In this document: piece by piece, positions 1-64,000 of the stretch
Position numbering within the stretch: the stretch's first letter is position 1
Layout: every line of letters starts with the position of its first letter
IMG/VR virus record: IMGVR_UViG_3300046820_001062
Coordinates: 59,731-123,730 of that record
Strand: one strand, 5' to 3'
Length of the DNA stretch: 64,000 nt
Source: a virus
Notes under the pieces: model-generated
Told to the model about the DNA's origin: nothing
Database searches by the model: none
The model's input: the letters and a program-made list of their open reading frames with translations, nothing else
Position numbers and translations under genes: made by a program

Positions 1-2
1 CC

Positions 3-3000
3 TCCAAAATCTTTATAGTTAAGTGGTAAAAAGTTTCTCCAGTTATCTCGTTTGAGACCTGACTGCTGTTGGAGAGAGTACACTCCACGTTTAGGGTAGT
101 ACTCAAAACATGTGCTATATATGGTTGGGTCATAGTCTCTTGGGAGAATTTGTCCCCAGGTAGCAAAGTTGTTGAACAGTTTGGATGTGCTAAGTGATAA
201 GTCATACTTGTTATAAATTGGTTTGGTAATCAAATCTGATCTGAACATCAATTGCTCATCATTAAATGAATTACCATATACATCATAGAACTTTTGAAAA
301 TCTTCCTCACCATAGTCTCTAAAAGCCATGTTAAGTTCAGACTCTGTGTAAAAATCTCTGATACCATTATGAAATAAATATGCAAAACACTTTCTTAAAG
401 TCCATGTACCAGTTCCACCAGCTCTGTCCATTCTATGAAAACTACTTGGTGTTGTAAAATTTAATTGTGGTACAATTCCCAAAAATCCTCCTAATGATAT
501 ATTCATGTCAAAGTCTGTTGTATCAAACTTATCATAATCAATCCAATATCTTGGAGCAGGGCCATTTACATAATTTCTATAATTGTACTCAGTAGTATTT
601 GGCATGTCAAACATCCATGTGTTAAAGAACATGTATGGATTTTTTTCAGTGTATCTGTTAATATAGATATCACCACCAAATATAACAGAAGTGTTATACT
701 TTGTTATTAACTGAGGAGTTGTTGAATATATACATGAATCTGTTGGCAATTGAACAATAGAACTCAATTGACCATACTGATTTTCAAAATCAACTTTTAA
801 TGCACCATAATAAGCAACAGTATTTGTTGTAATAGAATCTTTAACAGGATTAGAACGATCAATGCCACCATCCTGAACTCTATGTTTTGTATTATCAGTA
901 GTTGAAGAAACATCTGGTAAATCTGATGTTAACTTGACAGCTACATATTTGTTTCTATTTAGATTGTTAATTCTATATGTGGCATCAAAATCATGAATAC
1001 CTGAACCAATATATTTAGCTCCTGAATCTGCAACTTTTCTTCTAAAGGCTCTTGGTAAACCAGAAGGAACAGATGAGTTAGAAACAGGTGAGTATGAATC
1101 ATAAAAACCATGACTGTTATATTGAAGCATGTACTGTCTTTCTTTACCAAGTTTTCTAAAAATTTCTAAAACTTGATCTGTACCTTGCCCCCAATAGTAT
1201 GCTCCTGAAGCAATCATCACAGCAATACCTGCAATTGTTGTTGCCACACTACCAGATCCCCAAACACTCAATGCACTTGTTGCTCCACCTAAAATAAGAT
1301 CTCCTATTGCAGAAGCTGGTCCTGATTCTCTTGATGCTTCAGCGCCACCCAAATAAGCACCTGTACCTAGAGCTAATGCCCAAGGATCATTTTTTGCAGT
1401 GTATGTAGTTTTACCTACAGCTGCTACTAAAGCAATACCTAAACCAATAATTCCAGCAGTTACAAAAGCACCATCTGTTAAGATTACATGTTTAGGATGT
1501 TTATGAGGATATTCAAACTTACCAATTACTTTACCTCTTTCCTCTGTGTATATTTTAACATAGTTTGAACCAATGTATGGTTTAACAAAATTTGTTTCTA
1601 CAGCATGAAATGATAAATAATTTCTCTTATGAGTATCTAATTTTGATGCAGATTCTACGCCAGATTGACTTCCTTTTCCTTCATCAAGAATAGAATAGTC
1701 ATTACTTAAGAAGTTATCAGGTCTAATATCATTGTAAGGATAGTTTTGAAATAATCCTTTTCTACCAGTACTACCTTGAATATCAAACTCAAACATGTTG
1801 TTAAATAAACCTTTAGCAACAATAGTTCTATTTCCTTCTCTTGAACCCCTTAATATCTCATAACCTACAATATCTTTGATTGCTTTTAAATCCTCGTCAA
1901 CTGGATGTTGTATGTTTGAAAATTGAACACCAAGATTATAAATATAATCACCACCTTGACTATGAATATGAATTGTTTCATTAGAAGGCATTTTGTGGTG
2001 TCTAATTGGTTTACCACATAGTGTACCCCATACTTCAGGTTTATCATCTGGATATTTTTCAGTTGATTCCCAGTATGCCATATCACCTTTAGCAATAATA
2101 ACACCGCCATCTTTGGTTGTACCAGATGCTAAATATTTTGTAGCAGTATCATATACTTGCCAAACTTGAGTTTCGTTTGAATAAACAACATCTGATGTTG
2201 ACACAGAAGCTGTATCAGCAGGAGTTGCTAATCTACCAGGAATATGAAAAGAAGCACTTCTTGCACCAGTTTTGTATACCCATCTAATAAAGAATGCATA
2301 CACTTCATCACGCATGTATCCTGTAACATTACCGCCATTGTGATAATATGAAGAAGGATATTGTGCAGCAACCCATTCTACTTTGATATCATTTGCTTGT
2401 TTCTGATAATTAAAATAAGGTTGAGTAGTTACCCCAGTTCTGATAAGATAGTTATTGACAGAGTGCATTTTCTCACTCTTTTCATAAACTACAGATTTTA
2501 AAGGTATTACTGCAAGTTCAACTGTTGGTAAACTTTGATTATATAAGTCAAGATGTACTGATGTTTGTCTAATTGAATAGTTACCAATTTTTTTAGCAAT
2601 AGTTTGCTGATTAATTACAGCAATAACAACAAGTTCATATTCATCATAATCCTTGTCTAAGTTCTCTATTGTAATATCTAATGCACCACCTATTCCAGTA
2701 TGATCCCACAATGCTTGTGGTTGACTTGGAATAGAATAGTCAGTAAGTCTTATTCCATTTTCAGAATAAGCTACAACAGCCATGTAACTACCATTATTTA
2801 ACTGACCAGCTCCTTGAGCCTTTTTTACAGTAACGCAAGGTTGTGTTACAAGAGGATGTAATCTTATAGCATCGCAATCTAGCTCTGTGGTATATTCAGG
2901 AATAAAACAATCCTCATCTTGTGATAAGTTGTTACCTGTAGTTTTATATGGAACCCTATCAAGATTTAATACTCTATCAGGATTTAAATTGTCTTGAAAA

Positions 3001-3398
3001 TATGTTGAATAAGTACAGTCATAGTTTTCCTTTGTGACTGCAGTAATCAAATGTGTTTTTTTAAAACCAAGACATGGATCATTTACAACTTTTGTATATG
3101 AACAATCTCTTTCATCAAAGATACCTATCTCTGATGAAACATCATTTGTAGAGAATATAACCCAAGATGTTTTAGACTTGTGAGAAATACCAATAACATC
3201 ATAAGTTGCGTTTACACAAAACTTATTAGAAGGTTCATTTCCTATGGAACCAGTCTCACCATAGTGAGCATTGTTAATAGCATTTACCGCATTAGTCCAA
3301 AGACCTTCTGAAATGTAAATATCAGTATAGTCTTTGACCATACCTTTATTAAAGGCATTTGTCTTGGCAGCACTTGTATTTGTAAAATTCTCGCTCAT
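3..3398 (-). CDS. Tail stabilisation/muzzle protein, crAss-like (partial, >1130 aa, runs off the left edge; absent from the ORF track)
   Basis: ATG at 3398 overlaps the upstream stop (TAATG). Reads MSENFTNTSAAKTNAFNKGMVKD...NAINNAHYGETGSIGNEPSN...GYMRDEVYAFFIRWVYKTG...WRNFLPLNYKDFG, open wherever sampled. Lies after the ring genes, as in crAss-like phages. Confidence 0.8.
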   Translation of the reverse strand, partial: MSENFTNTSAAKTNAFNKGMVKDYTDIYISEGLWTNAVNAINNAHYGETGSIGNEPSNKFCVNATYDVIGISHKSKTSWVIFSTNDVSSEIGIFDERDCSYTKVVNDPCLGFKKTHLITAVTKENYDCTYSTYFQDNLNPDRVLNLDRVPYKTTGNNLSQDEDCFIPEYTTELDCDAIRLHPLVTQPCVTVKKAQGAGQLNNGSYMAVVAYSENGIRLTDYSIPSQPQALWDHTGIGGALDITIENLDKDYDEYELVVIAVINQQTIAKKIGNYSIRQTSVHLDLYNQSLPTVELAVIPLKSVVYEKSEKMHSVNNYLIRTGVTTQPYFNYQKQANDIKVEWVAAQYPSSYYHNGGNVTGYMRDEVYAFFIRWVYKTGARSASFHIPGRLATPADTASVSTSDVVYSNETQVWQVYDTATKYLASGTTKDGGVIIAKGDMAYWESTEKYPDDKPEVWGTLCGKPIRHHKMPSNETIHIHSQGGDYIYNLGVQFSNIQHPVDEDLKAIKDIVGYEILRGSREGNRTIVAKGLFNNMFEFDIQGSTGRKGLFQNYPYNDIRPDNFLSNDYSILDEGKGSQSGVESASKLDTHKRNYLSFHAVETNFVKPYIGSNYVKIYTEERGKVIGKFEYPHKHPKHVILTDGAFVTAGIIGLGIALVAAVGKTTYTAKNDPWALALGTGAYLGGAEASRESGPASAIGDLILGGATSALSVWGSGSVATTIAGIAVMIASGAYYWGQGTDQVLEIFRKLGKERQYMLQYNSHGFYDSYSPVSNSSVPSGLPRAFRRKVADSGAKYIGSGIHDFDATYRINNLNRNKYVAVKLTSDLPDVSSTTDNTKHRVQDGGIDRSNPVKDSITTNTVAYYGALKVDFENQYGQLSSIVQLPTDSCIYSTTPQLITKYNTSVIFGGDIYINRYTEKNPYMFFNTWMFDMPNTTEYNYRNYVNGPAPRYWIDYDKFDTTDFDMNISLGGFLGIVPQLNFTTPSSFHRMDRAGGTGTWTLRKCFAYLFHNGIRDFYTESELNMAFRDYGEEDFQKFYDVYGNSFNDEQLMFRSDLITKPIYNKYDLSLSTSKLFNNFATWGQILPRDYDPTIYSTCFEYYPKRGVYSLQQQSGLKRDNWRNFLPLNYKDFG

Positions 3399-3769
3399 TA
3401 CTCTTTGATGTTGTAATTTTTCTGACGTAATACTTTATAAATTGTCTCAGTCAAGTGACCAACTAACCATGCAGTAGATTCTTCATCTGTGATGTTAATG
3501 TCAGTTAATATTCTAACTGCTAAATGGTATACCTCATGTGATATAAGATTGATTGTAAGTTTATCTTCTTCATATACAATGTAGTATTCTAAACCATTTT
3601 TACCAGGCATATCAAACACACATCCATAACTATCTGTAACATCAACTAATGACTTAGTTTTTTTATCAATATAGTCTTGCATATCCTGCATGCTTTCTAC
3701 AACACGTAGATTTACTACTGCATCATAAATAGCAAGGTTTATTTTTTTTTTAAATATTTTTGCAGCCAT
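3398..3769 (-). CDS. Small protein with zincin-like HExxH motif
   Basis: SHEVYH followed by DEESTAW; translationally coupled on both sides. Confidence 0.55.
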   Translation of the reverse strand: MAAKIFKKKINLAIYDAVVNLRVVESMQDMQDYIDKKTKSLVDVTDSYGCVFDMPGKNGLEYYIVYEEDKLTINLISHEVYHLAVRILTDINITDEESTAWLVGHLTETIYKVLRQKNYNIKE

Positions 3770-4869
3770 TAGATATTGCTCTTAAACATGTTATAGTAAT
3801 TATGATACTGAGCTTTTCTATTTAACTCCCACGTTTTCTTTAGTTCTCTAAAGTCTGGTGTGTTGATAAATGATAAAGCGTTGTTTCTAGCCACTCTTAG
3901 TTTTTGTTCTACTAATTGTAGATAGTTAATGACATTCTCTCCAGACATATATAAGTTTTCATATATTCTCTGTTTTAATGCATACTCATAAAATTCATTT
4001 ACTAATGGATGTTCCATAACCAAAAGGTTACCTTTGTCATCCTCCATTAAACTTTGATAATTAATATATACAACACCCTCATCAAAGTTTGTAACTAAAA
4101 ATCCATTTTTGATATAAGCTACATTTGGATCATGACTATTCAAATTAAAACAATCAGCAGATACTGATTTGCTTTTTTCTATTCTTAAAGGAATCAAATG
4201 TGAATGCTCATATCTTCTTCCATTTAGATTATATGCTACAACTTTTTTACCACTTGCATCACTTACAATTTCAGCACTAGTTCCGCCACTTGTTGTAGCA
4301 ATAGTGTTACCACCCATAACTACAAGTCTAACTTCTGTAATTACTTCATTTGATTCAGAAATTAACTCAAAACTATTATTGTCTAGATGATGAATTTCAA
4401 ATGACAATAAGTTTCCATCCACGCTTAATGCTTGAACTAATATATTTGCTGTACCAATATTGTGGTTAATAACGTTGATTCCAGGAAGAATATTTCTAAT
4501 AACGCTGTATTGTCTTACATTACTACCTCCTGTTAACTTGAACATTTTTTGTGCAAGAAGAACACCTTCTAACATTCCCTCTGTATATGTCTTAGCTCTT
4601 TCTTGTAAATAGTATGAGTTATGGCCTTCACATACAAGAGCAAAGTTTAAAACATAAAAGTCTTGTGGTAATTTACCTTTACCTTTATGTATCTCAATTG
4701 CTTTTGAACGTGACTGATTAACTTTAAGACCTAACTCATAGTTTACTTTCATAGCAACTTTGATTAGTTGCTGTGGATCTATTGAACTTTCTAAGTCATA
4801 AGTTCGCATGTCTATCTTGACACTCTCAAGTAGTTCATCAAATTCTTTATATTGTACTTCAGTCAACAT
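3769..4869 (-). CDS. Tail ring/tubular protein with an internal beta-rich insertion
   Basis: 366 aa; GKLPQDFY..NFA and EHPLVNEFYEYALKQRIYENL motifs; position between ring and muzzle genes. Confidence 0.65.
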   Translation of the reverse strand: MLTEVQYKEFDELLESVKIDMRTYDLESSIDPQQLIKVAMKVNYELGLKVNQSRSKAIEIHKGKGKLPQDFYVLNFALVCEGHNSYYLQERAKTYTEGMLEGVLLAQKMFKLTGGSNVRQYSVIRNILPGINVINHNIGTANILVQALSVDGNLLSFEIHHLDNNSFELISESNEVITEVRLVVMGGNTIATTSGGTSAEIVSDASGKKVVAYNLNGRRYEHSHLIPLRIEKSKSVSADCFNLNSHDPNVAYIKNGFLVTNFDEGVVYINYQSLMEDDKGNLLVMEHPLVNEFYEYALKQRIYENLYMSGENVINYLQLVEQKLRVARNNALSFINTPDFRELKKTWELNRKAQYHNYYNMFKSNI

Positions 4870-4883
4870 AGCGTTTATATTAA

Positions 4884-5555
4884 TTATCTAGCTGTGTGTT
4901 TAAGATCTTGTGCAGCATCTTGTGGAACTTGCATCATCAATCCTAAATCTCTCATAGCTAATTGTTCAATTTCTGGGAATAAATGTTCAGGTACATTGTA
5001 AGGACTATCTTGAACATACTGACAGTCATCAGCTGGGTCACAGTTATACTTAGAGATATCTCCTTCAAATACACCTTCAATTCTTACAGCATCCCACTCT
5101 AAATTTGGAAAATATAAGTAACCATCTAAGTACCAATAGTATTTTTTCTTATTGTACTTAAATGTTTTTTGCCTTTCCATTTGTTGATATGTAGTAGGAT
5201 ATGTACTTGTTAAGTCTTCTGATAAATCTAATGAGGTAACTGCTCTAATCAAAGGTCCCCAGTAACCATCATAAAGTTCAGGTAACTTATCTTTTGTTCT
5301 TTTAAAATAACAACCTGTATCAATACCAACACATTGAGCTTGTGCTCTATCTACTTCAATCAACTCTACAAAATCTAGAGTCTGAAACACAGATTGATAT
5401 TTCATGATGCGATTCAAGTTATCTTGTCTACGCATCAATAATTTTGCATGTTTATTAACAAGAGAATACAAGAAACGGTCAGTCAGGAAAGCATCCTGCT
5501 TAACAGCTTTTACTTGGTTACGCACCCTTGATAATACTTCACCTATTGTAATCAT
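4884..5555 (-). CDS. Tail ring/adaptor protein (crAss-like)
   Basis: 223 aa; LTDRFLY, KRTKDKLP, YYWYLDGYLYFPN motifs; synteny. Confidence 0.6.
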   Translation of the reverse strand: MITIGEVLSRVRNQVKAVKQDAFLTDRFLYSLVNKHAKLLMRRQDNLNRIMKYQSVFQTLDFVELIEVDRAQAQCVGIDTGCYFKRTKDKLPELYDGYWGPLIRAVTSLDLSEDLTSTYPTTYQQMERQKTFKYNKKKYYWYLDGYLYFPNLEWDAVRIEGVFEGDISKYNCDPADDCQYVQDSPYNVPEHLFPEIEQLAMRDLGLMMQVPQDAAQDLKHTAR

Positions 5556-5558
5556 TTG

Positions 5559-6140
5559 TTATAGTTCAAATTCGTTATACATTGATATGTCTTGTTCAAC
5601 TTGCTCAGTCTTGAAAGATTCATATCCTTTAGTTCTGAACATGCTTGATATTTTAATTTTAGGATCAATCTCCACATATTGCTTCCATTTCTCAGGATAT
5701 GTTTTGCTGACCATTCTTTTAAATGCTCTTGTAGGTTTGAATCCCCAAAGTTCATGATTCTTAAACCTATACTTTGTACCATAGGTTGTGTAAAAAATCT
5801 TTGCTAAATGTTGATCACTTTCCCAGTTGCGAAACTCTATGACTTTCATATATTGAGCACTGGTCTTGTAGTCAACATTAGGACTACGCTTTGGTTGACA
5901 AGTTCCTATGAAGAGATGTCCTATTTGCTCAGGAATCTCAACACCATCTCTGTTTTCAATCACAGTAGACCAAAGATTTGTGTTGAACGTGTGAATGATT
6001 TTCTTCACATCAGCAGCACTTAGGTCTTTTGCAGAAGGTACTTTTTGCTTTAGTAACTCAATAAATTCTGAGTTTAAAGTTCCTTCAGCACTGGGTCTGA
6101 AACGAGGCGCATTGAGATTTGGTTTTCTTGCATCTTTCAT
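5559..6140 (-). CDS. HU/IHF-like DNA-binding protein
   Basis: Helix pair followed by DGVEIPEQIGHLFI (HU-type beta arm); IHF-like genes occur beside tail genes in crAss-like phages. Confidence 0.55.
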   Translation of the reverse strand: MKDARKPNLNAPRFRPSAEGTLNSEFIELLKQKVPSAKDLSAADVKKIIHTFNTNLWSTVIENRDGVEIPEQIGHLFIGTCQPKRSPNVDYKTSAQYMKVIEFRNWESDQHLAKIFYTTYGTKYRFKNHELWGFKPTRAFKRMVSKTYPEKWKQYVEIDPKIKISSMFRTKGYESFKTEQVEQDISMYNEFEL

Positions 6141-6202
6141 ATGATACCTACAATAAGAATTTACTAAATTTTTGGGACATTATAAAGAACTTCTTTGATT
6201 AA

Positions 6203-7549
6203 TTAGACTGTATATGTAAATTCACTTATCAATCCTTTGCTTGAATCATGAATGTGCATAATAGCTGAACGCGTATTTCCCACATATTTGTTGTGGTAAT
6301 GGTAATAATCAGAAGAAGTTAAGGCAGGTATAATTCTAGTAACAAAGCCATTTTGTTCATTTTCAGTCACAAACTGTGTTGTTTTACGTCCATGATAATG
6401 ACCTGTGTAAAGCATTCTATATTTAGAAGATCCCCATTCATTTGGAAATTCAACAGCATATACTAATGGATTATTCTTAGCAGTCACGTCCCCATGTTCA
6501 AAACAAAGCATGTTTAAACCATAAGTTAATACCTTTCTCTCTGCATAGGTAACATTAAAATCTATATCTTCCCAAGTCTTAAATGCTTGAGAAACAGCAT
6601 GTAGCAAATGGAATGAACTAAGTCTGTCATGGTTACCTGGAATAAACAATACCTCAAGTTTCTCACAAAACTGTTTAGCTGTTCCAATTGCCTGGCAGAT
6701 ACCATCAAAAGCTTTAATGTAAGCTTCAGTTGCCATCTCTGAGTTCTCTACTGGAGTTCCCTTTGTAGTTGTACCACCAAAGGTGTCCATATTAAGTGTA
6801 TCTGGGCCTATTACAAAGACTATCTTCTCTAAGACATAGTTTCTATTAGCTTTGTCAATTAAGTAGCTTACAGAGTCATTTAAGATCTCTGCCATGTCTT
6901 CGTTCCCTACTTTACCAAAGTGAAGATCCTGTAAAGAAAGAACCCCACAAACTTTTTCTTGAGAACTTGTGTTCTGCCAAAAAGCTGCAGGGTCTAATGG
7001 AGTTATTTGTGGAACCTGATATGTTTCAAGTAACTCTAAAAATGTACTTTGTATTTTTTCTTCTTGTGGTACTCTGCTTACTAGCGCAGATACTAACCAC
7101 TTGGTTCCTTTTTCTTTATTCCAGTATTGAGATAGTTTCCACTTCTTTGTGTCTATCTTCAGTAATGCAATAATTTCTTCAGCACTACGCGGCTCTGTTG
7201 CAGACAGGCCAACAATCTTACTGGTTCCTGATTCCAAGTCTTCATGAATTTCAATTCTCTTAGAATCTTCTTCTTTATTGTGCCATCTGTCTTTAGCATC
7301 AATTCCTAGTTGTTGTTCTAGTTCAAATAAAATTTCTTCATTTGATGCAACATCTGATTTTTTTGTTAACTTTGCTTCAACCATTTTAATGATGACAGAA
7401 TCTATTTTTGAACCTGCTTCATTTAAAACTTTGATTACTTCTTCTTTTATCTTTTGGTAATAAGATAGTGAAATACCTAGTCTTTGAGCTTCAGCTTCTG
7501 CTGACTTTTTTCTTTTTAAGCTATGGTATACTGATGATATAATATTCAT
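6203..7549 (-). CDS. Calcineurin-like metallophosphoesterase with N-terminal helical/HTH-like region
   Basis: Motifs QDLHFG, GPD..NMD, PGNHD, EHGD, GHYH in the expected order. Confidence 0.8.
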   Translation of the reverse strand: MNIISSVYHSLKRKKSAEAEAQRLGISLSYYQKIKEEVIKVLNEAGSKIDSVIIKMVEAKLTKKSDVASNEEILFELEQQLGIDAKDRWHNKEEDSKRIEIHEDLESGTSKIVGLSATEPRSAEEIIALLKIDTKKWKLSQYWNKEKGTKWLVSALVSRVPQEEKIQSTFLELLETYQVPQITPLDPAAFWQNTSSQEKVCGVLSLQDLHFGKVGNEDMAEILNDSVSYLIDKANRNYVLEKIVFVIGPDTLNMDTFGGTTTKGTPVENSEMATEAYIKAFDGICQAIGTAKQFCEKLEVLFIPGNHDRLSSFHLLHAVSQAFKTWEDIDFNVTYAERKVLTYGLNMLCFEHGDVTAKNNPLVYAVEFPNEWGSSKYRMLYTGHYHGRKTTQFVTENEQNGFVTRIIPALTSSDYYHYHNKYVGNTRSAIMHIHDSSKGLISEFTYTV

Positions 7550-7625
7550 AGGTTATTTTTTGTATGGTTAAACTAAGCAAAAATAGGAAATTAATTTATT
7601 ATTTCTTAGAAATGCAATGGTTTTT

Positions 7626-7657
7626 AAAAAGATACCCCCAGCTTTCGCCAGGGGCAC
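7626..7657 (-). terminator. Intrinsic terminator
   Basis: GTGCCCCTGGC-GAAA-GCTGGGGGTAT followed by CTTTTT, downstream of the fibre genes. Confidence 0.75.
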
Positions 7658-7701
7658 TTCTCTAACAAGCAGGAAAACCAACAAACCTACTTATCAAATT
7701 T

Positions 7702-8472
7702 TTAGATTATAATAGTATCTACAGTGTTATCATGCCCTGTAACTGCTGCTGAACAAATATCTGCTCCAGAAGCAAAATAAGCACCTTGTGAGCAAGCATT
7801 GATGCTTCCATAATTAGTACCAGCAGCCACAAGAACTGTAAATGATTGTGTCGTAGTATTAGTACATCCTGCACCTCTTGAGGTCCAATAAACTTCAACA
7901 TTAAAGTTAGTATCTACTGATACAGGAGCATCTAAAGAAACACTTGCACCCATGTGATCATCAATAGTGCCACCAATACAAGGTTCCATTGATCCATAAG
8001 CACCTATTACATTAATAGTAGTTCCTTCACCACAAGCACCATTAATAGTAAGTTCAGATTCATTACCTAATATAACACTTCCTTCTCTAGCACAAAATGT
8101 AGTTGCATCGTATCCACTAACACCTCCAACAGTCACTTGTTGAATCTGACCTCCACAATCTATATAAGCTGTAGTTTGTGCTTGAGCTGAACTAGTTGAT
8201 ACTGTATAAGAAATACAGTTTTCAGCAGGACAATCTAATGCAGTGGCTACAGTTGATGCTGCAGTGCTCTGATCAGATTGATATTCTCCTGTAGGGCAAT
8301 TTGTTTTTACTGTTACATTATATGATACTCCACATTCAATACCTGTTGTAATAACCACAGGTGAAGAAGATGCCGTTGTACATGTTGGAGTACCACCAGT
8401 TGTAGGAACATAACAAACTTCATAGCTTGTTATTCCAGGTACTGGTGTGAAATTTACTGTTAATTGTGCCAT
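7702..8472 (-). CDS. Cys-rich FN3-like virion fibre/decoration protein
   Basis: N-terminal FN3-like strand pattern (ITSYEVCY...YNVTVKTNC); Thr/Ser/Gly/Cys-rich. Confidence 0.6.
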   Translation of the reverse strand: MAQLTVNFTPVPGITSYEVCYVPTTGGTPTCTTASSSPVVITTGIECGVSYNVTVKTNCPTGEYQSDQSTAASTVATALDCPAENCISYTVSTSSAQAQTTAYIDCGGQIQQVTVGGVSGYDATTFCAREGSVILGNESELTINGACGEGTTINVIGAYGSMEPCIGGTIDDHMGASVSLDAPVSVDTNFNVEVYWTSRGAGCTNTTTQSFTVLVAAGTNYGSINACSQGAYFASGADICSAAVTGHDNTVDTIII

Positions 8473-8497
8473 ATTAATATGATTTTTTATAATTCTT

Positions 8498-9031
8498 TTA
8501 AGATACTACAGCTGATAGATTTGTTGGTGCAGGACATGCAGGTGCGTCATTAATTGTAACTGAACCTGAACAGTTTGCAACATTAGTACCAACAGCAATA
8601 GTAAAACTATAGTTGTAAGTAACACCATAATCACCTACAAAATTTATTACAGTTCCTGTAGGTCCTTCAGCAACATTATATGGAGCTTGTCCATCAACGT
8701 TAATGTCGCCAGAATAGATAGCATCTCCTGTCAAATCAGGAAAACCAAGAGTTACATTTCTACCTTCTACAAATTCTCCAACACTTGGACAAACTGCTTT
8801 ACCAGCTTGAACATCTGTTGAATCTGTAGGACCACCAACTTCACATAAATTTACAATTTGATAAGTATATAATACATTATCTAATGCAGTAGTATCTGAA
8901 TAGTTAGAGGTAGCAGCGGGTAAAACAGAGCTGATATCTGCAAAAGAACCAGCTCCTGATTTTCTTTGAACTTTCTGACCTGTACTGTTTGCATCATTTA
9001 CAGGTGTCCATGAAAGATTTATTGTTGCCAT
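8498..9031 (-). CDS. FN3-like virion fibre/decoration protein
   Basis: INLSWTP...YSDTTALDNVLYTYQIV (FN3 pattern); ends CPAPTNLSAVVS. Confidence 0.65.
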   Translation of the reverse strand: MATINLSWTPVNDANSTGQKVQRKSGAGSFADISSVLPAATSNYSDTTALDNVLYTYQIVNLCEVGGPTDSTDVQAGKAVCPSVGEFVEGRNVTLGFPDLTGDAIYSGDINVDGQAPYNVAEGPTGTVINFVGDYGVTYNYSFTIAVGTNVANCSGSVTINDAPACPAPTNLSAVVS

Positions 9032-9063
9032 TTTATTTTAATTTTTTATTTTAATTATTTTAG

Positions 9064-10527
9064 TTATGAAACTGTTGCTGTTAAGTTTGTTGGTGCAGGA
9101 CACTCTTCAGGAGGTCTACATGCATTTTTTACAAATGATATTTCTACAGTTGTAGATTCACCAAAGTTTTCACAAATTGTTTTAGCTTTAACTTTATATG
9201 TATCACCTGCAATTAATCCTAAACCAAAGAAGTTAGCACTTGCGGAACCTCCACCAGGTACACTTATAGTTTGGGTATCAACATCTACGTTACCACCTGT
9301 CACATGTACCAATGTAAACTGAATGCTTAATGCAGTTGGATCACTAACTGTAGCAGTTGCTGTAATTCCACTTTCAGTTTTAGTACATACCTCTTCGTAT
9401 CCTAAACCTGTTGGTACTGGACATTCAGATACACATTCTAAAGTTGTAGTTGAAGCAGTAATCCAAGCAGAATCACCACCTGTACATTTAGTTTTAACTC
9501 TTACATTATAGTTTGTTAATTGAGTCAAACCAGATACTGTAATTGTATTTGGACCACTAAGAGTAGTTGTCAACATTCCACCTGCAGTCCAGTTTGCAGA
9601 ACCTGCAACTTGATATTCTAATGTTACATTAGGATTGCTAGGAATATGAGCTATATCTGCAACAAATGCTTCACAGTCTACATTAGTAATACTAAATTCT
9701 GGAGCAGGACAAGGAGCAGGACAAGCAATAACAGTAACAGGTAATGTTGTAACAACATCACAAAGACCAAATGCACTATTTTTAGTTACTTTAACGATAT
9801 AAGTGCCAGGAGCAACACCACCAAAGTTATACATATAACTAGATGACATACCTGTTGGTGTAAATGTGTGTGATTGTAAAACAACAGTAGGACTAGAAGT
9901 ACTAACTAATTCAGCAAGTAAACTTGTAGCAGTACCATCATCAGAAAAAGAAACTTCAAATGAAGCACATACTAATGATCTACCAAAAATGTTTGTAATG
10001 GGATTACATGAAGTACATGATTCTGTTTCTTCTAATGCAGGGCATGGTGTTCCATCACATGATGCTGGAGTAGTAATGGTTCTTGTTCTAGTTCTAACTC
10101 CTCCTACACAATCTGACCAAGGACCCCAAGCAGATACAACACAGTTAACAGGCAAACAACATTCTCTAGTTTCTTCTAGATCAGGACAAGCTGCTCCACC
10201 ATTTTGAGGTGCTTGAATAACTGTTCTTGTTCTAGTTTGAACACCATTTAAACATTCTGACCATTCAGACCATGCTGATACCTCACAATCAACAACTGGA
10301 GGTGTACCATCGCAACAATCACAAAGTTTGTTTGCAATGATTTGCAATACTTGATTAAGATTAGCACCTGTAGTAATTCCAAGACATGGAATTGCAGGTC
10401 CTGTATATCTAACACATGTGTCAAGAACTATCTCTTCACATGGTTCTCCAGTACAATCTGGTGGTGCAGGAAGCTCAACACAAGGTTCTGGCTCGTTGCA
10501 CTGATGACAATATTGATTAGGATACAT
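9064..10527 (-). CDS. Cys-rich fibre-like protein with two thrombospondin type-1 repeats and FN3-like domains
   Basis: DCEVSAWSEWSEC..QTRTRTV...C and NCVVSAWGPWSDC..RTRTRTI...C; then an FN3-like segment (LTQLTNYNVRVKTKC); ends CPAPTNLTATVS. Confidence 0.8.
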   Translation of the reverse strand: MYPNQYCHQCNEPEPCVELPAPPDCTGEPCEEIVLDTCVRYTGPAIPCLGITTGANLNQVLQIIANKLCDCCDGTPPVVDCEVSAWSEWSECLNGVQTRTRTVIQAPQNGGAACPDLEETRECCLPVNCVVSAWGPWSDCVGGVRTRTRTITTPASCDGTPCPALEETESCTSCNPITNIFGRSLVCASFEVSFSDDGTATSLLAELVSTSSPTVVLQSHTFTPTGMSSSYMYNFGGVAPGTYIVKVTKNSAFGLCDVVTTLPVTVIACPAPCPAPEFSITNVDCEAFVADIAHIPSNPNVTLEYQVAGSANWTAGGMLTTTLSGPNTITVSGLTQLTNYNVRVKTKCTGGDSAWITASTTTLECVSECPVPTGLGYEEVCTKTESGITATATVSDPTALSIQFTLVHVTGGNVDVDTQTISVPGGGSASANFFGLGLIAGDTYKVKAKTICENFGESTTVEISFVKNACRPPEECPAPTNLTATVS

Positions 10528-10556
10528 TATATTTTAAATTTTATTTGTTCTATTAA

Positions 10557-12119
10557 TTAACAAGTTACTTCACCTGCGCATGCCACAGCTCTATTTGTAG
10601 AAATTGCACCTAGACAATCATAAGTTTTATACTTAGGAGTACATGGATCAACTCCACATTTCACATATCTCTCCATTTCATAAATATGATCTACTGAAGA
10701 AACACCTGTTGCAAATGTTTTTGTAATTGATTCAGACACAGCAAGTGAACAATCTCCATCAACTGTATAATTAATTACTGCTGTAAATGGAGCAAGTGAG
10801 TTTGCTACAGGATTTCCAGTAACAATATCTTTCAATGTAAGTGTAGTTTTTCTTCTCTTTGTTACATAAGAGTCACCATCACATACTGTTGTAATATCAT
10901 CAAGTGATACATCAGTTACACTAACACAATAAAGTACAGTTGTCAAAGCTATTTTACCTACAATTGTTGCAACTGTTGAATCATCACAGCTATACTCTGC
11001 TACAATTTGTACTTGATAATCTTTTGCAGGATCAGGAACAACTGTTATATCATGGAAATTAGTTCCAAAAGGTTTTACAACATTTAAAATTGGTGAACCA
11101 ACTGTTGATGAACCATTCCATTCATACACTTTAACAGTATATTGTAATGGAGCTTCTGATACAGTGCCTGTAGCTGGAGCTGACCAAGTTATTTTAGAAC
11201 CTGAAGATGTTAGATTTGTAATCTGAATATTTGATACAGGAAGTGGTACACATGGTAAAGTAGTATTTGAACTATTAACAATTGCAGCTCTCATATCACA
11301 AATTGTTAACCACATGTTTACTATAGTTTCTGACAAAGTAGTTGGATTTGCAACCCAACCTGGTATCAATGACATTGATGCCGCAGGATTACTTAAAGGT
11401 TCTGCAGAATCTAAACTTGCACATTCTGTTCCAATTGCTGTTGATAGTGCAGCATTAGTTCCAAGTAATGTTGTCAATTGACAGAATTTACTTTCAAATG
11501 CTGAAAATGCAGTACCAATTGGCACAACAGTTCCTGGTGTTGATGAACTTGCACATTGAGATACAACAGAAATTGAAGCTCCTGTTCCACCTCCACCACC
11601 TGAATTTGCTTCAAGTGCTGCAACTCTTCCACCTAAGTTGTCAAGAGTTGAGTTAATGCTAGTTATATCATCAATGATTTCACATATTTTAGATGCTAAA
11701 TAAGCACTATATTCATTTGGCAATAATGCTGTAACTTCATCACCATCCTCTGTAAAATATAAACAAGCAGGTAATGAAATAGGTGTTGGTGTTGAACCAC
11801 CTCCAGAACTTTCACCACAACAAGTAGAAGCAATTTGACATTGCTTATCTATCATTGCTTGTAAAGCTCCAAGAATTGTTGTAGGTTCTGCTACACCTGG
11901 AGCAAGAATACATTTAAAATCAAGTGTACTTAAATCAATAACACCTGAAGTTATTTCACACAACTTGGTTGCTAGATCAAAAATAACATCTGTAATTGTA
12001 TCTCCTTTACAAAGATCAATACAAGGAATATCTGGACCTTGCCAAATAACACAAGAAGATGATGTTTTTGTACATCCATCTTCAGGTTTTAATTTTAAGT
12101 TGCTGTGTAATGGTTTCAT
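10557..12119 (-). CDS. Cys-rich fibre-like structural protein with coiled coil and FN3-like domain
   Basis: N-terminal CVIWQGPDIPC...KLC domain is shared with the next gene; heptads (INSTLDNLGGRVAALEA); FN3-like ITWSAP...YQVQIVAEYSC. Confidence 0.65.
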   Translation of the reverse strand: MKPLHSNLKLKPEDGCTKTSSSCVIWQGPDIPCIDLCKGDTITDVIFDLATKLCEITSGVIDLSTLDFKCILAPGVAEPTTILGALQAMIDKQCQIASTCCGESSGGGSTPTPISLPACLYFTEDGDEVTALLPNEYSAYLASKICEIIDDITSINSTLDNLGGRVAALEANSGGGGGTGASISVVSQCASSSTPGTVVPIGTAFSAFESKFCQLTTLLGTNAALSTAIGTECASLDSAEPLSNPAASMSLIPGWVANPTTLSETIVNMWLTICDMRAAIVNSSNTTLPCVPLPVSNIQITNLTSSGSKITWSAPATGTVSEAPLQYTVKVYEWNGSSTVGSPILNVVKPFGTNFHDITVVPDPAKDYQVQIVAEYSCDDSTVATIVGKIALTTVLYCVSVTDVSLDDITTVCDGDSYVTKRRKTTLTLKDIVTGNPVANSLAPFTAVINYTVDGDCSLAVSESITKTFATGVSSVDHIYEMERYVKCGVDPCTPKYKTYDCLGAISTNRAVACAGEVTC

Positions 12120-12343
12120 TATATTGTCTTGATTTTTTCCTCAATACTAATTTTTGAACAACCTCCACCAAACGTTAAACCACAAGTATTCATTTCAAGA
12201 GTTCTTAAATAAAGTTCTCTCAAATCATTTGCATATTCAGCTTCTACAGTTGCTTTACAAGATTTTAAACCATAACGCGTTTTCTTGTAAGAAACAAAAA
12301 CTGAATCAGCAAATACTTCACTTATGCGTTCTATTGGGTCCAT
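12119..12343 (-). CDS. Hypothetical structural-module protein
   Basis: 74 aa, coupled to the downstream gene. Confidence 0.55.
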   Translation of the reverse strand: MDPIERISEVFADSVFVSYKKTRYGLKSCKATVEAEYANDLRELYLRTLEMNTCGLTFGGGCSKISIEEKIKTI

Positions 12344-12345
12344 GT

Positions 12346-12534
12346 TTATGTGTTGCTTGTTTTATTCATATCTGTAGTCAAAGGATATTTATTCAATTGG
12401 CTAGCAGCGTGTTCTTTCAATTTAAGTTGATTCTCATAGTTTGCAGCACAAGTGCTACATACTTCTTTACCATCAGATGCTACTCTCTTTTGACATCCAC
12501 ATGATAGTTTTGATCCACAATTTTGACAGTTCAT
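12346..12534 (-). CDS. Small Cys-rich (zinc-finger/metallothionein-like) protein
   Basis: CQNC..LSCGC...CSTC in 62 aa. Confidence 0.6.
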   Translation of the reverse strand: MNCQNCGSKLSCGCQKRVASDGKEVCSTCAANYENQLKLKEHAASQLNKYPLTTDMNKTSNT

Positions 12535-12561
12535 ATTATATTTGGTTTTAAATAGTTTGTC

Positions 12562-13170
12562 TTAGTGATGATGACCATGAGATCCGTGTGTATAACCACC
12601 ATGAGATCCATTGCAACTTACGCAGCAACCAGTCATGTATTTTTTTAGCAATTTGTCAGCATAAGCCAACATTTCAACACCTTGCTTTGGTGAGTGACAA
12701 TATTCTGTCTTTGCTTTTGCAGCATCTATATACATCTTAATATAACGTAAATCATGTAATTTTTGATGTTGTTCTGCAGAAGGTTCACAAGGTTCTAATT
12801 GTACTTTACAAAGTTCCTTGTAGTATGCATTCATAATTGTTGTTGTTCTCAGATGATAGTATTCTACATAAACTTTATCATTTGGAGAAACACTATACTT
12901 GATAGTATAAAGTCCATCAGGCAAAGAAATCAAATGCTCTGCTTGAGGATGTTGTAGATGAAAATCTTTTGCATTCAAATTAAGTGCAAAACCTGGAGCA
13001 ATCTTTGGTTCTGTAATATATAAAGGTTCTGCAAAACCAGGAAAGAATATATCTAACCTAGGGCAGTCCACAGGTAACGTCTCAGCATAACTAGAACTAT
13101 CCCATATTTTTAGGATAGTGTCACATGCTGTGTCTGGGATATCTAATGCCAGAATATGTTTTATTGCCAT
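12562..13170 (-). CDS. Structural-module protein with Cys/His-rich C-terminus
   Basis: LPDGLYTIKYSV motif; ends GCCVSCNGSHGGYTHGSHGHHH. Confidence 0.6.
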   Translation of the reverse strand: MAIKHILALDIPDTACDTILKIWDSSSYAETLPVDCPRLDIFFPGFAEPLYITEPKIAPGFALNLNAKDFHLQHPQAEHLISLPDGLYTIKYSVSPNDKVYVEYYHLRTTTIMNAYYKELCKVQLEPCEPSAEQHQKLHDLRYIKMYIDAAKAKTEYCHSPKQGVEMLAYADKLLKKYMTGCCVSCNGSHGGYTHGSHGHHH

Positions 13171-13236
13171 TGTTTGAGTTTATTATAAGAGAATCTCTAC
13201 ACTTAAAATTTACAAAAAATATCTAACAAAAACAAA

Positions 13237-13272
13237 AAAAGGAGGGAAGAGTTGTCCCCTTCTCCTCCTTCT
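13237..13272 (-). terminator. Intrinsic terminator
   Basis: GGAGGAGAAG...CTCTTCCCTCC followed by T7. Confidence 0.7.
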
Positions 13273-13301
13273 TTGCAATGTATGGAAAGCAAGATCAGTT
13301 A

Positions 13302-14456
13302 TTACAACTGAACTTGTAGTTGTACGTGGTTACCAGAACTCAACAACAACGCGTCAATGTATGATTCAAAAGCTGCATCGCGAGCGTCTACAACAATTTT
13401 AACCAAGTATTGATCAGCATCCATCATACCAGTTGGGTTGCTCTTGCGAGGAACACTGTGTAAAATGTGGTAAGTGTAGTACTTAGCAGAACGAGACAAC
13501 TCAGTAAGAGTAGTGTCATCCAACACTTCACGCAAACGTACATCTTGAGTCCAAGGCTCTTGTTGGTATCTTTTAGCCAAGATCAACTCTCTAACTAAAG
13601 TTTCACCATAACCTTTTCCTTGGTAAGCAGCAGTTACTTCAGCAACGAAGAAACAAGACTCAGCACAAGGATCACCTGTAGAATCAACAGCAGATGCGTA
13701 GATGTAAACTGGCTCAATTTCAAAATGATCTTTAGGATCAAAAGAGCAGTTACCAAACTTAGTGTCTACATAAGCACCAGTCAATTTCAATTGTACCCAT
13801 TTGTCACCCAAAGCAATTGTGTCCCAGTTAGCAGGCTTAGTAGTAGTAACTACAGGGCTAGCACCAGAATTGTCAGTGTACAACAAAGAAGGAGCAATGA
13901 ATTTACCTAAGATAGGATCAGCAGCAATTGCAGCAGCCCATGCTTCGTAAACAATAGCTGAATCAACCAAAGTTCCATCAACATCACCTTCGCAACATCC
14001 TGTGAAAGCATCAACAGTTTTGTAAGCGTTGTGAGTTAAGAAACGCAATGCAGCAGAACCTTTAACATCTACACGTAGACGGTAAGTTGTGTTACATTTG
14101 ATATCACAAGGAGCAGCAGCACCAACAGTGATAACGTGGTTTACAGCGTTAGCTGGTTCAGTTACGTAGAATGCACTAACGTACTTAGGGTTGATACCTT
14201 TAGACTTTACAGTCTCTTTGTATCCACCATGGAAAGGACCAATCTTGTCATTAGCGTGGAAGCTACCTTGAGCAAGATAAATTAATGGTGTAGTAGCATA
14301 GGTAGGTGCAACAGTTAAGTCTTGGATCAAGTTGTCTTGTGCAGACACTACACCAATCTCACCAGCAACTAATGCTAATGTGTTTTGCCCGTCTTTAGTA
14401 GAGAAACCATCAGTTCCTACTAAGAGTTTTTGGAAGGCGTGTGGAAAGTAAGCCAT
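13302..14456 (-). CDS. Putative abundant virion protein (auxiliary capsid/structural)
   Basis: 384 aa with highly expressed codon usage like the MCP; followed by a terminator; lies in the capsid operon. Confidence 0.55.
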   Translation of the reverse strand: MAYFPHAFQKLLVGTDGFSTKDGQNTLALVAGEIGVVSAQDNLIQDLTVAPTYATTPLIYLAQGSFHANDKIGPFHGGYKETVKSKGINPKYVSAFYVTEPANAVNHVITVGAAAPCDIKCNTTYRLRVDVKGSAALRFLTHNAYKTVDAFTGCCEGDVDGTLVDSAIVYEAWAAAIAADPILGKFIAPSLLYTDNSGASPVVTTTKPANWDTIALGDKWVQLKLTGAYVDTKFGNCSFDPKDHFEIEPVYIYASAVDSTGDPCAESCFFVAEVTAAYQGKGYGETLVRELILAKRYQQEPWTQDVRLREVLDDTTLTELSRSAKYYTYHILHSVPRKSNPTGMMDADQYLVKIVVDARDAAFESYIDALLLSSGNHVQLQVQL

Positions 14457-14507
14457 AATGTTTAAAATATTTAAGGTTAATAAAAATTAATTTTTGTTTT
14501 GTTTTCT

Positions 14508-14951
14508 TTATTTTAAGAAAAGCAGTTTATACTTAATAGAGTTGATAGTACTTTTAACGTTATCCAGGTCATTGACAATCTCACTGTAAGGCATAATTGT
14601 TTGTAAACCAGATACCATTTCTTTCATCTCTCTTAAATAAGATACAGCTTCTTCTACAGAATTCAAAATTCTTGGTGCAGAATCTTCATAATTTAGCAAT
14701 TTTTCTGATGCACCTTGGAATCCTTCAGCAACAGCATCTGCATGTCCAGGTAATGCATCATACAATTCATTTAACGCTTTGTGTGATGAAAATGAACCTA
14801 AACCTGTAACTTTCAAGTGTAACTTATGAAAGCTTACAGAAGCGTTCATTAATTCAGTAACACATGCTGCAGTTTGAGCCTCACATGAAGATCCTGCAGG
14901 ATATCCTGTAGTTGTTCTTTTTAAAGTTTTATATTGTCCAGCAAAATCCAT
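14508..14951 (-). CDS. Ferritin/Dps-like four-helix protein
   Basis: FHKLHLKVTG.GSFSSHKALNELYD...D.VAE.FQG, a Dps-type pattern. Confidence 0.7.
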   Translation of the reverse strand: MDFAGQYKTLKRTTTGYPAGSSCEAQTAACVTELMNASVSFHKLHLKVTGLGSFSSHKALNELYDALPGHADAVAEGFQGASEKLLNYEDSAPRILNSVEEAVSYLREMKEMVSGLQTIMPYSEIVNDLDNVKSTINSIKYKLLFLK

Positions 14952-14953
14952 AC

Positions 14954-15652
14954 TTAGTTATTTAATGTTGCTTGTTGTTTTAATCTTGAGTATTGGTTGA
15001 ATAATTCAATGTCTCCTGCTAAAATTGAACATGTTTCATCAATGATCATCTCAATAATGTCATCCTTCAATTCACATTCAACATCAACATCTGCAGTACC
15101 AGTTGATGGGTTAATACAACCTAAGAAAGAAATATTTCTAGGTTTTCTGTAATAAACCAACTTAGGAGTGCTAAGATCAAATTCACCATTTGTGTAAATT
15201 CTAAACTTATCACTTTGCACTGTTGAGAATGTTTCACCCCACTCTGCACTAGGTTTTCTGAAATCATCTCCTAAAAGAGAATCAACGTCAGCAACTTGTG
15301 CTAAGTAAACAATTAAAGGTCTTTCAGGACAACACTCAGTTACAGCATTTACAGATATTCTTTTATAAAACAAGTAATCTGTAGGAATAATAGCTGTTTC
15401 ATAATACAAAGGAAACTTGGTAGCAGTAATGTTTTGCTCTACAATAAGTATCTGCAAATCATCAATATTCATAATTGTTTGTTCACTACCTTCTCTACCT
15501 TGGTTATGACCATGAACTTGCCTACGTACCCATTCCAGCTGAGCCTTATTAAAAGCCTCAACAATCTGCCAACACTCAATGTTGTCATAGTCTTGAGAAG
15601 ACAGTTTATTCAGTCTCTCTTTAACTTTGATTTGTAGTAGGTTATTGTTCAT
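14954..15652 (-). CDS. Head-tail ring/adaptor protein (crAss-like, second gene after MCP)
   Basis: RLNKLSSQDYDNIE...FNKAQ..W, PSAEWGET motifs; synteny. Confidence 0.6.
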   Translation of the reverse strand: MNNNLLQIKVKERLNKLSSQDYDNIECWQIVEAFNKAQLEWVRRQVHGHNQGREGSEQTIMNIDDLQILIVEQNITATKFPLYYETAIIPTDYLFYKRISVNAVTECCPERPLIVYLAQVADVDSLLGDDFRKPSAEWGETFSTVQSDKFRIYTNGEFDLSTPKLVYYRKPRNISFLGCINPSTGTADVDVECELKDDIIEMIIDETCSILAGDIELFNQYSRLKQQATLNN

Positions 15653-16668
15653 TAGTTATTCCAGTATTTTTCTACATTCTTAGTTATATCTACCAATGTC
15701 TCTTCATTCAATGGGTTCTTCAAATATTCTACAACATCAGAAGAGTTTTTACCCATCAAGCTACTGCTCTTCATGTGATAGATAAATCCATCAGCTCTAG
15801 TAGCAATAACTTTATAGAAATTAGCATCTTTAACAAGAGACCTCAATTTCAATGTTTCCATATCCATTGAACACACATCAAGGAATCTTTCTGCAGTTTT
15901 ACGTTTGTCTTTATCTACAGTTTCACCATTAATGTACTTATCCATGTTGTCATAAAGAATGTCAAGTGGTGTAGACTTTTTGTACTGCGTTGAGTTACCA
16001 TCTACCACTTTACAAACGTAGAACAACTTGTTTGCGTTCTTATCAAATAGCTTTTGCAATTCAGCCAAGGCTTTGTTGCGTAATTTTTTAACTTCAGTTC
16101 TTACAGAAGCAGTTTCTTCATACTTGTCTAAGTAAAACTTAGGAGGTACAGGAGCTGTTCTTGCAACTTCTAGATTCTTTACAACAGCAGAAAAACCTCC
16201 AGCTTCAATAGCTTTTAGTTTAATCAAGTCATAAGGATCATTAGCAGGATCTAAATAGATTGGTTCATTACCAAATCTCATAACAATCTTGCTCCAAAAC
16301 TCATCATTGTCTGGTCTAAGTAATTTTACTTTGTTCCAGAATTGTTCATCAGCAGGATCAAGTACATTGGATGCAAGTTCTTTTTCAAGTTGAGCAACAG
16401 TAATACGAATCTGTTTAATTGCTGCTTCTCTTTCATCCTCATCAAGTTGCTTGATTTCAGGAGCAAACTCATTCAATCCTGTTACATACCTTTTGATGCC
16501 ATTGTTTTCCAAACAAGCTAATTGTTCCTCGTGGAACACTCCCTCAAAAAGTACCATGTCATACTTTTCAAGTCCCATGTTTGAATTCCTTGTGTCAATG
16601 AACGGACGTACTGCTAAAGTACTTGACCTTTTAAAGGTCTGATGTTTTTCAATCATTGTTACTTCCAT
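15652..16668 (-). CDS. Conserved crAss-like protein immediately downstream of MCP
   Basis: 338 aa, RYVTGLNEFAP motif; synteny with the crAss-like MCP block. Confidence 0.55.
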   Translation of the reverse strand: MEVTMIEKHQTFKRSSTLAVRPFIDTRNSNMGLEKYDMVLFEGVFHEEQLACLENNGIKRYVTGLNEFAPEIKQLDEDEREAAIKQIRITVAQLEKELASNVLDPADEQFWNKVKLLRPDNDEFWSKIVMRFGNEPIYLDPANDPYDLIKLKAIEAGGFSAVVKNLEVARTAPVPPKFYLDKYEETASVRTEVKKLRNKALAELQKLFDKNANKLFYVCKVVDGNSTQYKKSTPLDILYDNMDKYINGETVDKDKRKTAERFLDVCSMDMETLKLRSLVKDANFYKVIATRADGFIYHMKSSSLMGKNSSDVVEYLKNPLNEETLVDITKNVEKYWNN

Positions 16669-16724
16669 AATTTGTTTTTGTTGGTTAAATAATTTTCTTC
16701 TTTTTCTTTCTGTTTTTTAGCAAC

Positions 16725-16876
16725 TTCTAGTTTAAAGCTCCTGAACCACGTCAAGGTAGTTGCTTCTCAGGAGAACCTGGGATAAACCCAGGCAAGTATT
16801 GTCAAGTGTTACCCTGACGTGAGGAGGTGGAGTCTTGTTTAAAGCAGTGACCTAGGGGCTATTACACCCCTAGGTT
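16725..16876 (-). ncRNA. Candidate structured RNA between MCP and the next gene
   Basis: 9-bp hairpin ACCTAGGGG/CCCCTAGGT, then 12-bp CACGTCAGGGTA/TACCTTGACGTG enclosing TTGC/GCAA with two hairpins, closed by CTCCT/AGGAG. Confidence 0.5.
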
Positions 16877-16898
16877 TGCTTAGTGCCTTCAAGGATCC

Positions 16899-18548
16899 TT
16901 AGAATGATCCTCCAGTGATAGGATTTCTCATAACAATTTTGAGAACTTTAGTAGGGTCTTTAACCCAGATAGAAGGCATAGTCTGAGTCATGAATACTCT
17001 ATAACCATTGAAATTACCTGAAGATGCAAAACCTTGAGTTCTTCCCATGTAGTCCATAGTTCCATTTTGGTAGAACCATTTCATTTCACTATCCCACTTC
17101 AATTTCAACAAGTAAATGTTGTCATTGGTGTTGTCAGTGATATCAAACACGATGAAGTTATAAGAAGATAATGGGAAACCATCAATGATAGGATTCTCAA
17201 TATCATTAGTGTGTACGTTGTCAAAAGCAGGGTTCAACACAAACTTAACGTTAGCTAAGAAAGGAATAGTGTAGCTAGTGAAAGCAAATCCAAAATTCAA
17301 ATCCATTGCGTTAGTACCAGAGATTGCGCCTAAACCAGCTTTGCTCATGTCAGCAAATAAAGAAGTACCAGAACCAGCAGTGCTGAAAGCTTCTTTCTTA
17401 ATTGCCTCATTTACCATCTTCATACCAGCCATACCAGTTTGAACAATAATTTGGCGGTTAGGATCTGGTCCTTTGAAATCAACTTTACCATTGTAGAAGT
17501 TAAAGATTTCAGAACGGAACAACTCCAAGTTGAAGCTTGATTTGTTGTAGATTCTCTTGAAAGAGTTATCCAACTGTGCCCAAAGACCAGTAGACAATCT
17601 GATATCATCTGGACCATCTTGCTTAATGCGACCACCTTGTCCCCACATCAAGTAGGTTTCAATGTCATTAGCAATTTTGCTCAAGTGTGCAGATTCCATT
17701 TTGGTTACAAATGAACGAGTCAAAGTACCATTGTCATAAGCTTTCTTGATGTAGTCTTTACCCATCTTAGCTACCATTGCATCAATGTTAGTCAAAGAAG
17801 GATCTTTTGCGATGTTAGCGTCAAATGACTTCCAGATCTCAGTTACAGGAACTGTACCATCTGCATTCATTCCACCTTTCATCATCATCTCTGCGCGAGA
17901 AGAAACTGAGTAGTGTACGTGAGCCTCAGCACCACCAACGTAGTTGTAGTACTCACGGAAACCTGCACTCAATTCACCAATGTCAGAGAAACGCTCACCA
18001 TACTCACCACGAGCAGAACCTTTTCTGAAGAATTTAGTACCTGGTTTCAAGTATTTTTTGTCAAGAGCCTTAGTGTTGTCATTGTTCACTAATTGAACAG
18101 TGTACACAAAACCATCACCTGAAGGAAGAATATCTTCTGCAGTGATGTAAAGTTCAGCTCCTTTGTACTTGTCATAAGTGATGATATCACCATGTCCAAA
18201 TACACGCTTGTTAATTTTGATTTTGAAGGTAGTACCATCTTGACCTAAAACAGCTACGCCTGGCTCAACATCTTCTACAACGTAAGGAAGATCCTGTACG
18301 ATAGGAGTTTGCCATTTGTACTCACCACGAGGGTTGTCTACAAGAATAGTGTTTTTACCACCAAAAGAAGCCATCTGATAAAGAGGCATTTCTACCTTTT
18401 GGGTCATTGCCCATAAGTCAACTGGACCCAAATCCATAGGGTCAGTACTCTTAAGCATGTTCACCAAATGGTAAGAATCTACGTGAGAACCAACTTTGTA
18501 GTTAGTGTCGCGTAAGAACAGTCCATTGTTTAATACGGGTGTACTCAT
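16899..18548 (-). CDS. Major capsid protein (crAss-like)
   Basis: 549 aa, highly biased codons; TDPMDLGPVD, EYKWQ, G...GDGFVYTVQL, YLMWG.GG motifs; order portal-scaffold-MCP. Confidence 0.85.
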   Translation of the reverse strand: MSTPVLNNGLFLRDTNYKVGSHVDSYHLVNMLKSTDPMDLGPVDLWAMTQKVEMPLYQMASFGGKNTILVDNPRGEYKWQTPIVQDLPYVVEDVEPGVAVLGQDGTTFKIKINKRVFGHGDIITYDKYKGAELYITAEDILPSGDGFVYTVQLVNNDNTKALDKKYLKPGTKFFRKGSARGEYGERFSDIGELSAGFREYYNYVGGAEAHVHYSVSSRAEMMMKGGMNADGTVPVTEIWKSFDANIAKDPSLTNIDAMVAKMGKDYIKKAYDNGTLTRSFVTKMESAHLSKIANDIETYLMWGQGGRIKQDGPDDIRLSTGLWAQLDNSFKRIYNKSSFNLELFRSEIFNFYNGKVDFKGPDPNRQIIVQTGMAGMKMVNEAIKKEAFSTAGSGTSLFADMSKAGLGAISGTNAMDLNFGFAFTSYTIPFLANVKFVLNPAFDNVHTNDIENPIIDGFPLSSYNFIVFDITDNTNDNIYLLKLKWDSEMKWFYQNGTMDYMGRTQGFASSGNFNGYRVFMTQTMPSIWVKDPTKVLKIVMRNPITGGSF

Positions 18549-18588
18549 TGTGTTTAAAATTAAAGTTTAAAGTTATAAATTGTTTTTG

Positions 18589-19845
18589 TTATTGTCTTTT
18601 AAAAATATTAGCAGCCTGGCGAGGTATTCTTCTTGGTGCTGGTTTGTCATCTTCCTCATCTTTTACAGTTGATGCAATTTTACGTGCTTCTTCTGTTTTG
18701 AGTTTTCTAACAGTATCCTGCGTTACCTCATTCTTTGCTTGCTTTCTGATGTTTTCCTTATAATCATCAGGGTCAGATAGCAACCAAAGTGTCTCAGCAA
18801 TCAAGTCATATCTTGGTGTCTTTCCAAACTGATGGTCTTCTAAAAGTTTACCAAGCAAGTTTGTAGGACGTCCAGTCATACTTTCATACTTAACTGTTGT
18901 TAATTCATCCCATAAGAACTTCTGACGTTTACTATCAATCTTTACACCATTTAATTCAGCAGGTTTCAAAGTGTTATATATGTTTTCCATATACTCTTCT
19001 TTTTTCTTTTGCTGCTCTGCGCGGAATTGTTCCTGCTGTGCAATTTTTGATTGAACTACTTCTTCTTGCATTTGATCCAATTTTGGTTTGAACTGTTGGG
19101 CTTTTTTACCAATTGTTCCAGCTTCAACCCATTCTTGCAATTGATCTTCAATCAACTCATTGTCACCATTACCAAAGTTTGTAGCTTGTAGGTATTGACG
19201 TGCAATGATTTCTTGATGCTCTTGATTAGTAGGATCTAATGATCTTACTTCTTCAGTTTGAGCTAATGCGCGAAATAATCCTTTTATGTCAGTGCCACCT
19301 TTTGCAACATATTCTGCTGCATATTGTAGTTCTGATGGAAGTGATTCAAAGAACTCTTTTGGAGTTTGCTCTCTTAGAGCTTTTTCTCTCTCATCAAAGT
19401 TTGCCTGGATCAAGTCCTTCCAATCTTTAATAGAGTATTCCTCCATTGATTTATCATCCTCAAATGGAACTAACAAACCTTCCTCAATCAATTTTGAGAA
19501 TGTTTCTACCATTCCACTCTTGTCAATTTTTTTGCGTCCTTGTTTTTTCTCAGGGTCATCTTGACCTTCTGTGTCTTCCAAGTCAGCATCTAATTCAGCA
19601 ATTGCTTCATTAGTTTCAGCAGTCGTTACTGCTTTCTTTTTATTTGGATCTTCTGTACCATCATCATCTAAGAATGACATGTCTACAGGTTTTCCAGTTG
19701 AGAAAATTGTAGGCTTCTCTCCGCCTTGGTCATCATCATCAGATGTAACAATGCTCTCAGCTCCTGGCATTGGTAGAAAGTCATCAATGCTTTCTATTGT
19801 TACATTACTAACAGATGTTTGTTGGTTGTTGTCTGTTGTACTCAT
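18589..19845 (-). CDS. Scaffold-position protein (acidic, coiled coil)
   Basis: Very acidic N-terminus, helical body, basic C-terminal tail; between portal and MCP. Confidence 0.6.
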   Translation of the reverse strand: MSTTDNNQQTSVSNVTIESIDDFLPMPGAESIVTSDDDDQGGEKPTIFSTGKPVDMSFLDDDGTEDPNKKKAVTTAETNEAIAELDADLEDTEGQDDPEKKQGRKKIDKSGMVETFSKLIEEGLLVPFEDDKSMEEYSIKDWKDLIQANFDEREKALREQTPKEFFESLPSELQYAAEYVAKGGTDIKGLFRALAQTEEVRSLDPTNQEHQEIIARQYLQATNFGNGDNELIEDQLQEWVEAGTIGKKAQQFKPKLDQMQEEVVQSKIAQQEQFRAEQQKKKEEYMENIYNTLKPAELNGVKIDSKRQKFLWDELTTVKYESMTGRPTNLLGKLLEDHQFGKTPRYDLIAETLWLLSDPDDYKENIRKQAKNEVTQDTVRKLKTEEARKIASTVKDEEDDKPAPRRIPRQAANIFKRQ

Positions 19846-19883
19846 ACTATTTTTTGTTTAGTTGGTATTATTTCTAGTTCTTC

Positions 19884-19910
19884 TTCATATATAATCTACA
19901 AATAAACTTT
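19884..19910 (-). promoter_or_regulatory. Putative late promoter upstream of scaffold/MCP
   Basis: Minus-strand AAAGTTTATTTGTAGATTATATA resembles the motif upstream of other late genes. Confidence 0.35.
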
Positions 19911-19971
19911 GAAGATTTACACCCTCAAAGTGTATAGGCTACACATTTTTTGTATTATATAGCTATGACAG

Positions 19972-22701
19972 TTATTTACCGTCATATTTATTTTTATTTG
20001 TTTGTGCAATTTGTAATTCTTTTTGAGCAATTCTTTCTTTTGAAAGTAATTCCTGACGTTTTAACTCAAGTTTAGACTGCTCAGTAACTTGTTTATTCAC
20101 TTCTTTTTCTCTTGCTAAAGATTGATCTGCTTGTTTAGCATTCTTTTTATCAAGATATTCAAGGGTGTCAATATAATCATTCTGAGCATTTGCATCTCTA
20201 TCCTGCATTGCTGTGTAACCAGCAGAGCGAATTTCAGCAACTCTCTCATCAGATTCTCTATCAAGTGCTTTCTGTTCAGCGTCAAACTTAAGTTTAGCCT
20301 CAAGACGTTTGCTTTCACCTTCTTGGCGCATTTTCTCAGTTTCTTGCATTGCTTGCATTTCTTGTTGTTTAGCAGCAGATGTTTTCTCTTCAATAGACTT
20401 CATAACATGAGTAATTTCAGCCATAGAATCAGCCTTGATAATATTACCCAAGTCATAGATGGATGCACCTGAAGTATTATTAGAAATTGCAAGTGAGCGT
20501 ATTTGCTCAATTACTTGTCTCTGATTAACCTTTGTTGAGATAAAAATGTTCAAGTCTCTAGCCAATAATTCAGTACCATTAATTTCAAAGTTAACCTTTT
20601 CATCCATGGTAGTCAAATATTGCAACCTTAAACTTGGTTTATTTGAATGGTAATACTGAGAAAGGTCTGTACGCATTTGATGTACACGTGGCATCAAATA
20701 CTCAGAGTGTTGAGTAAAGTAAGGTTCAGTTTGAGAATAACTCATGTTGATTGCTTGCTCTATACCCTGTGCGGTTTCTTGTGCATTTACAGCACCCATA
20801 CGCTGAGGTGATAAACCAATTGCTTCAAAACACTGATTCTTAAAGTAGTTAGATAATTGAATACGTGACATCAAACGGTTTGTTTGTTCAAGATTCAATA
20901 CTTGGTAATGTTGGAAGTTTAAGGCATTTTCTGTATTTGTAATAGAAGTATCCAATGGTAACATTTGGAAGTTCTTCATTGCCACATACGCTTTAGAGAA
21001 ATTATCCTTACCCCAATCTTCACCCATTGAGTGACGTGGTAAAGCATTCTGATCCAACATGATAACTGTACCTAATTCATCTACAAGGATATCAGCTATC
21101 TGGTTATTGACCAAGTTATAACCAACTTGATAAGGTTTCATTTTGTCTACAAGAGACATAGATTTTGTATTTCTATCAGAGAATACAGCACCTTCTACTG
21201 GGAGTTTACAGCCATATAGTGTAAAATCTCCTTTGAACTGGAAACGTACAGGTTTTACATCAAGATACATTGGAGCAAATCCAAAGATATCATGATTGCC
21301 ATAGTAAGCTGGTCTGTTGGGACCAATCTTGACACCTCCCCAAGTTTCATTAATCCAGATCCAATCAATGTGTTCTCCATATACTAATGTTTCTCTATTT
21401 TTATTTTTGATAACTGTAGTATCATAAACAGGCTTATCTGTAACCTTATATGACTCATCTACAATCATGTCAATCAACATACCATTTTCATCAATTCTTG
21501 ATAAGTGACCAACCATGCGTTGTGACTTCCAGTATACAGTAGTCACACGTAACATACCCATATCTTTAAACTCTTGTAAGTCTTCTGACTCATTTAGAAT
21601 TTTAAAGATAATGTCATCACCTGTATTCATGTGCATTTCACTAGCACTTAGGAATTGACGCATTCCTAATGATGGACCATTTGTATTCCAATCATGAGAT
21701 CTTGTTGCGTCATAGAATGAACCATCATTCTGAACGCCAGGGATATTATAACCAGCTGATTTTACAGGATAGATTGCCTCCAAACTTTCAAGTTGATCTT
21801 CATCCATCATGTAACCATACTTATCAATAACATCAGCCAATGTAAGTAAGTCAACTCTACCAACCCAATTAGATTGTGAAATATATCTTGCTTCAGGAGA
21901 TTTATGATAGAATGTTAAAAGTGGATTCCACAACTCAACTTCATAATCATCTTCTGTCATTTTGAAATGCCAAAACTCTCTATCTGTAATAAGCATATCT
22001 CTAAAGGCCATATTCTCTAATTCTTTCATAGAGAATCTTTCCTCATCCACATTATGCTGGTGTGTAGCCCATTCTTCTACAAGTGATCTATAATCCTTTT
22101 TAAAGAAAGCTTCAATTTCAGGTAAAGATTTAATACTCTCAGGAGACATTAATTGTTGAGCTTGAGCTGCTTGTTCTTCATCTTCAAGATTTAATCCCAT
22201 TTTCTCAATGGTTTCTTGCATCTTTTTTTCTGCTCTAGCAACAAGAACTTCTTCTACCATTGCACGTTTTGCTTCAATCATCTCATTATATGAGATATCA
22301 TCAACTGCGCGGTATGTGATTTTGTCATTACGTTTAGCAAATTCTCCTGTGAGAACATTAATAACATTTGGTACAATAGGAAAGAACTTAAGTTCAAACG
22401 CACTCTGATCTTCTTTTGTCAGAACATCAATAAGTTCAGCTACTTCATTGTCTTCTTCTACAATGTAGTCTGACTTGTCAATAATACCATTTGCAAGCTT
22501 GTAATTTTTCAACAACCTTCTGGCATTTCTGCGTATCTGCTTAAGACCTTGCATTTCAAACCAGTCTAGGTTCCATGCTCCCCAAGCTTCATCTTTATCT
22601 TTTCTACGCAGAAATTGAACAGGCTGAGTTAGAGTACCCATTTTATTGTTCTCTACCTTAGCTCCATTTTTAAGCTGCATTGCGTTAACTACTGTTGGCA
22701 T
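19972..22701 (-). CDS. Portal protein (crAss-like)
   Basis: 909 aa directly downstream of terminase; FPIVPNVINVLTGEF motif; C-terminal coiled coil. Confidence 0.85.
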   Translation of the reverse strand: MPTVVNAMQLKNGAKVENNKMGTLTQPVQFLRRKDKDEAWGAWNLDWFEMQGLKQIRRNARRLLKNYKLANGIIDKSDYIVEEDNEVAELIDVLTKEDQSAFELKFFPIVPNVINVLTGEFAKRNDKITYRAVDDISYNEMIEAKRAMVEEVLVARAEKKMQETIEKMGLNLEDEEQAAQAQQLMSPESIKSLPEIEAFFKKDYRSLVEEWATHQHNVDEERFSMKELENMAFRDMLITDREFWHFKMTEDDYEVELWNPLLTFYHKSPEARYISQSNWVGRVDLLTLADVIDKYGYMMDEDQLESLEAIYPVKSAGYNIPGVQNDGSFYDATRSHDWNTNGPSLGMRQFLSASEMHMNTGDDIIFKILNESEDLQEFKDMGMLRVTTVYWKSQRMVGHLSRIDENGMLIDMIVDESYKVTDKPVYDTTVIKNKNRETLVYGEHIDWIWINETWGGVKIGPNRPAYYGNHDIFGFAPMYLDVKPVRFQFKGDFTLYGCKLPVEGAVFSDRNTKSMSLVDKMKPYQVGYNLVNNQIADILVDELGTVIMLDQNALPRHSMGEDWGKDNFSKAYVAMKNFQMLPLDTSITNTENALNFQHYQVLNLEQTNRLMSRIQLSNYFKNQCFEAIGLSPQRMGAVNAQETAQGIEQAINMSYSQTEPYFTQHSEYLMPRVHQMRTDLSQYYHSNKPSLRLQYLTTMDEKVNFEINGTELLARDLNIFISTKVNQRQVIEQIRSLAISNNTSGASIYDLGNIIKADSMAEITHVMKSIEEKTSAAKQQEMQAMQETEKMRQEGESKRLEAKLKFDAEQKALDRESDERVAEIRSAGYTAMQDRDANAQNDYIDTLEYLDKKNAKQADQSLAREKEVNKQVTEQSKLELKRQELLSKERIAQKELQIAQTNKNKYDGK

Positions 22702-22723
22702 AACCTTATGTATTTACTTTTAT

Positions 22724-24922
22724 TTATCTAATGTTTTTGAAAGGATTTCTAGGCTTTCTCAACTGTGTAGATGATGTGTGCTCATTCCCAAAATGGCGGA
22801 AAGGGCTCACTCTTAATTTAGCATTTTTATTTGATTTATCCAAATTAGCGTCATCTCTTTCAACACGTTTTGAGTATCCTCTGTTTGACTCTTGAACTTT
22901 GGCAAATGCGACTAAAGCACAGAATGCTACAAGTCTATCCACGTTTAGTCCTTCTTTGTATGCTGCCATTTCTCTTAACAGCATGATATCTGGTATTCTT
23001 TCAATACCATATGTTTGTTTTACTATAGTACCATCTGCCATGGTTTCTTGGTCTAATTCTTCCTCCAGAAACTGTATAGCATATGAGATTAAGTTTGTTT
23101 TAAATAGTGTTCCTACGTTTCTCCAACCATACTCTTGATAAACGTTTGTATTGCTGGACAGTTCTTTCAGAAATAAGATCTGATTTTTGGGAACCAAATA
23201 TCTTTGTTTTCTTCTAGAAATCATATACTGAATAAACAAGCTAATGTTATTCTCCACAATAGTCCATGCATTGTACCATTCTATGATCATTTCAAGACGC
23301 TCATGTGTTTTATTAAGGTCATCAAAACGCCCACACCAACTAGCTACAATTTTATCTCTTTCTATGTGCTGTTCAATAGTACCATCTGCTTTGTGTTTAG
23401 TAACCTCTTGTGCTGTCTTATAAACAAAGATAGAACAGAGTGAATCTGATGTGGTTGTTTTTCCTTCTGATACAGGGTCAATAGAAGCATAATACGCCCC
23501 AAACTGTGGATCTTTTGATGGTCTTTCGTAGACAACTATAACACCTTCTTTATCAACTGTTTTTGGAGATATAGGAAACTCTGATATAGGAAGTTTGCGT
23601 GATTCTTTTGCAACAATCTTACCATGCTCATCTCTAGATAAGTCTACAAATTCTCTAAAGTATTCTTGATCTTCAATTCTTCTTATCTGTTTTGTAACAA
23701 GATGTAATGGAAATTTAGAAACTTTTCTATACGCAAATGCTTCTTCAATGTTAATAGGTTTCTGAGAAATACGTAACTGATAGTCTTCTGGTTTAAGATT
23801 TCTTTTCCATTCTTCTCTTTCAGCAAGAATCATTTCTAATGCCTTGTCAACCAATGAGTTACCAAATTCATCTATGCAAGGAAGCATTGACCATTGCTCA
23901 GGAATAAATAAGCCACACTCAGCAATCTGCCCTTCAGCATTTACAAGATTTGTTTCTACTGCAAGTACATCTTTAGAAATAGGATTCATGATCATTTCTT
24001 TCAATGGCTCACATTGTTCCAAGTCACCCACAGATCCTGCAGCCACAAACATACCTGTGTATGTCATACCTGATTTCATTGCAGGTAATAAATACTCCAC
24101 TGTCTCATTCATCTTAGGGGCAATACCTGCCTCCTCATGATAGAATAATGTACAAGGACCCCCTACACCATTTGTTGGATCTTTCTCAAGAGCAAGTCCA
24201 AATATTACAGACTTTAAACCAACATCACGTTTTTTACCTCCTTGATTAACTTCAATCTTTTGTTCCCAGTTCAAAACTTTATCAGGATTACAAGGTCTAT
24301 ACCATGCAGTATGTGTATTCAAGAAGTTTCTATATTCTTCTAGAAAACGCCAAGTACCTTTTTCATTTATATAATCCTTCAGGGAACCAGCCATTTTGTT
24401 TATAGCACCTTCCTCAAAGTAAAACAGGTTAATCATTTTTCCTGCGTGGAAATAAGAGGATGCAATCTGACGTTTCTTTAAAATAGCAGCGTGCTTAGAA
24501 GATTGCTTTGCAATTTCCTCATACAATGCCATATGGTATTGGGCGTCCCTTACATCAGCAAATGTAAACTTTGCTACTTCCTTATTGTAAATAGGTAAAA
24601 AGTTAATCCACATGTAGTAGTCTCTTGCTAAAAACCATGTGTTCTTTTTGCCTTTAAAAATAACTCCTTTTCTACATTTTTCTTTTTGGTCATCCCAATA
24701 TTGAATGTAGTCTTTTGATCTTAATGGAGCTGTGCAAAATAATCTAAACTTATTAAACTTTCTAGCTTCTGCGTTAAACAACAATGATGTTTCATCAAAC
24801 TCATATTTTCCTGGTTCTTTAAAAATGGACCATAGAAATTCTACATACGCTTCTTTTGTCTCAAAGTCTGTGTGAGACCATGATTCAGTTTTAACATCAT
24901 ATGTTGGTATACTCAAATACAT
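22724..24922 (-). CDS. terL: Terminase large subunit
   Basis: LKKRQIASSY Walker A variant, HEEAG Walker B, ASIDPV RNase H-like nuclease motif, VENN, DRLVA. Confidence 0.92.
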   Translation of the reverse strand: MYLSIPTYDVKTESWSHTDFETKEAYVEFLWSIFKEPGKYEFDETSLLFNAEARKFNKFRLFCTAPLRSKDYIQYWDDQKEKCRKGVIFKGKKNTWFLARDYYMWINFLPIYNKEVAKFTFADVRDAQYHMALYEEIAKQSSKHAAILKKRQIASSYFHAGKMINLFYFEEGAINKMAGSLKDYINEKGTWRFLEEYRNFLNTHTAWYRPCNPDKVLNWEQKIEVNQGGKKRDVGLKSVIFGLALEKDPTNGVGGPCTLFYHEEAGIAPKMNETVEYLLPAMKSGMTYTGMFVAAGSVGDLEQCEPLKEMIMNPISKDVLAVETNLVNAEGQIAECGLFIPEQWSMLPCIDEFGNSLVDKALEMILAEREEWKRNLKPEDYQLRISQKPINIEEAFAYRKVSKFPLHLVTKQIRRIEDQEYFREFVDLSRDEHGKIVAKESRKLPISEFPISPKTVDKEGVIVVYERPSKDPQFGAYYASIDPVSEGKTTTSDSLCSIFVYKTAQEVTKHKADGTIEQHIERDKIVASWCGRFDDLNKTHERLEMIIEWYNAWTIVENNISLFIQYMISRRKQRYLVPKNQILFLKELSSNTNVYQEYGWRNVGTLFKTNLISYAIQFLEEELDQETMADGTIVKQTYGIERIPDIMLLREMAAYKEGLNVDRLVAFCALVAFAKVQESNRGYSKRVERDDANLDKSNKNAKLRVSPFRHFGNEHTSSTQLRKPRNPFKNIR

Positions 24923-24924
24923 AA

Positions 24925-25140
24925 TTAGTCTTTAGGTTCTTCTACAATCAACTTCAATGTGCTACCATCACTATAGTTCCAGATTCTTTGTTTTACAACA
25001 TATGTATCTGATCCAATAGAAATCCAGTCACCTTTTGATGGTGTATTTTTTACAAGTCTTGATGTCAAGTATCCATCAGATACATGCACAATTTCTACTC
25101 TTGTAGTTCTATTTCTCTCCAGTTCTTCGTGTAAGCTCAT
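24925..25140 (-). CDS. Hypothetical protein
   Basis: 71-aa ORF abutting terL. Confidence 0.5.
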   Translation of the reverse strand: MSLHEELERNRTTRVEIVHVSDGYLTSRLVKNTPSKGDWISIGSDTYVVKQRIWNYSDGSTLKLIVEEPKD

Positions 25141-25369
25141 CTAATAATTTTTTGTCACCATTAGTTTTCTTAATTATTTCTTGAACAGTTTCAATTTTAC
25201 TTGATCTGATTATAGCGTGTTTTGATTCACTGCCATTCCAGTAAGCAAAGTAATCATCTCTGTGGAAACCTGTCCAAGTAGAAGAATAGGCATTATAATG
25301 GAACACCCAATCGTAGCATGATAAATCCATATATAGTTGTTGTTGTTTTAATTTTTTATCCTTGATCAT
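25109..25369 (-). CDS. Hypothetical protein (likely start MIKDKK; the 198-aa track ORF over-extends)
   Basis: Coding-like 86-aa C-terminal part with a start overlapping the upstream stop; the upstream extension shadows 25356..25871. Confidence 0.5.
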   Translation of the reverse strand: MIKDKKLKQQQLYMDLSCYDWVFHYNAYSSTWTGFHRDDYFAYWNGSESKHAIIRSSKIETVQEIIKKTNGDKKLLDELTRRTGEK

Positions 25370-25871
25370 ACGCAAGGTGTTGACCTCCGCGTACCTGACT
25401 CTTCTGCTCTTCCATGAGATCTTTGTACGCCCCTTTGAACGATAGACGTATCTGCTCAAACTTTGCTGCAGCATTAACCAAAGAATTGATGTTACCATCC
25501 CTGCCGTGCTCAATTGTAGTCGTCTCCATGTATTTTGCCAAGCCATCAAGCATGTGCTTAATACCCATAAAAGCCCTGTATGTAGGAGTCTCATAAAGTT
25601 TTTTGCATAACTCAAGAGCTGCGATAATTGCATCATCTTCTGTAGAAAAATCTGCATTAATTTGTGAAAGTATAAGTTCTTCTTTTTCATTTTCTGGTGT
25701 ATCAAAAAAGGGATTTAAATCTGGGTTAGGGCAGGACATGTAGAATAGATATGCATAGACATTCATGTAACTATCAGGGTACTCTACCATGATTCTTTTT
25801 AAGTATGATAGTGTATGACAATGTTCTGTTGGAACAAGTACACCATTTTCTAAGTCAAATAATTTTACCAT
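25356..25871 (-). CDS. Conserved helical protein upstream of terL (possible small terminase)
   Basis: 171 aa, helical C-terminus; position. Function is inference only. Confidence 0.45.
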   Translation of the reverse strand: MVKLFDLENGVLVPTEHCHTLSYLKRIMVEYPDSYMNVYAYLFYMSCPNPDLNPFFDTPENEKEELILSQINADFSTEDDAIIAALELCKKLYETPTYRAFMGIKHMLDGLAKYMETTTIEHGRDGNINSLVNAAAKFEQIRLSFKGAYKDLMEEQKSQVRGGQHLAYDQG

Positions 25872-26716
25872 TAGTGTTTCTTTTTAATTACTTTATCTGC
25901 ATTATTCTTGTACCAAGTCATAATTGCAAGTACCTCATCCTTTAGGTAAGGAAGTTCATATGGTACAATCTCTTTTATGATAGGTTCTCCATCTGCATTT
26001 AATTTAGAAACAGGGTAACCAAATTCATCTTTTTCATCTTCTTCCTCAAAAGAAATATGATGTATAATTAGTTTACCAGGTTTCAAGTTTGGGTTGTGTT
26101 TAAGAATCATGTACATGTAAATTGATAACTGCAAATTATAATGATTCAAATTGCAATCATCAAGGTGTGATACTGGTGCATTCATTCTCTGAGAAACACC
26201 TTCCCAATTCTTAAAAGATTCTGTTTTAATTTCTTTGTTTGTTTTGTAGTCTGTGATGTGAACATATCCATCAGCCACTTCTACTAAATCACTCTGTCCA
26301 CAAATGCCGGCAGATCTCATGTAAACCATATGCTCAGGATAAATACCATCCATAAGTTTCTGAGAAGGTGCAACTTTCAAACCATGCTCATCTTGCATAG
26401 GTTTAATAACTGGCAATGTTTTGTCATAGCGAACTATGGTATCACAATTTGTGATATCTTGTTCTCTTTGGTCATGATACCAGTTACCTAATGTGCATGC
26501 TCTATCAGCTTCTTTCTTCCACGCTTCTTGTATTTGTTCTACTGTCATTCCAAACCATTTACTTTTTTTACTTGTAGATGATTTCTTTGCAATATTTGTA
26601 GAATCAAATGGTTGTTTTAACGCACTGATTAATGTTGTTACACTTATCCATCTGGTATTATCAGAAGGATCTACTGAAGTATAACTGTGGGTTTTTGGTT
26701 CAAATACTAAACTCAT
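25871..26716 (-). CDS. PD-(D/E)XK-family exonuclease
   Basis: SVTT, G...H, E.MVY, GQSDLV, DYKT, Y..QLS.Y motifs. Confidence 0.8.
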   Translation of the reverse strand: MSLVFEPKTHSYTSVDPSDNTRWISVTTLISALKQPFDSTNIAKKSSTSKKSKWFGMTVEQIQEAWKKEADRACTLGNWYHDQREQDITNCDTIVRYDKTLPVIKPMQDEHGLKVAPSQKLMDGIYPEHMVYMRSAGICGQSDLVEVADGYVHITDYKTNKEIKTESFKNWEGVSQRMNAPVSHLDDCNLNHYNLQLSIYMYMILKHNPNLKPGKLIIHHISFEEEDEKDEFGYPVSKLNADGEPIIKEIVPYELPYLKDEVLAIMTWYKNNADKVIKKKH

Positions 26717-26723
26717 ACTTAGT

Positions 26724-27035
26724 TTATTTATTAATACTCTGTCTAATTAAATCTTCTTCTTCCTGTGATGTTACAGCAAGCCAAAATCCTTTTGGACATG
26801 CTGATGATAAAGATCTTGTCTTTAACTTTAATGAACATCCACATTCAGAACAACATGGTTGTGTACCAATAACAGCACACTTGTCTCCTTTCAAATCAAT
26901 GTAAGGACACTTTACGCAAACTTCATTTCTTGAGAATGCAATCTCTTCAATGTGTTCTTTCTTGAAAATGTTATTCTTAACACCTTCAAAAATCTTGTTG
27001 CGTTCTTTCCAGATTTTAATTGTATTATTCAACAT
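26724..27035 (-). CDS. Cys-rich zinc-binding protein
   Basis: CVKC, C...PCCSECGC, CPKG.W. Confidence 0.65.
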   Translation of the reverse strand: MLNNTIKIWKERNKIFEGVKNNIFKKEHIEEIAFSRNEVCVKCPYIDLKGDKCAVIGTQPCCSECGCSLKLKTRSLSSACPKGFWLAVTSQEEEDLIRQSINK

Positions 27036-27408
27036 TGTCTAAATAGTTTTCTTTTAGTTTAATTACTTCTTTTTTTCTCTGTTGTTCTTGATCCATCTTT
27101 TCTAATATTGCTGTGTATTTTTCAATATCAGCTTTTACCTGTAAAGATGTCTCATACATTCTGATTGACTCAGAAGGATCTATCTTATTTAAAAAAGCAG
27201 TGTACTTTTCTAGTTTCTTCTCAACACGCTTTCTCATAAGCACAAAAGTTCCCATGTTGGGAACATTGACAGATGGTGAAGACACTGCACTTAATTTCTT
27301 TTGTGTGGTTCTATAAAAGAACGCTACTACATCATCTACTACAAGATGATCTAGCCCCAATGACTCTGCTGTCTTTTTGGTAATTTCCTTACGCTTTGTT
27401 GGATTCAA
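27025..27408 (-). CDS. HU/IHF-like protein
   Basis: KEITKKTAESLGL...VDDVV...SVNVPNMGTF pattern. Confidence 0.6.
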   Translation of the reverse strand: MNPTKRKEITKKTAESLGLDHLVVDDVVAFFYRTTQKKLSAVSSPSVNVPNMGTFVLMRKRVEKKLEKYTAFLNKIDPSESIRMYETSLQVKADIEKYTAILEKMDQEQQRKKEVIKLKENYLDNVE

Positions 27409-27784
27409 GTGCTAATATGTTATAGTCTAACAATACATTTCCTTTGCCATAAATGTTTAGTGATGGAGCCAATTGTATTTGTCTCTTTCCATCATTAATC
27501 TTTTGTACAATACCACGCTTTTCTAGCTTGGCCATTCTGTTACGCACGTTTTGTGCACGCACAGAAAACTCTTCCATTTCAATGTTCTTGTACAATCTTT
27601 TGGCAGCAGCATTACAGAACTTACCTAACTCAATAGGACCCCATAATGCAAGTAGTGTTAACAGTTCAATATCAGATGGTATTAAATGTTCTTTTTTGAA
27701 GAATATTAATTCTGTAATGATCTGATATTTAACCAATTCATAAGAGCTAACTCTAATCTTTTTTTGAACTCTGTTTACTTCCAT
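27389..27784 (-). CDS. Winged-helix DNA-binding protein (MarR-like)
   Basis: SDIELLTLL...AQNVRNRMAKLEKRGIV wing pattern. Confidence 0.55.
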   Translation of the reverse strand: MEVNRVQKKIRVSSYELVKYQIITELIFFKKEHLIPSDIELLTLLALWGPIELGKFCNAAAKRLYKNIEMEEFSVRAQNVRNRMAKLEKRGIVQKINDGKRQIQLAPSLNIYGKGNVLLDYNILALESNKA

Positions 27785-27960
27785 GGTTTTTTAATTTTTT
27801 AATTATTGTACCAATCACTCAGGAATTTCACCTGAACTACTCTCTCAACTTAGAACTGCGATTCTTTTGTTGATCTGTTCCACCAAACAGAATGAGTAAT
27901 GCTTTTTCTACGCTTACATCAGTGTGGTACTGGCGACTCCTGCATGGCATGCACCTTTTG

Positions 27961-28035
27961 TTGCGGGGGTAGGATTTGAACCTACGTTGTTTGGCTTATG
28001 AGACCAAGCTGGGACCTACTCCAGTCTACCCCGCC
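27961..28035 (-). tRNA. tRNA-Met(CAT), initiator-like, atypical D arm; CCA not encoded
   Basis: GGCGGGG/CCCCGCA acceptor with 1:72 mismatch; anticodon loop CTCATAA; T arm GTAGG-TTCAAAT-CCTAC. Confidence 0.85.
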
Positions 28036-28041
28036 AAACCT

Positions 28042-28296
28042 TTAATCCAGAATATTCTGAATCTTTGAAATGGTCTTCTGAGTACTACTAAGAACCTTCT
28101 TAGTGCGATCAGCTTCAGCCATCAAATCATTGATTTGATTATTGACCATGTCAATATGTTTTACTTGTTCTTCTTCTAAAGATTGTAAACTAGTCAATGT
28201 AGTTACAAATCCTGCAAGGATAGCGTCTTTTCTTTCTTGAAATGATCTAGATGAACTTGACGTACCTGTAAACTTGCTAATGATGGTTTTTAACAT
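28042..28296 (-). CDS. Hypothetical coiled-coil protein
   Basis: 84 aa with heptad pattern. Confidence 0.55.
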   Translation of the reverse strand: MLKTIISKFTGTSSSSRSFQERKDAILAGFVTTLTSLQSLEEEQVKHIDMVNNQINDLMAEADRTKKVLSSTQKTISKIQNILD

Positions 28297-28313
28297 AGTA
28301 ATAAGTTTTAAGG

Positions 28314-28601
28314 TTACCAGATAATTGCAATATCTCTTTCTGCAATCATTAATTTTAAATCTTCTCCAATAGAAACTACTCCAGCATTCTGAAGTGAATA
28401 TGTTTCTACAAATACTTTGTCTCCTGCTGCAACAAGAGTAACCTCATCACCCACAGCAAATACTTCTAATGCTGTCCATTTTGCCATCATTTCAGCTTCC
28501 ATTGCTGCTTCAGCTTCAGGTGATAACAACACCTTTGATTCTGGTTTTTTTGGTTTAGTAAGTAACACCCTTGTTCCTACTAGTTTTTTAAATTCTGCCA
28601 T
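28314..28601 (-). CDS. groES: GroES/Cpn10-like co-chaperonin
   Basis: RVLL, mobile loop (ESKVLLSPE), EVFAVG...V..GDKV, LMIAERDI. Confidence 0.75.
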   Translation of the reverse strand: MAEFKKLVGTRVLLTKPKKPESKVLLSPEAEAAMEAEMMAKWTALEVFAVGDEVTLVAAGDKVFVETYSLQNAGVVSIGEDLKLMIAERDIAIIW

Positions 28602-28631
28602 TGTTTATATTTATTTGGTTATTAAAATTTG

Positions 28632-28704
28632 AGCCTTCTGTAGGAGTTGAACCCACAACCTGCTGAGTACAAATCAGCTGCTCTACCAATTGAGCTAAGA
28701 AGGC
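28632..28704 (-). tRNA. tRNA-Thr(TGT)
   Basis: GCCTTCT/AGAAGGC acceptor; GCTGA-TTTGTAC-TCAGC anticodon arm; GGTTCAACTCC. Confidence 0.95.
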
Positions 28705-28709
28705 TTTTG

Positions 28710-28783
28710 TGATCCCACTAGGATTTGAACCTAGAACCTACAGCTTAGAAGGCTGTTGCTCTATCCAATTGAGCTATGAGACC
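28710..28783 (-). tRNA. tRNA-Arg(TCT)
   Basis: GGTCTCA/TGGGATC acceptor; ACAGC-CTTCTAA-GCTGT anticodon arm; GGTTCAAATCC. Confidence 0.95.
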
Positions 28784-28805
28784 TCATTGTAATTGATTTG
28801 TTGTT

Positions 28806-29086
28806 TGGTGGGACTACTGAATACCCACAAGTCCAACACACGCCCCTTTTCACCCATAGCCCAAGCAGATGATCAGTCAGCTTGTTAATGACTAGCTGGA
28901 TTGACTACCAGCACCTGCTGCGGAGATCAGATAGTATATGTCTTCACAGGACCTCAGAGCTTATTGGTTACGCAACCTTTAAGATGAGTGGTTTTAACTC
29001 ACGTGCTTGACAGCGTCCCCCTCAAAACTTTTCAGTATTGGAAAAACCACATTAACCCCTCTCAAGAGTTTTTTCTGTCACAAACA
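28806..29086 (-). ncRNA. Candidate large structured RNA upstream of the tRNA pair
   Basis: No long ORF, GC-enriched, multiple stems; GGGGTTA (29059-29053) pairs with TAGTCCC-ACCA (28816-28806). Confidence 0.55.
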
Positions 29087-29143
29087 CAAATCAAATGTCA
29101 AAGAACAATGCAAGTTAGTTTAAACTTGCAAGGTTTAGTTTTT

Positions 29144-29365
29144 TTACTCTGAAGTCTCAGCTCCACCTGGTCCGTCAGTTGCCTCCGCATTGTCAGGGCT
29201 TGTCATGTTAGCTATCATAATGGTAGCTTGAATACGCTTAGCTTCCTCTTGTACAGCCTTAGACTGTAGTTCAGCAAGCTCAGCACGTAGAGCAGCAAGT
29301 TCAATCTGGCTTTTATACCATGAAATCACTTCCTCTCTTGTTGGTTCTTTGGTTTCTTCTGCCAT
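29144..29365 (-). CDS. Hypothetical coiled-coil protein
   Basis: 73 aa; first gene after the leftward promoter. Confidence 0.6.
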   Translation of the reverse strand: MAEETKEPTREEVISWYKSQIELAALRAELAELQSKAVQEEAKRIQATIMIANMTSPDNAEATDGPGGAETSE

Positions 29366-29406
29366 GTTTTTAATTTTTAAAGTTTATTTTAATAGTAACC
29401 TCACTA

Positions 29407-29454
29407 CAAATATACTCCAAAAGTTTAACTTTTACAAATTTTTTATTATTTTTG
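29407..29454. promoter_or_regulatory. Divergent Bacteroidota-type sigmaA -7 elements
   Basis: TATATTTG on the minus strand (29414-29407) and TATTTTTG on the plus strand (29447-29454), both matching TAnnTTTG, between divergent genes. Confidence 0.6.
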
Positions 29455-29473
29455 TTGCATCCAAATTTAAATC

Positions 29474-29956
29474 ATGTATATAACAAGAGAAAAAGAGTGG
29501 GAAGCTATTGAGAAAGTTTGTAGTATTCTGGATAAGAATCCTACATTAACTCCAAAAGATGCTGTTGTTGCTATGGTTAGTCCTGATTATAGCGCAACTG
29601 CAGCTATGCATGTTGCTCATCATCTTAGTAAAGATGGTGAAATGCTAAATATCATACCTGTTGAGGTTCCTTTTCCAGATGAAGATTCTGAACCCTACAG
29701 AAGAACCTTTGTCAAAAGAACTACTTATGAGTTTTATCCTTACAAAACAGTCATTCTAGTTGAGGCAGGTATAATTACAGGAGGAAACTACAGATTTATG
29801 GTAGACCATCTTATAGATTTAGGATTTAACATTGTCACAGTTGCACTGTTTGAAAATAAAAACAGCCAGTTTAACTGTGACGTTGTTGGAGAATATTATG
29901 ACAGCAACGTTCAAGAATTAGAATTTTATTATGAGCGTTACAACAAACATTGGTGA
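29474..29956 (+). CDS. Phosphoribosyltransferase-like protein
   Basis: VSPDYS and TVILVEAGIITGGNY (variant PRPP-binding loop), followed by IVTVALF. Confidence 0.6.
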   Translation: MYITREKEWEAIEKVCSILDKNPTLTPKDAVVAMVSPDYSATAAMHVAHHLSKDGEMLNIIPVEVPFPDEDSEPYRRTFVKRTTYEFYPYKTVILVEAGIITGGNYRFMVDHLIDLGFNIVTVALFENKNSQFNCDVVGEYYDSNVQELEFYYERYNKHW

Positions 29957-29957
29957 T

Positions 29958-30371
29958 ATGGAAGGGATGCAATTGATTACAACCCACCCTATAAAAAAGT
30001 CAGACCTAGGATTTCATGGTAATCTTTTTGGGGGTAAACTCTTAGCTTGGATGGATGCAGCAGCAGCTGGTTACGCTATGGAAGTATGTGATACTCCACG
30101 CATGGTCACTGTTCTTATAGACAAATGTGTATTCAAAAAACCTGCAAAGGAGGGACAGCTTGTTAAAATTTATGGCAAAGTTATGCTTGTAGGAAATACT
30201 TCTGTAACATTGTACATGGAAGCAAGAGCACACAATGTGTATTCAGGGACACAATCTGTAATCTTACACACAAACATGAGGTTTGTAAGAATTGATGAAG
30301 CTGGTGATCCTCTTCCTATAGGAGATAGAACAAGAAATAAATATACTAATAATGGAGAAAGCAATCTTTAA
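29958..30371 (+). CDS. Acyl-CoA thioesterase (HotDog fold, YciA-like)
   Basis: DLGFHGNLFGGKLLAWMDAAA, VT..ID...FKKP, VGNTS, FVRIDEAG.P; likely start 29958, in frame with the track ORF. Confidence 0.88.
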   Translation: MEGMQLITTHPIKKSDLGFHGNLFGGKLLAWMDAAAAGYAMEVCDTPRMVTVLIDKCVFKKPAKEGQLVKIYGKVMLVGNTSVTLYMEARAHNVYSGTQSVILHTNMRFVRIDEAGDPLPIGDRTRNKYTNNGESNL

Positions 30372-30822
30372 ATTCAACGGTGGCCTAGGAGCATTATTAT
30401 GTTCCAAGTGTCGTGCAATCATTAAGACAGGGGCTACTATGTCTCAGTTTGAAAAAGACGCAATGATGGGTAAGCAAGAAATGTTACCCAAGTATTGTTT
30501 AACATGCCGAACAGGTGTCCAATATTCTCTTATGAGAGTGGAGGATGGTAAACTGTTTATGGCTAAGTCTATCAAATGGGTTAAGTGGAAAGAGAATGGT
30601 AGGTTTGATAAACTATATGCTAGGCCAAAAGTTGGTTATTCATGTATAGCAGATCCTGAGCTAGGTGAGGCATTTACATGGTTAACTACACAAGTGACAA
30701 GTATTGATAAGGTATCAGCTCATGAATTACGTTTCAAGACTAAGAACTCAACCTACATATTAAACAAAATAAAAGTTCAACCCTCAAAGACATTCATTCA
30801 TGACGATCCATTCCAAGATTAA
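30352..30822 (+). CDS. Hypothetical protein with N-terminal zinc ribbon
   Basis: FKFNGG.GALLCSKC...CLTC. Confidence 0.6.
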   Translation: MEKAIFKFNGGLGALLCSKCRAIIKTGATMSQFEKDAMMGKQEMLPKYCLTCRTGVQYSLMRVEDGKLFMAKSIKWVKWKENGRFDKLYARPKVGYSCIADPELGEAFTWLTTQVTSIDKVSAHELRFKTKNSTYILNKIKVQPSKTFIHDDPFQD

Positions 30823-31069
30823 ATTATTACTAACAGGTGTACTTCAAGTTTACTTTGTTGCTATAAACACATGCTTCTTAGCTAAAGAGATTTATTTGGG
30901 TGTGGCTTTTGCAGCATTTGCAATTTCCATGGTCTGGTCCTATAACATTAAAAAAATTGTGTTTGGAACTTTCTCAGATAGAGTATATTATTCAATTGGT
31001 GCAACCATTGGTAGTCTACTTGGGTTATACACAAGTTCCTTTTTTACAGATTTTTTTAGTAAATTGTAG
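30800..31069 (+). CDS. Small multi-pass membrane protein
   Basis: About three hydrophobic helices in 89 aa. Confidence 0.65.
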   Translation: MTIHSKIKLLLTGVLQVYFVAINTCFLAKEIYLGVAFAAFAISMVWSYNIKKIVFGTFSDRVYYSIGATIGSLLGLYTSSFFTDFFSKL

Positions 31070-31089
31070 TGTAACCATAACCCACTTAT

Positions 31090-31737
31090 ATGAGAGAGCC
31101 TAATAGACCACGTAAAAACGAAATCAAGTACCAAGTAGAGTTAAACGCAGAACAGAAGGAAGCAAAAAGGCTAATCATAGATAATCAAATTGTAATTGTA
31201 ACAGGAAGAGCAGGATCAGGGAAATCCCTTGTGTCTGCTGTAACAGCATTGGACTTCTTATTTAAGAAGCAGTGTGATAAGATCTATGTTACTCGTGCTA
31301 CAATTGAAGTTGGTAATTCTTTAGGATTCCTACCAGGTTCTCTAGATGAGAAGTTTAATCCTTACTTAGAAGCATTCATGGAGAATCTAACCAAATGCTA
31401 CGATAGCGTAAAGGTTGGAGACATGATCAAGGATCAGAAGATAGTTGCTTATCCTGTACAGTTTATTAGAGGAAAGACTATTGATGATGTTCTTGTAGTA
31501 GAAGAAGCTCAAAACTTATCTAAAGCACAGATGTTAGCTATTCTGACAAGGCTTGGTAAGTTTGGTAAGATTATCATCAACGGTGATAATGAGCAGAAAG
31601 ATATCAAGGACGAATACAATGGCTTAAGTTATGCCATAGAACTCAGCAAGAAGATTGATGAGATCAAATGGATCAAGCTTAAGGAAAATCACAGAAGTGA
31701 TGTAGTAGGAAAGATATTGGATTACGAATATAAATAA
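31090..31737 (+). CDS. phoH: PhoH-family ATPase
   Basis: GRAGSGKS, LGFLPG...EK, FIRGKT, VEEAQN, RLG...K.IINGD..Q, HRS. Confidence 0.93.
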   Translation: MREPNRPRKNEIKYQVELNAEQKEAKRLIIDNQIVIVTGRAGSGKSLVSAVTALDFLFKKQCDKIYVTRATIEVGNSLGFLPGSLDEKFNPYLEAFMENLTKCYDSVKVGDMIKDQKIVAYPVQFIRGKTIDDVLVVEEAQNLSKAQMLAILTRLGKFGKIIINGDNEQKDIKDEYNGLSYAIELSKKIDEIKWIKLKENHRSDVVGKILDYEYK

Positions 31738-31742
31738 TAATT

Positions 31743-31946
31743 ATGGTTATAAACAATCAATTTGAACTTGGGTCTATTGTCTATTTGAAGACAGACCTTT
31801 TGCAATTGCCACGCATCATTACTGGAATCCAGGTATGTGCAGATGGTGGCATGCTCTACAAATGTGCTCAAGGTCAAGAAGTTGATTGGCATTATGAAGT
31901 AGAACTCTCAGAGAATGTAGATATAGTTCTCAAAACTTCCAATTAA
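31743..31946 (+). CDS. Hypothetical small beta (SH3-like) protein
   Basis: FELGSIVYLKTD..Q.PRIIT. Confidence 0.6.
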   Translation: MVINNQFELGSIVYLKTDLLQLPRIITGIQVCADGGMLYKCAQGQEVDWHYEVELSENVDIVLKTSN

Positions 31947-31980
31947 AAAGAAACCCAGGTTATTAGCCTGGGTTTTTTAT
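31945..31980. terminator. Bidirectional intrinsic terminator
   Basis: A-run, AACCCAGG/CCTGGGTT stem, T-run, between convergent genes. Confidence 0.85.
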
Positions 31981-31998
31981 TTGGGGTTAATCTTTCTT

Positions 31999-32400
31999 TT
32001 AGTCAAGTATCAAATTGACACCAGCGTTTTGAATTGTTCCAACAAAACTTTTTACAATAAAAAGCTCATCTCCTACAAATTTAAACTGAACTATTGAACC
32101 AAGAGTTTCATTCAAGCTCTTTAAGAAACTTGCTTTTGTGAAACGCTTGCCTGTGTAGAACCACCCCAAAGCAACAGGAAGGTAGGTATCTAACTCTAAA
32201 TTTCTTGCAGTAAACAATACTTGATAAGTATCAGTATCTGCAAAGGTCTCTGTATTGTTTAAGAAAACATACTCAACAGGAACCTTACAATCTACCCCAG
32301 GGATAATAGGAGTACTCTTACCACTTCTAGGTTTTGAACCTTGTATAGGACTTCCTAATACAGGTTTGCCATTTTTTGTAAATGCATAATAATTTGCCAT
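31999..32400 (-). CDS. Hypothetical protein
   Basis: 133-aa ORF with an upstream late-type motif. Confidence 0.6.
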   Translation of the reverse strand: MANYYAFTKNGKPVLGSPIQGSKPRSGKSTPIIPGVDCKVPVEYVFLNNTETFADTDTYQVLFTARNLELDTYLPVALGWFYTGKRFTKASFLKSLNETLGSIVQFKFVGDELFIVKSFVGTIQNAGVNLILD

Positions 32401-32460
32401 AGTATATATTTTTTAATATTGAACAATCTTACATATACAATATAGGAAATTCTGCTGACT

Positions 32461-32516
32461 TTATCGCTCACATGTGTAACAAATGTAGATCAAATTTGTG
32501 ACAATCTGAGCGATAA
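32461..32516. repeat. Long imperfect inverted repeat at the strand switch
   Basis: TTATCGCTCA/TGAGCGATAA outer arms; inner TGTAACAAAT/ATTTGTGACA. Confidence 0.75.
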
Positions 32517-32557
32517 ACAGTTTGCCCTTGAGCTATAAATGTGTCTACTGGAACTTG

Positions 32558-32634
32558 CCCCCATGTGTGTAGTAGAGAGGGTGTACCCCCTACAGCAACA
32601 TCCCCCCGCCACTCACGCCAACACCTATACCCCC
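32558..32634 (-). other. Four G-tracts (potential G-quadruplex; i-motif on plus strand)
   Basis: C5, C5, C6, C5 on the plus strand, separated by 23, 11 and 22 nt. Confidence 0.5.
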
Positions 32635-32663
32635 ATGTGATTCAGCACAATAAAATTTAGCTT

Positions 32664-32765
32664 ATGTATCATTGGTATTTAATTTCTGGACATCAAATCC
32701 TTGCTAAGTCTCTCAGAGAAGCTTACAAGTACTTCATGGAGTACTGCAAGGAAGACAGACACTGA
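32664..32765 (+). CDS. Small early protein (33 aa)
   Basis: MYHWYLISGHQILAKSLREAYKYFMEYCKEDRH; first plus-strand ORF after the switch. Confidence 0.4.
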   Translation: MYHWYLISGHQILAKSLREAYKYFMEYCKEDRH

Positions 32766-32901
32766 GAAGTGTCACCAGAGCAGGACCACACAGAGATATT
32801 CTAACAAAGAGTGTCTCTGTGTTTTATTATATAAGCCTCTGATACAACAGCTAAACCCCTTACTCAATCAGTATTTATTAATCACTCTAAATAACAATCA
32901 A

Positions 32902-33129
32902 ATGAAGAATCTAAAAAGAATGGTACTACCTGTACAAATCATTGCTTGGCTATGCTTACCAATGATTATGGTCACAATCATCACAGCTGTGTTTGCTGGA
33001 TGTATCTCTATGTTAACATCACTGACTTTCCATGATGTTACTCACTCTACACCTATGTGGGTGTTCAATGTCATTGTAGGCATTGGCTCTGCTATTAGTG
33101 TAGGCTCTTGGTTGTGGGATGAGAAATAA
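32902..33129 (+). CDS. Two-helix membrane protein (start MKNLKR)
   Basis: A-rich leader then ATG at 32902; two hydrophobic helices. Confidence 0.6.
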   Translation: MKNLKRMVLPVQIIAWLCLPMIMVTIITAVFAGCISMLTSLTFHDVTHSTPMWVFNVIVGIGSAISVGSWLWDEK

Positions 33130-33193
33130 TCTCCCACAACCTTCAACAACTGTAATCCCTTTATTAATCAATAACAATTTAAATTAAACAATC

Positions 33194-33685
33194 ATGAACA
33201 AAGTTCAAATCAAACCAACTGAAACTGGTGCATTAGTTAGCACCTACAAGAACAATCCTGCTTACGGTTACATCACACTTCAATCAGAAGAGATGAGTGT
33301 TGACGGTGGCTGGGTTAGAAACTCTGTACGCACTGCATTACTACGTGCTGAAACAAGCTTGCTTGAAAAGTTTGTTAGCACCTTTGGTAAGTCTGGTAAC
33401 ATTCCTGGACGCATTGTTGTAAAAGAATTCACAGAGTCTCAATTACCTGAGAACTATATGTCACGCCTTAACAAGAACTTAGACTATGAAGAGTCTATTG
33501 CTCCTTACATTAAGCGTGCTGGTAAAGACGGTATTGAATTGACTCTTGGTGGTGAGCGTATCTTGCGCTTTACTGACTATGATGCATCTGGTGCTGACCA
33601 AGATGTACGTGTAGCTCACGACAACACCACTGCTATATCTGCTTCACGCAATGTGAACGCTAATACAGCTGCGTTACCTGCTTAA
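33194..33685 (+). CDS. Conserved hypothetical protein, paralogue 1
   Basis: Shares long motifs with 33889..34380. Confidence 0.8.
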   Translation: MNKVQIKPTETGALVSTYKNNPAYGYITLQSEEMSVDGGWVRNSVRTALLRAETSLLEKFVSTFGKSGNIPGRIVVKEFTESQLPENYMSRLNKNLDYEESIAPYIKRAGKDGIELTLGGERILRFTDYDASGADQDVRVAHDNTTAISASRNVNANTAALPA

Positions 33686-33694
33686 ACTTAGAAG

Positions 33695-33734
33695 AACTGC
33701 TGGCTGGGGATAAACTCCTCAGCCTCAGTTTTTT
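33695..33734 (+). terminator. Intrinsic terminator
   Basis: GGCTGGGGA/TCCTCAGCC stem followed by a T-run. Confidence 0.7.
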
Positions 33735-33888
33735 CCAAATAAACAAGTTGGGGTGGTTGCTGTGAGGTAAGACAAAAACAACAGAACAGTTTTTTTCTCA
33801 ACCCTTACTCAACACCTAAATTGCCCCTGACTAAAACAACACCTAAACCCCCAAATCATTTTAGTATTAACAATTAAAAATTAGATTT

Positions 33889-34380
33889 ATGTCTCAAGTA
33901 CAAATCGTCCCAAACTCAAAGACAGGCAGTGTAATCACAGCCTACAAAAACAACGCTGAATATGGTTATGTTCAGCTTCAACAAACTGCAATCACCGTTG
34001 ATGGTGGTTGGGTAAGAGAGAGCAAACGCTCTACTCTTTTGCGCGCAAAGATGGACTTGTTAACCAAGTTTGTTGCCGCTCACAAAAGTCTTCAATTGCC
34101 AGGTGCAATTGTAGTAAAAGAATATCTTGAGTCTGAAGTGCCTCAAGATATGGCTGACAAATTCTTCAACAAAGAGTTAGCTTATGAAGATGCAATTGCT
34201 CCTTACGTAAAACGCGCAGGTGCAGATGGCATTGAGTTAACTGTTGGTGGTGAAAGAATTTTACGCTTCACAAGTTATGATGCTAGTGGTTCTGACACAG
34301 ACGTTAAGGTAGCACATGACAACGTAGTTGCTGTGGTAGAGAGTAAAGTACAATCTACAAGCAACGCAATGTTAGGTTAA
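33889..34380 (+). CDS. Conserved hypothetical protein, paralogue 2
   Basis: VDGGWVR, KRAG.DGIELT.GGERILRFT.YDASG, VAHDN shared with paralogue 1. Confidence 0.8.
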   Translation: MSQVQIVPNSKTGSVITAYKNNAEYGYVQLQQTAITVDGGWVRESKRSTLLRAKMDLLTKFVAAHKSLQLPGAIVVKEYLESEVPQDMADKFFNKELAYEDAIAPYVKRAGADGIELTVGGERILRFTSYDASGSDTDVKVAHDNVVAVVESKVQSTSNAMLG

Positions 34381-34631
34381 TTGATTTAAATTGTGGTAAG
34401 TATGGGGAATTATTCCCTGTACTTGCTGCAGTTTTTTCTATTTAACCACAAGAAAACTTAGGTGTTGATTGACAAACTTACAAAGACAAACAAAACTTCT
34501 TTGTTAACTCATTGATTAATAATAATTTGTGTGCGTGAGAGTGGGTGACAGACCTACTCTCCCACATATTTTAGTCAAAAAAAATCCTCTCAAAAACAAG
34601 TTCTAGTGTATAATAAATAGCTATAATAGTC

Positions 34632-34736
34632 ATGAAGACAGAAAAATATCAACTTGCTGTACTACTATGTTTCATACTTACCATAATTGGTATTGTTGTT
34701 TACAATGTATGTACTTATGGTGTTTCTTCTATATAG
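34632..34736 (+). CDS. Single-pass membrane peptide (34 aa)
   Basis: MKTEKYQLAVLLCFILTIIGIVVYNVCTYGVSSI. Confidence 0.45.
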   Translation: MKTEKYQLAVLLCFILTIIGIVVYNVCTYGVSSI

Positions 34737-34815
34737 TAAGTGAGACATTTAGTGTTATCTCTCTCTATAGTATAAGAGCATCCGCTTTCTTCTAAAACCC
34801 TCAAAATCAGCCAAA

Positions 34816-35130
34816 ATGAAAAGTTTAGTTGCCTTACTCATTTTTGCATTGACAATCAGTTCTTGCAAGAATACAAAGTATGTAGATTGTGATGCTTACA
34901 AGACACACTACAAACCTGTTAAAGCAGAAAAGCATAAACACGCTAAGTGTGATGCTTACTCCTCTATTATTATTGTTCCTTCTGATACTACTGATGGAAG
35001 ACCTACCTTTACTGTTTACTTCAGTGATGGTAAAGCTCTTGACTATATGTATCCAGAAGAGATCGCCCAAAGCCTCAATACAGGTAAATGGGATTATGAT
35101 GAAACTTTAATGTTAACTCACCAAAACTAA
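34816..35130 (+). CDS. Predicted lipoprotein
   Basis: MKSLVALLIFALTISS-C signal II/lipobox; CDAY occurs twice. Confidence 0.65.
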   Translation: MKSLVALLIFALTISSCKNTKYVDCDAYKTHYKPVKAEKHKHAKCDAYSSIIIVPSDTTDGRPTFTVYFSDGKALDYMYPEEIAQSLNTGKWDYDETLMLTHQN

Positions 35131-35136
35131 CACAAC

Positions 35137-35310
35137 ATGGAAGCAATGCGTTCTTTCCCAATTCAGGTAGTTATGCCTGATGGTCAAGTATACAGACAAT
35201 CTGTTTATGCTTGTACCAAATGGCACGCTATTGAGCTTCTATACTCTAAGATGTGTCAGTATCAAAACAACCGTTCTATGTATAAACTTGTACGTAGAAA
35301 GAAAAAGTAA
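35137..35310 (+). CDS. Hypothetical protein (57 aa)
   Basis: MEAMRSFPIQVVMPDGQ...RRKKK; below the track cutoff. Confidence 0.5.
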   Translation: MEAMRSFPIQVVMPDGQVYRQSVYACTKWHAIELLYSKMCQYQNNRSMYKLVRRKKK

Positions 35311-35317
35311 AATTAGA

Positions 35318-35403
35318 ACCTCAGTGGTGAAAGTGGTAGACACGAGGGACTTAAAATCCCTTGGCCAGTGATGGCCGTGCAGGTTCAATTCCTGTCTGAG
35401 GTA
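35318..35403 (+). tRNA. tRNA-Leu(TAA)
   Basis: ACCTCAG/CTGAGGT acceptor; AGGGA-CTTAAAA-TCCCT; long variable arm; GGTTCAATTCC. Confidence 0.93.
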
Positions 35404-35409
35404 CAATAT

Positions 35410-35635
35410 TTTGTGCTGAAGGTGTAGTCCTGTTGGTAAGCTAAAAGCATTTTATTAGAGTGGAGTGCTTGCTTTTAAATTCACACACATTTGCTCTGGT
35501 TAGTGGCAAGGAGTGAAGCCAATAAGGGTTACAAAAAGACTTTGTTTCAGGTAATGAAAAGCTCCCTTGGGAACAAAGCAAACCAAATCAGGTTCTGACA
35601 TGATAGATAAACCGTTATCTTGAAAGCTCCTGTAA
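35410..35635 (+). ncRNA. Candidate structured RNA downstream of tRNA-Leu
   Basis: Stems TAAAAGCA/TGCTTTTA, CTTTGTTTC/GGAACAAAG and AGATAA/TTATCT; no ORF. Confidence 0.4.
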
Positions 35636-35672
35636 TTATATCTTTTTATTGTTTCACATAATTTCTCAGAAA

Positions 35673-36224
35673 ATGATTTACAAATTTAACAAAACAACAC
35701 TGAAATTTGAGGGCGTCTTCCTCAAAACAAGTCTCTTTGTTATTGTTGCAATTGTATTTGCATCATTAACTTCTTACATCATAGGACACTACAAAGGCTA
35801 TTATGATTATAAACATGCCATTGTTAGTCCTGAAGAACGTATGATTGTCATTCAAGAGAACGACAAGTTCACAAAAGAAAAGTTTAAAGAGTATCTTTTG
35901 CAACTGAATATTAAGTTTCCTCACATAGTGTATGCTCAAGCTGTACTTGAAACAGGTAACTTTCAGTCAAAGATTTTTTCTGCAAACCACAATCTCTTTG
36001 GTATGAAAGAAGCACGTGTACGTGCAACCACAAACCTTGGAAGTGAACTAGGTCATGCAATTTATGGTCACTGGCGTGAAAGCGTTGTTGATTACGCATT
36101 ATTTCAATGTGCCTTCTTGACAAGTGTTAAAACTGAAGAAGGTTATTATCAATACTTAAAAGAAAACTATGCAGAAGCTCCAAATTATGTCGCAAAAGTT
36201 AGAGAACTCTCTAAAAACTTTTAA
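35673..36224 (+). CDS. Glucosaminidase-family (GH73-like) peptidoglycan hydrolase with N-terminal membrane anchor
   Basis: AQAVLETG, NHNLFGMK, W.ESV.DY, YAEAPNY; hydrophobic helix near the N-terminus. Confidence 0.8.
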   Translation: MIYKFNKTTLKFEGVFLKTSLFVIVAIVFASLTSYIIGHYKGYYDYKHAIVSPEERMIVIQENDKFTKEKFKEYLLQLNIKFPHIVYAQAVLETGNFQSKIFSANHNLFGMKEARVRATTNLGSELGHAIYGHWRESVVDYALFQCAFLTSVKTEEGYYQYLKENYAEAPNYVAKVRELSKNF

Positions 36225-36504
36225 AGAGAGTGTCTCAGAGTTTATCAAATCAATCAAAGAAGTTGATAATCCACCTCAAACAAGGTATGAAATCCTTGTT
36301 TTGAACAGACAAACACGCAATTGTAAACGGGAAAGTTTCTTTGAAATGAAAGAAGCTATGTCCTCAGTACATCCTCAGTACTTGTTTGACACAGAAAATG
36401 AATATTTTTTGGTCAACACCTGTACCCCAGAACATAAATGTATTAAACTAAACAAAATAAATACACATGGGAAGAATGAAGGAAGTATTCATGCTCAAGC
36501 GTGA
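36187..36504 (+). CDS. Hypothetical protein
   Basis: ORF overlapping the neighbouring genes; start uncertain. Confidence 0.4.
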   Translation: MSQKLENSLKTFKESVSEFIKSIKEVDNPPQTRYEILVLNRQTRNCKRESFFEMKEAMSSVHPQYLFDTENEYFLVNTCTPEHKCIKLNKINTHGKNEGSIHAQA

Positions 36505-36658
36505 GCAAGAAGCAATTGAAGATCAGCATCTTGATGATGCTTATTGGTATCAAAAATACCTTGAGGAACAACAAATGAATCAACAACCCGTTGTACAAGA
36601 ATCTGTACAAAATTCTGTACAAGAACCTGTACAACACAAACCAAAAGAACAATGTTAG
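36467..36658 (+). CDS. Hypothetical Gln-rich protein
   Basis: MGRMKEVFM; VQES/VQNS/VQEP repeat. Confidence 0.6.
   Translation: MGRMKEVFMLKREQEAIEDQHLDDAYWYQKYLEEQQMNQQPVVQESVQNSVQEPVQHKPKEQC
36592..36634 (+). repeat. 12-bp coding tandem repeat (~3.5 copies)
   Basis: TGTACAAGAATC TGTACAAAATTC TGTACAAGAACC TGTACAA. Confidence 0.85.
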
Positions 36659-36852
36659 GACTACAAATCTACATTATCATCTCCTACTTAGGTGGTGCAT
36701 TTTTTACAATTATGACATTAGCACAAGCAAGAGTGTTGAGCGTTGCTGACATTCTATTTTTCTTTTTGTCTCCATTTGCAATTATGCCTATCTTGTTGGT
36801 TCAGCTCATCTCACAGTTTGTGGATGTAGACAAACCTGTTATCAGAATTTAA
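36652..36852 (+). CDS. Two-helix membrane protein
   Basis: Two hydrophobic helices in 66 aa. Confidence 0.6.
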   Translation: MLGLQIYIIISYLGGAFFTIMTLAQARVLSVADILFFFLSPFAIMPILLVQLISQFVDVDKPVIRI

Positions 36853-36856
36853 TTTA

Positions 36857-36887
36857 AAGGACTTGTAGAAATACAGGTCCTTTTTTT
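36857..36887 (+). terminator. Intrinsic terminator
   Basis: AAGGACTTGTA-GAAA-TACAGGTCCTT followed by a T-run. Confidence 0.85.
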
Positions 36888-36947
36888 ATGACAATTATAT
36901 CACTATGCAGTGATGGTATCCATTATTTACTCTAAAATTGACAAGAA

Positions 36948-37472
36948 ATGAAGAATCAAATTACAGCCACAGCCCAAGGTCTATTGACCTATGACAAAAA
37001 CGGTAAGCCACAACTTGAGCGTTACACTCACAAATTTCAATCAAAATCAGACTACAAGCCAAAGCACATTGCGCAAACTAGCACAGATTTAGAAAAGATT
37101 CATTTGAACATGGTTCAACGCCAAATGTTCAGACGTTTGATGTATGGATTGAAAGAGTATACGCCAGAGCAAATGGCAACGTTGTCACCTTCTACAATCA
37201 GCAAGATTGTTGAAGACTACAAAAAAGCTAAAAGAGCTTTGCACATTATGAAGGCTAAAAAGTATTATTATGCTGAAACAAAGCTAATGAATGCTATTTT
37301 CCCATCATTCAATCTAGGCTCAAAAGATCATGACTGGTTTTTAGAATTACCAAAGAGTGTAACATTGAGAAGTTTGGGAATCTCTACTAAAGAAGTAGTT
37401 GAAGAATTTATCAAACGTAAACTCCTTCCTAAAAACTTTTTTAACATCACACCTCAAAACGTATCTCTCTAA
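36948..37472 (+). CDS. Hypothetical protein
   Basis: 174-aa ORF. Confidence 0.7.
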   Translation: MKNQITATAQGLLTYDKNGKPQLERYTHKFQSKSDYKPKHIAQTSTDLEKIHLNMVQRQMFRRLMYGLKEYTPEQMATLSPSTISKIVEDYKKAKRALHIMKAKKYYYAETKLMNAIFPSFNLGSKDHDWFLELPKSVTLRSLGISTKEVVEEFIKRKLLPKNFFNITPQNVSL

Positions 37473-37795
37473 TGGCCAAAAAAGATCAAACAGATGAGTC
37501 CATCAAATACGGTGGACTCTCTAACTCTGAAATCATGCTTGTTTACTACCGTTTCAAAAAGTATGTAGACAACCTTGATGAGAATCTAAACAAGAATCAA
37601 GTCACAAAAACAGTTAAAACTCCAATGGGTAATGCTACAGCAATTATGCAAATTTCTGAAGAGCATGTTGCTAAATTCAAAGCTACAGAATATTACATTC
37701 TGGCAAAATCTGTTGTTGCTAAACTAGGACCCATTGTTGAACTGTTAGAAAGTTGTGATGACACTTTTAAACAGTTAGCAAATGAACTACGGTAG
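37472..37795 (+). CDS. Hypothetical protein
   Basis: 107-aa coupled ORF. Confidence 0.7.
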   Translation: MAKKDQTDESIKYGGLSNSEIMLVYYRFKKYVDNLDENLNKNQVTKTVKTPMGNATAIMQISEEHVAKFKATEYYILAKSVVAKLGPIVELLESCDDTFKQLANELR

Positions 37796-38057
37796 AGTAA
37801 ACAATGTGGTGTCCTATTCTGAGTTAATTTCTTTGGAAGCAAAAGGACTCTACGCAATTGTTTGTTCTTTATGTGGTAACAAAGATTACTGTTATCCAGC
37901 ACTTTCAACCTTAGCAAAGATGTCTGGTAAAAGTAAGTCTACTGTTCAAAGGCTTCTCAAAGAATTATCAGAAAAAGGTGTTATACAAAGGTTGTATGAC
38001 CCAAGTCAAAGAAAAACCATCACTTACAATTTGATGGACAAAAGTAAAAAATCTTAA
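37782..38057 (+). CDS. Helix-turn-helix DNA-binding protein
   Basis: AKGLYAIV...CYPALSTLAKMSGKSKSTVQRLLKELSEKGVI. Confidence 0.8.
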   Translation: MNYGRVNNVVSYSELISLEAKGLYAIVCSLCGNKDYCYPALSTLAKMSGKSKSTVQRLLKELSEKGVIQRLYDPSQRKTITYNLMDKSKKS

Positions 38058-38068
38058 ATTCAAAAATC

Positions 38069-38512
38069 ATGTCAAAAAAATCGTTTTTAGCACAAATTCA
38101 AGAAATTGAAAACAAAGAGTTAGAGTTCAATGACCACATTTTAATGTGTATTGAAACTGACGACAATGGCATTCCTGTTGGAAGTGCTTTGAAAGTAAAA
38201 GGTACTCCTTTCCAAACTCTTGGAATGTTGGACCTTGCAATTAGGAAACTTGAAGAAGCTCGTGAGTCTATTCATGAGAAATTCCAAACAGTTGAAGATG
38301 CATCTCGTGCATTGAACAGTATGCCAAAGGATATTGTAGACAAAATCAGGAAGTTTGAAGAAGAAGCACGTGATGCTATGCGCAATGGAGACATTGACAA
38401 ACTGAATCAGCTTAAAGATAAAGTCAAAAATGAACTTGGCATCACTGGAGATGATGATGATGATTCTGACGAAACTGGATTCAACAGTAATGACTTTAAA
38501 GGAGGATTTTAA
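38069..38512 (+). CDS. Hypothetical helical protein with acidic tail
   Basis: 147-aa ORF. Confidence 0.7.
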   Translation: MSKKSFLAQIQEIENKELEFNDHILMCIETDDNGIPVGSALKVKGTPFQTLGMLDLAIRKLEEARESIHEKFQTVEDASRALNSMPKDIVDKIRKFEEEARDAMRNGDIDKLNQLKDKVKNELGITGDDDDDSDETGFNSNDFKGGF

Positions 38513-38525
38513 AGAGAGGACCTAG

Positions 38526-38623
38526 TCATGGGTGACCACCCATGAATTTTTCCGCTTTCTCTTTATATTCTTCTCTTTACTTACTAGTCACTGGTGAATA
38601 CCTTACATGGTCACCAGTGACTA
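38526..38623. repeat. Two adjacent inverted repeats built from one motif (operator-like)
   Basis: TCATGGGTG/CACCCATGA and a perfect 13-bp TAGTCACTGGTGA/TCACCAGTGACTA. Confidence 0.8.
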
Positions 38624-38665
38624 CCTTTACTCAATTTTACTCAATAAAATCAACACTTTACAAAT

Positions 38666-39241
38666 ATGGGAGTAGACATCTATGGAATCAGTCCAAAATT
38701 GACTGAATCTGCACCAGAAATGCCAGATAACTATGAAGAATTATCTGAGCAACAAGTAAAAGATTACTGGAAAATGCGTGATGATTGGGAACAGTCCAAT
38801 CCAGGTTTCTATTTTAGAAACAACTGGTGGCACTGGCGTCCATTACAAATGCTAATTTCAGTATTCAATTCTGCTTATGAACTTAACATACCAGATGAAA
38901 CCCTGAAACAATTAGGTGAAAATGGTGGTGGAGGAGTCAAAGACAAAGGTCAGTGTGAACAATTGGCTAAATGCTTCAAAGAATTTGCTGCTGACATGAG
39001 ATTAAAAAACAACAACGTTCTTTATCTCAACACAGGTTGGTGGCATGGCAAAGATGATAATGGTCCATCTATAAAAGATGACGCTATCAATGAAGCATTG
39101 AACGCAAAGTATCCTGGAATTTTCTTTGAACAAGCAGAATTAGATGGTGTTTACTATGACCCATCACACGCAACAAACGTTGACAATGTAGAAGAGTTTG
39201 CACTCTTTTTAGAAAACTGTAATGGTTTTGAAATTTACTAA
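38666..39241 (+). CDS. Conserved phage hypothetical protein
   Basis: MGVDIYG, YFRNNWWHWRPL, FLENCNGFEI. Confidence 0.75.
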   Translation: MGVDIYGISPKLTESAPEMPDNYEELSEQQVKDYWKMRDDWEQSNPGFYFRNNWWHWRPLQMLISVFNSAYELNIPDETLKQLGENGGGGVKDKGQCEQLAKCFKEFAADMRLKNNNVLYLNTGWWHGKDDNGPSIKDDAINEALNAKYPGIFFEQAELDGVYYDPSHATNVDNVEEFALFLENCNGFEIY

Positions 39242-39261
39242 CCTCAATAAATACATAAAAA

Positions 39262-40548
39262 ATGATCTTATTACAATCAGCAATTAGCGGCACAAGCTAT
39301 CAAATTAAAACTCTCCCTAAACAATCTTTTGAGAAAGGTTTGACACGTCACATTGATGACATGAAAATTACATCTCCAATTGCAGAGTTTGCTAAATTTC
39401 CTTTAGGAACAATTTTCATCACTGATGGATATGATTTTCCAGAAGATGATCACCTACACATTCGTAAAGAGAATGTTGTTGCAATGTTCTATGACACTAC
39501 TGTTTTTCCTCTAGCTCACATAGAGAAGCCACGCCTGCAAGAAATGGCTGACTTTACTGTTAACTATATGATTGACAGTGACTTATATGGCATTGAGAAA
39601 GCAAAAGCAATGGCGGAACAATTTGCATCTTATGGTTATGAATATGACTGGGATGCTATGATTGCTCCAAAGCCAACTGTATCTGGTGAAATTCCATCTG
39701 GAACAAACCTTAAACGTACTATTGCAGCAAACTTTCCTGTACCATCTGTTGATGACTGTGGGTTCCATATTGATCCTGATATGTGGTTCTTACTTGTGAG
39801 AAACGTGTTACGCGGTGAAAATACTTTGCTTGTAGGGCCTACAGGTTCTGGTAAAACAGAAATTGTATCCCACCTTGCAATGGCAATGGAAAAACAAATG
39901 TACATTCAAGACATGGGTACTGTTCAAGATGCTCAATCAGCATTGCTTGGCGTTCACCGTTTGAACAAAGAAGGTCACTCAGCATTTGAGTTTGCACCTT
40001 TTGTGAATAACATTCAAGCTGGTGGTATCATGTTGTTGGATGAGTTAAACCGTTCACCTCTTGCTGCAAATAATATCTTGTTCCCTTGTTTGGACAAAAG
40101 ACGTTACTTGCCAGTAGACATTGCATGTGAAGATTGTGATCGTAGGATTCCTGTTAATGAGAACACTGTGTTCTTTGCAACTGCTAACCTTGGTTCTGAG
40201 TATTCAGGTACTCATTCAATTGACCGTGCATTGCTTGACCGTTTCTTTCCAATAGAACTTGGTTATCCATCAGAAAAAGATGAGGTGAATGTACTTAAGT
40301 TGCGTACAGGAATTGATGAGAAGTTTGCTACTGCAATTGTACGTGTATCTAATGAGATACGTAAACAATACAAAGAGCAAGAACTTTCTACTCCTGTATC
40401 AGTTCGTCATACTATTCAAGCTGCAAGCCTTATTGCAGATGGTTTTGATGTAGATAAAGCATTGCTTGCTACTATCATGCCTTTATTTGAAGATGGTATT
40501 GGTGTATCTGAACGTAGCAAAGTACTTTCTATTGTATCAGCATTTTAG
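39262..40548 (+). CDS. MoxR/CbbQ/NorQ-type AAA+ ATPase
   Basis: GPTGSGKT, LLDELNR, ATANLG..Y.GT...DRALLDRF, S.R. Confidence 0.9.
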   Translation: MILLQSAISGTSYQIKTLPKQSFEKGLTRHIDDMKITSPIAEFAKFPLGTIFITDGYDFPEDDHLHIRKENVVAMFYDTTVFPLAHIEKPRLQEMADFTVNYMIDSDLYGIEKAKAMAEQFASYGYEYDWDAMIAPKPTVSGEIPSGTNLKRTIAANFPVPSVDDCGFHIDPDMWFLLVRNVLRGENTLLVGPTGSGKTEIVSHLAMAMEKQMYIQDMGTVQDAQSALLGVHRLNKEGHSAFEFAPFVNNIQAGGIMLLDELNRSPLAANNILFPCLDKRRYLPVDIACEDCDRRIPVNENTVFFATANLGSEYSGTHSIDRALLDRFFPIELGYPSEKDEVNVLKLRTGIDEKFATAIVRVSNEIRKQYKEQELSTPVSVRHTIQAASLIADGFDVDKALLATIMPLFEDGIGVSERSKVLSIVSAF

Positions 40549-40578
40549 GGTGTTTAGGATCACCTGAATTGACATTGG

Positions 40579-40606
40579 AAGGAGAGTGTAATGCTCTCCT
40601 TTCTTT
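40579..40606 (+). terminator. Terminator-like hairpin between AAA and vWA genes
   Basis: AAGGAGAGT/GCTCTCCTT followed by TCTTT. Confidence 0.6.
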
Positions 40607-40631
40607 GTCATAATTATCTAAATAAAATTAC

Positions 40632-42509
40632 ATGAGCAAATTAGTAAAAGACTGGTTCAACCGCAGAGCTGAAGATGCGTACACATTCAATGATGAATCA
40701 AAACGTTTCTTCAACTGGGATAAAGATAGGAGTTCATACTCTTCATACTTTATCAGAAATGACAACTCACTGAAGGAAGCTTCTAAAATGATTGGCTCTA
40801 TGTTCAGAGTTATTGGTGTACCTAAAACATTTAGATATTCTAATGATATCCAATCATCTAAAAAAGGTTATGCAGACGCCAAAGTTCAAGTACCTTTAAG
40901 CATGCTTAGAGATGAAAATGGCAATTACCTTGACAGAGATGAGAAGCTATTAGATGCTTTTTATGGTGCTGCTATTCAAAATGCTGCTCTTGCAACAATG
41001 CAGACAACACAAGAATACAACAAAACCATGTTGATGCGTGACACTTCAAAAACTACAACTGTAAAAGATTTGATTACAAGTGTATTGAACATAGAACGCA
41101 TTGATAAAAAGCTTGCTGATCGTCTTCCTGGTTATCTGAAATTTGTTCAGAAGTACAAAGAACATAGGTTTGAAAACTATGAAGGTCCCGGCATAGAAGC
41201 TCCAAAGCAAAAACGCTTACTTGATCTTGTGGTAAAAATGTTACGCTATCCTGCTAACATTACAGAAGAAGACATGGAAGACTTTGCTGAGCCTTTGAAA
41301 GCAATGGAGCGTATTCTTAAGAAGCATGGTGGTATACCAAATGATTTTGATAGTTGTGCTAGCATGGCTACCAGTTTATCAAACATTGTATACAAGTATA
41401 CTGAAAAAGAAGAAGAACCTCCTGGAGGTGGTGGTGAAGGTGAAGATGGATCTGGTGAAGATGATGGTTCTGGTACGCCAAGTCCAAGTAAGCCAAAACC
41501 TGAAGTAGACAAGTCTACACTAGACAGTCTTGCCACATTAATGATGGCAGATTTGATTAATCCTGAAGAAGGTTCAGCTGGTGGTGAAGATTTTGAAGAT
41601 GATTTTGAAGACTTTGTTGATGACATGTCTGAAACTTCTCCAACAACACCAAAGAGTGAATTTAACTGGGAAGAAGAAGGTACAGCATCTGAAGGTAAAA
41701 TATTCTGGAAGAAAGCTGAAGTAAACACACGTTCTAAAGATAGATATAGAGATGCCATGACTAAAATTGACACAACAAAAGCTGCTGTGTTACAAAAGTT
41801 ATTTGCTCGTAAGAGTAAAAACTATGAGTTTAGCATGAAGTCTATGCGTTCAGGACGTTTGGATACAAATAAGATTGCAGAAGCTGTGCAACAAGTTCCT
41901 ACTATTTATGAAAGATTTGGTCAAGTAACTACTAGCAAAGTTTGTGTTGGTGTTCTTATAGATGAATCTGGATCAATGGGAGGTACTAAAATACAGAAAG
42001 CAAGAGAAGCTGCAATCTTTATCAATGAAGTATTCAAGAAAATGCCTGACGTAGAATTGTTTATCTATGGTCATACTGCTGATACAAATGGCAGGGATTC
42101 TGTAGACATGACTATCTATCGTGAAAAAGGACTCATTACTGATTCTTTTTCTCTTGGTACTGTTGAAGCACATGCAAACAACAGAGATGGTGATGCAATT
42201 CTTGCAACAGCAAGACGTATACGTAATCAGACAGAGAATCAAGGTTTACTTATTGTATTATCAGATGGTGCTCCAAGTGCTTCTGGATATGGTGGACGTG
42301 AAGCAATTGCAGATACACGTAAGAAAGTTACGCGTGCTCAATCTTTAGGTTTCCAAGTTATTCAGATTGCAATTGAAGAACATGTCCCTTCTAAAGAGAT
42401 GTTTGATTACTTTATACAGATGACAGATATCAAGAATCTTCCAAAAGATCTTGTTAACTACATGTCTAAGAAAGTAGACAAGCTAATCAAAGAAAAAATA
42501 AGTTTGTAA
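40632..42509 (+). CDS. von Willebrand factor A (CobT/NorD-like) protein
   Basis: SGRLD, LIDESGSM MIDAS, NRDG.AI, VLSDG.P. Confidence 0.88.
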   Translation: MSKLVKDWFNRRAEDAYTFNDESKRFFNWDKDRSSYSSYFIRNDNSLKEASKMIGSMFRVIGVPKTFRYSNDIQSSKKGYADAKVQVPLSMLRDENGNYLDRDEKLLDAFYGAAIQNAALATMQTTQEYNKTMLMRDTSKTTTVKDLITSVLNIERIDKKLADRLPGYLKFVQKYKEHRFENYEGPGIEAPKQKRLLDLVVKMLRYPANITEEDMEDFAEPLKAMERILKKHGGIPNDFDSCASMATSLSNIVYKYTEKEEEPPGGGGEGEDGSGEDDGSGTPSPSKPKPEVDKSTLDSLATLMMADLINPEEGSAGGEDFEDDFEDFVDDMSETSPTTPKSEFNWEEEGTASEGKIFWKKAEVNTRSKDRYRDAMTKIDTTKAAVLQKLFARKSKNYEFSMKSMRSGRLDTNKIAEAVQQVPTIYERFGQVTTSKVCVGVLIDESGSMGGTKIQKAREAAIFINEVFKKMPDVELFIYGHTADTNGRDSVDMTIYREKGLITDSFSLGTVEAHANNRDGDAILATARRIRNQTENQGLLIVLSDGAPSASGYGGREAIADTRKKVTRAQSLGFQVIQIAIEEHVPSKEMFDYFIQMTDIKNLPKDLVNYMSKKVDKLIKEKISL

Positions 42510-42512
42510 GTT

Positions 42513-43007
42513 ATGAGTACAATACGTTTTATTGCAGATCTTCACTTTGGTCATACAAACATGGCTATAAAAAGAGGATTTTTATCTTCAGAAGAACATG
42601 ATGAATACATCATTAAAAACTGGAATAATACTGTTTCAAAACGTGATGTAACATACATCCTTGGAGATTTATCCATGGAAAAGAAAAGCCCTTATCACTT
42701 GCTTTCACGTCTTAATGGCGTGAAGCATGTGGTTTTGGGTAATCATGATAGACACCAAGATGTTGCAGAACTATTGAAACATGTTCACAGTGTTTCAGGA
42801 ATGATTAAGTATAAAGGTTTTTGGCTAACACACTGTCCAGTGCATCCATCTGAACTAGATAGAGTTTATGGAAATATACATGGGCATGTACATGAAAACA
42901 TTATAGATGAACCTAAATACTTTTGCGTTTCTTGTGAAAACATTGATTACACTCCAAGAACATTTGAAGAATTAAACATTAAGATTCCTATAAAAATTAA
43001 TAAATAA
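42513..43007 (+). CDS. Calcineurin-like metallophosphoesterase
   Basis: ADLHFGH, LGD, GNHD, THCP, HGHVH. Confidence 0.88.
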   Translation: MSTIRFIADLHFGHTNMAIKRGFLSSEEHDEYIIKNWNNTVSKRDVTYILGDLSMEKKSPYHLLSRLNGVKHVVLGNHDRHQDVAELLKHVHSVSGMIKYKGFWLTHCPVHPSELDRVYGNIHGHVHENIIDEPKYFCVSCENIDYTPRTFEELNIKIPIKINK

Positions 43008-43010
43008 ACT

Positions 43011-43355
43011 ATGGAAAAACAGCCTAATGTGGTAGTATCATCTGGAGGTGTAAAATGTGATAATAAATCATGTGATTACATAGACAAAACTGCTACTGTT
43101 GAAAGATATTCAGAGTATCTAAACAAACCTTGTCCTAAATGTGGTGAAAATCTTCTTACAGAAGAGGATTACAAATTAGCTCAACAATTAAATGCTTTAG
43201 CTAATTTTATGAATTCCCTCAGTCAAGAACAAATACAAGAATTAAACAAAGCGCAAGGTGTTGAAGTTGATCCTGAACTTGCAAACAAAAAAGTTTCTGT
43301 TACATTTAACGCTCACGACTCAATCTCAATAGAAAAAATTGAATTAATTGATTAG
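43011..43355 (+). CDS. Zinc-ribbon protein
   Basis: CDNKSC...CPKCG. Confidence 0.65.
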   Translation: MEKQPNVVVSSGGVKCDNKSCDYIDKTATVERYSEYLNKPCPKCGENLLTEEDYKLAQQLNALANFMNSLSQEQIQELNKAQGVEVDPELANKKVSVTFNAHDSISIEKIELID

Positions 43356-43357
43356 TT

Positions 43358-43549
43358 ATGATTGTAATGACAGAAGGATCAAAAGTTACTTACACTTTTA
43401 ATAAGCGTAATGACAAAGGTATAATTAAAAGTTTTTCTGATGATTATAAAAAAGCATTTGTTGTTTTTAAATGCAATAATGATTGGGAGGATTACAAAAA
43501 TTATACTGCACAAAGTACACCTATTAAACATTTAAAACCAGGTTGGTAA
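43358..43549 (+). CDS. Hypothetical small beta protein
   Basis: 63-aa coupled ORF. Confidence 0.6.
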   Translation: MIVMTEGSKVTYTFNKRNDKGIIKSFSDDYKKAFVVFKCNNDWEDYKNYTAQSTPIKHLKPGW

Positions 43550-43755
43550 TGCTAGGAGCTTTTTATTGTCCACACTGTGGAACTCAAAATGCATGTAACT
43601 GCGAAACATGCTCACCTCACATAAAAGAAGGTGAATTTGTCAATAAATGGACAGATGATGGAGAGTTCCACATTTGTGGCAACTGTAACAAAATCTACAG
43701 TCCAGATCAATCTCTTGATGAAGAGATGAAGCAATACAATTCTAAACAATTTTAA
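43543..43755 (+). CDS. Zinc-finger protein
   Basis: CPHC..NACNCETC...CGNC. Confidence 0.65.
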   Translation: MVMLGAFYCPHCGTQNACNCETCSPHIKEGEFVNKWTDDGEFHICGNCNKIYSPDQSLDEEMKQYNSKQF

Positions 43756-43765
43756 ATAAAAAATT

Positions 43766-44101
43766 ATGTCAGAAGAAATAAAATACAAGTATCCTGTTGG
43801 AGACTTTTTAAGTGGATTCTCAGATGATGAGACAAATCCATGTGACTATGAACTTGAATGCCAACGTATGGTAGTCAAAGGAGTTGAATATTTTGATGAT
43901 AATCAAGAAATGTTTGACATTATTAATGGTGGTGGCAAGAATGTATTTGATCCAGAACTTGAACCTCTTGTAAATCATATGATTGCAGGTGGTGATGGAC
44001 AAACTGGAGCTATGGTAGGCCACACTGTCAAGCATGCTTTTTATGCTAAGAAATTAGGATGGGATAACTACATCTCTAAAATTACTAAAAAGGATGAGTA
44101 A
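43766..44101 (+). CDS. Hypothetical protein
   Basis: 111-aa ORF. Confidence 0.65.
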   Translation: MSEEIKYKYPVGDFLSGFSDDETNPCDYELECQRMVVKGVEYFDDNQEMFDIINGGGKNVFDPELEPLVNHMIAGGDGQTGAMVGHTVKHAFYAKKLGWDNYISKITKKDE

Positions 44102-44958
44102 TGGAGCATGTTGTAAGAAAATCAATGGTTATTAGAGAAAGTGGTAGAAGTACTGACTTTATCTCTCCTAGTTTTGGTCATGGTTGTTTATTCAATTGTA
44201 CTTATTGTTACATGAAACGCCATAAACCTGAAGGTTTAGACATAGCAAAAAATACCAATGAGATTCTTACAGAAATAAATAATCATAGCTGGTTTTCTAC
44301 TGTAGATAAACCTAATCAAACTCATGAGAAGTTTGTTACTTATGATATTTCATGTAATGAAGACTTTGCATTGCATTTAAAGTACCATAAATGGAAACAA
44401 ATCTTTGACTTTTTCAAGCAAAGTGAAGTTGCCATGGGTTCTTTTGCAACAAAGTACGTTAATGAAGAACTTTGTACGTACAATCCTGAAGGAAAAATAC
44501 GTATAAGGTTCTCATTGATGCCTCAAAAGTATGCAGATTTACTAGAGCCAAACACCAGTAAAATCATTGACAGAATTAAAGCTATCAATGACTTTATTGA
44601 AGCAGGTTATGATGTTCATATCAATTTTTCACCTGTTGTTGTAACAGATGATTGGTTAGAACAATATAGAATGCTTTTTGAAGGTGTAGATGCTCTTGTA
44701 GATAGAAAGTACAAAGAACAAGTTAAAGCTGAGGTTATATTCTTAACACATAATCGTGACAAACACTTTTATAATTTGAAGAATAACTTGACAGGTGAAG
44801 ACTTGCTATGGAATCCTTCTATTCAAGAAGATAAAGTATCTCAGTATGGAGGACTAAATCTGCGTTATCAACATGATCTAAAGTCTCAGTACATTGATCA
44901 GTTTACAAAACTTCATGGTGAAATTATTCCTTGGAATAAAATCAGGTACATATTTTAA
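44101..44958 (+). CDS. Spore photoproduct lyase-like radical SAM enzyme
   Basis: GCLFNCTYCY (CxxxCxxC), DISCNED, FATK, RIRFSL, LEPNT...RI.A......GY.V. Confidence 0.8.
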   Translation: MEHVVRKSMVIRESGRSTDFISPSFGHGCLFNCTYCYMKRHKPEGLDIAKNTNEILTEINNHSWFSTVDKPNQTHEKFVTYDISCNEDFALHLKYHKWKQIFDFFKQSEVAMGSFATKYVNEELCTYNPEGKIRIRFSLMPQKYADLLEPNTSKIIDRIKAINDFIEAGYDVHINFSPVVVTDDWLEQYRMLFEGVDALVDRKYKEQVKAEVIFLTHNRDKHFYNLKNNLTGEDLLWNPSIQEDKVSQYGGLNLRYQHDLKSQYIDQFTKLHGEIIPWNKIRYIF

Positions 44959-44971
44959 AAAAATTAAAAAC

Positions 44972-45199
44972 ATGCAAAATAGTAACATATCACTAGAAGA
45001 TTTATTGACAATATTTTCTGCAGATGTAGATATTTTTTTACTTCAAGATGAAGCACAAGAAAATGATTTAGATAAACTTTACACAAAAGATGAAATTAGA
45101 GAGCAACTTAAAAAAACACTAACTAAGATTACATCTTTGCCTGTTAATCCAAAGCTTTATAAAATTCCTCTTTTCCCAGCATTATCAAAATCTATATAA
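44972..45199 (+). CDS. Hypothetical protein
   Basis: Start MQNSNIS after an A-rich leader. Confidence 0.55.
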   Translation: MQNSNISLEDLLTIFSADVDIFLLQDEAQENDLDKLYTKDEIREQLKKTLTKITSLPVNPKLYKIPLFPALSKSI

Positions 45200-45200
45200 T

Positions 45201-45287
45201 ATGGAAAATTATCCTCAATGGCTAAATAATCTTATATACTTCTTTGCAGGTATTGGGTTTGCTGGCGTAATGCTAATGTTTTTATGA
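45201..45287 (+). CDS. Single-pass membrane peptide (28 aa)
   Basis: MENYPQWLNNLIYFFAGIGFAGVMLMFL fills the gap and is coupled to the next gene. Confidence 0.45.
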   Translation: MENYPQWLNNLIYFFAGIGFAGVMLMFL

Positions 45288-45511
45288 TGACTGATCAAGA
45301 TAAAAAAACACAAGAATTTCTTTTTGACAAAATGCTAGAAAGTGATCATGAATATGGCATACGCTATATTGATAGCAATACTTGTATAGCTTTTAAAAAA
45401 GTAGGTAATAGAAAACTTACTGCAAACTCTGATTGCTATGAGAAAATAAAGAAGATAGTATCAGAAGAATATTTCAACAAAACATTTGTTCCTTTAGACT
45501 ATGGAAAATAA
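45284..45511 (+). CDS. Hypothetical protein
   Basis: 75-aa ORF. Confidence 0.6.
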   Translation: MMTDQDKKTQEFLFDKMLESDHEYGIRYIDSNTCIAFKKVGNRKLTANSDCYEKIKKIVSEEYFNKTFVPLDYGK

Positions 45512-45905
45512 ACAAATAGTATACAACTCTGTGACGTGTCAAGAGTGTATGGAGACAATTGTCAGCTACCACAGGCATGATTACAAAACTTGTTCTTGTC
45601 CCAACCAAGCAATGGTTGATGGAGGCACAGCTTATCTTAGATATGGTGCTAAAAATATGAATAAGATTAAAATTCATGCAGTATATACTGATGATGATTT
45701 TGAAATTGTACGCAAATACGCAACACGTGGTGGTAGAGGCAAAGATGGCAAACAACCTTTATCGTGGATTGCAATATGCGATATGACAGATGATCATCTT
45801 GAAGCTGTACTTGATTATGGTGGTGCAGATTGGCACTTAGATCTTATTAGAAAAGAAATTCAATACAGAAAAGACCATGGAATCACAATTAAAGACACTG
45901 AGTAA
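45501..45905 (+). CDS. Conserved phage zinc-binding protein
   Basis: CQEC...S.HRHDY..CSC....VDGG..YLR. Confidence 0.7.
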   Translation: MENKQIVYNSVTCQECMETIVSYHRHDYKTCSCPNQAMVDGGTAYLRYGAKNMNKIKIHAVYTDDDFEIVRKYATRGGRGKDGKQPLSWIAICDMTDDHLEAVLDYGGADWHLDLIRKEIQYRKDHGITIKDTE

Positions 45906-46206
45906 TCAGCATGTAGCAACAGCACTTGCTATGGTTGGCATTGGCGTAAAAGAAAATATTGCTGGATTAATTCAAGACACTATCCATTCATTAATTGAAA
46001 TGGGTGATCAATTTGATTTAGAAACAGCATCCAAACTTGTTGTAAAACATAAGTTTGAACCTGACAACACCCTTACAAAACTTAAAGCACAGTATGCTGT
46101 TTTAAGCGAATTGTATGATCCTAAAAGTAATCATAAAACTCAAAGAAAAATGGGTAACATGATTGATGAACTTTTAAAACAGATTGAATCTTATAAAATT
46201 TCATAG
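45877..46206 (+). CDS. Hypothetical protein
   Basis: 109-aa ORF. Confidence 0.6.
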   Translation: MESQLKTLSNQHVATALAMVGIGVKENIAGLIQDTIHSLIEMGDQFDLETASKLVVKHKFEPDNTLTKLKAQYAVLSELYDPKSNHKTQRKMGNMIDELLKQIESYKIS

Positions 46207-46208
46207 TT

Positions 46209-46772
46209 ATGGAACCACATGATGAAGGTGAGTACATGTACATGATGCAAGCTGAAGCATACAAATATGCATTATGGAGTGAAGAATCTGCTAGAGGTTA
46301 TGCAGAAGCTGAATACAATCTAAATAGTTATAGTTCTCAAATAGCTGAAGAACTTGCTAATTTAGAAGCTGGCATGGAGTCTGTAAAAAGAAACATTGAT
46401 TACTATCAAAATATTTATGACAATTTAGAAGTATCTCACAATAATCTTAAAGGTATTGTAGTTCGTTCATTTAGAGAGGTAAAGATTCCTGTAGGTTATG
46501 AAACATATATGTCTGATTCAGATTCTCTAAAAGTATTATTAGATAAAGCAATTGTAGAAGCATATCGTTCATATTCTTATCACTCTGACAGTGAATTTAC
46601 AATTATGTGTAACCCTGATACTTTTAGACAACTTATGTCAGATATTATGGACAAACCTATTCATCCTTCAGAATCAATAATTGAAATGAAAGCTGAGGGT
46701 AAAATTTTATACAAAGGAATGAGAGTATACAGAAGTTATGATATTCCTGAAAACAAATTTATTGTAAAATAA
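46209..46772 (+). CDS. Hypothetical protein with coiled coil
   Basis: 187-aa ORF. Confidence 0.6.
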   Translation: MEPHDEGEYMYMMQAEAYKYALWSEESARGYAEAEYNLNSYSSQIAEELANLEAGMESVKRNIDYYQNIYDNLEVSHNNLKGIVVRSFREVKIPVGYETYMSDSDSLKVLLDKAIVEAYRSYSYHSDSEFTIMCNPDTFRQLMSDIMDKPIHPSESIIEMKAEGKILYKGMRVYRSYDIPENKFIVK

Positions 46773-46773
46773 C

Positions 46774-47223
46774 ATGAAAAAAGTATTAATTGGACATGTT
46801 GGAGTTGATTCAGGTCAGCTCCTAATGTGTGACCCTTGCTACATTGATTCTCAATGGAAAAGCGAAGACTTTGAAGACATTAGAATCTATGAACATGTGA
46901 CAACAAAAGAAAGACTACAGTATAGAGTAGACTTTCCTCATTATGCTATAGAGATACCAAAGTATGGTAAAACTATGAATGAGCTTAATGAAACTGGAGA
47001 GTGGAAACAGATTGACGTAAGTGATTCTGTAAAACATCCTTTCAGCTACAATGCATGTGCTCATGCGACCTTGTCAGAAAATGGTCATGGTCAATTGAAC
47101 TATGAACTAGGACACCCAGGTGTAGGAGTTGCGTTTGCAACAGCATTTGGTGATGGCTATTATCCTGTATACGCAAAGTATGGCAGTGATGGAATCTTGA
47201 AGTCTGTAACAGTAGAATTCTAA
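46774..47223 (+). CDS. Conserved hypothetical protein (VDSG...GDG.YPV family)
   Basis: GVDSGQLLMCDPCY and TAFGDGYYPVYA. Confidence 0.65.
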   Translation: MKKVLIGHVGVDSGQLLMCDPCYIDSQWKSEDFEDIRIYEHVTTKERLQYRVDFPHYAIEIPKYGKTMNELNETGEWKQIDVSDSVKHPFSYNACAHATLSENGHGQLNYELGHPGVGVAFATAFGDGYYPVYAKYGSDGILKSVTVEF

Positions 47224-47226
47224 GCT

Positions 47227-47478
47227 ATGAAAAACTTAAAAATAGAAAAAAAACCATTCAGCGAAACAAAACATTATTCTGGTAAGTACACTTGTGACTG
47301 TTCTCAGTGGGAAGATGAATACCAAGAAGAAACCTATGAGTTTACTGTAGTAGTAACTCATGACAATGACAATAAATCTTATCATTTAGAAGAAATCATT
47401 TGGTTAGACAGACAACCACGTGATGTAGATTCTGTTGATGATTATATTAATGAAAACTTTTTTGAACTAATTAATTAA
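47227..47478 (+). CDS. Hypothetical acidic protein
   Basis: 83-aa ORF. Confidence 0.6.
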   Translation: MKNLKIEKKPFSETKHYSGKYTCDCSQWEDEYQEETYEFTVVVTHDNDNKSYHLEEIIWLDRQPRDVDSVDDYINENFFELIN

Positions 47479-47714
47479 TGGAAGCAATTTTAAATCGCAG
47501 AAATCTTAGTGGAGTTTATATATTCCACAAGTTTGATAATGAAGAAAAGCGTAAACCAACATGCTTTGAAGACTGTCCTGAAGAAAAACAAGATGAATGG
47601 TTAAATTCACTTGATCCTGAAGCAGTTAAAAATTTGGCTAAACACCTTGCCAATACTCTTAGAAAAATAGGTGATCATTTTGATATAACAACTCAAGAAG
47701 ATGAGCATGAATAA
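47478..47714 (+). CDS. Hypothetical protein
   Basis: RRNLSGVY...PTCFEDC. Confidence 0.6.
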   Translation: MEAILNRRNLSGVYIFHKFDNEEKRKPTCFEDCPEEKQDEWLNSLDPEAVKNLAKHLANTLRKIGDHFDITTQEDEHE

Positions 47715-48030
47715 TTTACCAATTGATGAGTTTCTAGAAAAAATAGATTCTCCAGTACAACAAACTCTTGTAGAACAGAAGTATCAATTTTCTCACCCTT
47801 ATGAAGATGAGAATGGTAGTAAAAAACATACTGCTGTCTATTTAGAAATGGATGTCTTGCGTAAAACATTTAAAGTTATACCAGGTGACGGCAGAACTGA
47901 ATTTGGTTTTGTTACTGGTTCTCACAAGTACAACTTGTGGCGTGCAACAACACGCTGTATTTCTGCAGCTATTGAATTTGCAGTTGAATCTTTAAATCTT
48001 GAAAACGATGAGTCATCCTTTACATCATAG
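47701..48030 (+). CDS. Hypothetical protein
   Basis: 109-aa ORF. Confidence 0.6.
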   Translation: MSMNNLPIDEFLEKIDSPVQQTLVEQKYQFSHPYEDENGSKKHTAVYLEMDVLRKTFKVIPGDGRTEFGFVTGSHKYNLWRATTRCISAAIEFAVESLNLENDESSFTS

Positions 48031-48406
48031 TATTTCAAGCCAGAAAAAGTGGGGTGGGCATGTAGATGACTACTTGCCCATTCACAACTGGTTTGATGAA
48101 ACTAAAATGCATTACCCTGACATGCGTCATAGGGCATTGCGTCATCACTCAGAAGGAATTTTCTGGTGTGAGCAACAATTTGGCACATACATCACTAACT
48201 CTGATGGACGAATGGTTCCTGTAAGAGCAATTGGTGAACAACATTGTATGGAAGACCTTGGTTGGATTCCAACAATTAAAGATTACTTGGACAACATGGA
48301 AACAGTAGGTTGGATGTTTAAACCAGGTGATGGAAGAAAAATGTTAAAAGAGATGTCAAAAGACAAATCAGATTTTGTTAAACAAGAAAAAGCACAATTA
48401 CCATGA
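48008..48406 (+). CDS. His-rich conserved protein (resembles DUF6915)
   Basis: HPLHHS.SS.KKWGG..DDYLPIH.WFDETK...D.RHRALRHHSEG; family name recalled, not searched. Confidence 0.6.
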   Translation: MSHPLHHSISSQKKWGGHVDDYLPIHNWFDETKMHYPDMRHRALRHHSEGIFWCEQQFGTYITNSDGRMVPVRAIGEQHCMEDLGWIPTIKDYLDNMETVGWMFKPGDGRKMLKEMSKDKSDFVKQEKAQLP

Positions 48407-49086
48407 GTGAAGAAAAAGAAATTTCAATCAAGCAGATTCTTGATTGGTGTATGAAAAAACATGAAGAAGGTTCTGAAATTGTCCTAAAATGGGATGGTGG
48501 AGGAGATTCTGGATGGGTTCACATTGAAGTAGATGGTGAAGATAGTACTGATCCTGAAGCAGAAAGACTTGTAGACATGATGTATGATCAACTTGATTAT
48601 GGTTCATGGGCTGGTGAGTTCTCTGCATCTGGAGAAGCTCCTTTTGATCCTGACACTAAAATGTTCCAAGGTACTGACTATTACACTGAAACTGATTCTA
48701 CAGTTGCAGAGGCAAAGATAGAAATCAGAGTTCCTAAGCACATTCATTTTGATGACATTCACATTAATACACAAGATGAAAACTGTAGTGTAGATGTAAC
48801 TTTAGGAATCAGAAATGGTTTTGATCATCCAGATTCAGAAGGTGTTGTTAAACAATTAGAAGAAATGTTATCTGAAGCAATCTATGAAGCTGCAAAAGCT
48901 GATGTAGATGACGAAGATGATATTGATGGATTTTGGGAAGAATACGCAATATTCAGAACTGATTTTACTGAAGATGGGAGTGACCTTGTACATGTTATAG
49001 AAAACATAACTTATTCAAAACGTTACACATCTGAAAAATATGTAGAAATCAATCTTGAAGAATTGTTAAAAGAAGAAACTGAATAA
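48403..49086 (+). CDS. Acidic conserved protein (resembles DUF6878)
   Basis: WDGGGDSG motif. Confidence 0.55.
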   Translation: MSEEKEISIKQILDWCMKKHEEGSEIVLKWDGGGDSGWVHIEVDGEDSTDPEAERLVDMMYDQLDYGSWAGEFSASGEAPFDPDTKMFQGTDYYTETDSTVAEAKIEIRVPKHIHFDDIHINTQDENCSVDVTLGIRNGFDHPDSEGVVKQLEEMLSEAIYEAAKADVDDEDDIDGFWEEYAIFRTDFTEDGSDLVHVIENITYSKRYTSEKYVEINLEELLKEETE

Positions 49087-49088
49087 TC

Positions 49089-49787
49089 ATGAACTATCAA
49101 GAACTAAAGTACACAGTAGAGAACCAATCAGGTGTCTCTTATGAAAATGCGTTGATTCTTTGGAAAACTATGTACAAAGATTTCAATACTTTTTTGACAA
49201 ATGTAATCAGGTATGATTCAATGAAAGATTTTGGCGATCATTGTGCTTCTGTATGGAAAGATGTTAAAGTTGCTTCTGCCCAGGATGCATTTGCTCAAGA
49301 AAATCTAGAAATGCGTAGGTTGTTCTTTAAAGCAATTGGTATAGAGAAAATGTTCCAAGAACTTGATCCTGAACTTATTGCAGAGGAAACAATTGTATTT
49401 AACAACGCTGTCTGGAATGATAAAGACAACAGTATGGATGTAAAAATCATTCATGATAAGTATGAATTGTACAAAATCAAGGGTGATAAATTGTTTCCAG
49501 AAGAAAAGTCTGAATGGCGTAGAGCTAATGCAGACATCTATGCTGTACGTTGTTGGTGTACAACCACTGCACGTGAGTATTGGATCTATGTTCCTAGACA
49601 TATTGGTCAAATGAATGATGCAATTGAAGCAATTGCTTGGACATTTCAACTTAATATTGGAGATCCTGTAGCTTTGTATCGTCAAGGTGATATCATTATT
49701 GCTGAAGCAGGACCTGAATCTAAGGAAGTAAGACCTTATCACTTAGATAAAGCAACTTATTTAAAACTATTAAAAGTACAGTCATGA
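49089..49787 (+). CDS. Conserved phage protein with CxC motif and C-terminal RQGD
   Basis: N.EMRR...K.IG.E; VRCWCTTTAREY.IYVP; AIAWTF; YRQGDII. Confidence 0.65.
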   Translation: MNYQELKYTVENQSGVSYENALILWKTMYKDFNTFLTNVIRYDSMKDFGDHCASVWKDVKVASAQDAFAQENLEMRRLFFKAIGIEKMFQELDPELIAEETIVFNNAVWNDKDNSMDVKIIHDKYELYKIKGDKLFPEEKSEWRRANADIYAVRCWCTTTAREYWIYVPRHIGQMNDAIEAIAWTFQLNIGDPVALYRQGDIIIAEAGPESKEVRPYHLDKATYLKLLKVQS

Positions 49788-50032
49788 GTTGTAAAACAAA
49801 CTGTCACAATTGTGTCTACTCAAAGAGTAACTCATATGTGAACTCTGCTCATATTCAATGCACCAGATACTGGTCATATTACAAAAAGCGTAAAGACGTA
49901 CATCCAAAAGGTGCAGAACATGCAATTAAAAGTGGATGGTGGGATTTTCCTTATGACTATGATCCTGTATGGATGCAAGAAGATTGTCCAGAGTATCAAG
50001 AAAAAGAACGATCACCTGAATCAAAACTGTAA
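49784..50032 (+). CDS. Small Cys/Trp-rich protein
   Basis: CHNC..C...HAIKSGWWDFPYDYDPVW..C. Confidence 0.6.
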   Translation: MSCKTNCHNCVYSKSNSYVNSAHIQCTRYWSYYKKRKDVHPKGAEHAIKSGWWDFPYDYDPVWMQEDCPEYQEKERSPESKL

Positions 50033-50033
50033 C

Positions 50034-50285
50034 ATGGAAACAAAAACAGCAAAACGTGTGGTATTAGCCACAGGAGAAGGAGCAAACACACATGCTCTTA
50101 ACAGCAAAGTGCCAGTTGAGTACATTGACATGGGAAATCAGACAATCAAAATGAATGTTAAAGAACAAGCTTTGATTACACATGAAGAACATGGTACAAT
50201 TATGTTGAAGCCAGGTACTTATTACAAGACAAATCAAGTGGAGTTTAATCCATTTAATAATACAGTTTCTTACGTTTTTGACTAG
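50034..50285 (+). CDS. Conserved cupin-like His protein (LATGE/HEEH family)
   Basis: LATGEGANTH, HEEH..I.L.PG.Y...Q.EF; start at 50034. Confidence 0.65.
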   Translation: METKTAKRVVLATGEGANTHALNSKVPVEYIDMGNQTIKMNVKEQALITHEEHGTIMLKPGTYYKTNQVEFNPFNNTVSYVFD

Positions 50286-50300
50286 GAAATTGTGAAAAAA

Positions 50301-50358
50301 TCACAAAAACAAGGGTTTGAGGTCGCAATTTGCGACTTCAAGCTCTGTTTTGTGAACT
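50301..50358. repeat. Long imperfect inverted repeat
   Basis: TCACAAAA...TTGAGGTCGCAA-T-TTGCGACTTCAA...TTTTGTGA. Confidence 0.7.
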
Positions 50359-50397
50359 GATTAATTTTTTGTATTATTGCAATTAAAACTGACTATT

Positions 50398-50568
50398 ATG
50401 AAAATAGAAATTTCTATGACAGAGCTACTACTTATAGTAGATATGATCAAGAATGGTATTGAACCAGTTAGTGGACCATCAAATGAAGATTTAACTCTTC
50501 ACTTTGTAACAGAAGATGATGAACCTGATGAAATAGTTTTAAAAAGAAAACACAAGAAGAAAAAATGA
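50398..50568 (+). CDS. Hypothetical protein
   Basis: Start MKIEIS. Confidence 0.5.
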   Translation: MKIEISMTELLLIVDMIKNGIEPVSGPSNEDLTLHFVTEDDEPDEIVLKRKHKKKK

Positions 50569-50804
50569 TGTCTCACAGAACACCCTCACCAATGATTATC
50601 ACAGTAAAACACTATGATAAAACATTAACAGCAGAACTTCCATGGGATTCTCCATTGGATGATGTGTTCCAAGCTATTCAAGGACTGCTTGTAGCTGATG
50701 GATTTCACAATGATGGTATTGAAAACTATATCATAGAACGTGGTGAAGAATTGCAAGAATTTAAAAATATTAAAGACGATGAAGAAAACAGCTCTCTATC
50801 TTGA
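50565..50804 (+). CDS. Hypothetical protein
   Basis: 79-aa ORF. Confidence 0.6.
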   Translation: MMSHRTPSPMIITVKHYDKTLTAELPWDSPLDDVFQAIQGLLVADGFHNDGIENYIIERGEELQEFKNIKDDEENSSLS

Positions 50805-51234
50805 TGATATCAGAACACCAACAGAAACATTGGAAGGGTATCACCCATGGTCAGTTGTAAGAAACTATGATGAATTTGTTACACATATTAAAAACAATGG
50901 TGTTCCTGATCTCATCTCTTTTGACCATGATCTTGCTGATGAGCATATGGCTGATTATTGGGATAAGCAAGCACGCGGTATTAAAACCATATCTTATGAA
51001 AGTTATAAAGAAAAGACTGGTGTTGATTGTCTTAATTGGCTTATTGAATATGTACTTGATAGAGAAGAAGTATCTCCCTTTATTATTTGGGTACATTCTC
51101 ATAATCCTATGGGCGCTACAAACATTCTAGTAAAAGCTTCTAATTTTATGAGGCATGTTGGTTGGAAACCACAAGTGTATTATGCACAACCTAAATTTAT
51201 TATAGAAACCAAAATTGAAGATCAAACAAAATAA
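50779..51234 (+). CDS. Receiver-fold phosphoesterase-like protein (cyclic-phosphate processing type)
   Basis: LYLDD.R.P, SFDHDL, KTG.DC..WL, HS.NP.G..NI. Confidence 0.7.
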   Translation: MKKTALYLDDIRTPTETLEGYHPWSVVRNYDEFVTHIKNNGVPDLISFDHDLADEHMADYWDKQARGIKTISYESYKEKTGVDCLNWLIEYVLDREEVSPFIIWVHSHNPMGATNILVKASNFMRHVGWKPQVYYAQPKFIIETKIEDQTK

Positions 51235-51236
51235 CA

Positions 51237-51659
51237 ATGAAAGTTAAAATCAAACGTTTGCACAAAGATGCTGTTATTCCTAAATATGCAAAGCCAGGTG
51301 ATGCTGGTTTAGATTTAGTAGCAACAAACATTATTAGCTTTGACAAAGAACAAGTTGTATATGGAACTGGTATTGCAGTTGAAATTCCAGAAGGATATGT
51401 AGGACTTGTATTCCCGCGCAGCTCAATACGTAAGTATGAACAATACCTCAGCAACTCAGTTGGTGTTATTGATTCAGGTTATCGTGGAGAGATTCAAGCA
51501 ACTTTTAACTCACGTTTTTACGCAGATGTAAAATATAAAGTGGGTGATAAGATTGCACAATTAATCATCATGCCTTACCCTCACATTGACTTTGAAGAAG
51601 TTAATGAATTATCAGAAAGTGAAAGAGCTGATGGAGGTCATGGCTCAACAGGTAATTAA
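51237..51659 (+). CDS. dut: dUTPase (trimeric)
   Basis: AGLDL, PRSS, GVIDSGYRGEI, IAQL, RADGGHGSTG. Confidence 0.95.
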   Translation: MKVKIKRLHKDAVIPKYAKPGDAGLDLVATNIISFDKEQVVYGTGIAVEIPEGYVGLVFPRSSIRKYEQYLSNSVGVIDSGYRGEIQATFNSRFYADVKYKVGDKIAQLIIMPYPHIDFEEVNELSESERADGGHGSTGN

Positions 51660-51819
51660 AAATGACTTTTAAACTTTTTTTAGAATTTAACTCAAGAAAG
51701 TTTGGTTTGTCTATCATTCATGAGAAACAATCCATTACTGCTGAATTTAAACACAAACTGTTTATACATTTCTTGTGGTTTGAATTTGGAGTTAAATTTC
51801 TACAGTAAAACTTTTATTT

Positions 51820-52188
51820 ATGCAGATAAATAAAAACAGTGGTCAAGTTGTAATAATTGGACCCTATGGTAGTGTATATCTGTATACACATGACACTGCT
51901 AACACATTAGTTAGTGATGTTTATGACGCATTAAAAGAAGGTAAAAGATGGGATGACCCTGATTACCTATCTAAAATGATTTTTTGTAGAATGCTACCTT
52001 TAGAATGTTGGTTAGATGATAAAGGATTTGGTATTGGTACACAATTGTACAATGATGTAAATCTTCTTGTCAGTGTAAATATTATGCAGCAAAGTATTAC
52101 TATCCATTCAATGGATGATAAACATAGCAAATTGATATTTACATTTCAAGAGTTCATTGATTCCTATGCTAACTCAGCATTATTGTAA
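51820..52188 (+). CDS. Hypothetical protein
   Basis: VYLYTH...R.DDP.YL..M.F. Confidence 0.6.
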   Translation: MQINKNSGQVVIIGPYGSVYLYTHDTANTLVSDVYDALKEGKRWDDPDYLSKMIFCRMLPLECWLDDKGFGIGTQLYNDVNLLVSVNIMQQSITIHSMDDKHSKLIFTFQEFIDSYANSALL

Positions 52189-52298
52189 AAAAATCATAGC
52201 AATATAGTACTATTTTAATTTTAAATGTGTATCTTTACATATTCAATGTTCTGAGAAAAATTGTATTTTAGTGGCAGTTATTAAACACTGATACTCAA

Positions 52299-52589
52299 AT
52301 GCTATATCAATTGCCAAATGGTAAGTGTATAGAAATCTCATTAGAGCAATATTTGAGAATGACAGATGATGAATTGAACATGTACATGGCTTTCAACTAT
52401 GGTGAAGAAGTTAATGATCCTTTTGCATTAAGCGTTTTAAAGTATGGAAACGCATCTGAAAAAGAAGAGTTCATTGATGAAGAATCAATCACAGAAGAAG
52501 ACGAATACATTGAAGATTTAACAGATGTACTTCCTGAAGAAAAACTTTATGATGATGAATACATAGACTACGACAACTTAGAACAGTAA
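52299..52589 (+). CDS. Conserved small protein with highly acidic C-terminus
   Basis: YQLPNGK.IEIS.EQYL; D/E-rich tail. Confidence 0.7.
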   Translation: MLYQLPNGKCIEISLEQYLRMTDDELNMYMAFNYGEEVNDPFALSVLKYGNASEKEEFIDEESITEEDEYIEDLTDVLPEEKLYDDEYIDYDNLEQ

Positions 52590-52604
52590 TCTTATTAGAT
52601 AAGT

Positions 52605-53021
52605 ATGCTGCAACCAAAATTAAAAACATGCTCAGCTTGTGGTGAAGACAAGGTAATTTGGAAGAATCATGAGGGTGAAAAGTTCTGTAAAGACTGCTGG
52701 GGTAAACAAGCTCCAGTAAAACATCCCAAAAGAACAGCAATATCAAAACTGCCTTCTGACAAAAAGAAACCTTTAGATTTACTTTACAGCAAGATGAGAA
52801 AGGAATTCTTGTCTAAACCTGAAAACTCCACATGTTTTGCAAAGCTCCCAGGATGTCTCAATTCTATGGGAGAAAATCTCACAATACATCATACAAAAGG
52901 ACGTGGAAGATACTATCTTGATAGTACTACATGGATTCCTTTATGTCTAACATGTCATCAATGGGTTGAAGAGCACCCAGCGCAAGCTAAAGAACTCAAT
53001 TTATCACAATCTAGATTTTAA
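52605..53021 (+). CDS. HNH-like (NinG-like) nuclease
   Basis: CSAC, CKDC, C....C, IHHTKGR, LCLTCH.WV. Confidence 0.65.
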   Translation: MLQPKLKTCSACGEDKVIWKNHEGEKFCKDCWGKQAPVKHPKRTAISKLPSDKKKPLDLLYSKMRKEFLSKPENSTCFAKLPGCLNSMGENLTIHHTKGRGRYYLDSTTWIPLCLTCHQWVEEHPAQAKELNLSQSRF

Positions 53022-53034
53022 AAAAAAAGAGAAA

Positions 53035-53367
53035 ATGAAAAAATTCATTGGTTATTACATCATTGGTGCAAACACAAAAGAAGATGCACAGAATGAAAAA
53101 GGTTTAATGCTTTGGTCACCAAACAAACCAAACGCACTTAAACGTTGGTTAAATGAAACCTTATTGGGTATCTACTGGGTAGATAAAGATAGGATTGTTC
53201 AAACTCAAGAAAAGGGTAAGACAATGCAGAATCAAGAACAACCTGTAGAACTTGCTAAAGTTAAAGAAGAAAAAACTGCTCCTGTAATGCAAGTAGAAAA
53301 ATCTGCTAAATTACAAGAGGCTCCTAGAAAACCACGCCAAACTCCTAGAGTAAAACCAAACAAATAA
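53035..53367 (+). CDS. Hypothetical protein
   Basis: Start MKKFIGYY after an A-rich leader. Confidence 0.6.
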   Translation: MKKFIGYYIIGANTKEDAQNEKGLMLWSPNKPNALKRWLNETLLGIYWVDKDRIVQTQEKGKTMQNQEQPVELAKVKEEKTAPVMQVEKSAKLQEAPRKPRQTPRVKPNK

Positions 53368-54482
53368 TGAGCGACTCACTTGAATTAACTAAAAGAGAGT
53401 TGATTCAACAGGAAGCCTTGACTGCATCTGCCACCCATTACAGATGTGGTCTTGGCATTTCCATGGGTGTAGGTAAGACTTTAATTGGCTTACGTCACAT
53501 GGAAAGAGAGTTTCCAAATTTAAAAACCAGATTTCTGGTAGTAGCTCCAAAAGTTTCAATCTTTGAAAGCTGGAAAGATGATGCTAAAAAGTTTGGACTA
53601 GAATACTTGTTGGATCACATTGACTTCACAACGTACATATCACTGAGTAAAAGAACTAGAGATTATGATGTCATCTATTTAGATGAGTGTCATAGTTTGT
53701 TATTTACTCATGATTACTATTTGGCTACATACACAGGTAAGATTCTTGGTTTAAGTGGTACTCCACCACGTTACAAGAACTCTGAGAAAGGTGAGATGGT
53801 TAACAGATACTGTCCCATTGTTTACACTTACATTACAGATGACGCTGTAGATGATAAAATTCTCAATGACTACAAAATTCTAATACACAGGCTACCATTA
53901 TCAACAGCAAAGACACATAGGGTTGAAACCAAAAAAGGTGGATTCTTTATGACTTCTGAAGCTCAGAATTATGATTACTGGTGTGGAAGACTTGCTAGTG
54001 CAGCAAATCCTGCGCAAACAAAGATTTTTAGAATCATGAGAATGCAGGCTCTAATGCAGTTTAGATCCAAAGAAAAATACGCCAGACAATTATTAAACAT
54101 GATGGATGACAAATGTCTTGTCTTCTGTAATACAACTGATCAAGCTGATAGAATATCTGTGCATAGTTATCACAGTAAAAACTCTAACAGTGAAGAAGCA
54201 TTGGTTGCTTTTAAAGAAGGTAAGATAGATGAACTTACATGTGTTCAACAATTGAATGAAGGTATTAACATTCCCAATCTTAAGTATGGTATTATACTTC
54301 ACGCATATTCTAATGAAAGAAAAGCAAGTCAAAGAATAGGACGTTTATTGCGTTTGAATCCTGATGATAAAGCTATTATTCATATACTTATGTATGGTAA
54401 TACTGTAGATGAAGACTGGGTGCAAGATGCATTGAGAGATTTAGATTCTGACAAGATTGTTTACACAGATCCTTTTTGTTAA
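53367..54482 (+). CDS. Superfamily 2 helicase
   Basis: MGVGKT, LDECH, SGTP, LNEGINIP, QRIGRLLR. Confidence 0.9.
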   Translation: MSDSLELTKRELIQQEALTASATHYRCGLGISMGVGKTLIGLRHMEREFPNLKTRFLVVAPKVSIFESWKDDAKKFGLEYLLDHIDFTTYISLSKRTRDYDVIYLDECHSLLFTHDYYLATYTGKILGLSGTPPRYKNSEKGEMVNRYCPIVYTYITDDAVDDKILNDYKILIHRLPLSTAKTHRVETKKGGFFMTSEAQNYDYWCGRLASAANPAQTKIFRIMRMQALMQFRSKEKYARQLLNMMDDKCLVFCNTTDQADRISVHSYHSKNSNSEEALVAFKEGKIDELTCVQQLNEGINIPNLKYGIILHAYSNERKASQRIGRLLRLNPDDKAIIHILMYGNTVDEDWVQDALRDLDSDKIVYTDPFC

Positions 54483-54484
54483 TT

Positions 54485-54877
54485 ATGCATAATACAATAG
54501 TAAAGTTTACCAAAAAAGATGGACAACTTGTACCCGCGTCTGAATCTGATGCGGGCAAGTTGAAACTTTTTGCAATGTCTTTGAAAGAAGGCTCTGATGT
54601 AGAAGTTTATTTGTCCTTAACAAACAATGTTGACAAAACTGCTGGACAACTTGCAAAAGTCCATGCATTAATTAGAGAACTTGCAGCCTTTACTGGTCAC
54701 ACTTTTGATGAAATCAAACTTGTGATAAAAGAAAAAGCTGGTCTGTATGTTATTACAGGAACCAGCTCATCTGATAAGCAACTAAAAAGTTTTGGAGATT
54801 GTTCTAAAGAAGAATTATCCGCTGCCATTGAAACCTGCATTGAAGTAGGTCACATGTTTGGTTGCAACTTATATTAG
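54485..54877 (+). CDS. NinB-like recombination accessory protein
   Basis: T.GQ..KVHALIRELA..TG.TF.E.K...K, S..DCS.EEL. Confidence 0.5.
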   Translation: MHNTIVKFTKKDGQLVPASESDAGKLKLFAMSLKEGSDVEVYLSLTNNVDKTAGQLAKVHALIRELAAFTGHTFDEIKLVIKEKAGLYVITGTSSSDKQLKSFGDCSKEELSAAIETCIEVGHMFGCNLY

Positions 54878-55212
54878 TCTTCAGTTTCCCCAATTAGTTT
54901 TTGGGCTTCTTCTAAAGTAACACTTTGAATAAATCCTTGTTCTTGTGCTTTAGTTTCAAATTCTCTACAAAGAATTAAGATTGTCTCATAATGACTAACC
55001 CATTCTTCTGTAATGTTTTGGTCTTTGATTTGTGCATGTGCATCCTGCATTTGTTCAGGAGATTTACCTTTCACAAAAAAACCAACAATTGCTTGAACTT
55101 TTTGATAGTATCCTGTACTCATCTTAATTTCAACAATTGCACTTGGCATAATAACATCAACCATTGACGGTTGGTTTTCTGCACTTTCATTAGTTTGATT
55201 TACTTCAGACAT
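54874..55212 (-). CDS. Hypothetical protein, lone antisense gene
   Basis: Start MSEVNQ; fills the gap with no competing plus-strand ORF. Confidence 0.6.
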   Translation of the reverse strand: MSEVNQTNESAENQPSMVDVIMPSAIVEIKMSTGYYQKVQAIVGFFVKGKSPEQMQDAHAQIKDQNITEEWVSHYETILILCREFETKAQEQGFIQSVTLEEAQKLIGETED

Positions 55213-55266
55213 GTCGTGTAGTTTAATTTGAACAAAAATAAACAAATAATTCTAAGTTTCAAAAAA

Positions 55267-55992
55267 ATGGCAGAAAAAATTGCAATTGATCCAAAAGACA
55301 TCAGTTTTAAATTGGCAGAGTCATTGAAAGCATCAGGCTGGCACAACATCCTTAAAGGATTTTTGCTATCTGAAGACTTTGAAAAAGTAATCTTAGCACT
55401 AAAAGATCAGGTAGAAAATGATAAACGTTTTACTCCTCCTTTAAAGCAAGTGTTTAGGTCTTTTCAAAAATGTCCTGCTGATGAACTACAGGTTGTCTTT
55501 ATAGGGCAAGATCCCTATCCACAATTAAATGTAGCTGATGGTATTTCTTTTTCCTGTGGTAACACAATGAAGAAAGAAGCGTCCCTTCGTTACATTCACA
55601 ACGCAATTGCCAAAACTGTTTATCAAGACAAGGTACAAGCTAAAGACTTATCTGCAGATTTAACCCCATGGGCTAATCAGGGTATTCTTATGCTAAATAC
55701 TTCTCTTACAACAGAAATTGGCAAGATTGGCAAACATTTTAGTATATGGGAACCCTTTACTAATTATGTACTTGACATGATCAATTCTATGGATAAGTCA
55801 ATAATCTTTGTTTTCCTAGGTAAAAAAGCTCAGGAATATGAAGAACTTATTTCTGACAAACATGTTAAACTGTATGCTTCACATCCTGCATCTGCTGCAT
55901 ATCAAAAGCAACAAGAGTGGGACTGTAATGACATATTCAACAAGATTAATGAGGAAATTACTAAAAAAGGTGGTAAAAATATTACCTGGTAA
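55267..55992 (+). CDS. ung: Uracil-DNA glycosylase (family 1)
   Basis: IGQDPYP, ADGISFS, WANQGILMLNT.LT, HPAS. Confidence 0.93.
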   Translation: MAEKIAIDPKDISFKLAESLKASGWHNILKGFLLSEDFEKVILALKDQVENDKRFTPPLKQVFRSFQKCPADELQVVFIGQDPYPQLNVADGISFSCGNTMKKEASLRYIHNAIAKTVYQDKVQAKDLSADLTPWANQGILMLNTSLTTEIGKIGKHFSIWEPFTNYVLDMINSMDKSIIFVFLGKKAQEYEELISDKHVKLYASHPASAAYQKQQEWDCNDIFNKINEEITKKGGKNITW

Positions 55993-56007
55993 TTTTTTAA
56001 TTTGCAA

Positions 56008-56038
56008 TTTGCAAATTGAGAATCTTTTTGTATATTTG
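56008..56038 (+). promoter_or_regulatory. Bacteroidota sigmaA promoter
   Basis: TTTG (56008-11) N19 TATATTTG (56031-38), a consensus match upstream of the helicase. Confidence 0.75.
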
Positions 56039-56069
56039 TAACCTATCGTAAACGCATAACGCAACGTAC

Positions 56070-57170
56070 ATGTTTAACTCAAAATCTGGGTTGTCTGCAG
56101 AGAGATCTGTAGTTGACCAGGGTGCTGGTGATGCACCTAAAACAACCTCACCACCTGTCCCTTATAGCAATCCTGTTACAAAACCAGCCAATCATCCACC
56201 CCATAGTAAAATATGGAAGCGTTATGGTGATCTTATGGCAGAAGGCGTTAACTATCTAGAACAACGCAAGTCAGGACGTGCTACATCACTCAAAACTCAA
56301 TGGAGTGGTTTTAATAAAATTGGTCTTAATGGATTAGAATGGCAATCACTTTATGTAGTTGGTGCTAGACCTGGTGTTGGCAAAACACTATTTGCATCTT
56401 CTATTACAAGAGATTTGCAAAGACTTAATCCAGAGCAAGATTTCTCAGTATTACATTTTCAGTTTGAGATGCTTGGTAGAAACATGGCAATTAGAGAACT
56501 ATCAAATGCTTCTAATCTAAATGTTAGGTACATTCAGTCTGCACAAGATGATGGATTACCAGCATTATCAGAAGCTGATTTCAAAAAACTTGCAGAGTAT
56601 GCAAGTAAGCAAACAGACAGACAAGAGTATGTGGTTGATACTGCTACTAATGTTGCGCAAATGCAAGAGATTATTGAGAAGTTTTATCATGAAACCAAAA
56701 AGCCATTCATTGTAACATTGGATCATACTCTTTTGATAAAGCAAGGTGCTTCTGAAACAAATAAGCAACAGACTTTAGAGAAGTTGGCCACTATGATGAC
56801 AATGATTAAGAATAGGTATCCTGTTATTTTTATTGTACTGACACAGTTAAACCGTGACATTGACAATGCTGAACGTCAAATTCCTGGGAAGTTATCTAAC
56901 TATCCTACAGAAGCTGATGTATTTGGTAGTGACTCTTTATTACAATGTGCGGATGTAATGATTGCAATGAATAGACCTGCAAAATATAACATTAGTTTGT
57001 ATGGTCCTAATCAATACATTATTGAACCATCTATGGAAAATTACCTAGCACTTCATGTATTGAAGAATCGTTTTGGTGATGTAAGTGTACAATGGTATTA
57101 TGCCAATTACAAAATAATGGGACTGGAAGAAGTTCCAGCACCTAGAATGAAACCAAAGAAAACATCTTAA
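56070..57170 (+). CDS. dnaB: DnaB-like replicative helicase
   Basis: GARPGVGKT, FEM, LDH..L, LTQLNR, D..GS..L.Q.AD, KNRFG. Confidence 0.9.
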   Translation: MFNSKSGLSAERSVVDQGAGDAPKTTSPPVPYSNPVTKPANHPPHSKIWKRYGDLMAEGVNYLEQRKSGRATSLKTQWSGFNKIGLNGLEWQSLYVVGARPGVGKTLFASSITRDLQRLNPEQDFSVLHFQFEMLGRNMAIRELSNASNLNVRYIQSAQDDGLPALSEADFKKLAEYASKQTDRQEYVVDTATNVAQMQEIIEKFYHETKKPFIVTLDHTLLIKQGASETNKQQTLEKLATMMTMIKNRYPVIFIVLTQLNRDIDNAERQIPGKLSNYPTEADVFGSDSLLQCADVMIAMNRPAKYNISLYGPNQYIIEPSMENYLALHVLKNRFGDVSVQWYYANYKIMGLEEVPAPRMKPKKTS

Positions 57171-57191
57171 TAATTAAAAACGCAAACGCAA

Positions 57192-57833
57192 ATGAGTAAC
57201 GCAACAGACAAACCCAAAAAGCATATCTCTGAGATCACTGCTGAGTACAAGCCTTTCTGGCAACCACTTTTTAAAGACTTAGGAATTGACAATCCAACAT
57301 TTGGAGCTAAGCTTTGCTATATGGGCAAAGAGTTCAGCAACGATGGCACACGCGAAGCATGTGTTAGATTTTTTCCAAGTGAACTTAATAGTGGTAATGA
57401 CTATTACACTGAACTATTTGACTGGGATCAGTATTACTTTACCCCTAATCATAGGACTTTGTACAAACTTCCTCACAATCCACATTGGAAAAGTGAACCT
57501 GAGAAGTATGTAGAAGTTCCATCTGACAAACTACCTACATCAACTTTTGCTGTTAGGTTGAGCGATCTTGAGATTGTAAACAAAAGTGACATTACAGCTA
57601 TCATTCCAACAGTTCATAAAGAAGCTGCTCCTGGAATGTTTAAGTCTTCTAATAACACATTGTTTGACAATTTAGAAGATCCATTTAATGAACAGTCTTT
57701 TGACGAGGCTTTTGCAGAAAAAGAAGACAATCACTATACATCGTTGACAATACGTGATTTGTATTGCATGATACAAAATGTGCCAATGTCTAACAAAAAA
57801 TGGTTAAATCAATTAATTTCTAAAAACAAGTAA
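57192..57833 (+). CDS. Conserved hypothetical replication-module protein
   Basis: 213 aa between DnaB and the AAA ATPase. Confidence 0.65.
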   Translation: MSNATDKPKKHISEITAEYKPFWQPLFKDLGIDNPTFGAKLCYMGKEFSNDGTREACVRFFPSELNSGNDYYTELFDWDQYYFTPNHRTLYKLPHNPHWKSEPEKYVEVPSDKLPTSTFAVRLSDLEIVNKSDITAIIPTVHKEAAPGMFKSSNNTLFDNLEDPFNEQSFDEAFAEKEDNHYTSLTIRDLYCMIQNVPMSNKKWLNQLISKNK

Positions 57834-57837
57834 ACAA

Positions 57838-58593
57838 ATGGCAGAATCAACTGAATTTGTCCTTCCCACAAAAATTGTGAAGGCAACAACAAAAAGTCCA
57901 AAGAACATGATTATCTTCAGTAAGCCTAAAGTTGGAAAAACAACTTTGCTGGCCCAACTTGATAACTGTTTGATCATTGACTTGGAGAGTGGTACTGACT
58001 ATGTAGATGCTTTGAAGGTTAAGGCAAACAGCGTTGCTGATATTGCTAAGATTGGTAAAGCAATTACAGATGCAGGAAAACCCTACAAGTACATTGCTGT
58101 AGACACAATCACAGCATTAGAAGAAATGTGTATTCCATACGCAGAAGAACTTTATTCTAAAAGTGCAATGGGTAAATCTTGGTTTACCAAAGGCAAAGCA
58201 GAGTATGGTTCTATCCTCAACATGGCTAATGGTGCTGGTTATCCTTGGTTACGTCAAGCATTTGAGAAAATTGTTGACTACATCAAGACACTTGCTCCAC
58301 ATGTTATTCTTGTGGGACACATTAAAGATACACTTCTTGAGAAGAATGGTGCAGAGTTTAATGCTTTGGATCTTGACTTGACAGGTAAGTTAAAGCGTAT
58401 CACAACTTCTAACTCTGATGCTATTGGATATTTGTATCGCAAAGGAAATCAGAATATTTTGAGTTTCAAAACTACTGATGAGATTGCTTGTGGTGCACGT
58501 CCAGAGCATTTAAGAAATGCAGAAATTGTAGTTTCTCAAGTAAACGAAGATGGTTCTGTCACAACCTCATGGGACAAAGTATTCATTGACTAA
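57838..58593 (+). CDS. Sak4-like/AAA_24 P-loop ATPase (single-strand annealing)
   Basis: SKPKVGKTT, IDLESG, VDTIT.LE, LVGH, D.IGY. Confidence 0.8.
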   Translation: MAESTEFVLPTKIVKATTKSPKNMIIFSKPKVGKTTLLAQLDNCLIIDLESGTDYVDALKVKANSVADIAKIGKAITDAGKPYKYIAVDTITALEEMCIPYAEELYSKSAMGKSWFTKGKAEYGSILNMANGAGYPWLRQAFEKIVDYIKTLAPHVILVGHIKDTLLEKNGAEFNALDLDLTGKLKRITTSNSDAIGYLYRKGNQNILSFKTTDEIACGARPEHLRNAEIVVSQVNEDGSVTTSWDKVFID

Positions 58594-58626
58594 TTAAATA
58601 AGTAAAACAATTAAAATCAAACAAAT

Positions 58627-59421
58627 ATGTTTAAATCTAGTAATTTTAACCCAAATGCAGGTGCTAATGCACCAAAAATCCTTACTCCAGGAACACACGT
58701 ATGTCGCGTAGTTGACATCAAACTTGACATGCCTCCTTACAAAAAAGATGCATACTTCGTAGTTGTAACACTTGAAGGTCCAGAGCGTCCTGATTTTGTT
58801 GGACTACCTATTGACAAGATGAATCCTGCTTTAGGAAACTACAAAGGACAGATTGGTAATGTACGCAATGGACGTTATCCTTTCAGTGACTACACTTACA
58901 ATGGCACAGAAATCAAACGTGATGAGCAAATCTTCCGTTGGATTAACAACTTGGCTAAACAACTTAACTTGTTTAACGCAATGAATGCTGGTGACGGTAT
59001 CTCTGCTTCTACAATTGAAGAGTATGTTGATGCTGTACGTAGCTTCATTATAAAGAATAGTCCTTTTGCTAGCTTTACAATTGGTGGTCAAGAGTACTTT
59101 ACTGAGGGTTATGACAAAGCTAATTACCGTTTATTCTTCCCTAAACAAGAAGGTGCTAATTTCCCTTACTCTGTATTGGAAGATGCTGAAGGTAACATGG
59201 TAAACTTTATTCAGTTTGATGCTGCTAAACACATCATTGTAAAAACTGAAGAAGCAGCTGCTCCTGTAAGTGAATTTGGTGGACAATCTACAAATGATAT
59301 GTTTAGTGTATCATCAGGAACCAATAGTAACAATGCTTTTGCTAATGCAACTGTAACAAATACATCTGCATTCCCAGAAATGCCTGCAGTAAGTAATGTT
59401 CCTGAAGGATTGAATCTGTAA
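58627..59421 (+). CDS. Putative single-stranded DNA-binding protein
   Basis: Follows the Sak4-like ATPase; LTPGTHVCRV beta pattern; disordered tail ending LNL. Confidence 0.5.
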   Translation: MFKSSNFNPNAGANAPKILTPGTHVCRVVDIKLDMPPYKKDAYFVVVTLEGPERPDFVGLPIDKMNPALGNYKGQIGNVRNGRYPFSDYTYNGTEIKRDEQIFRWINNLAKQLNLFNAMNAGDGISASTIEEYVDAVRSFIIKNSPFASFTIGGQEYFTEGYDKANYRLFFPKQEGANFPYSVLEDAEGNMVNFIQFDAAKHIIVKTEEAAAPVSEFGGQSTNDMFSVSSGTNSNNAFANATVTNTSAFPEMPAVSNVPEGLNL

Positions 59422-59439
59422 TTTCTGTTCATAATAATT

Positions 59440-59470
59440 AAGGGGGAGGATTATATTCTCCCCTTTTTTT
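59440..59470 (+). terminator. Intrinsic terminator
   Basis: AAGGGGGAGGA/TTCTCCCCTT followed by a T-run. Confidence 0.8.
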
Positions 59471-59485
59471 ATACTTTTGCAAACT

Positions 59486-60493
59486 ATGTTTTCATCTAAA
59501 CACCATATAACAGATATCAATACTATACCATCTGCTTGGATATTTGAAAACTATCTTGGTTTACCAGAAAAATTAACAGGACAAAGTGTTAGAATCAATA
59601 GTCTTTTCAATTTAAATGATAAGACTCCATCAATGTACATATATTATAATGCAGAGCATAAAGTGTATAAGTACAAGTGCTTTTCTACAGGAAAAGGTGG
59701 TGGTGCAATTGATTTAATGATGCACATGTGGGACCTGAATTTTGCTGATGCTTCTCACAGAGTGATTAAAGATTATGTAGACTATCTTAAAACAGGTAGA
59801 ATATGTGAAACAAGTATTACTCAACATTCAAAGTGGAAAGTAGACAAATGGCAAACCAGAGGCTGGAATGAAAATGACGCCAAGTTTTGGTCAGCATATA
59901 ACATATCAAGTAAGATTCTAAACAATTACAATGTGATTCCTTTGGACAGATATGTTATGCAGAAAGTATTGAATGACAAAGAAATAGAAGATGAATTCAC
60001 AGTAGTAAGTAAACATGTTTATGGTTATTTCACGCGTGATGGTATCCTCTATAAGATCTATCAGCCAATGAATAGAGAACGCAAGTTTATTAAGATTTGT
60101 GATTATATTCAAGGTTACGATCAGTTAGAGAAGAAACCAATTATTGTAATTGCTTCTTCACTAAAAGATTGCATGGCAATCAAGAGTATGGGCTTAAACA
60201 TTGACGTTATAGCACCAGACAGTGAGAACAGCATGCTGCATCCAGATGTAATCTTTGAACTCAAAGAAGAATATGAATCAGTAGTGACTGTTTTTGACAG
60301 CGATGACGCAGGAATAAAAGCAATGAAAGCTTATGAAGAAAAATATAAGCTACCATTTTGTTACTTACCACTAGAAAAAGACATTGCTGACATTGTCAAA
60401 ATCCATGGTGTAAAGAAAGCAATCTATGAGTTTGTTCCTAAGCTTGATAATGCCTGTGACAAATATGCAAAATTGCATTTAGATAATGATTAA
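59486..60493 (+). CDS. DNA primase (DnaG/TOPRIM, crAss-like)
   Basis: S.FN..DKTPS, SLKD.M, APDSE, FDSDDAG, KDIAD. Confidence 0.85.
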   Translation: MFSSKHHITDINTIPSAWIFENYLGLPEKLTGQSVRINSLFNLNDKTPSMYIYYNAEHKVYKYKCFSTGKGGGAIDLMMHMWDLNFADASHRVIKDYVDYLKTGRICETSITQHSKWKVDKWQTRGWNENDAKFWSAYNISSKILNNYNVIPLDRYVMQKVLNDKEIEDEFTVVSKHVYGYFTRDGILYKIYQPMNRERKFIKICDYIQGYDQLEKKPIIVIASSLKDCMAIKSMGLNIDVIAPDSENSMLHPDVIFELKEEYESVVTVFDSDDAGIKAMKAYEEKYKLPFCYLPLEKDIADIVKIHGVKKAIYEFVPKLDNACDKYAKLHLDND

Positions 60494-60528
60494 TTTCATT
60501 ATTTTTGTAGAACTTAACATTTTATTTT

Positions 60529-60981
60529 ATGACAAACTGGTATTACCCTTCACTTAAGAAGAAGGTATTAAAAGTTGAAGATATTCCCAATCATGAGGAA
60601 GTCATAGGCTTTATATACAGAATAACCAACTTAAAAACTGGTAAGTTTTACATTGGCCAAAAAAGTCTTTACCATAAGCGTAAGACTAGAATCTCCAAAA
60701 AGGAGAAAACACAAACAGGTACTAGAAAAATATTCAAGCAAACAGTCAAAGAATCTGATTGGATGACCTATTATGGTTCATCTGTAGATTTGAAAGATGA
60801 TGTTGCTAGAATGGGACCTGAAAATTTCAAAAGAGAAATCTTGGAAGTATGTTGTACTAAAAAGTATTTGAACTATTGTGAACTTTCACATCAAGTAAAA
60901 AATGATGTGCTGACTAGCAATAGTTATAATGGTAATATTTTAGGTAGATACTTTGCAAGAGATATGCAAAATTGTAAATGA
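60529..60981 (+). CDS. GIY-YIG endonuclease
   Basis: GFIY.ITN..TGKFYIG.K, Y.GSS, F.REIL, E, YN.NI. Confidence 0.8.
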   Translation: MTNWYYPSLKKKVLKVEDIPNHEEVIGFIYRITNLKTGKFYIGQKSLYHKRKTRISKKEKTQTGTRKIFKQTVKESDWMTYYGSSVDLKDDVARMGPENFKREILEVCCTKKYLNYCELSHQVKNDVLTSNSYNGNILGRYFARDMQNCK

Positions 60982-61163
60982 TGGAAGAATTAAAACAAGA
61001 GTTATTGAACGATGTGATATCAGAGATAACAGAAGCTATCAGATATGCTGATTATGAAGCATTAGAAGAGCTGCTTAATTTTGTACCAGTAACAAATTTA
61101 ATTGAGTATTTACCTGAAGAAGTTTGGGAAAAATATAAACCATTGAGAAATGAAAGTAACTAA
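60978..61163 (+). CDS. Small acidic hypothetical protein
   Basis: 61-aa coupled ORF. Confidence 0.55.
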   Translation: MMEELKQELLNDVISEITEAIRYADYEALEELLNFVPVTNLIEYLPEEVWEKYKPLRNESN

Positions 61164-62196
61164 ATTTACCACAGATGTTGCATTCGCAGAACGTATGCAA
61201 AAAGAAGAAGAGTTTTTTTCAAAGCCCTTCTTATTATCCTATTCAGGACTTAACAAATTATTGTTTAGCCCTGCTTTATTTTACAGTCACTATGTTTTAG
61301 GTCAGAGAGATGATATTGAAGACAAGAATATGGTTGAAGGTAAACTTATCCATTGTCTATTACTCAAACCTGAATCATTTGATGATGAGTTTGTTTTAAG
61401 TGCAGTAAATATTCCAAGTGATAATCCTAAAAAATTATTACAAACATTATTTGCTCACCACAAAGAACTAAAAAGTTCTGGTGATACAAGAGAAGAATTG
61501 CATGAATATAATGATGCAATCATTGACATTCTCACAGATATGAATTTGTATCAATCTCTGAAGACTGATGCACAACGTCTTGACAAAATTATTACTGAAG
61601 ATCATGTTGCCTATTGGGAGTATATGAAAAAAGCTGAAGGACGCACAGTAATTGATCATGACACTTATGCTTTTGCAACTTCTGTAGTTGATAAAATCAA
61701 AAGCAAACCAAATGTTATGGACGTTATGGGTTTCTTTGGTGACAGTTTCAATGGTGTTACAAAACAAAATGAGATTGAACTTGCAATGTTTGATGAAAAC
61801 TTCTTGTTTGGTCTTAGAGGATTTGTTGACAATTTAGTATTTGATAGTAATGCAAAAGAAATTAGAGTTAATGACTTGAAGAAAACTTCTAAAGACATTG
61901 GTTCTTTTACTGATAGCATTGAGTACTATCGTTACTGGATGCAAGCTGCTATGTACTACAAGATGGTAGAGAATGTATATTTGAGTAAACCTGAGTATGC
62001 AGACTACAAGATATCATTTAGATTTGTAGTTGTAGATCCTTACATGCAGATAGCACCAATTAAAGTTTCAGATGAGACCATGAAAGAATGGTTAGTTAAA
62101 ACAGATGAGATGTTACAAAGAGCTAATTTTCATTTTGAAAACAAATCCTTTGAACTTCCATATGAATTTTTAGTGAATGGCGAAATAGTATTATGA
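61150..62196 (+). CDS. PD-(D/E)XK exonuclease (RecE/ExoVIII-like)
   Basis: LSYS.L, G.L.HC.LL, E, RG.VD, DLKKT, Y..QAA.Y. Confidence 0.8.
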   Translation: MKVTKFTTDVAFAERMQKEEEFFSKPFLLSYSGLNKLLFSPALFYSHYVLGQRDDIEDKNMVEGKLIHCLLLKPESFDDEFVLSAVNIPSDNPKKLLQTLFAHHKELKSSGDTREELHEYNDAIIDILTDMNLYQSLKTDAQRLDKIITEDHVAYWEYMKKAEGRTVIDHDTYAFATSVVDKIKSKPNVMDVMGFFGDSFNGVTKQNEIELAMFDENFLFGLRGFVDNLVFDSNAKEIRVNDLKKTSKDIGSFTDSIEYYRYWMQAAMYYKMVENVYLSKPEYADYKISFRFVVVDPYMQIAPIKVSDETMKEWLVKTDEMLQRANFHFENKSFELPYEFLVNGEIVL

Positions 62197-62753
62197 TATC
62201 ACAGATATACAGCAAGTATTTCCAAAAGTCTATGACTTTCTTGTATCCACTATTAGGATTCAAAAAAGACAAGCATCCGCGTCCTCTCCAGACATATGTG
62301 TCTTGGAGCGGGACTGCGTATGGTACATCTTCAAGAAAACTAATCTGTGTATATGAGATAAAAAATACTGAAGATTGGAAAGTATTTGAAAGAGAGTACT
62401 TAATCACACACAAAATGTTAGACATGTGTGTGCCTCTTGACAATAACAAGATTGTATATATCTTTGATTTCAACTCTATGGCAAGTGATTATGATGCATT
62501 CTTGAATGGAAAGTATTCAGAATTTTCTCCCTTTGTAAAGAAGACACTTACTGACTATTATGGAGTACATACCCCAGAGTGGGTTTACATTGAATCTTTT
62601 TTATTTCCTACAAAGTATTTTAAACAGTATTCACAAATACTTGATGTGGAAGAAGATTTTTTAAGAAGTGTTGGCGAGTTATGCGACCACTATGACAAGA
62701 AAAAAGAAACCTTCACAGATAAATGTCCTGAAGGTGTAGAATGGATTAATTAA
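62193..62753 (+). CDS. Conserved hypothetical protein
   Basis: YFQKS..FLYP.LG, GKYS.F. Confidence 0.65.
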   Translation: MISQIYSKYFQKSMTFLYPLLGFKKDKHPRPLQTYVSWSGTAYGTSSRKLICVYEIKNTEDWKVFEREYLITHKMLDMCVPLDNNKIVYIFDFNSMASDYDAFLNGKYSEFSPFVKKTLTDYYGVHTPEWVYIESFLFPTKYFKQYSQILDVEEDFLRSVGELCDHYDKKKETFTDKCPEGVEWIN

Positions 62754-62779
62754 CAACTTAAATTTTTAATAAAAACCAA

Positions 62780-63172
62780 ATGCAAAAAGAAACCAAATGT
62801 ATGTTTGTGTACAGCACAGACTGGTATGGACGTAAGAGCTTCCGTATGTTGCCAATGTCCAGTGAATGTCCATTCAATGAGGTAATCTATGATCCAAACA
62901 CACGTGTGTTAGCTGTGATCAGTAAAGACAAAAAAGACAAACCTCAAATGTTACCTAAATTATCAGACAAAGGTCAAGTAATTCCTATGCGAGGCGTGGA
63001 AGGTCAACAGATTGTTGAAGAACGCAGAATCATGGAGACTTACTATGAGTACTACATTGATAACAAAAAAGACATTGAAAGATTTATTATGACTTTTGCA
63101 GTTAACACTGATCATGAAGCATTAAACATCATCAATGAACCTATTGACTTAGCCCCAGAAACTGAAATGTAA
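62780..63172 (+). CDS. Conserved hypothetical protein
   Basis: F...P....CPFNE.IYDP....LAVISK. Confidence 0.65.
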   Translation: MQKETKCMFVYSTDWYGRKSFRMLPMSSECPFNEVIYDPNTRVLAVISKDKKDKPQMLPKLSDKGQVIPMRGVEGQQIVEERRIMETYYEYYIDNKKDIERFIMTFAVNTDHEALNIINEPIDLAPETEM

Positions 63173-64000
63173 TGAGTAGACAGCGTAAATTTTGGATAAT
63201 GGACTATGAAACCATTGTCAATTGCTTTATTGCTGTTTTTCGCTCTTATGATTCTGATGAACAACACATATTTGTTATGGGTAAACACCGTAATGATATT
63301 CACTTGTACATCAAGTTTTTATTAGAGAATCAACAGTATAAAGATTGGCACTTTGGTTACAATAATCTTGCGTTTGACGCGCAAATAACAGAGCACATTC
63401 TTGAAAATTTAGACTTCTACTCTGGTTTACAGGGTGAAGAAATTGGAGCAAGAGTTTCTGCTTATGTAAAAACTATTATTGACAAATCTAATAGAGGTGA
63501 ATTCCTTGATTATCCAGAATTTAGACTGACTATTCCATGCCTTGATATTTTCAAGTTGAATCACTGGGACAGTAATGCAAAGCGTACTTCTCTTAAATGG
63601 GTTCAGTTCTCAATGGACTGGCACAATGTAGAAGAAATGCCTCACCCTCACTGGGAGAGAATTGAAGACCAAGCTACTTTAGACATGGTTATCAATTACT
63701 GTATCAATGACGTGTTGTCCACCAAAGAGATTTTTGTGCTTAGAAATCCAAAAGGTGAGCAGATAATGGCCAGCCAAATAAACTTGAGAGCTGAACTTAG
63801 TTCAACGTATGAGTTATCCTTGCACAGTGCTAGTGAACCAAGAATTAGTAAAGAGATGTTTTTACACTTCTTGAGCGAAAAGCTAGGCAAGAATAAGAAA
63901 GAGATTAAAGTAATGAAAACAGAAAGACCAACAGTCACTGTTAGAGATATTATTTTACCTTCTGTAAAGTTTCATACGCCAGAGTTTAATGCTGTACATA
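63172..64000 (+). CDS. DNA polymerase, N-terminal 3'-5' exonuclease domain (partial; absent from the ORF track)
   Basis: ATG overlaps the upstream stop; MSRQRKFWIMDYETIVNCF (ExoI), GYNNLAFDAQI (ExoII), YCINDV (ExoIII); open to the window end. Confidence 0.85.
   Translation, partial: MSRQRKFWIMDYETIVNCFIAVFRSYDSDEQHIFVMGKHRNDIHLYIKFLLENQQYKDWHFGYNNLAFDAQITEHILENLDFYSGLQGEEIGARVSAYVKTIIDKSNRGEFLDYPEFRLTIPCLDIFKLNHWDSNAKRTSLKWVQFSMDWHNVEEMPHPHWERIEDQATLDMVINYCINDVLSTKEIFVLRNPKGEQIMASQINLRAELSSTYELSLHSASEPRISKEMFLHFLSEKLGKNKKEIKVMKTERPTVTVRDIILPSVKFHTPEFNAVH

Follow-up and report, generated by a model that had tools for sequence, protein, structure and literature searches.

The window, a 64,000-nt stretch forming part of an IMG/VR virus record (123,730 bp, estimated completeness 98%), encodes two true spondin-type thrombospondin type-1 repeats (TSRs) at residues 80–171 of a 487-aa protein in the virion module of a crAss-like phage. 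We favor, at a probability of roughly 55%, the reading that these TSRs function chiefly as rigid rods, locked by disulfides, within the stalk of a modular crAss-like virion fiber. The features on which the argument draws are the following (window coordinates, in the direction of the coding strand):

10557..12119, minus strand: upstream paralog (520 aa) sharing an N-terminal Cys motif with ORF A; FN3-like stretch, no TSR
9064..10527, minus strand: ORF A, the TSR-bearing fiber protein of 487 aa with 33 Cys; matches Pfam TSP1_spondin, TSP_1 and, weakly, fn3
10303..10527, minus strand: Cys-rich N-terminal domain of ORF A (aa 1–75), presumed virion anchor; most conserved part among orthologs
10156..10290, minus strand: TSR 1 (aa 80–124), Cys 81, 92, 114, 123 and extra Cys 124; 56.8 bits against PF19028
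10015..10146, minus strand: TSR 2 (aa 128–171), Cys 129, 140, 162, 171 and extra Cys 157; 44 bits against PF19028
9118..9999, minus strand: three FN3/Ig-like beta-sandwich modules (aa 177–470); model strands, pLDDT mostly 80–95
9067..9102, minus strand: C-terminal tag C-P-A-P-T-N-L-T-A-T-V-S (aa 476–487), which reads as FN3 strand A
8498..9031, minus strand: ORF B (177 aa), starting as an FN3 domain without strand A and ending with the same tag as ORF A
7702..8472, minus strand: ORF C (256 aa), FN3-like head without strand A followed by a distal tip domain (aa 86–256)

PHROG matches identify genes for terminase, portal and major head protein in the genome, which also encodes crAss tail ring proteins 1 and 2 (Pfam CrAss_Ring_1, CrAss_Ring_2). 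Comparison with the crAss001 structural proteins by phmmer gave values of 5.7e-23 for gp20, 1.3e-9 for gp32, 1.4e-7 for gp33, 3e-6 for gp40 and 4e-4 for gp43, recovering homologs of the portal, the MCP, gp33 and the ring proteins R1 and R2; the crAss001 fiber/hub proteins gp21, gp22, gp29, gp38 and gp39 gave no phmmer match. The virus is thus a crAss-like phage of ~124 kb whose TSR gene lies within the structural module, with capsid-proximal genes on one side and the ring genes on the other, bearing out the assignment to a phage protein in an earlier, sequence-only reading of this DNA. As 49 of 51 genes are preceded by A-rich leaders without a Shine-Dalgarno core, the host is, together with the crAss-like architecture, probably a member of the Bacteroidota.

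Profile searches established the identity of the two repeats. Pfam TSP1_spondin (PF19028) matched ORF A in two stretches over profile positions 1–48 of 52 (E 3.2e-21, 75.8 bits; cut-off 41) and TSP_1 (PF00090) reached 39.9 bits (cut-off 21.6), so that both families named for checking in the sequence-only reading scored above their curated cut-offs. In a six-frame search of the genome with PF19028, the repeats were again found separately, at 56.8 and 44 bits, both above the cut-off. Their sequence matches in the PDB comprised C8 alpha, C9, C7, F-spondin (1VEX) and the MIC2 TSRs. Two full TSP1 repeats had been proposed from the letters alone, and HMM, fold and motifs confirm them at residues 80–171, exactly window positions 10015–10290. 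Among the motifs claimed at the time, C-x-V-S-x-W-[SG]-x-W-S-x-C and C-P-x-L-E-E-T-x-x-C are present in both repeats, while R-T-R-T-R holds for repeat 2 only: the Arg ladder reads Q-T-R-T-R-T (two Arg) in repeat 1 and R-T-R-T-R-T (three Arg) in repeat 2. Two Trp per unit (W86, W89 and their repeat 2 equivalents) are invariant and form the Trp layers, and R99 and R101, in the R layers, are likewise invariant.

Structure prediction agrees with the sequence profiles. Since Foldseek searches with the full-length model (pLDDT 80) were swamped by tandem FN3 arrays and hence uninformative on the TSRs, the TSR pair was folded alone. The resulting AlphaFold model (pLDDT 94.2) predicts three strands in each unit, two of them regular and one irregular, and all of its Foldseek matches were TSR-bearing proteins (C6, thrombospondin-1 TSR2-3, properdin, C8/C9, Unc5A, MIC2), plus one weak match to the TSR-like pleiotrophin. 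Modeled single units superposed on TSRs from the PDB with an rmsd of 1.3–2.2 Å over 50–56 columns, at 33–37% identity.

The phage units have a reduced four-Cys framework that the HMM tolerates. The two cysteines of the presumed top layer are present and invariant in both units (C81/C114, C129/C162), and each unit could form one bottom pair (C92/C123, C140/C171). Because the cysteine of C-S-x-x-C-G-x-G and its partner are missing, only one bottom Cys layer can form; this C-G-x-G cysteine and its partner were absent from all 32 clade units examined, none of which thus has the six cysteines and two bottom C layers. By analogy with spondin, the framework would pair C1 with C4 at the top and C2 with the last Cys at the bottom, so that each unit, which keeps the Trp-Arg ladder, would have two framework disulfides. 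A C1–C4 top layer, and CWR layers as a rigid spine, have been described for TSP1 domains (bioRxiv 10.1101/779553).

In addition, there is an extra Cys pair, one member located after the last Cys of unit n and the other in the B-C loop of unit n+1. Among 38 distinct clade proteins, 44 neighboring repeat pairs contained both cysteines, 16 contained neither and none was discordant (Fisher p 7e-15); moreover, the loop Cys was missing from 51 of 52 units without a TSR in front. As the extra cysteines covary perfectly between neighboring repeats, related sequences point to an inter-repeat disulfide, C124–C157 (hereafter 'staple'), with which all ten Cys of aa 81–171 are accounted for. Its geometry is plausible, the B-C loop being located where a TSR has its N-terminal end. 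Such a bond would clamp the joint between abutting units, and the disulfides would form after the virion leaves the cell; crAss001 virions are disulfide-stabilized, including their tail hubs (PMC10172136).

ORF A belongs to a family of about 30 ortholog clusters, with 16 related IMG/VR loci, sharing one layout: an N-terminal anchor, then between none and six TSRs, exchangeable FN3/Ig-like modules and finally a tip, which is either fused or encoded in the next genes. The presumed anchor is 76–100% identical among the 20 closer alignment members and 52–61% identical in the four most distant ones. Its core motif recurs, at 37% identity over 38 aa (E 2e-5), in the 520-aa paralog encoded upstream, whose gene keeps its syntenic position in related loci. 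The domain matched no family in Pfam or PHROGs, the first 80 residues drew nothing from the ESM Atlas beyond unnamed viral clusters scoring no better than chance, and its model is poor (pLDDT below 50 across most of aa 1–39). The TSRs follow directly after this domain and are the most anchor-proximal modules of ORF A. In the same gene slot, the number of TSRs is 0 (loci L014 and L015), 1, 2, 3, 4, 5 or 6. The FN3/Ig-like modules, which come next, are mosaic and swapped among orthologs; in Foldseek they match tandem FN3 arrays, Pfam fn3 is sub-threshold at 22.9 bits, and in BFVD and phrog_23968 the FN3 part finds counterparts among minor tail and fiber proteins of phages.

Beyond these modules, ORF A ends with the short tag, found in most orthologs, whose Cys 476 is invariant and which the monomer model leaves disordered (pLDDT about 56). 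The chain of ORFs A and B recurs in related phages, and homologs of ORF B in the corresponding chain of locus L014 score 55.2 and 28 bits against Pfam fn3, in both cases only from profile position 15–16 on. P0004 ends in a domain 53% identical (E 1e-59) to the tip domain of ORF C, there fused directly to a TSR protein. Readthrough or frameshifting from ORF A into ORF B was considered and rejected, as the 32-nt spacer contains several in-frame stops and the next ATG lies in another frame. In addition, ORF B has the kind of A-rich leader that precedes most genes in the genome.

A more elaborate reading, which we advance tentatively and would not bet on in its entirety, is that of a multi-gene fiber combining a stapled four-Cys TSR rod, its length set by copy number, with FN3 domains split at the A-B loop whose strand A comes from the upstream protein. 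Such a fiber would resemble the donor-strand assembly of pili, and the invariant Cys that precedes the tag might secure the strand-A joint. To our knowledge, no solved phage structure features a TSR rod with inter-repeat staples or FN3 domains joined by donor strands.

Turning to alternative explanations, the metagenomic origin of the record is all that speaks for the repeats being a fortuitous Cys/Trp-rich pattern or the product of chimeric assembly rather than a functional phage domain. HMM scores well above curated cut-offs, a confident and specific fold match, and conservation of the region in dozens of orthologs from independent samples and on syntenic viral contigs together rule this out for practical purposes. 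Somewhat less remote, yet still very improbable, is recent capture of the TSRs from a eukaryote, which would give virions a BAM-like adherence to mucus, algal polysaccharide or other eukaryotic surfaces. TSRs abound in animals and protists, protist proteins (EukProt entries, Saprolegnia) are among the nearest named relatives at 43–49% identity, and FN3/Ig-rich phage decoration proteins are a textbook example of mucus adherence. However, diverse bacterial MAG proteins, at least seven of them with signal-peptide-like N-termini, contain TSRs that are equally close or closer (44–61% identity); TSRs are also present in at least one further structural family of phages (phrog_14478, with up to 11 of them) and in giant-virus MAGs. 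In a FastTree phylogeny of TSR units, whose 47 columns afford limited resolution and which we used only to reject a recent eukaryotic origin and not to name a donor, 54 of 66 non-redundant clade units grouped with other phage units and with no eukaryotic unit (support 0.84); the first TSR unit of the window fell outside this main phage clade. The module is, moreover, conserved at this gene position in at least 16 related viral contigs, its units are acidic (see below), and the eukaryotic TSR modification (O-fucosylation) motif C-x-x-[ST]-C-x-x-G is absent from every clade unit listed. As similar repeats exist in many uncultured phages and bacteria, the TSRs are not a one-off import from animals, and the phylogeny called for in the sequence-only reading speaks against its 'eukaryote-style' framing. 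The same reading had allowed for the domain being common and already characterized in phage fibers: it proved fairly common in uncultured phages and is auto-annotated in one, UniProt labeling a single uncultured-phage protein as TSP1, but without characterization. The whole protein and the TSR pair had no tblastn match among 50,697 GenBank phage records, hence there is no cultured reference, and our literature search turned up no publication that deals with phage TSP1 repeats. A jumbo-phage paper cites only an unrelated thrombospondin N-terminal module.

A weightier alternative, though one we still consider doubtful, is that the TSRs are themselves adhesive, binding host-envelope polysaccharide or protein (capsule, LPS or S-layer) with multivalency conferred by copy number. 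Direct ligand binding by the TSRs is possible: the domain family is typically ligand-binding, with the TSRs of TRAP/MIC2, properdin and F-spondin as models, and eukaryotic TSRs are usually both ligand-binding and structural. For TSP1 domains, heparan sulfate epitopes have been discussed (bioRxiv 10.1101/779553). Non-framework TSR positions are, moreover, a divergence hot spot between near-identical phages, the closest relatives differing at 23 of 97 TSR surface positions vs. 30 of 386 positions elsewhere (p 4e-5), an excess that fits cassette exchange but also selection on a binding surface. The TSR arrays of phrog_14478 virion proteins are located in the C-terminal, presumably distal, part, far from the N-terminus, and some orthologs of ORF A likewise have TSRs distant from the N-terminus, adjoining distal modules or just before the C-terminal tag or tip. 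In ORF A itself, however, the anchor-proximal location of the TSRs argues against an adhesin, and the conserved tip domain and mosaic FN3/Ig-like modules are better candidates for specificity. The two units have net charges of –4 and –2, and across 32 clade units the mean is –2.3 (range –7 to +1), unlike the positively charged face of heparin-binding TSRs; such charges speak against a sulfated or acidic glycan as the ligand. That the TSRs bind sulfated glycans or mucus, as originally suggested, is therefore somewhat disfavored as judged from sequence, given that the units are acidic, adjoin the anchor and coexist with a separate distal tip. Finally, TSR identity is constant at 67–82% irrespective of divergence elsewhere in the protein, consistent with a fixed scaffold whose surface positions vary freely or are exchanged. 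If the TSRs are mainly rod modules, as we prefer to think, their gain or loss (0–6 units) would alter the reach of the fiber by about 5 nm per unit, and the tip and variable modules would set specificity. Where the tip is not fused, downstream gene products would supply it, docking via split FN3 domains.

TSRs are textbook adhesion modules of animals and apicomplexans. The present data reveal a sizeable pool of uncharacterized TSRs in phage virion proteins and secreted-looking bacterial proteins, and a phage-type TSR lineage common to unrelated structural proteins, which alters the picture of where this fold occurs. A small disulfide-dependent module in variable copy number may provide a simple means to tune fiber length and stiffness outside the cell. 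In practical terms, the pattern of anchor plus TSRs can serve as a marker for fiber genes of marine and freshwater crAss-like phages.

Compared with known systems, the phage units are closest in type to the spondin TSP1 domains (PF19028; F-spondin/Spondin-1, 1VEX). Shared features are the Cys just before the V-S-x-W-S-x-W strand, the Cys after the G-G motif as in the C1–C4 type, a hydrophobic residue in place of the first Trp (Val in the phage units, Leu or Tyr in Spondin-1) and the Arg ladder. Unlike spondin domains, the phage units are acidic, reside in a bacteriophage virion protein and have neither the C-S-x-x-C-G-x-G cysteine with its partner nor eukaryotic glycosylation motifs; the description of TSP1 domains in bioRxiv 10.1101/779553 does not include their neighbor-dependent pair of extra cysteines. 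The best sequence and structure matches are complement C6, C8 and C9 and properdin (C8 alpha, E 1e-6), and the C-terminal TSP1 of C8 alpha, like the phage units, is without the C-G-x-G cysteine in the alignment. Tandem TSRs in properdin and C6 are largely rigid structural rods. These vertebrate plasma proteins differ from the phage protein in their partner domains (MACPF, LDLa), and identity is only 25–37%. Apicomplexan TRAP/MIC2 offers a parallel in displaying TSRs on an infectious particle or cell beside other adhesive modules, and MIC2 matched in both sequence and fold. TRAP/MIC2 TSRs, however, are basic, glycosylated and bind sulfated glycans, whereas the phage units are acidic and adjoin the anchor.

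Among phages, Bacteroides phage crAss001 is of the same virus type, with homologous portal, MCP, gp33, R1 and R2, but its fibers (gp21, gp22, gp29) contain no TSRs and its fiber genes differ in position from ORF A; crAss001 fibers attach by short N-terminal segments (PMC10172136). Neither GenBank phage records nor the literature yielded a description of TSR domains in characterized phage fibers. In tailed phages more generally, the Ig-like and FN3 modules of T4 Hoc and of FN3 minor tail proteins form comparable beads-on-a-string arrays of small beta-rich domains on the virion, from which the TSR differs in comprising three strands with no hydrophobic core, built instead on disulfides and a Trp-Arg stack.

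The repeats lie in a minus-strand open reading frame, ORF A:

9064–10527, minus strand: ORF A, 487 aa
10015–10290, minus strand: two tandem thrombospondin type-1 (TSP1) repeats (TSRs), aa 80–171 of ORF A; exact coordinate match

The sequence-only reading had claimed two TSP1 repeats, and both profile and structure searches bear this out. ORF A exceeded the Pfam cut-offs for TSP1_spondin (75.8 vs. 41 bits; E 3.2e-21, two stretches) and TSP_1 (39.9 vs. 21.6 bits), and when all six frames of the complete virus record were scanned for the family, two sites only came up, namely TSR units 1 and 2 (56.8 and 44 bits). Sequence matches in the PDB comprised the TSP1 modules of C8 alpha, C9 and C7, as well as R-spondin-2, F-spondin and MIC2. 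Modeled alone from an alignment holding 11 rows of phage units, the pair reached a pLDDT of 94.2, and its significant Foldseek matches in the PDB were TSR-bearing proteins without exception (C6, thrombospondin-1 TSR2-3, properdin, C8/C9, Unc5A, MIC2), with single units superposing at 1.3–2.2 Å and 33–39% identity. The claimed repeat patterns recur in both units, except that R-T-R-T-R, with three Arg, is confined to unit 2, unit 1 reading Q-T-R-T-R-T with two.

TSP1 domains contain three Cys layers, with Trp and Arg layers completing a rigid spine; in spondins, the top layer is formed by C1–C4 and two bottom layers join strands I and III (bioRxiv 10.1101/779553). The phage units retain four of the cysteines (C1, the one following the W motif, C4 and a single terminal one), along with two Trp, the Arg ladder and a Val at the first-layer position. 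Unlike canonical TSRs, they have neither the C-G-x-G cysteine nor its partner and are therefore one bottom layer short. The units are acidic (mean net charge –2.3) and devoid of the O-fucosylation motif. The assignment to TSP1 is thus firm, and the repeats represent a reduced and acidic variant of the spondin type.

Their description as ‘eukaryote-style’ fared less well. Patterns derived from the TSR pair detected 26 loci in bacterial metagenome-assembled genomes (MAGs) of many phyla at 36–61% identity, including Alphaproteobacteria, Saprospiraceae, Chitinophagales, Binatia, Myxococcales, Phycisphaerales and Acidimicrobiales, and at least seven of these open frames have signal-peptide-like N-termini. 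The same patterns hit 50 viral loci, among them the phrog_14478 virion-protein family (1482–2379 aa, 1 to 11 C-terminal TSRs). This group (L049–L062, L072, L075; IMG/VR contigs of 18–65 kb) carries spondin-type TSRs with spacers of about 150 aa between them. Membrane-anchored proteins of giant-virus MAGs are also among the viral hits; in proteins from giant-virus MAG and other viral contigs (L063, L065, L067, L068, L076, L079, L086, L089; several GVMAG records), an N-terminal transmembrane-like segment precedes the TSRs. A region-restricted TSR search of 5.8 billion proteins found Myxococcales and Acidobacteriota MAG proteins (48% and 43%) beside protists (EukProt 49%, Saprolegnia 43%, Polarella 37%).

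In a short, weakly resolved tree of 538 non-redundant TSR units, 54 of the 66 units of ORF A and its orthologues fell inside a 93-unit clade (support 0.84), the rest of which comprised 20 units of other phages, 18 unlabeled metagenomic ones and a single MAG unit; units from eukaryotes were absent from the 93. Unit 1 of ORF A and the giant-virus-type units lie outside this phage-type clade. The sole cellular-MAG protein within it, L019 (Alphaproteobacteria MAG, 496-kb contig, match at 5001–5300), is 60% identical to the window pair and may represent a prophage or a transfer. A BFVD entry, an ‘uncultured Caudovirales phage’ protein, is named TSP1 repeat; GenBank phage records yielded no match to ORF A or the TSR pair, and our literature search found no paper on phage TSRs. 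The only conclusions we draw from these comparisons are that a TSR pool exists in prokaryotes and viruses and that nothing signals a recent capture from animals. The proposed eukaryotic adhesin on a phage finds partial support only. The ORF A repeats are part of a wider, uncharacterized phage and bacterial TSR pool.

The virus record spans 123,730 bp (estimated completeness 98%), the window being its second half. Genes for terminase, portal and major head protein share the strand of ORF A, and CrAss_Ring_2 and CrAss_Ring_1 (Pfam) as well as a very large virion protein follow downstream. Using phmmer, portal, MCP, gp33, R2 and R1 of Bacteroides phage crAss001 were recovered in conserved order, and the phage is therefore crAss-like. 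Shine-Dalgarno cores are rare (2 of 51 genes), A makes up 50% of the leaders and window GC is 35%, a profile that would fit a Bacteroidota host. ORF A is a modular virion fiber protein of this phage, probably sited at either the tail collar or the capsid. Upstream of it lie:

10557–13170, minus strand: gene trio, synteny kept in all relatives
within 10557–13170, minus strand: syntenic 202-aa protein with a C-C-x-x-C tail
about 12122–12343, minus strand: 74-aa ORF, below the 100-aa length of the ORF list
within 10557–13170, minus strand: 520-aa protein with an N-terminal Cys motif common to ORF A

By position, the trio could encode hub or adaptor proteins and a second fiber; similarity to crAss001 THA and THB was undetectable. 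Between the fiber genes and ring proteins of the virion module, at a position kept in all related loci, sits a gene (6203–7549, minus) whose 448-aa product hits phrog_704 ‘DNA repair exonuclease’ (E 1.7e-47) and no Pfam family. A gene for a 147-aa DUF5856/ferritin-like protein (Dps-like, phrog_858; 14508–14951, minus) lies among capsid-proximal structural genes, and four tRNA genes (Met-CAT, Thr-TGT, Arg-TCT, Leu-TAA) map to 27960–28783 (minus) and 35318–35404 (plus).

Orthologues of ORF A comprise about 30 protein clusters and 16 IMG/VR loci, many on contigs of about 120 kb, with a conserved gene slot. Their most conserved part is an N-terminal Cys-rich domain of about 75 aa (the presumed anchor; 76–100% identity among 20 closer alignment members, 52–61% in the four most distant); the 520-aa protein directly upstream has the core motif of this domain as well. 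TSR number after the anchor ranges from zero (L014, L015) through one to six; among 38 distinct clade proteins, 1, 2, 3, 4, 5 and 6 units occur in 7, 8, 10, 7, 5 and 1 proteins, respectively. Mosaic FN3/Ig-like sandwiches follow, three in the full-length ORF A model (pLDDT 80–95, matching tandem FN3 arrays), and most orthologues end in a C-terminal tag, C-P-x-P-T-x-L-[ST]-A-x-[VI]-x. This copy-number series is new here, as is a predicted inter-repeat disulfide.

Two Cys are optional in the TSR units: a second one right after the last Cys, and one before the G-G motif. Across 38 distinct clade proteins they covary perfectly between neighbors (44 junctions with both, 16 with neither, 0 discordant; Fisher p 7e-15), as in a wider junction set (47, 26 and 0), and the loop Cys is absent from 51 of 52 units without a preceding TSR. 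Locus L008 switches within one protein, lacking the pair at junctions 1-2 and 2-3 and carrying it at 3-4 and 4-5; the covariation therefore reflects more than mere inheritance. As the B-C loop lies at the N-terminal TSR end, beside the incoming linker, a disulfide from unit n to n+1 is geometrically sensible. For ORF A, the predicted bond is C124–C157, with which ten of ten Cys in aa 81–171 would be paired. Among the other viral TSR proteins, the phrog_14478 group included, 19 junctions of abutting units were tallied, and the Cys pair occurs at none of them.

The next one to three ORFs after ORF A orthologues (0–3 such chain ORFs per related phage) start FN3-like without the first strand, and the same tag ends all except the last. 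In the window (7702–10527, minus), the tags of ORF A and the downstream 177-aa ORF B read C-P-A-P-T-N-L-x-A-x-V-S, corresponding to FN3 strand A. An A-rich spacer of about 25–32 nt separates each tag-ending ORF from the next, which opens with the remaining FN3, and Pfam fn3 matches L014 chain ORFs above threshold from profile position 15–16 only. Gene borders thus cut through FN3 domains at the A-B loop; the donated strand could be locked by the invariant Cys that precedes the tag and by an F-strand-like Cys of the next ORF. The chain ends in ORF C:

within 7702–8472, minus strand: ORF C terminal domain, 170 aa (aa 86–256), conserved, no family match

In the related protein P0004, this domain type (aa 463–636; 53% identity, E 1e-59) is fused directly behind the TSRs, Rosetta-stone evidence that the separate ORF products form one fiber with the ORF C domain at its tip. 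The latter is likely a fiber tip or receptor-binding domain.

We slightly favor a structural role of the TSRs as stalk or spacer (probability roughly 55%), because they adjoin the anchor, vary in copy number within an otherwise orthologous protein, carry the predicted disulfide, expose an acidic surface, and coexist with a separate conserved tip domain and mosaic FN3/Ig modules. That the TSRs act directly as adhesin is a tentative alternative, for which their divergence speaks: between the closest relatives they hold 23 differences in 97 positions vs. 30 in 386 elsewhere (p 4e-5), which might reflect selection on an exposed binding surface. The competing explanation for this hot spot is cassette exchange. 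P0001, the closest relative, matches the window at 99% in the anchor and 91% in the rest, and at 76% in the TSRs (10015–10302); its TSRs are nearer those of P0003, a more distant phage, while the rest of P0001 is far nearer the window, a mosaicism pointing to such exchange. Adherence to eukaryotic surfaces is very improbable. These readings are not strictly exclusive.

In crAss001, too, fibers attach via short N-terminal segments, and the tail is stabilized by disulfides (PMC10172136).

Follow-up and report, generated by a model that had tools for sequence, protein, structure and literature searches.

A probable enlarged branch of the manA RNA family, encoded among the tRNA and tmRNA genes of freshwater phages

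What is encoded in the stretch of about 320 nt, free of any credible ORF, that precedes a tRNA-Arg gene in an uncultivated phage? The window considered here, that is, the whole stretch of 64,000 nucleotides that was analysed, comes from a 123.7-kb IMG/VR phage record (IMGVR_UViG_3300046820_001062) of about 35% G+C, the genes of which include those for a terminase, a portal, a major head protein and CobS/CobT-like proteins. On the minus strand the order is a 73-aa ORF, a terminator-like hairpin, the ORF-free stretch, tRNA-Arg, tRNA-Thr, small ORFs and tRNA-Met. ARAGORN predicts four tRNAs and no tmRNA in the window, Rfam at its gathering thresholds recognises tRNAs only, and Pfam and PHROGs gave nothing informative for the small flanking ORFs. 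Elsewhere in the window (39262-42509, plus strand) two adjoining genes match AAA+ ATPase/porphyrin-biosynthesis and CobT-like PHROG families, and form a CobS/CobT-like pair of a kind frequent in aquatic phages.

An initial annotation of this DNA had proposed a structured non-coding stretch upstream of tRNA-Arg, read as a tRNA mimic or degenerate tmRNA. Such a stretch does exist, with limits that differ from those proposed and run from about 29094 to 28793. It is a real, conserved and folded RNA gene, kept by freshwater phages beside tRNA and tmRNA genes, and we estimate at roughly 0.75 the probability that the minus strand here encodes, over about 302 nt (29094 to 28793), a structured RNA that stands by itself and represents an uncatalogued, enlarged branch of the manA family. 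Supported among the earlier views are those of a separate, structured and non-coding RNA associated with tRNA genes, of the absence of any Rfam family above threshold and of the relevance of tmRNA to its context; the identity as a tmRNA or tRNA mimic is not. The RNA is composed of a closing helix, a manA-type 5' junction, hairpin P1, a GNRA-capped hairpin, a manA-type 3' hairpin and an extra central domain of about 170 nt. The features of the locus, in the order of the minus strand, are as follows.

29365-29144, minus: 73-aa ORF
29109..29130, minus: terminator-like hairpin after the 73-aa ORF (consensus scan)
29097-29108, minus: boxA-like stretch GUUCUUUGA(C/G)A, just 5' of the RNA
28793..29094, minus: whole RNA, about 302 nt, enlarged and manA-like (19-sequence alignment A3; RF01745, 30.9 bits, E 5.9e-6)
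29081..29094, minus: closing helix, 5' strand (UUGAUUUGUGUUUG), pairing with 28807-28793
29049..29078, minus: manA-type junction, helix ACA/UGU enclosing GAAAAA and P1
29070-29064 with 29060-29054, minus: hairpin P1, loop with GAGA at 29063-29060; 5 covarying pairs, 100% paired
29015..29047, minus: P2, bipartite hairpin with a GNRA tetraloop cap (GAAA, 29033-29030)
28838..29006, minus: central domain, about 170 nt, enclosed by long-range helix P3, with no canonical manA counterpart
29006-29002 with 28842-28838, minus: helix P3, changes on both sides in 4 of 5 pairs
28966..28977, minus: P4 hairpin, self-complementary loop core (GCGU here)
28923..28930, minus: strand CUGAUCUC, partner of two hairpin loops (double pseudoknot or kissing contact)
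28895..28912, minus: P6, central hairpin GCUGG-UAGUCAAU-CCAGC; 100% paired, 2 covarying pairs
28862..28884, minus: P8 hairpin, invariant loop CUGAUCA (28876-28870) with the 6-nt palindrome UGAUCA
28808..28828, minus: 3' hairpin GUGGG-UAUUCAGUAGU-CCCAC, manA positions about 146-168; 100% paired, 2 covarying pairs
28793..28807, minus: closing helix, 3' strand (CAAACA-A-CAAAUCAA), directly after the 3' hairpin and ending 9 nt before tRNA-Arg
28709..28783, minus: tRNA-Arg(UCU), immediately downstream of the RNA (ARAGORN and RF00005, 71.5 bits)
28631..28704, minus: tRNA-Thr(UGU) (ARAGORN and Rfam)

The fold was derived with RNAalifold from alignment A3, which contains 19 distinct sequences with a mean column identity of 75%, and was compared with 500 shuffles. 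It comprises 59 nested pairs in 11 helices; 97.7% of the alignment cells concerned are paired, against 85.0% in the shuffles and 34-47% when the partners are slid, and 30 of the 59 pairs have changed on both sides, values that none of the 500 shuffles reached. Minimum free energy folding of the single window sequence gives z = -1.41, a value that says nothing by itself. P1 reads AACUCUU-GAG-AGGGGUU in the manA-model alignment of the window, and the AC:GU pair of the junction helix is replaced by GC:GC in clade B. P2 has changed on both sides in 9 of its 11 pairs, its loop varying among family members between GAAA, GCAA and GUAA, and the loop of P8 is identical in all 19 sequences above a stem that covaries. 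As the closing helix was misaligned by MAFFT, it was tested sequence by sequence: in the clade of the window the duplex reaches z = -2.3 to -3.4, and full strand swaps are seen between sub-clades (GUGUUUG/CAAACA, AUUCUG/UAGAAU and UUUUCAU/AUGAAAA), the helix of clade B being short and A/U-rich.

Two hairpin loops are joined by one further strand. The eight nucleotides CUGAUCUC pair both with the GAGA of the P1 loop (29063-29060) and with the UCAG of the 3' hairpin loop (28820-28817), the latter covarying with 28930-28927. In this double pseudoknot 100% of the cells are paired, three pairs have changed on both sides and the score was reached by none of 500 shuffles; covariation cannot tell whether the pairing occurs within one molecule or between molecules. 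Additional covarying 3-bp stacks reflected mostly the two-clade phylogeny, and only the two 4-bp pseudoknot helices were retained.

To what extent is this RNA distributed? BLAST searches of GenBank phages with the RNA returned no match, and the 10-kb surroundings matched only through their tRNA genes. A search with the 3' hairpin recovered four near-identical loci. Among 80 terminase-related loci (63-99% identity) the RNA is confined to those with a terminase identity of 89% or more, and RF01745 run over 50 terminase relatives likewise gave matches only in these nearest ones; the gap between the 73-aa and 95-aa ORFs, read in more distant relatives, holds an extra small ORF or a short spacer and not the RNA. 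The invariant central motifs reach further: the P6 hairpin sequence, used as a search pattern, recovered distant homologues, and one 24-base pattern collected 27 viral and 21 metagenome contigs. Three other loci (L092, L097 and L100) proved to be chance matches to an 18-nt search pattern. The exact family pattern, and this pattern alone is covered by the search, had no match in 185,579 species genomes. The RNA occurs only in phage and metagenome DNA.

The carriers include a complete 173-kb phage that has no relative of the window's terminase and a complete 120.7-kb phage with a terminase 74% identical. Identity between phages is 82-92% for the RNA and 89-93% for its central domain, compared with 65-90% for the flanking genes. 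For locus L099, as an example, the RNA is 82% and the central domain 89% identical to the window, orf95, orf131 and an exonuclease gene are 65-67% identical (aligned over most of their length), and the terminase and the 73-aa ORF are 74% identical over part of their length only. The RNA thus equals or exceeds the neighbouring protein genes in conservation, and it is under purifying selection. In most loci tRNA genes lie 4-33 nt from it, and the clade B copies have an intrinsic terminator behind them; the RNA is packed as a unit within tRNA/tmRNA gene arrays. The GUUCUUUGA boxA-like stretch is conserved in clade A even when the upstream gene differs; in L099 and L164, where that gene is a tRNA and not the 73-aa ORF, this stretch, which resembles an antitermination element, is still present. 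Very large tRNA arrays, of 19-21 genes in about 2 kb, are found some 1.0-1.6 kb from the RNA in two carriers (L136:2302-4365 and L189:2038-4409).

The RNA has also been lost. In L010 and L012, with a terminase 94% identical to that of the window, the site holds only a mini-hairpin, GTGTTTGTGGG-loop-CCCACAAACAC (L010:6515-6550), in which the closing helix is fused to the 3' hairpin, and tRNA-Arg and tRNA-Thr are missing as well. The segment that these two lack is bounded in the window by a TTGTG direct repeat, so that its absence reads as a deletion, and such a loss in a close relative makes the RNA dispensable. ARAGORN further reports, without assigning an identity, a tRNA with a two-base 'ct' anticodon at L010:6890-6965, L099:4886-4961 and L164:4669-4744; these genes occupy the site of the window's tRNA-Met or immediately precede the RNA. 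Visual reading of the L010 copy gives CUCAUAA as its anticodon loop, and the gene may be a tRNA-Met-like one with an unusual loop.

The assignment to manA starts from a match below threshold. manA is catalogued as a riboswitch candidate. The motif corresponds to Rfam RF01745 (Weinberg et al. 2010, PMC2864571), and in a permissive Rfam scan of 1 kb this model aligned over its full length to 29097-28798 of the window with 30.9 bits (cut-off 55.2) and E 5.9e-6, the window having a 169-nt insertion where the model has about 22 nt. Relatives from several independent lineages score 25.4-34.7 bits, again at full length and in the same place; two clade B loci gave no match at E<=0.1. No member of the family reaches the gathering score of 55.2 bits, and we therefore call the RNA manA-like and not a member by Rfam criteria. 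The initial annotation had named a match to a described Rfam family as something that would speak against its own reading, and such a match is present in part, manA being sub-threshold.

The enlarged RNA and manA are both phage-borne and have the same terminal parts. Alignment with cmscan and covariation identify the 5' junction (UGAC, GAAUAAA), P1 and UAAGG within a helix of 2-3 bp, so that the series G-UGAC/UGGC-xGAAUAAA, P1, UAAG-G and GNRA-capped hairpin is common to the two; at the other end a 3' hairpin with a conserved loop of the type UAxxCAGxAxU, which is the best-matching portion of the manA model, is followed directly by the 3' strand of the closing helix, annotated 'pseudoknot?' in that model. 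They differ in the middle and in their location. Canonical manA RNAs measure about 190 nt and have a 6-bp stem with 2-3 short hairpins, of which only the GNRA hairpin is found in the RNA of about 300 nt described here; a short variable hairpin of manA is replaced by the conserved domain of about 170 nt, with helices and palindromic loops of its own, for which Rfam offers no family and only chance-level matches. Canonical manA precedes metabolic genes in marine cyanophages, as part of their 5' UTRs; the enlarged RNA belongs to the tRNA/tmRNA arrays of freshwater phages and, instead of preceding a protein-coding gene in a 5' UTR, is followed by tRNA genes in the window and flanked by a tmRNA and a terminator in relatives.

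It could be argued from these differences that the RNA is a new class without common descent with manA, the 5' junction and the 3' hairpin being convergent or modular motifs: every RF01745 score is under the cut-off, over half the molecule is without an equivalent in manA, the genomic context is unlike that of most manA RNAs, and our full-length model R1 is blind to canonical manA. Against this, the matches are reciprocal and fall at homologous places. R2, a 72-position model of the 5' domain of the RNA, has its top match in cyanophage P-SSM2 on the genuine manA RNA (181.6 bits) at the homologous place (17.6 bits, E 0.007; next best 7 bits), and in 132 kb it recovers each of the 17 canonical manA RNAs present (75-197 bits) without any further hit at E<=1, a test that is not fully independent, the loci having been selected by means of a 15-nt pattern overlapping the R2 consensus. 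The order of elements is also the same throughout, from closing helix, UGAC/UGGC, GAAUAAA, P1, UAAG and GNRA hairpin to 3' hairpin. Two of the 17 canonical RNAs (L201:344-627 and L213:3525-3834; 169 and 197 bits) have a tRNA gene 13 and 49 nt downstream, so the tRNA context is not exclusive to the enlarged branch. Separate origin is thus an unlikely account of the data.

The element could instead be an ordinary manA cis-regulatory RNA, a riboswitch candidate controlling downstream genes from a 5' UTR. This would agree with the RF01745 match and with P-SSM2, where a consensus promoter precedes the canonical manA, itself part of the purL/hsp20 5' UTR; however, the genes downstream of the RNA here are tRNAs, clade B has an intrinsic terminator after the RNA and a tmRNA 4-7 nt upstream of it, the score is far under the manA cut-off and the 170-nt extra domain does not belong to manA, and we regard such a role as very unlikely.

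The initial annotation had closed the molecule differently, with an acceptor-like stem and an encoded CCA end. The letters are as it gave them: on the minus strand GGGGTTA (29059-29053) can pair over seven bases with TAGTCCC (28816-28810), which is followed by ACCA (28809-28806) 22 nt before tRNA-Arg (start 28783), and its remark that the real tRNAs encode no CCA holds for the neighbouring tRNA-Arg and tRNA-Thr, as read from the sequence. The stem is nevertheless not a conserved feature. Over the 19 sequences 77.4% of its cells are paired, the shuffles giving 76.2%; no pair has changed on both sides, which 65 of 500 shuffles equal, an absence of covariation that the initial annotation had itself listed as counting against its proposal; where the window has ACCA, relatives read CCCAUCAA, CCCACUAG, CCCACCUU or CCCGCCAG. 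GGGGTT is in fact the 3' arm of P1, and TAGT-CCC the loop and 3' arm of the 3' hairpin. Among the inner stems that had been suggested, GCTGG/CCAGC and GGT/ACC coincide with conserved helices, and GTGAGT/ACTCAT, AGCAGGTG/CATCTGCT, AGTCA/TGACT and the alternative helix upstream are 51-83% paired, no better than shuffles.

Other evidence on a tmRNA or tRNA mimic comes from the models and from the neighbours. RF00023 gave no match at E<=10 locally or at E<=1 across the 123.7-kb genome; with ARAGORN on the window and RF00023 on this genome, no tmRNA is found in the phage itself, nor did ARAGORN, which looks for the tag peptide, call one with a tag reading frame in the window. The models of the tRNA clan and YrlA do not match over the element, the sole YrlA match (22.1 bits, cut-off 69) falling on the two tRNA genes outside the RNA. 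Genuine tmRNA genes were observed in terminase relatives (70-77% identity) at L063:5986-6414, L041:1867-2289 and L042:51-473, with unusually long predicted tags of 17-24 residues ending in ..DMAA or ..AVAA; the order in L063 is tmRNA (RF00023, 90.7 bits), tRNA-Thr and then the 95-aa ORF. Among the homologues of the RNA, an intact tmRNA lies 4-7 nt, at times about 50 nt, from an intact RNA in L098, L089, L152, L125, L139, L170, L148, L158 and L164, the distance of 4-7 nt being found in at least nine viral contigs, and several metagenome contigs have the same adjacency, with tRNA genes on the other side. These adjoining tmRNAs score 60-70 bits with RF00023 and have tags of 17-24 residues ending in AVAA, ALAA, YAA or MAA. 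Since the RNA and an intact tmRNA adjoin each other in other phages, they are separate genes and the RNA is not a decayed tmRNA.

A resemblance does remain. The closing helix abuts the 3' hairpin much as the acceptor stem abuts the T arm of a tRNA, and tmRNA likewise has a terminal closing helix next to a 3' hairpin and neighbours the RNA in many phages; the seven pairs followed by ACCA in the window could be taken in the same sense, and the real tmRNA genes in the same gene neighbourhood of terminase relatives as a hint of descent from tmRNA. The RNA nonetheless has no tRNA-like domain signature (neither a T-loop nor G3:U70) and lacks a tag frame, the tmRNA model does not match it, its proposed acceptor stem does not covary and its ACCA is not conserved, so that a tRNA mimic or degenerate tmRNA is scarcely credible. 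Equally little probability attaches to the RNA being only a processing or transcription signal of the tRNA operon (a spacer, a terminator or antiterminator, or an RNase site) without a role as an RNA product: it is tightly placed between genes trimmed by tRNA-processing nucleases and has a terminator-like hairpin and the boxA-like stretch just upstream, but a length of about 300 nt, eleven covarying helices, a double pseudoknot and loops that do not vary far exceed the needs of such signals, and the fold is kept although the place of the RNA among tmRNA and tRNAs changes (ahead of the tmRNA, behind it, or with tmRNA absent).

If the RNA is, as we favour, an enlarged manA-like RNA with a gene of its own, how might it be made? 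In four RNA libraries from freshwater or rivers, contigs were found over 28832-29320, a weak sign of expression since such contigs give neither strand, ends nor level and DNA carry-over is possible; some of them run in from the upstream ORF, and none extends over 28793-28831 or joins the RNA to tRNA-Arg. Metatranscriptome cover on the tRNA genes came from other organisms. The tight spacing to tRNA and tmRNA genes suggests that the RNA would be co-transcribed with these adjoining genes and cut free by the same nucleases as process the tRNA and tmRNA beside it. The tRNA cluster of phage T4 offers a parallel in species 1 and 2, stable RNAs other than tRNA, of about 120-140 nt, that are released by tRNA processing; like the enlarged RNA they are non-tRNA RNAs within a phage tRNA gene cluster, and they are shorter.

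The loops of the central domain point to a possible mechanism. According to lineage the core of the P4 loop is GCGU, UGCGCA, UGUACA or GGCC, self-complementary in all cases, and the palindrome is kept through paired (double) substitutions. Such a palindrome cannot be satisfied within one molecule, and the self-complementary loops of both P4 and P8 suggest self-association. manA RNAs are reported to build RNA-only cages and to assemble, by kissing loops together with a GNRA-receptor contact, into 8-, 10- and 60-mers (preprint 10.64898/2026.07.01.735769), and the genes for the ROOL and GOLLD cages lie close to tRNA islands of phages (Kretsch et al. 2025, PMC12286853). ROOL and GOLLD resemble the present RNA in being ornate phage or prophage RNAs, often beside tRNA islands, with no known protein partner and assembling into RNA-only cages (PMC12286853); they differ in being much larger (about 500-800 nt) and in having unrelated folds, and their Rfam models gave no match at E<=10 in the 1-kb scan.

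By analogy with manA, ROOL and GOLLD, contacts between copies of the enlarged RNA, made by its two self-complementary loops and its GNRA loop, could build an RNA-only oligomer or a cage of the kind reported for those RNAs. Self-assembly of this kind is the mechanism that we tentatively favour, at somewhat less than even odds; in the window the P4 loop is only the tetraloop GCGU, which is ill-suited to kissing, so that this contact would be weakened here. The gene neighbourhood, for its part, suggests a role tied to translation or to the phage tRNAs and tmRNA. That both hold together, the RNA self-assembling through its two loops and GNRA loop and the assembly acting with the phage tmRNA and tRNAs, for example by holding, protecting or delivering them, is a speculative and rather unlikely proposal; if true, it would explain why the gene travels with them between unrelated phages.

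We found no published description of the enlarged family, and because it is missing from Rfam 15 phage annotation pipelines leave an empty gap in its place. As a branch of manA it widens that family and argues against a purely cis-regulatory role, since it behaves as a gene of its own within phage tRNA/tmRNA arrays, the neighbourhood also of the cage-forming ROOL and GOLLD RNAs. With its compact size of about 300 nt it is a well-defined candidate for testing why phages keep self-assembling RNAs beside their translation genes.
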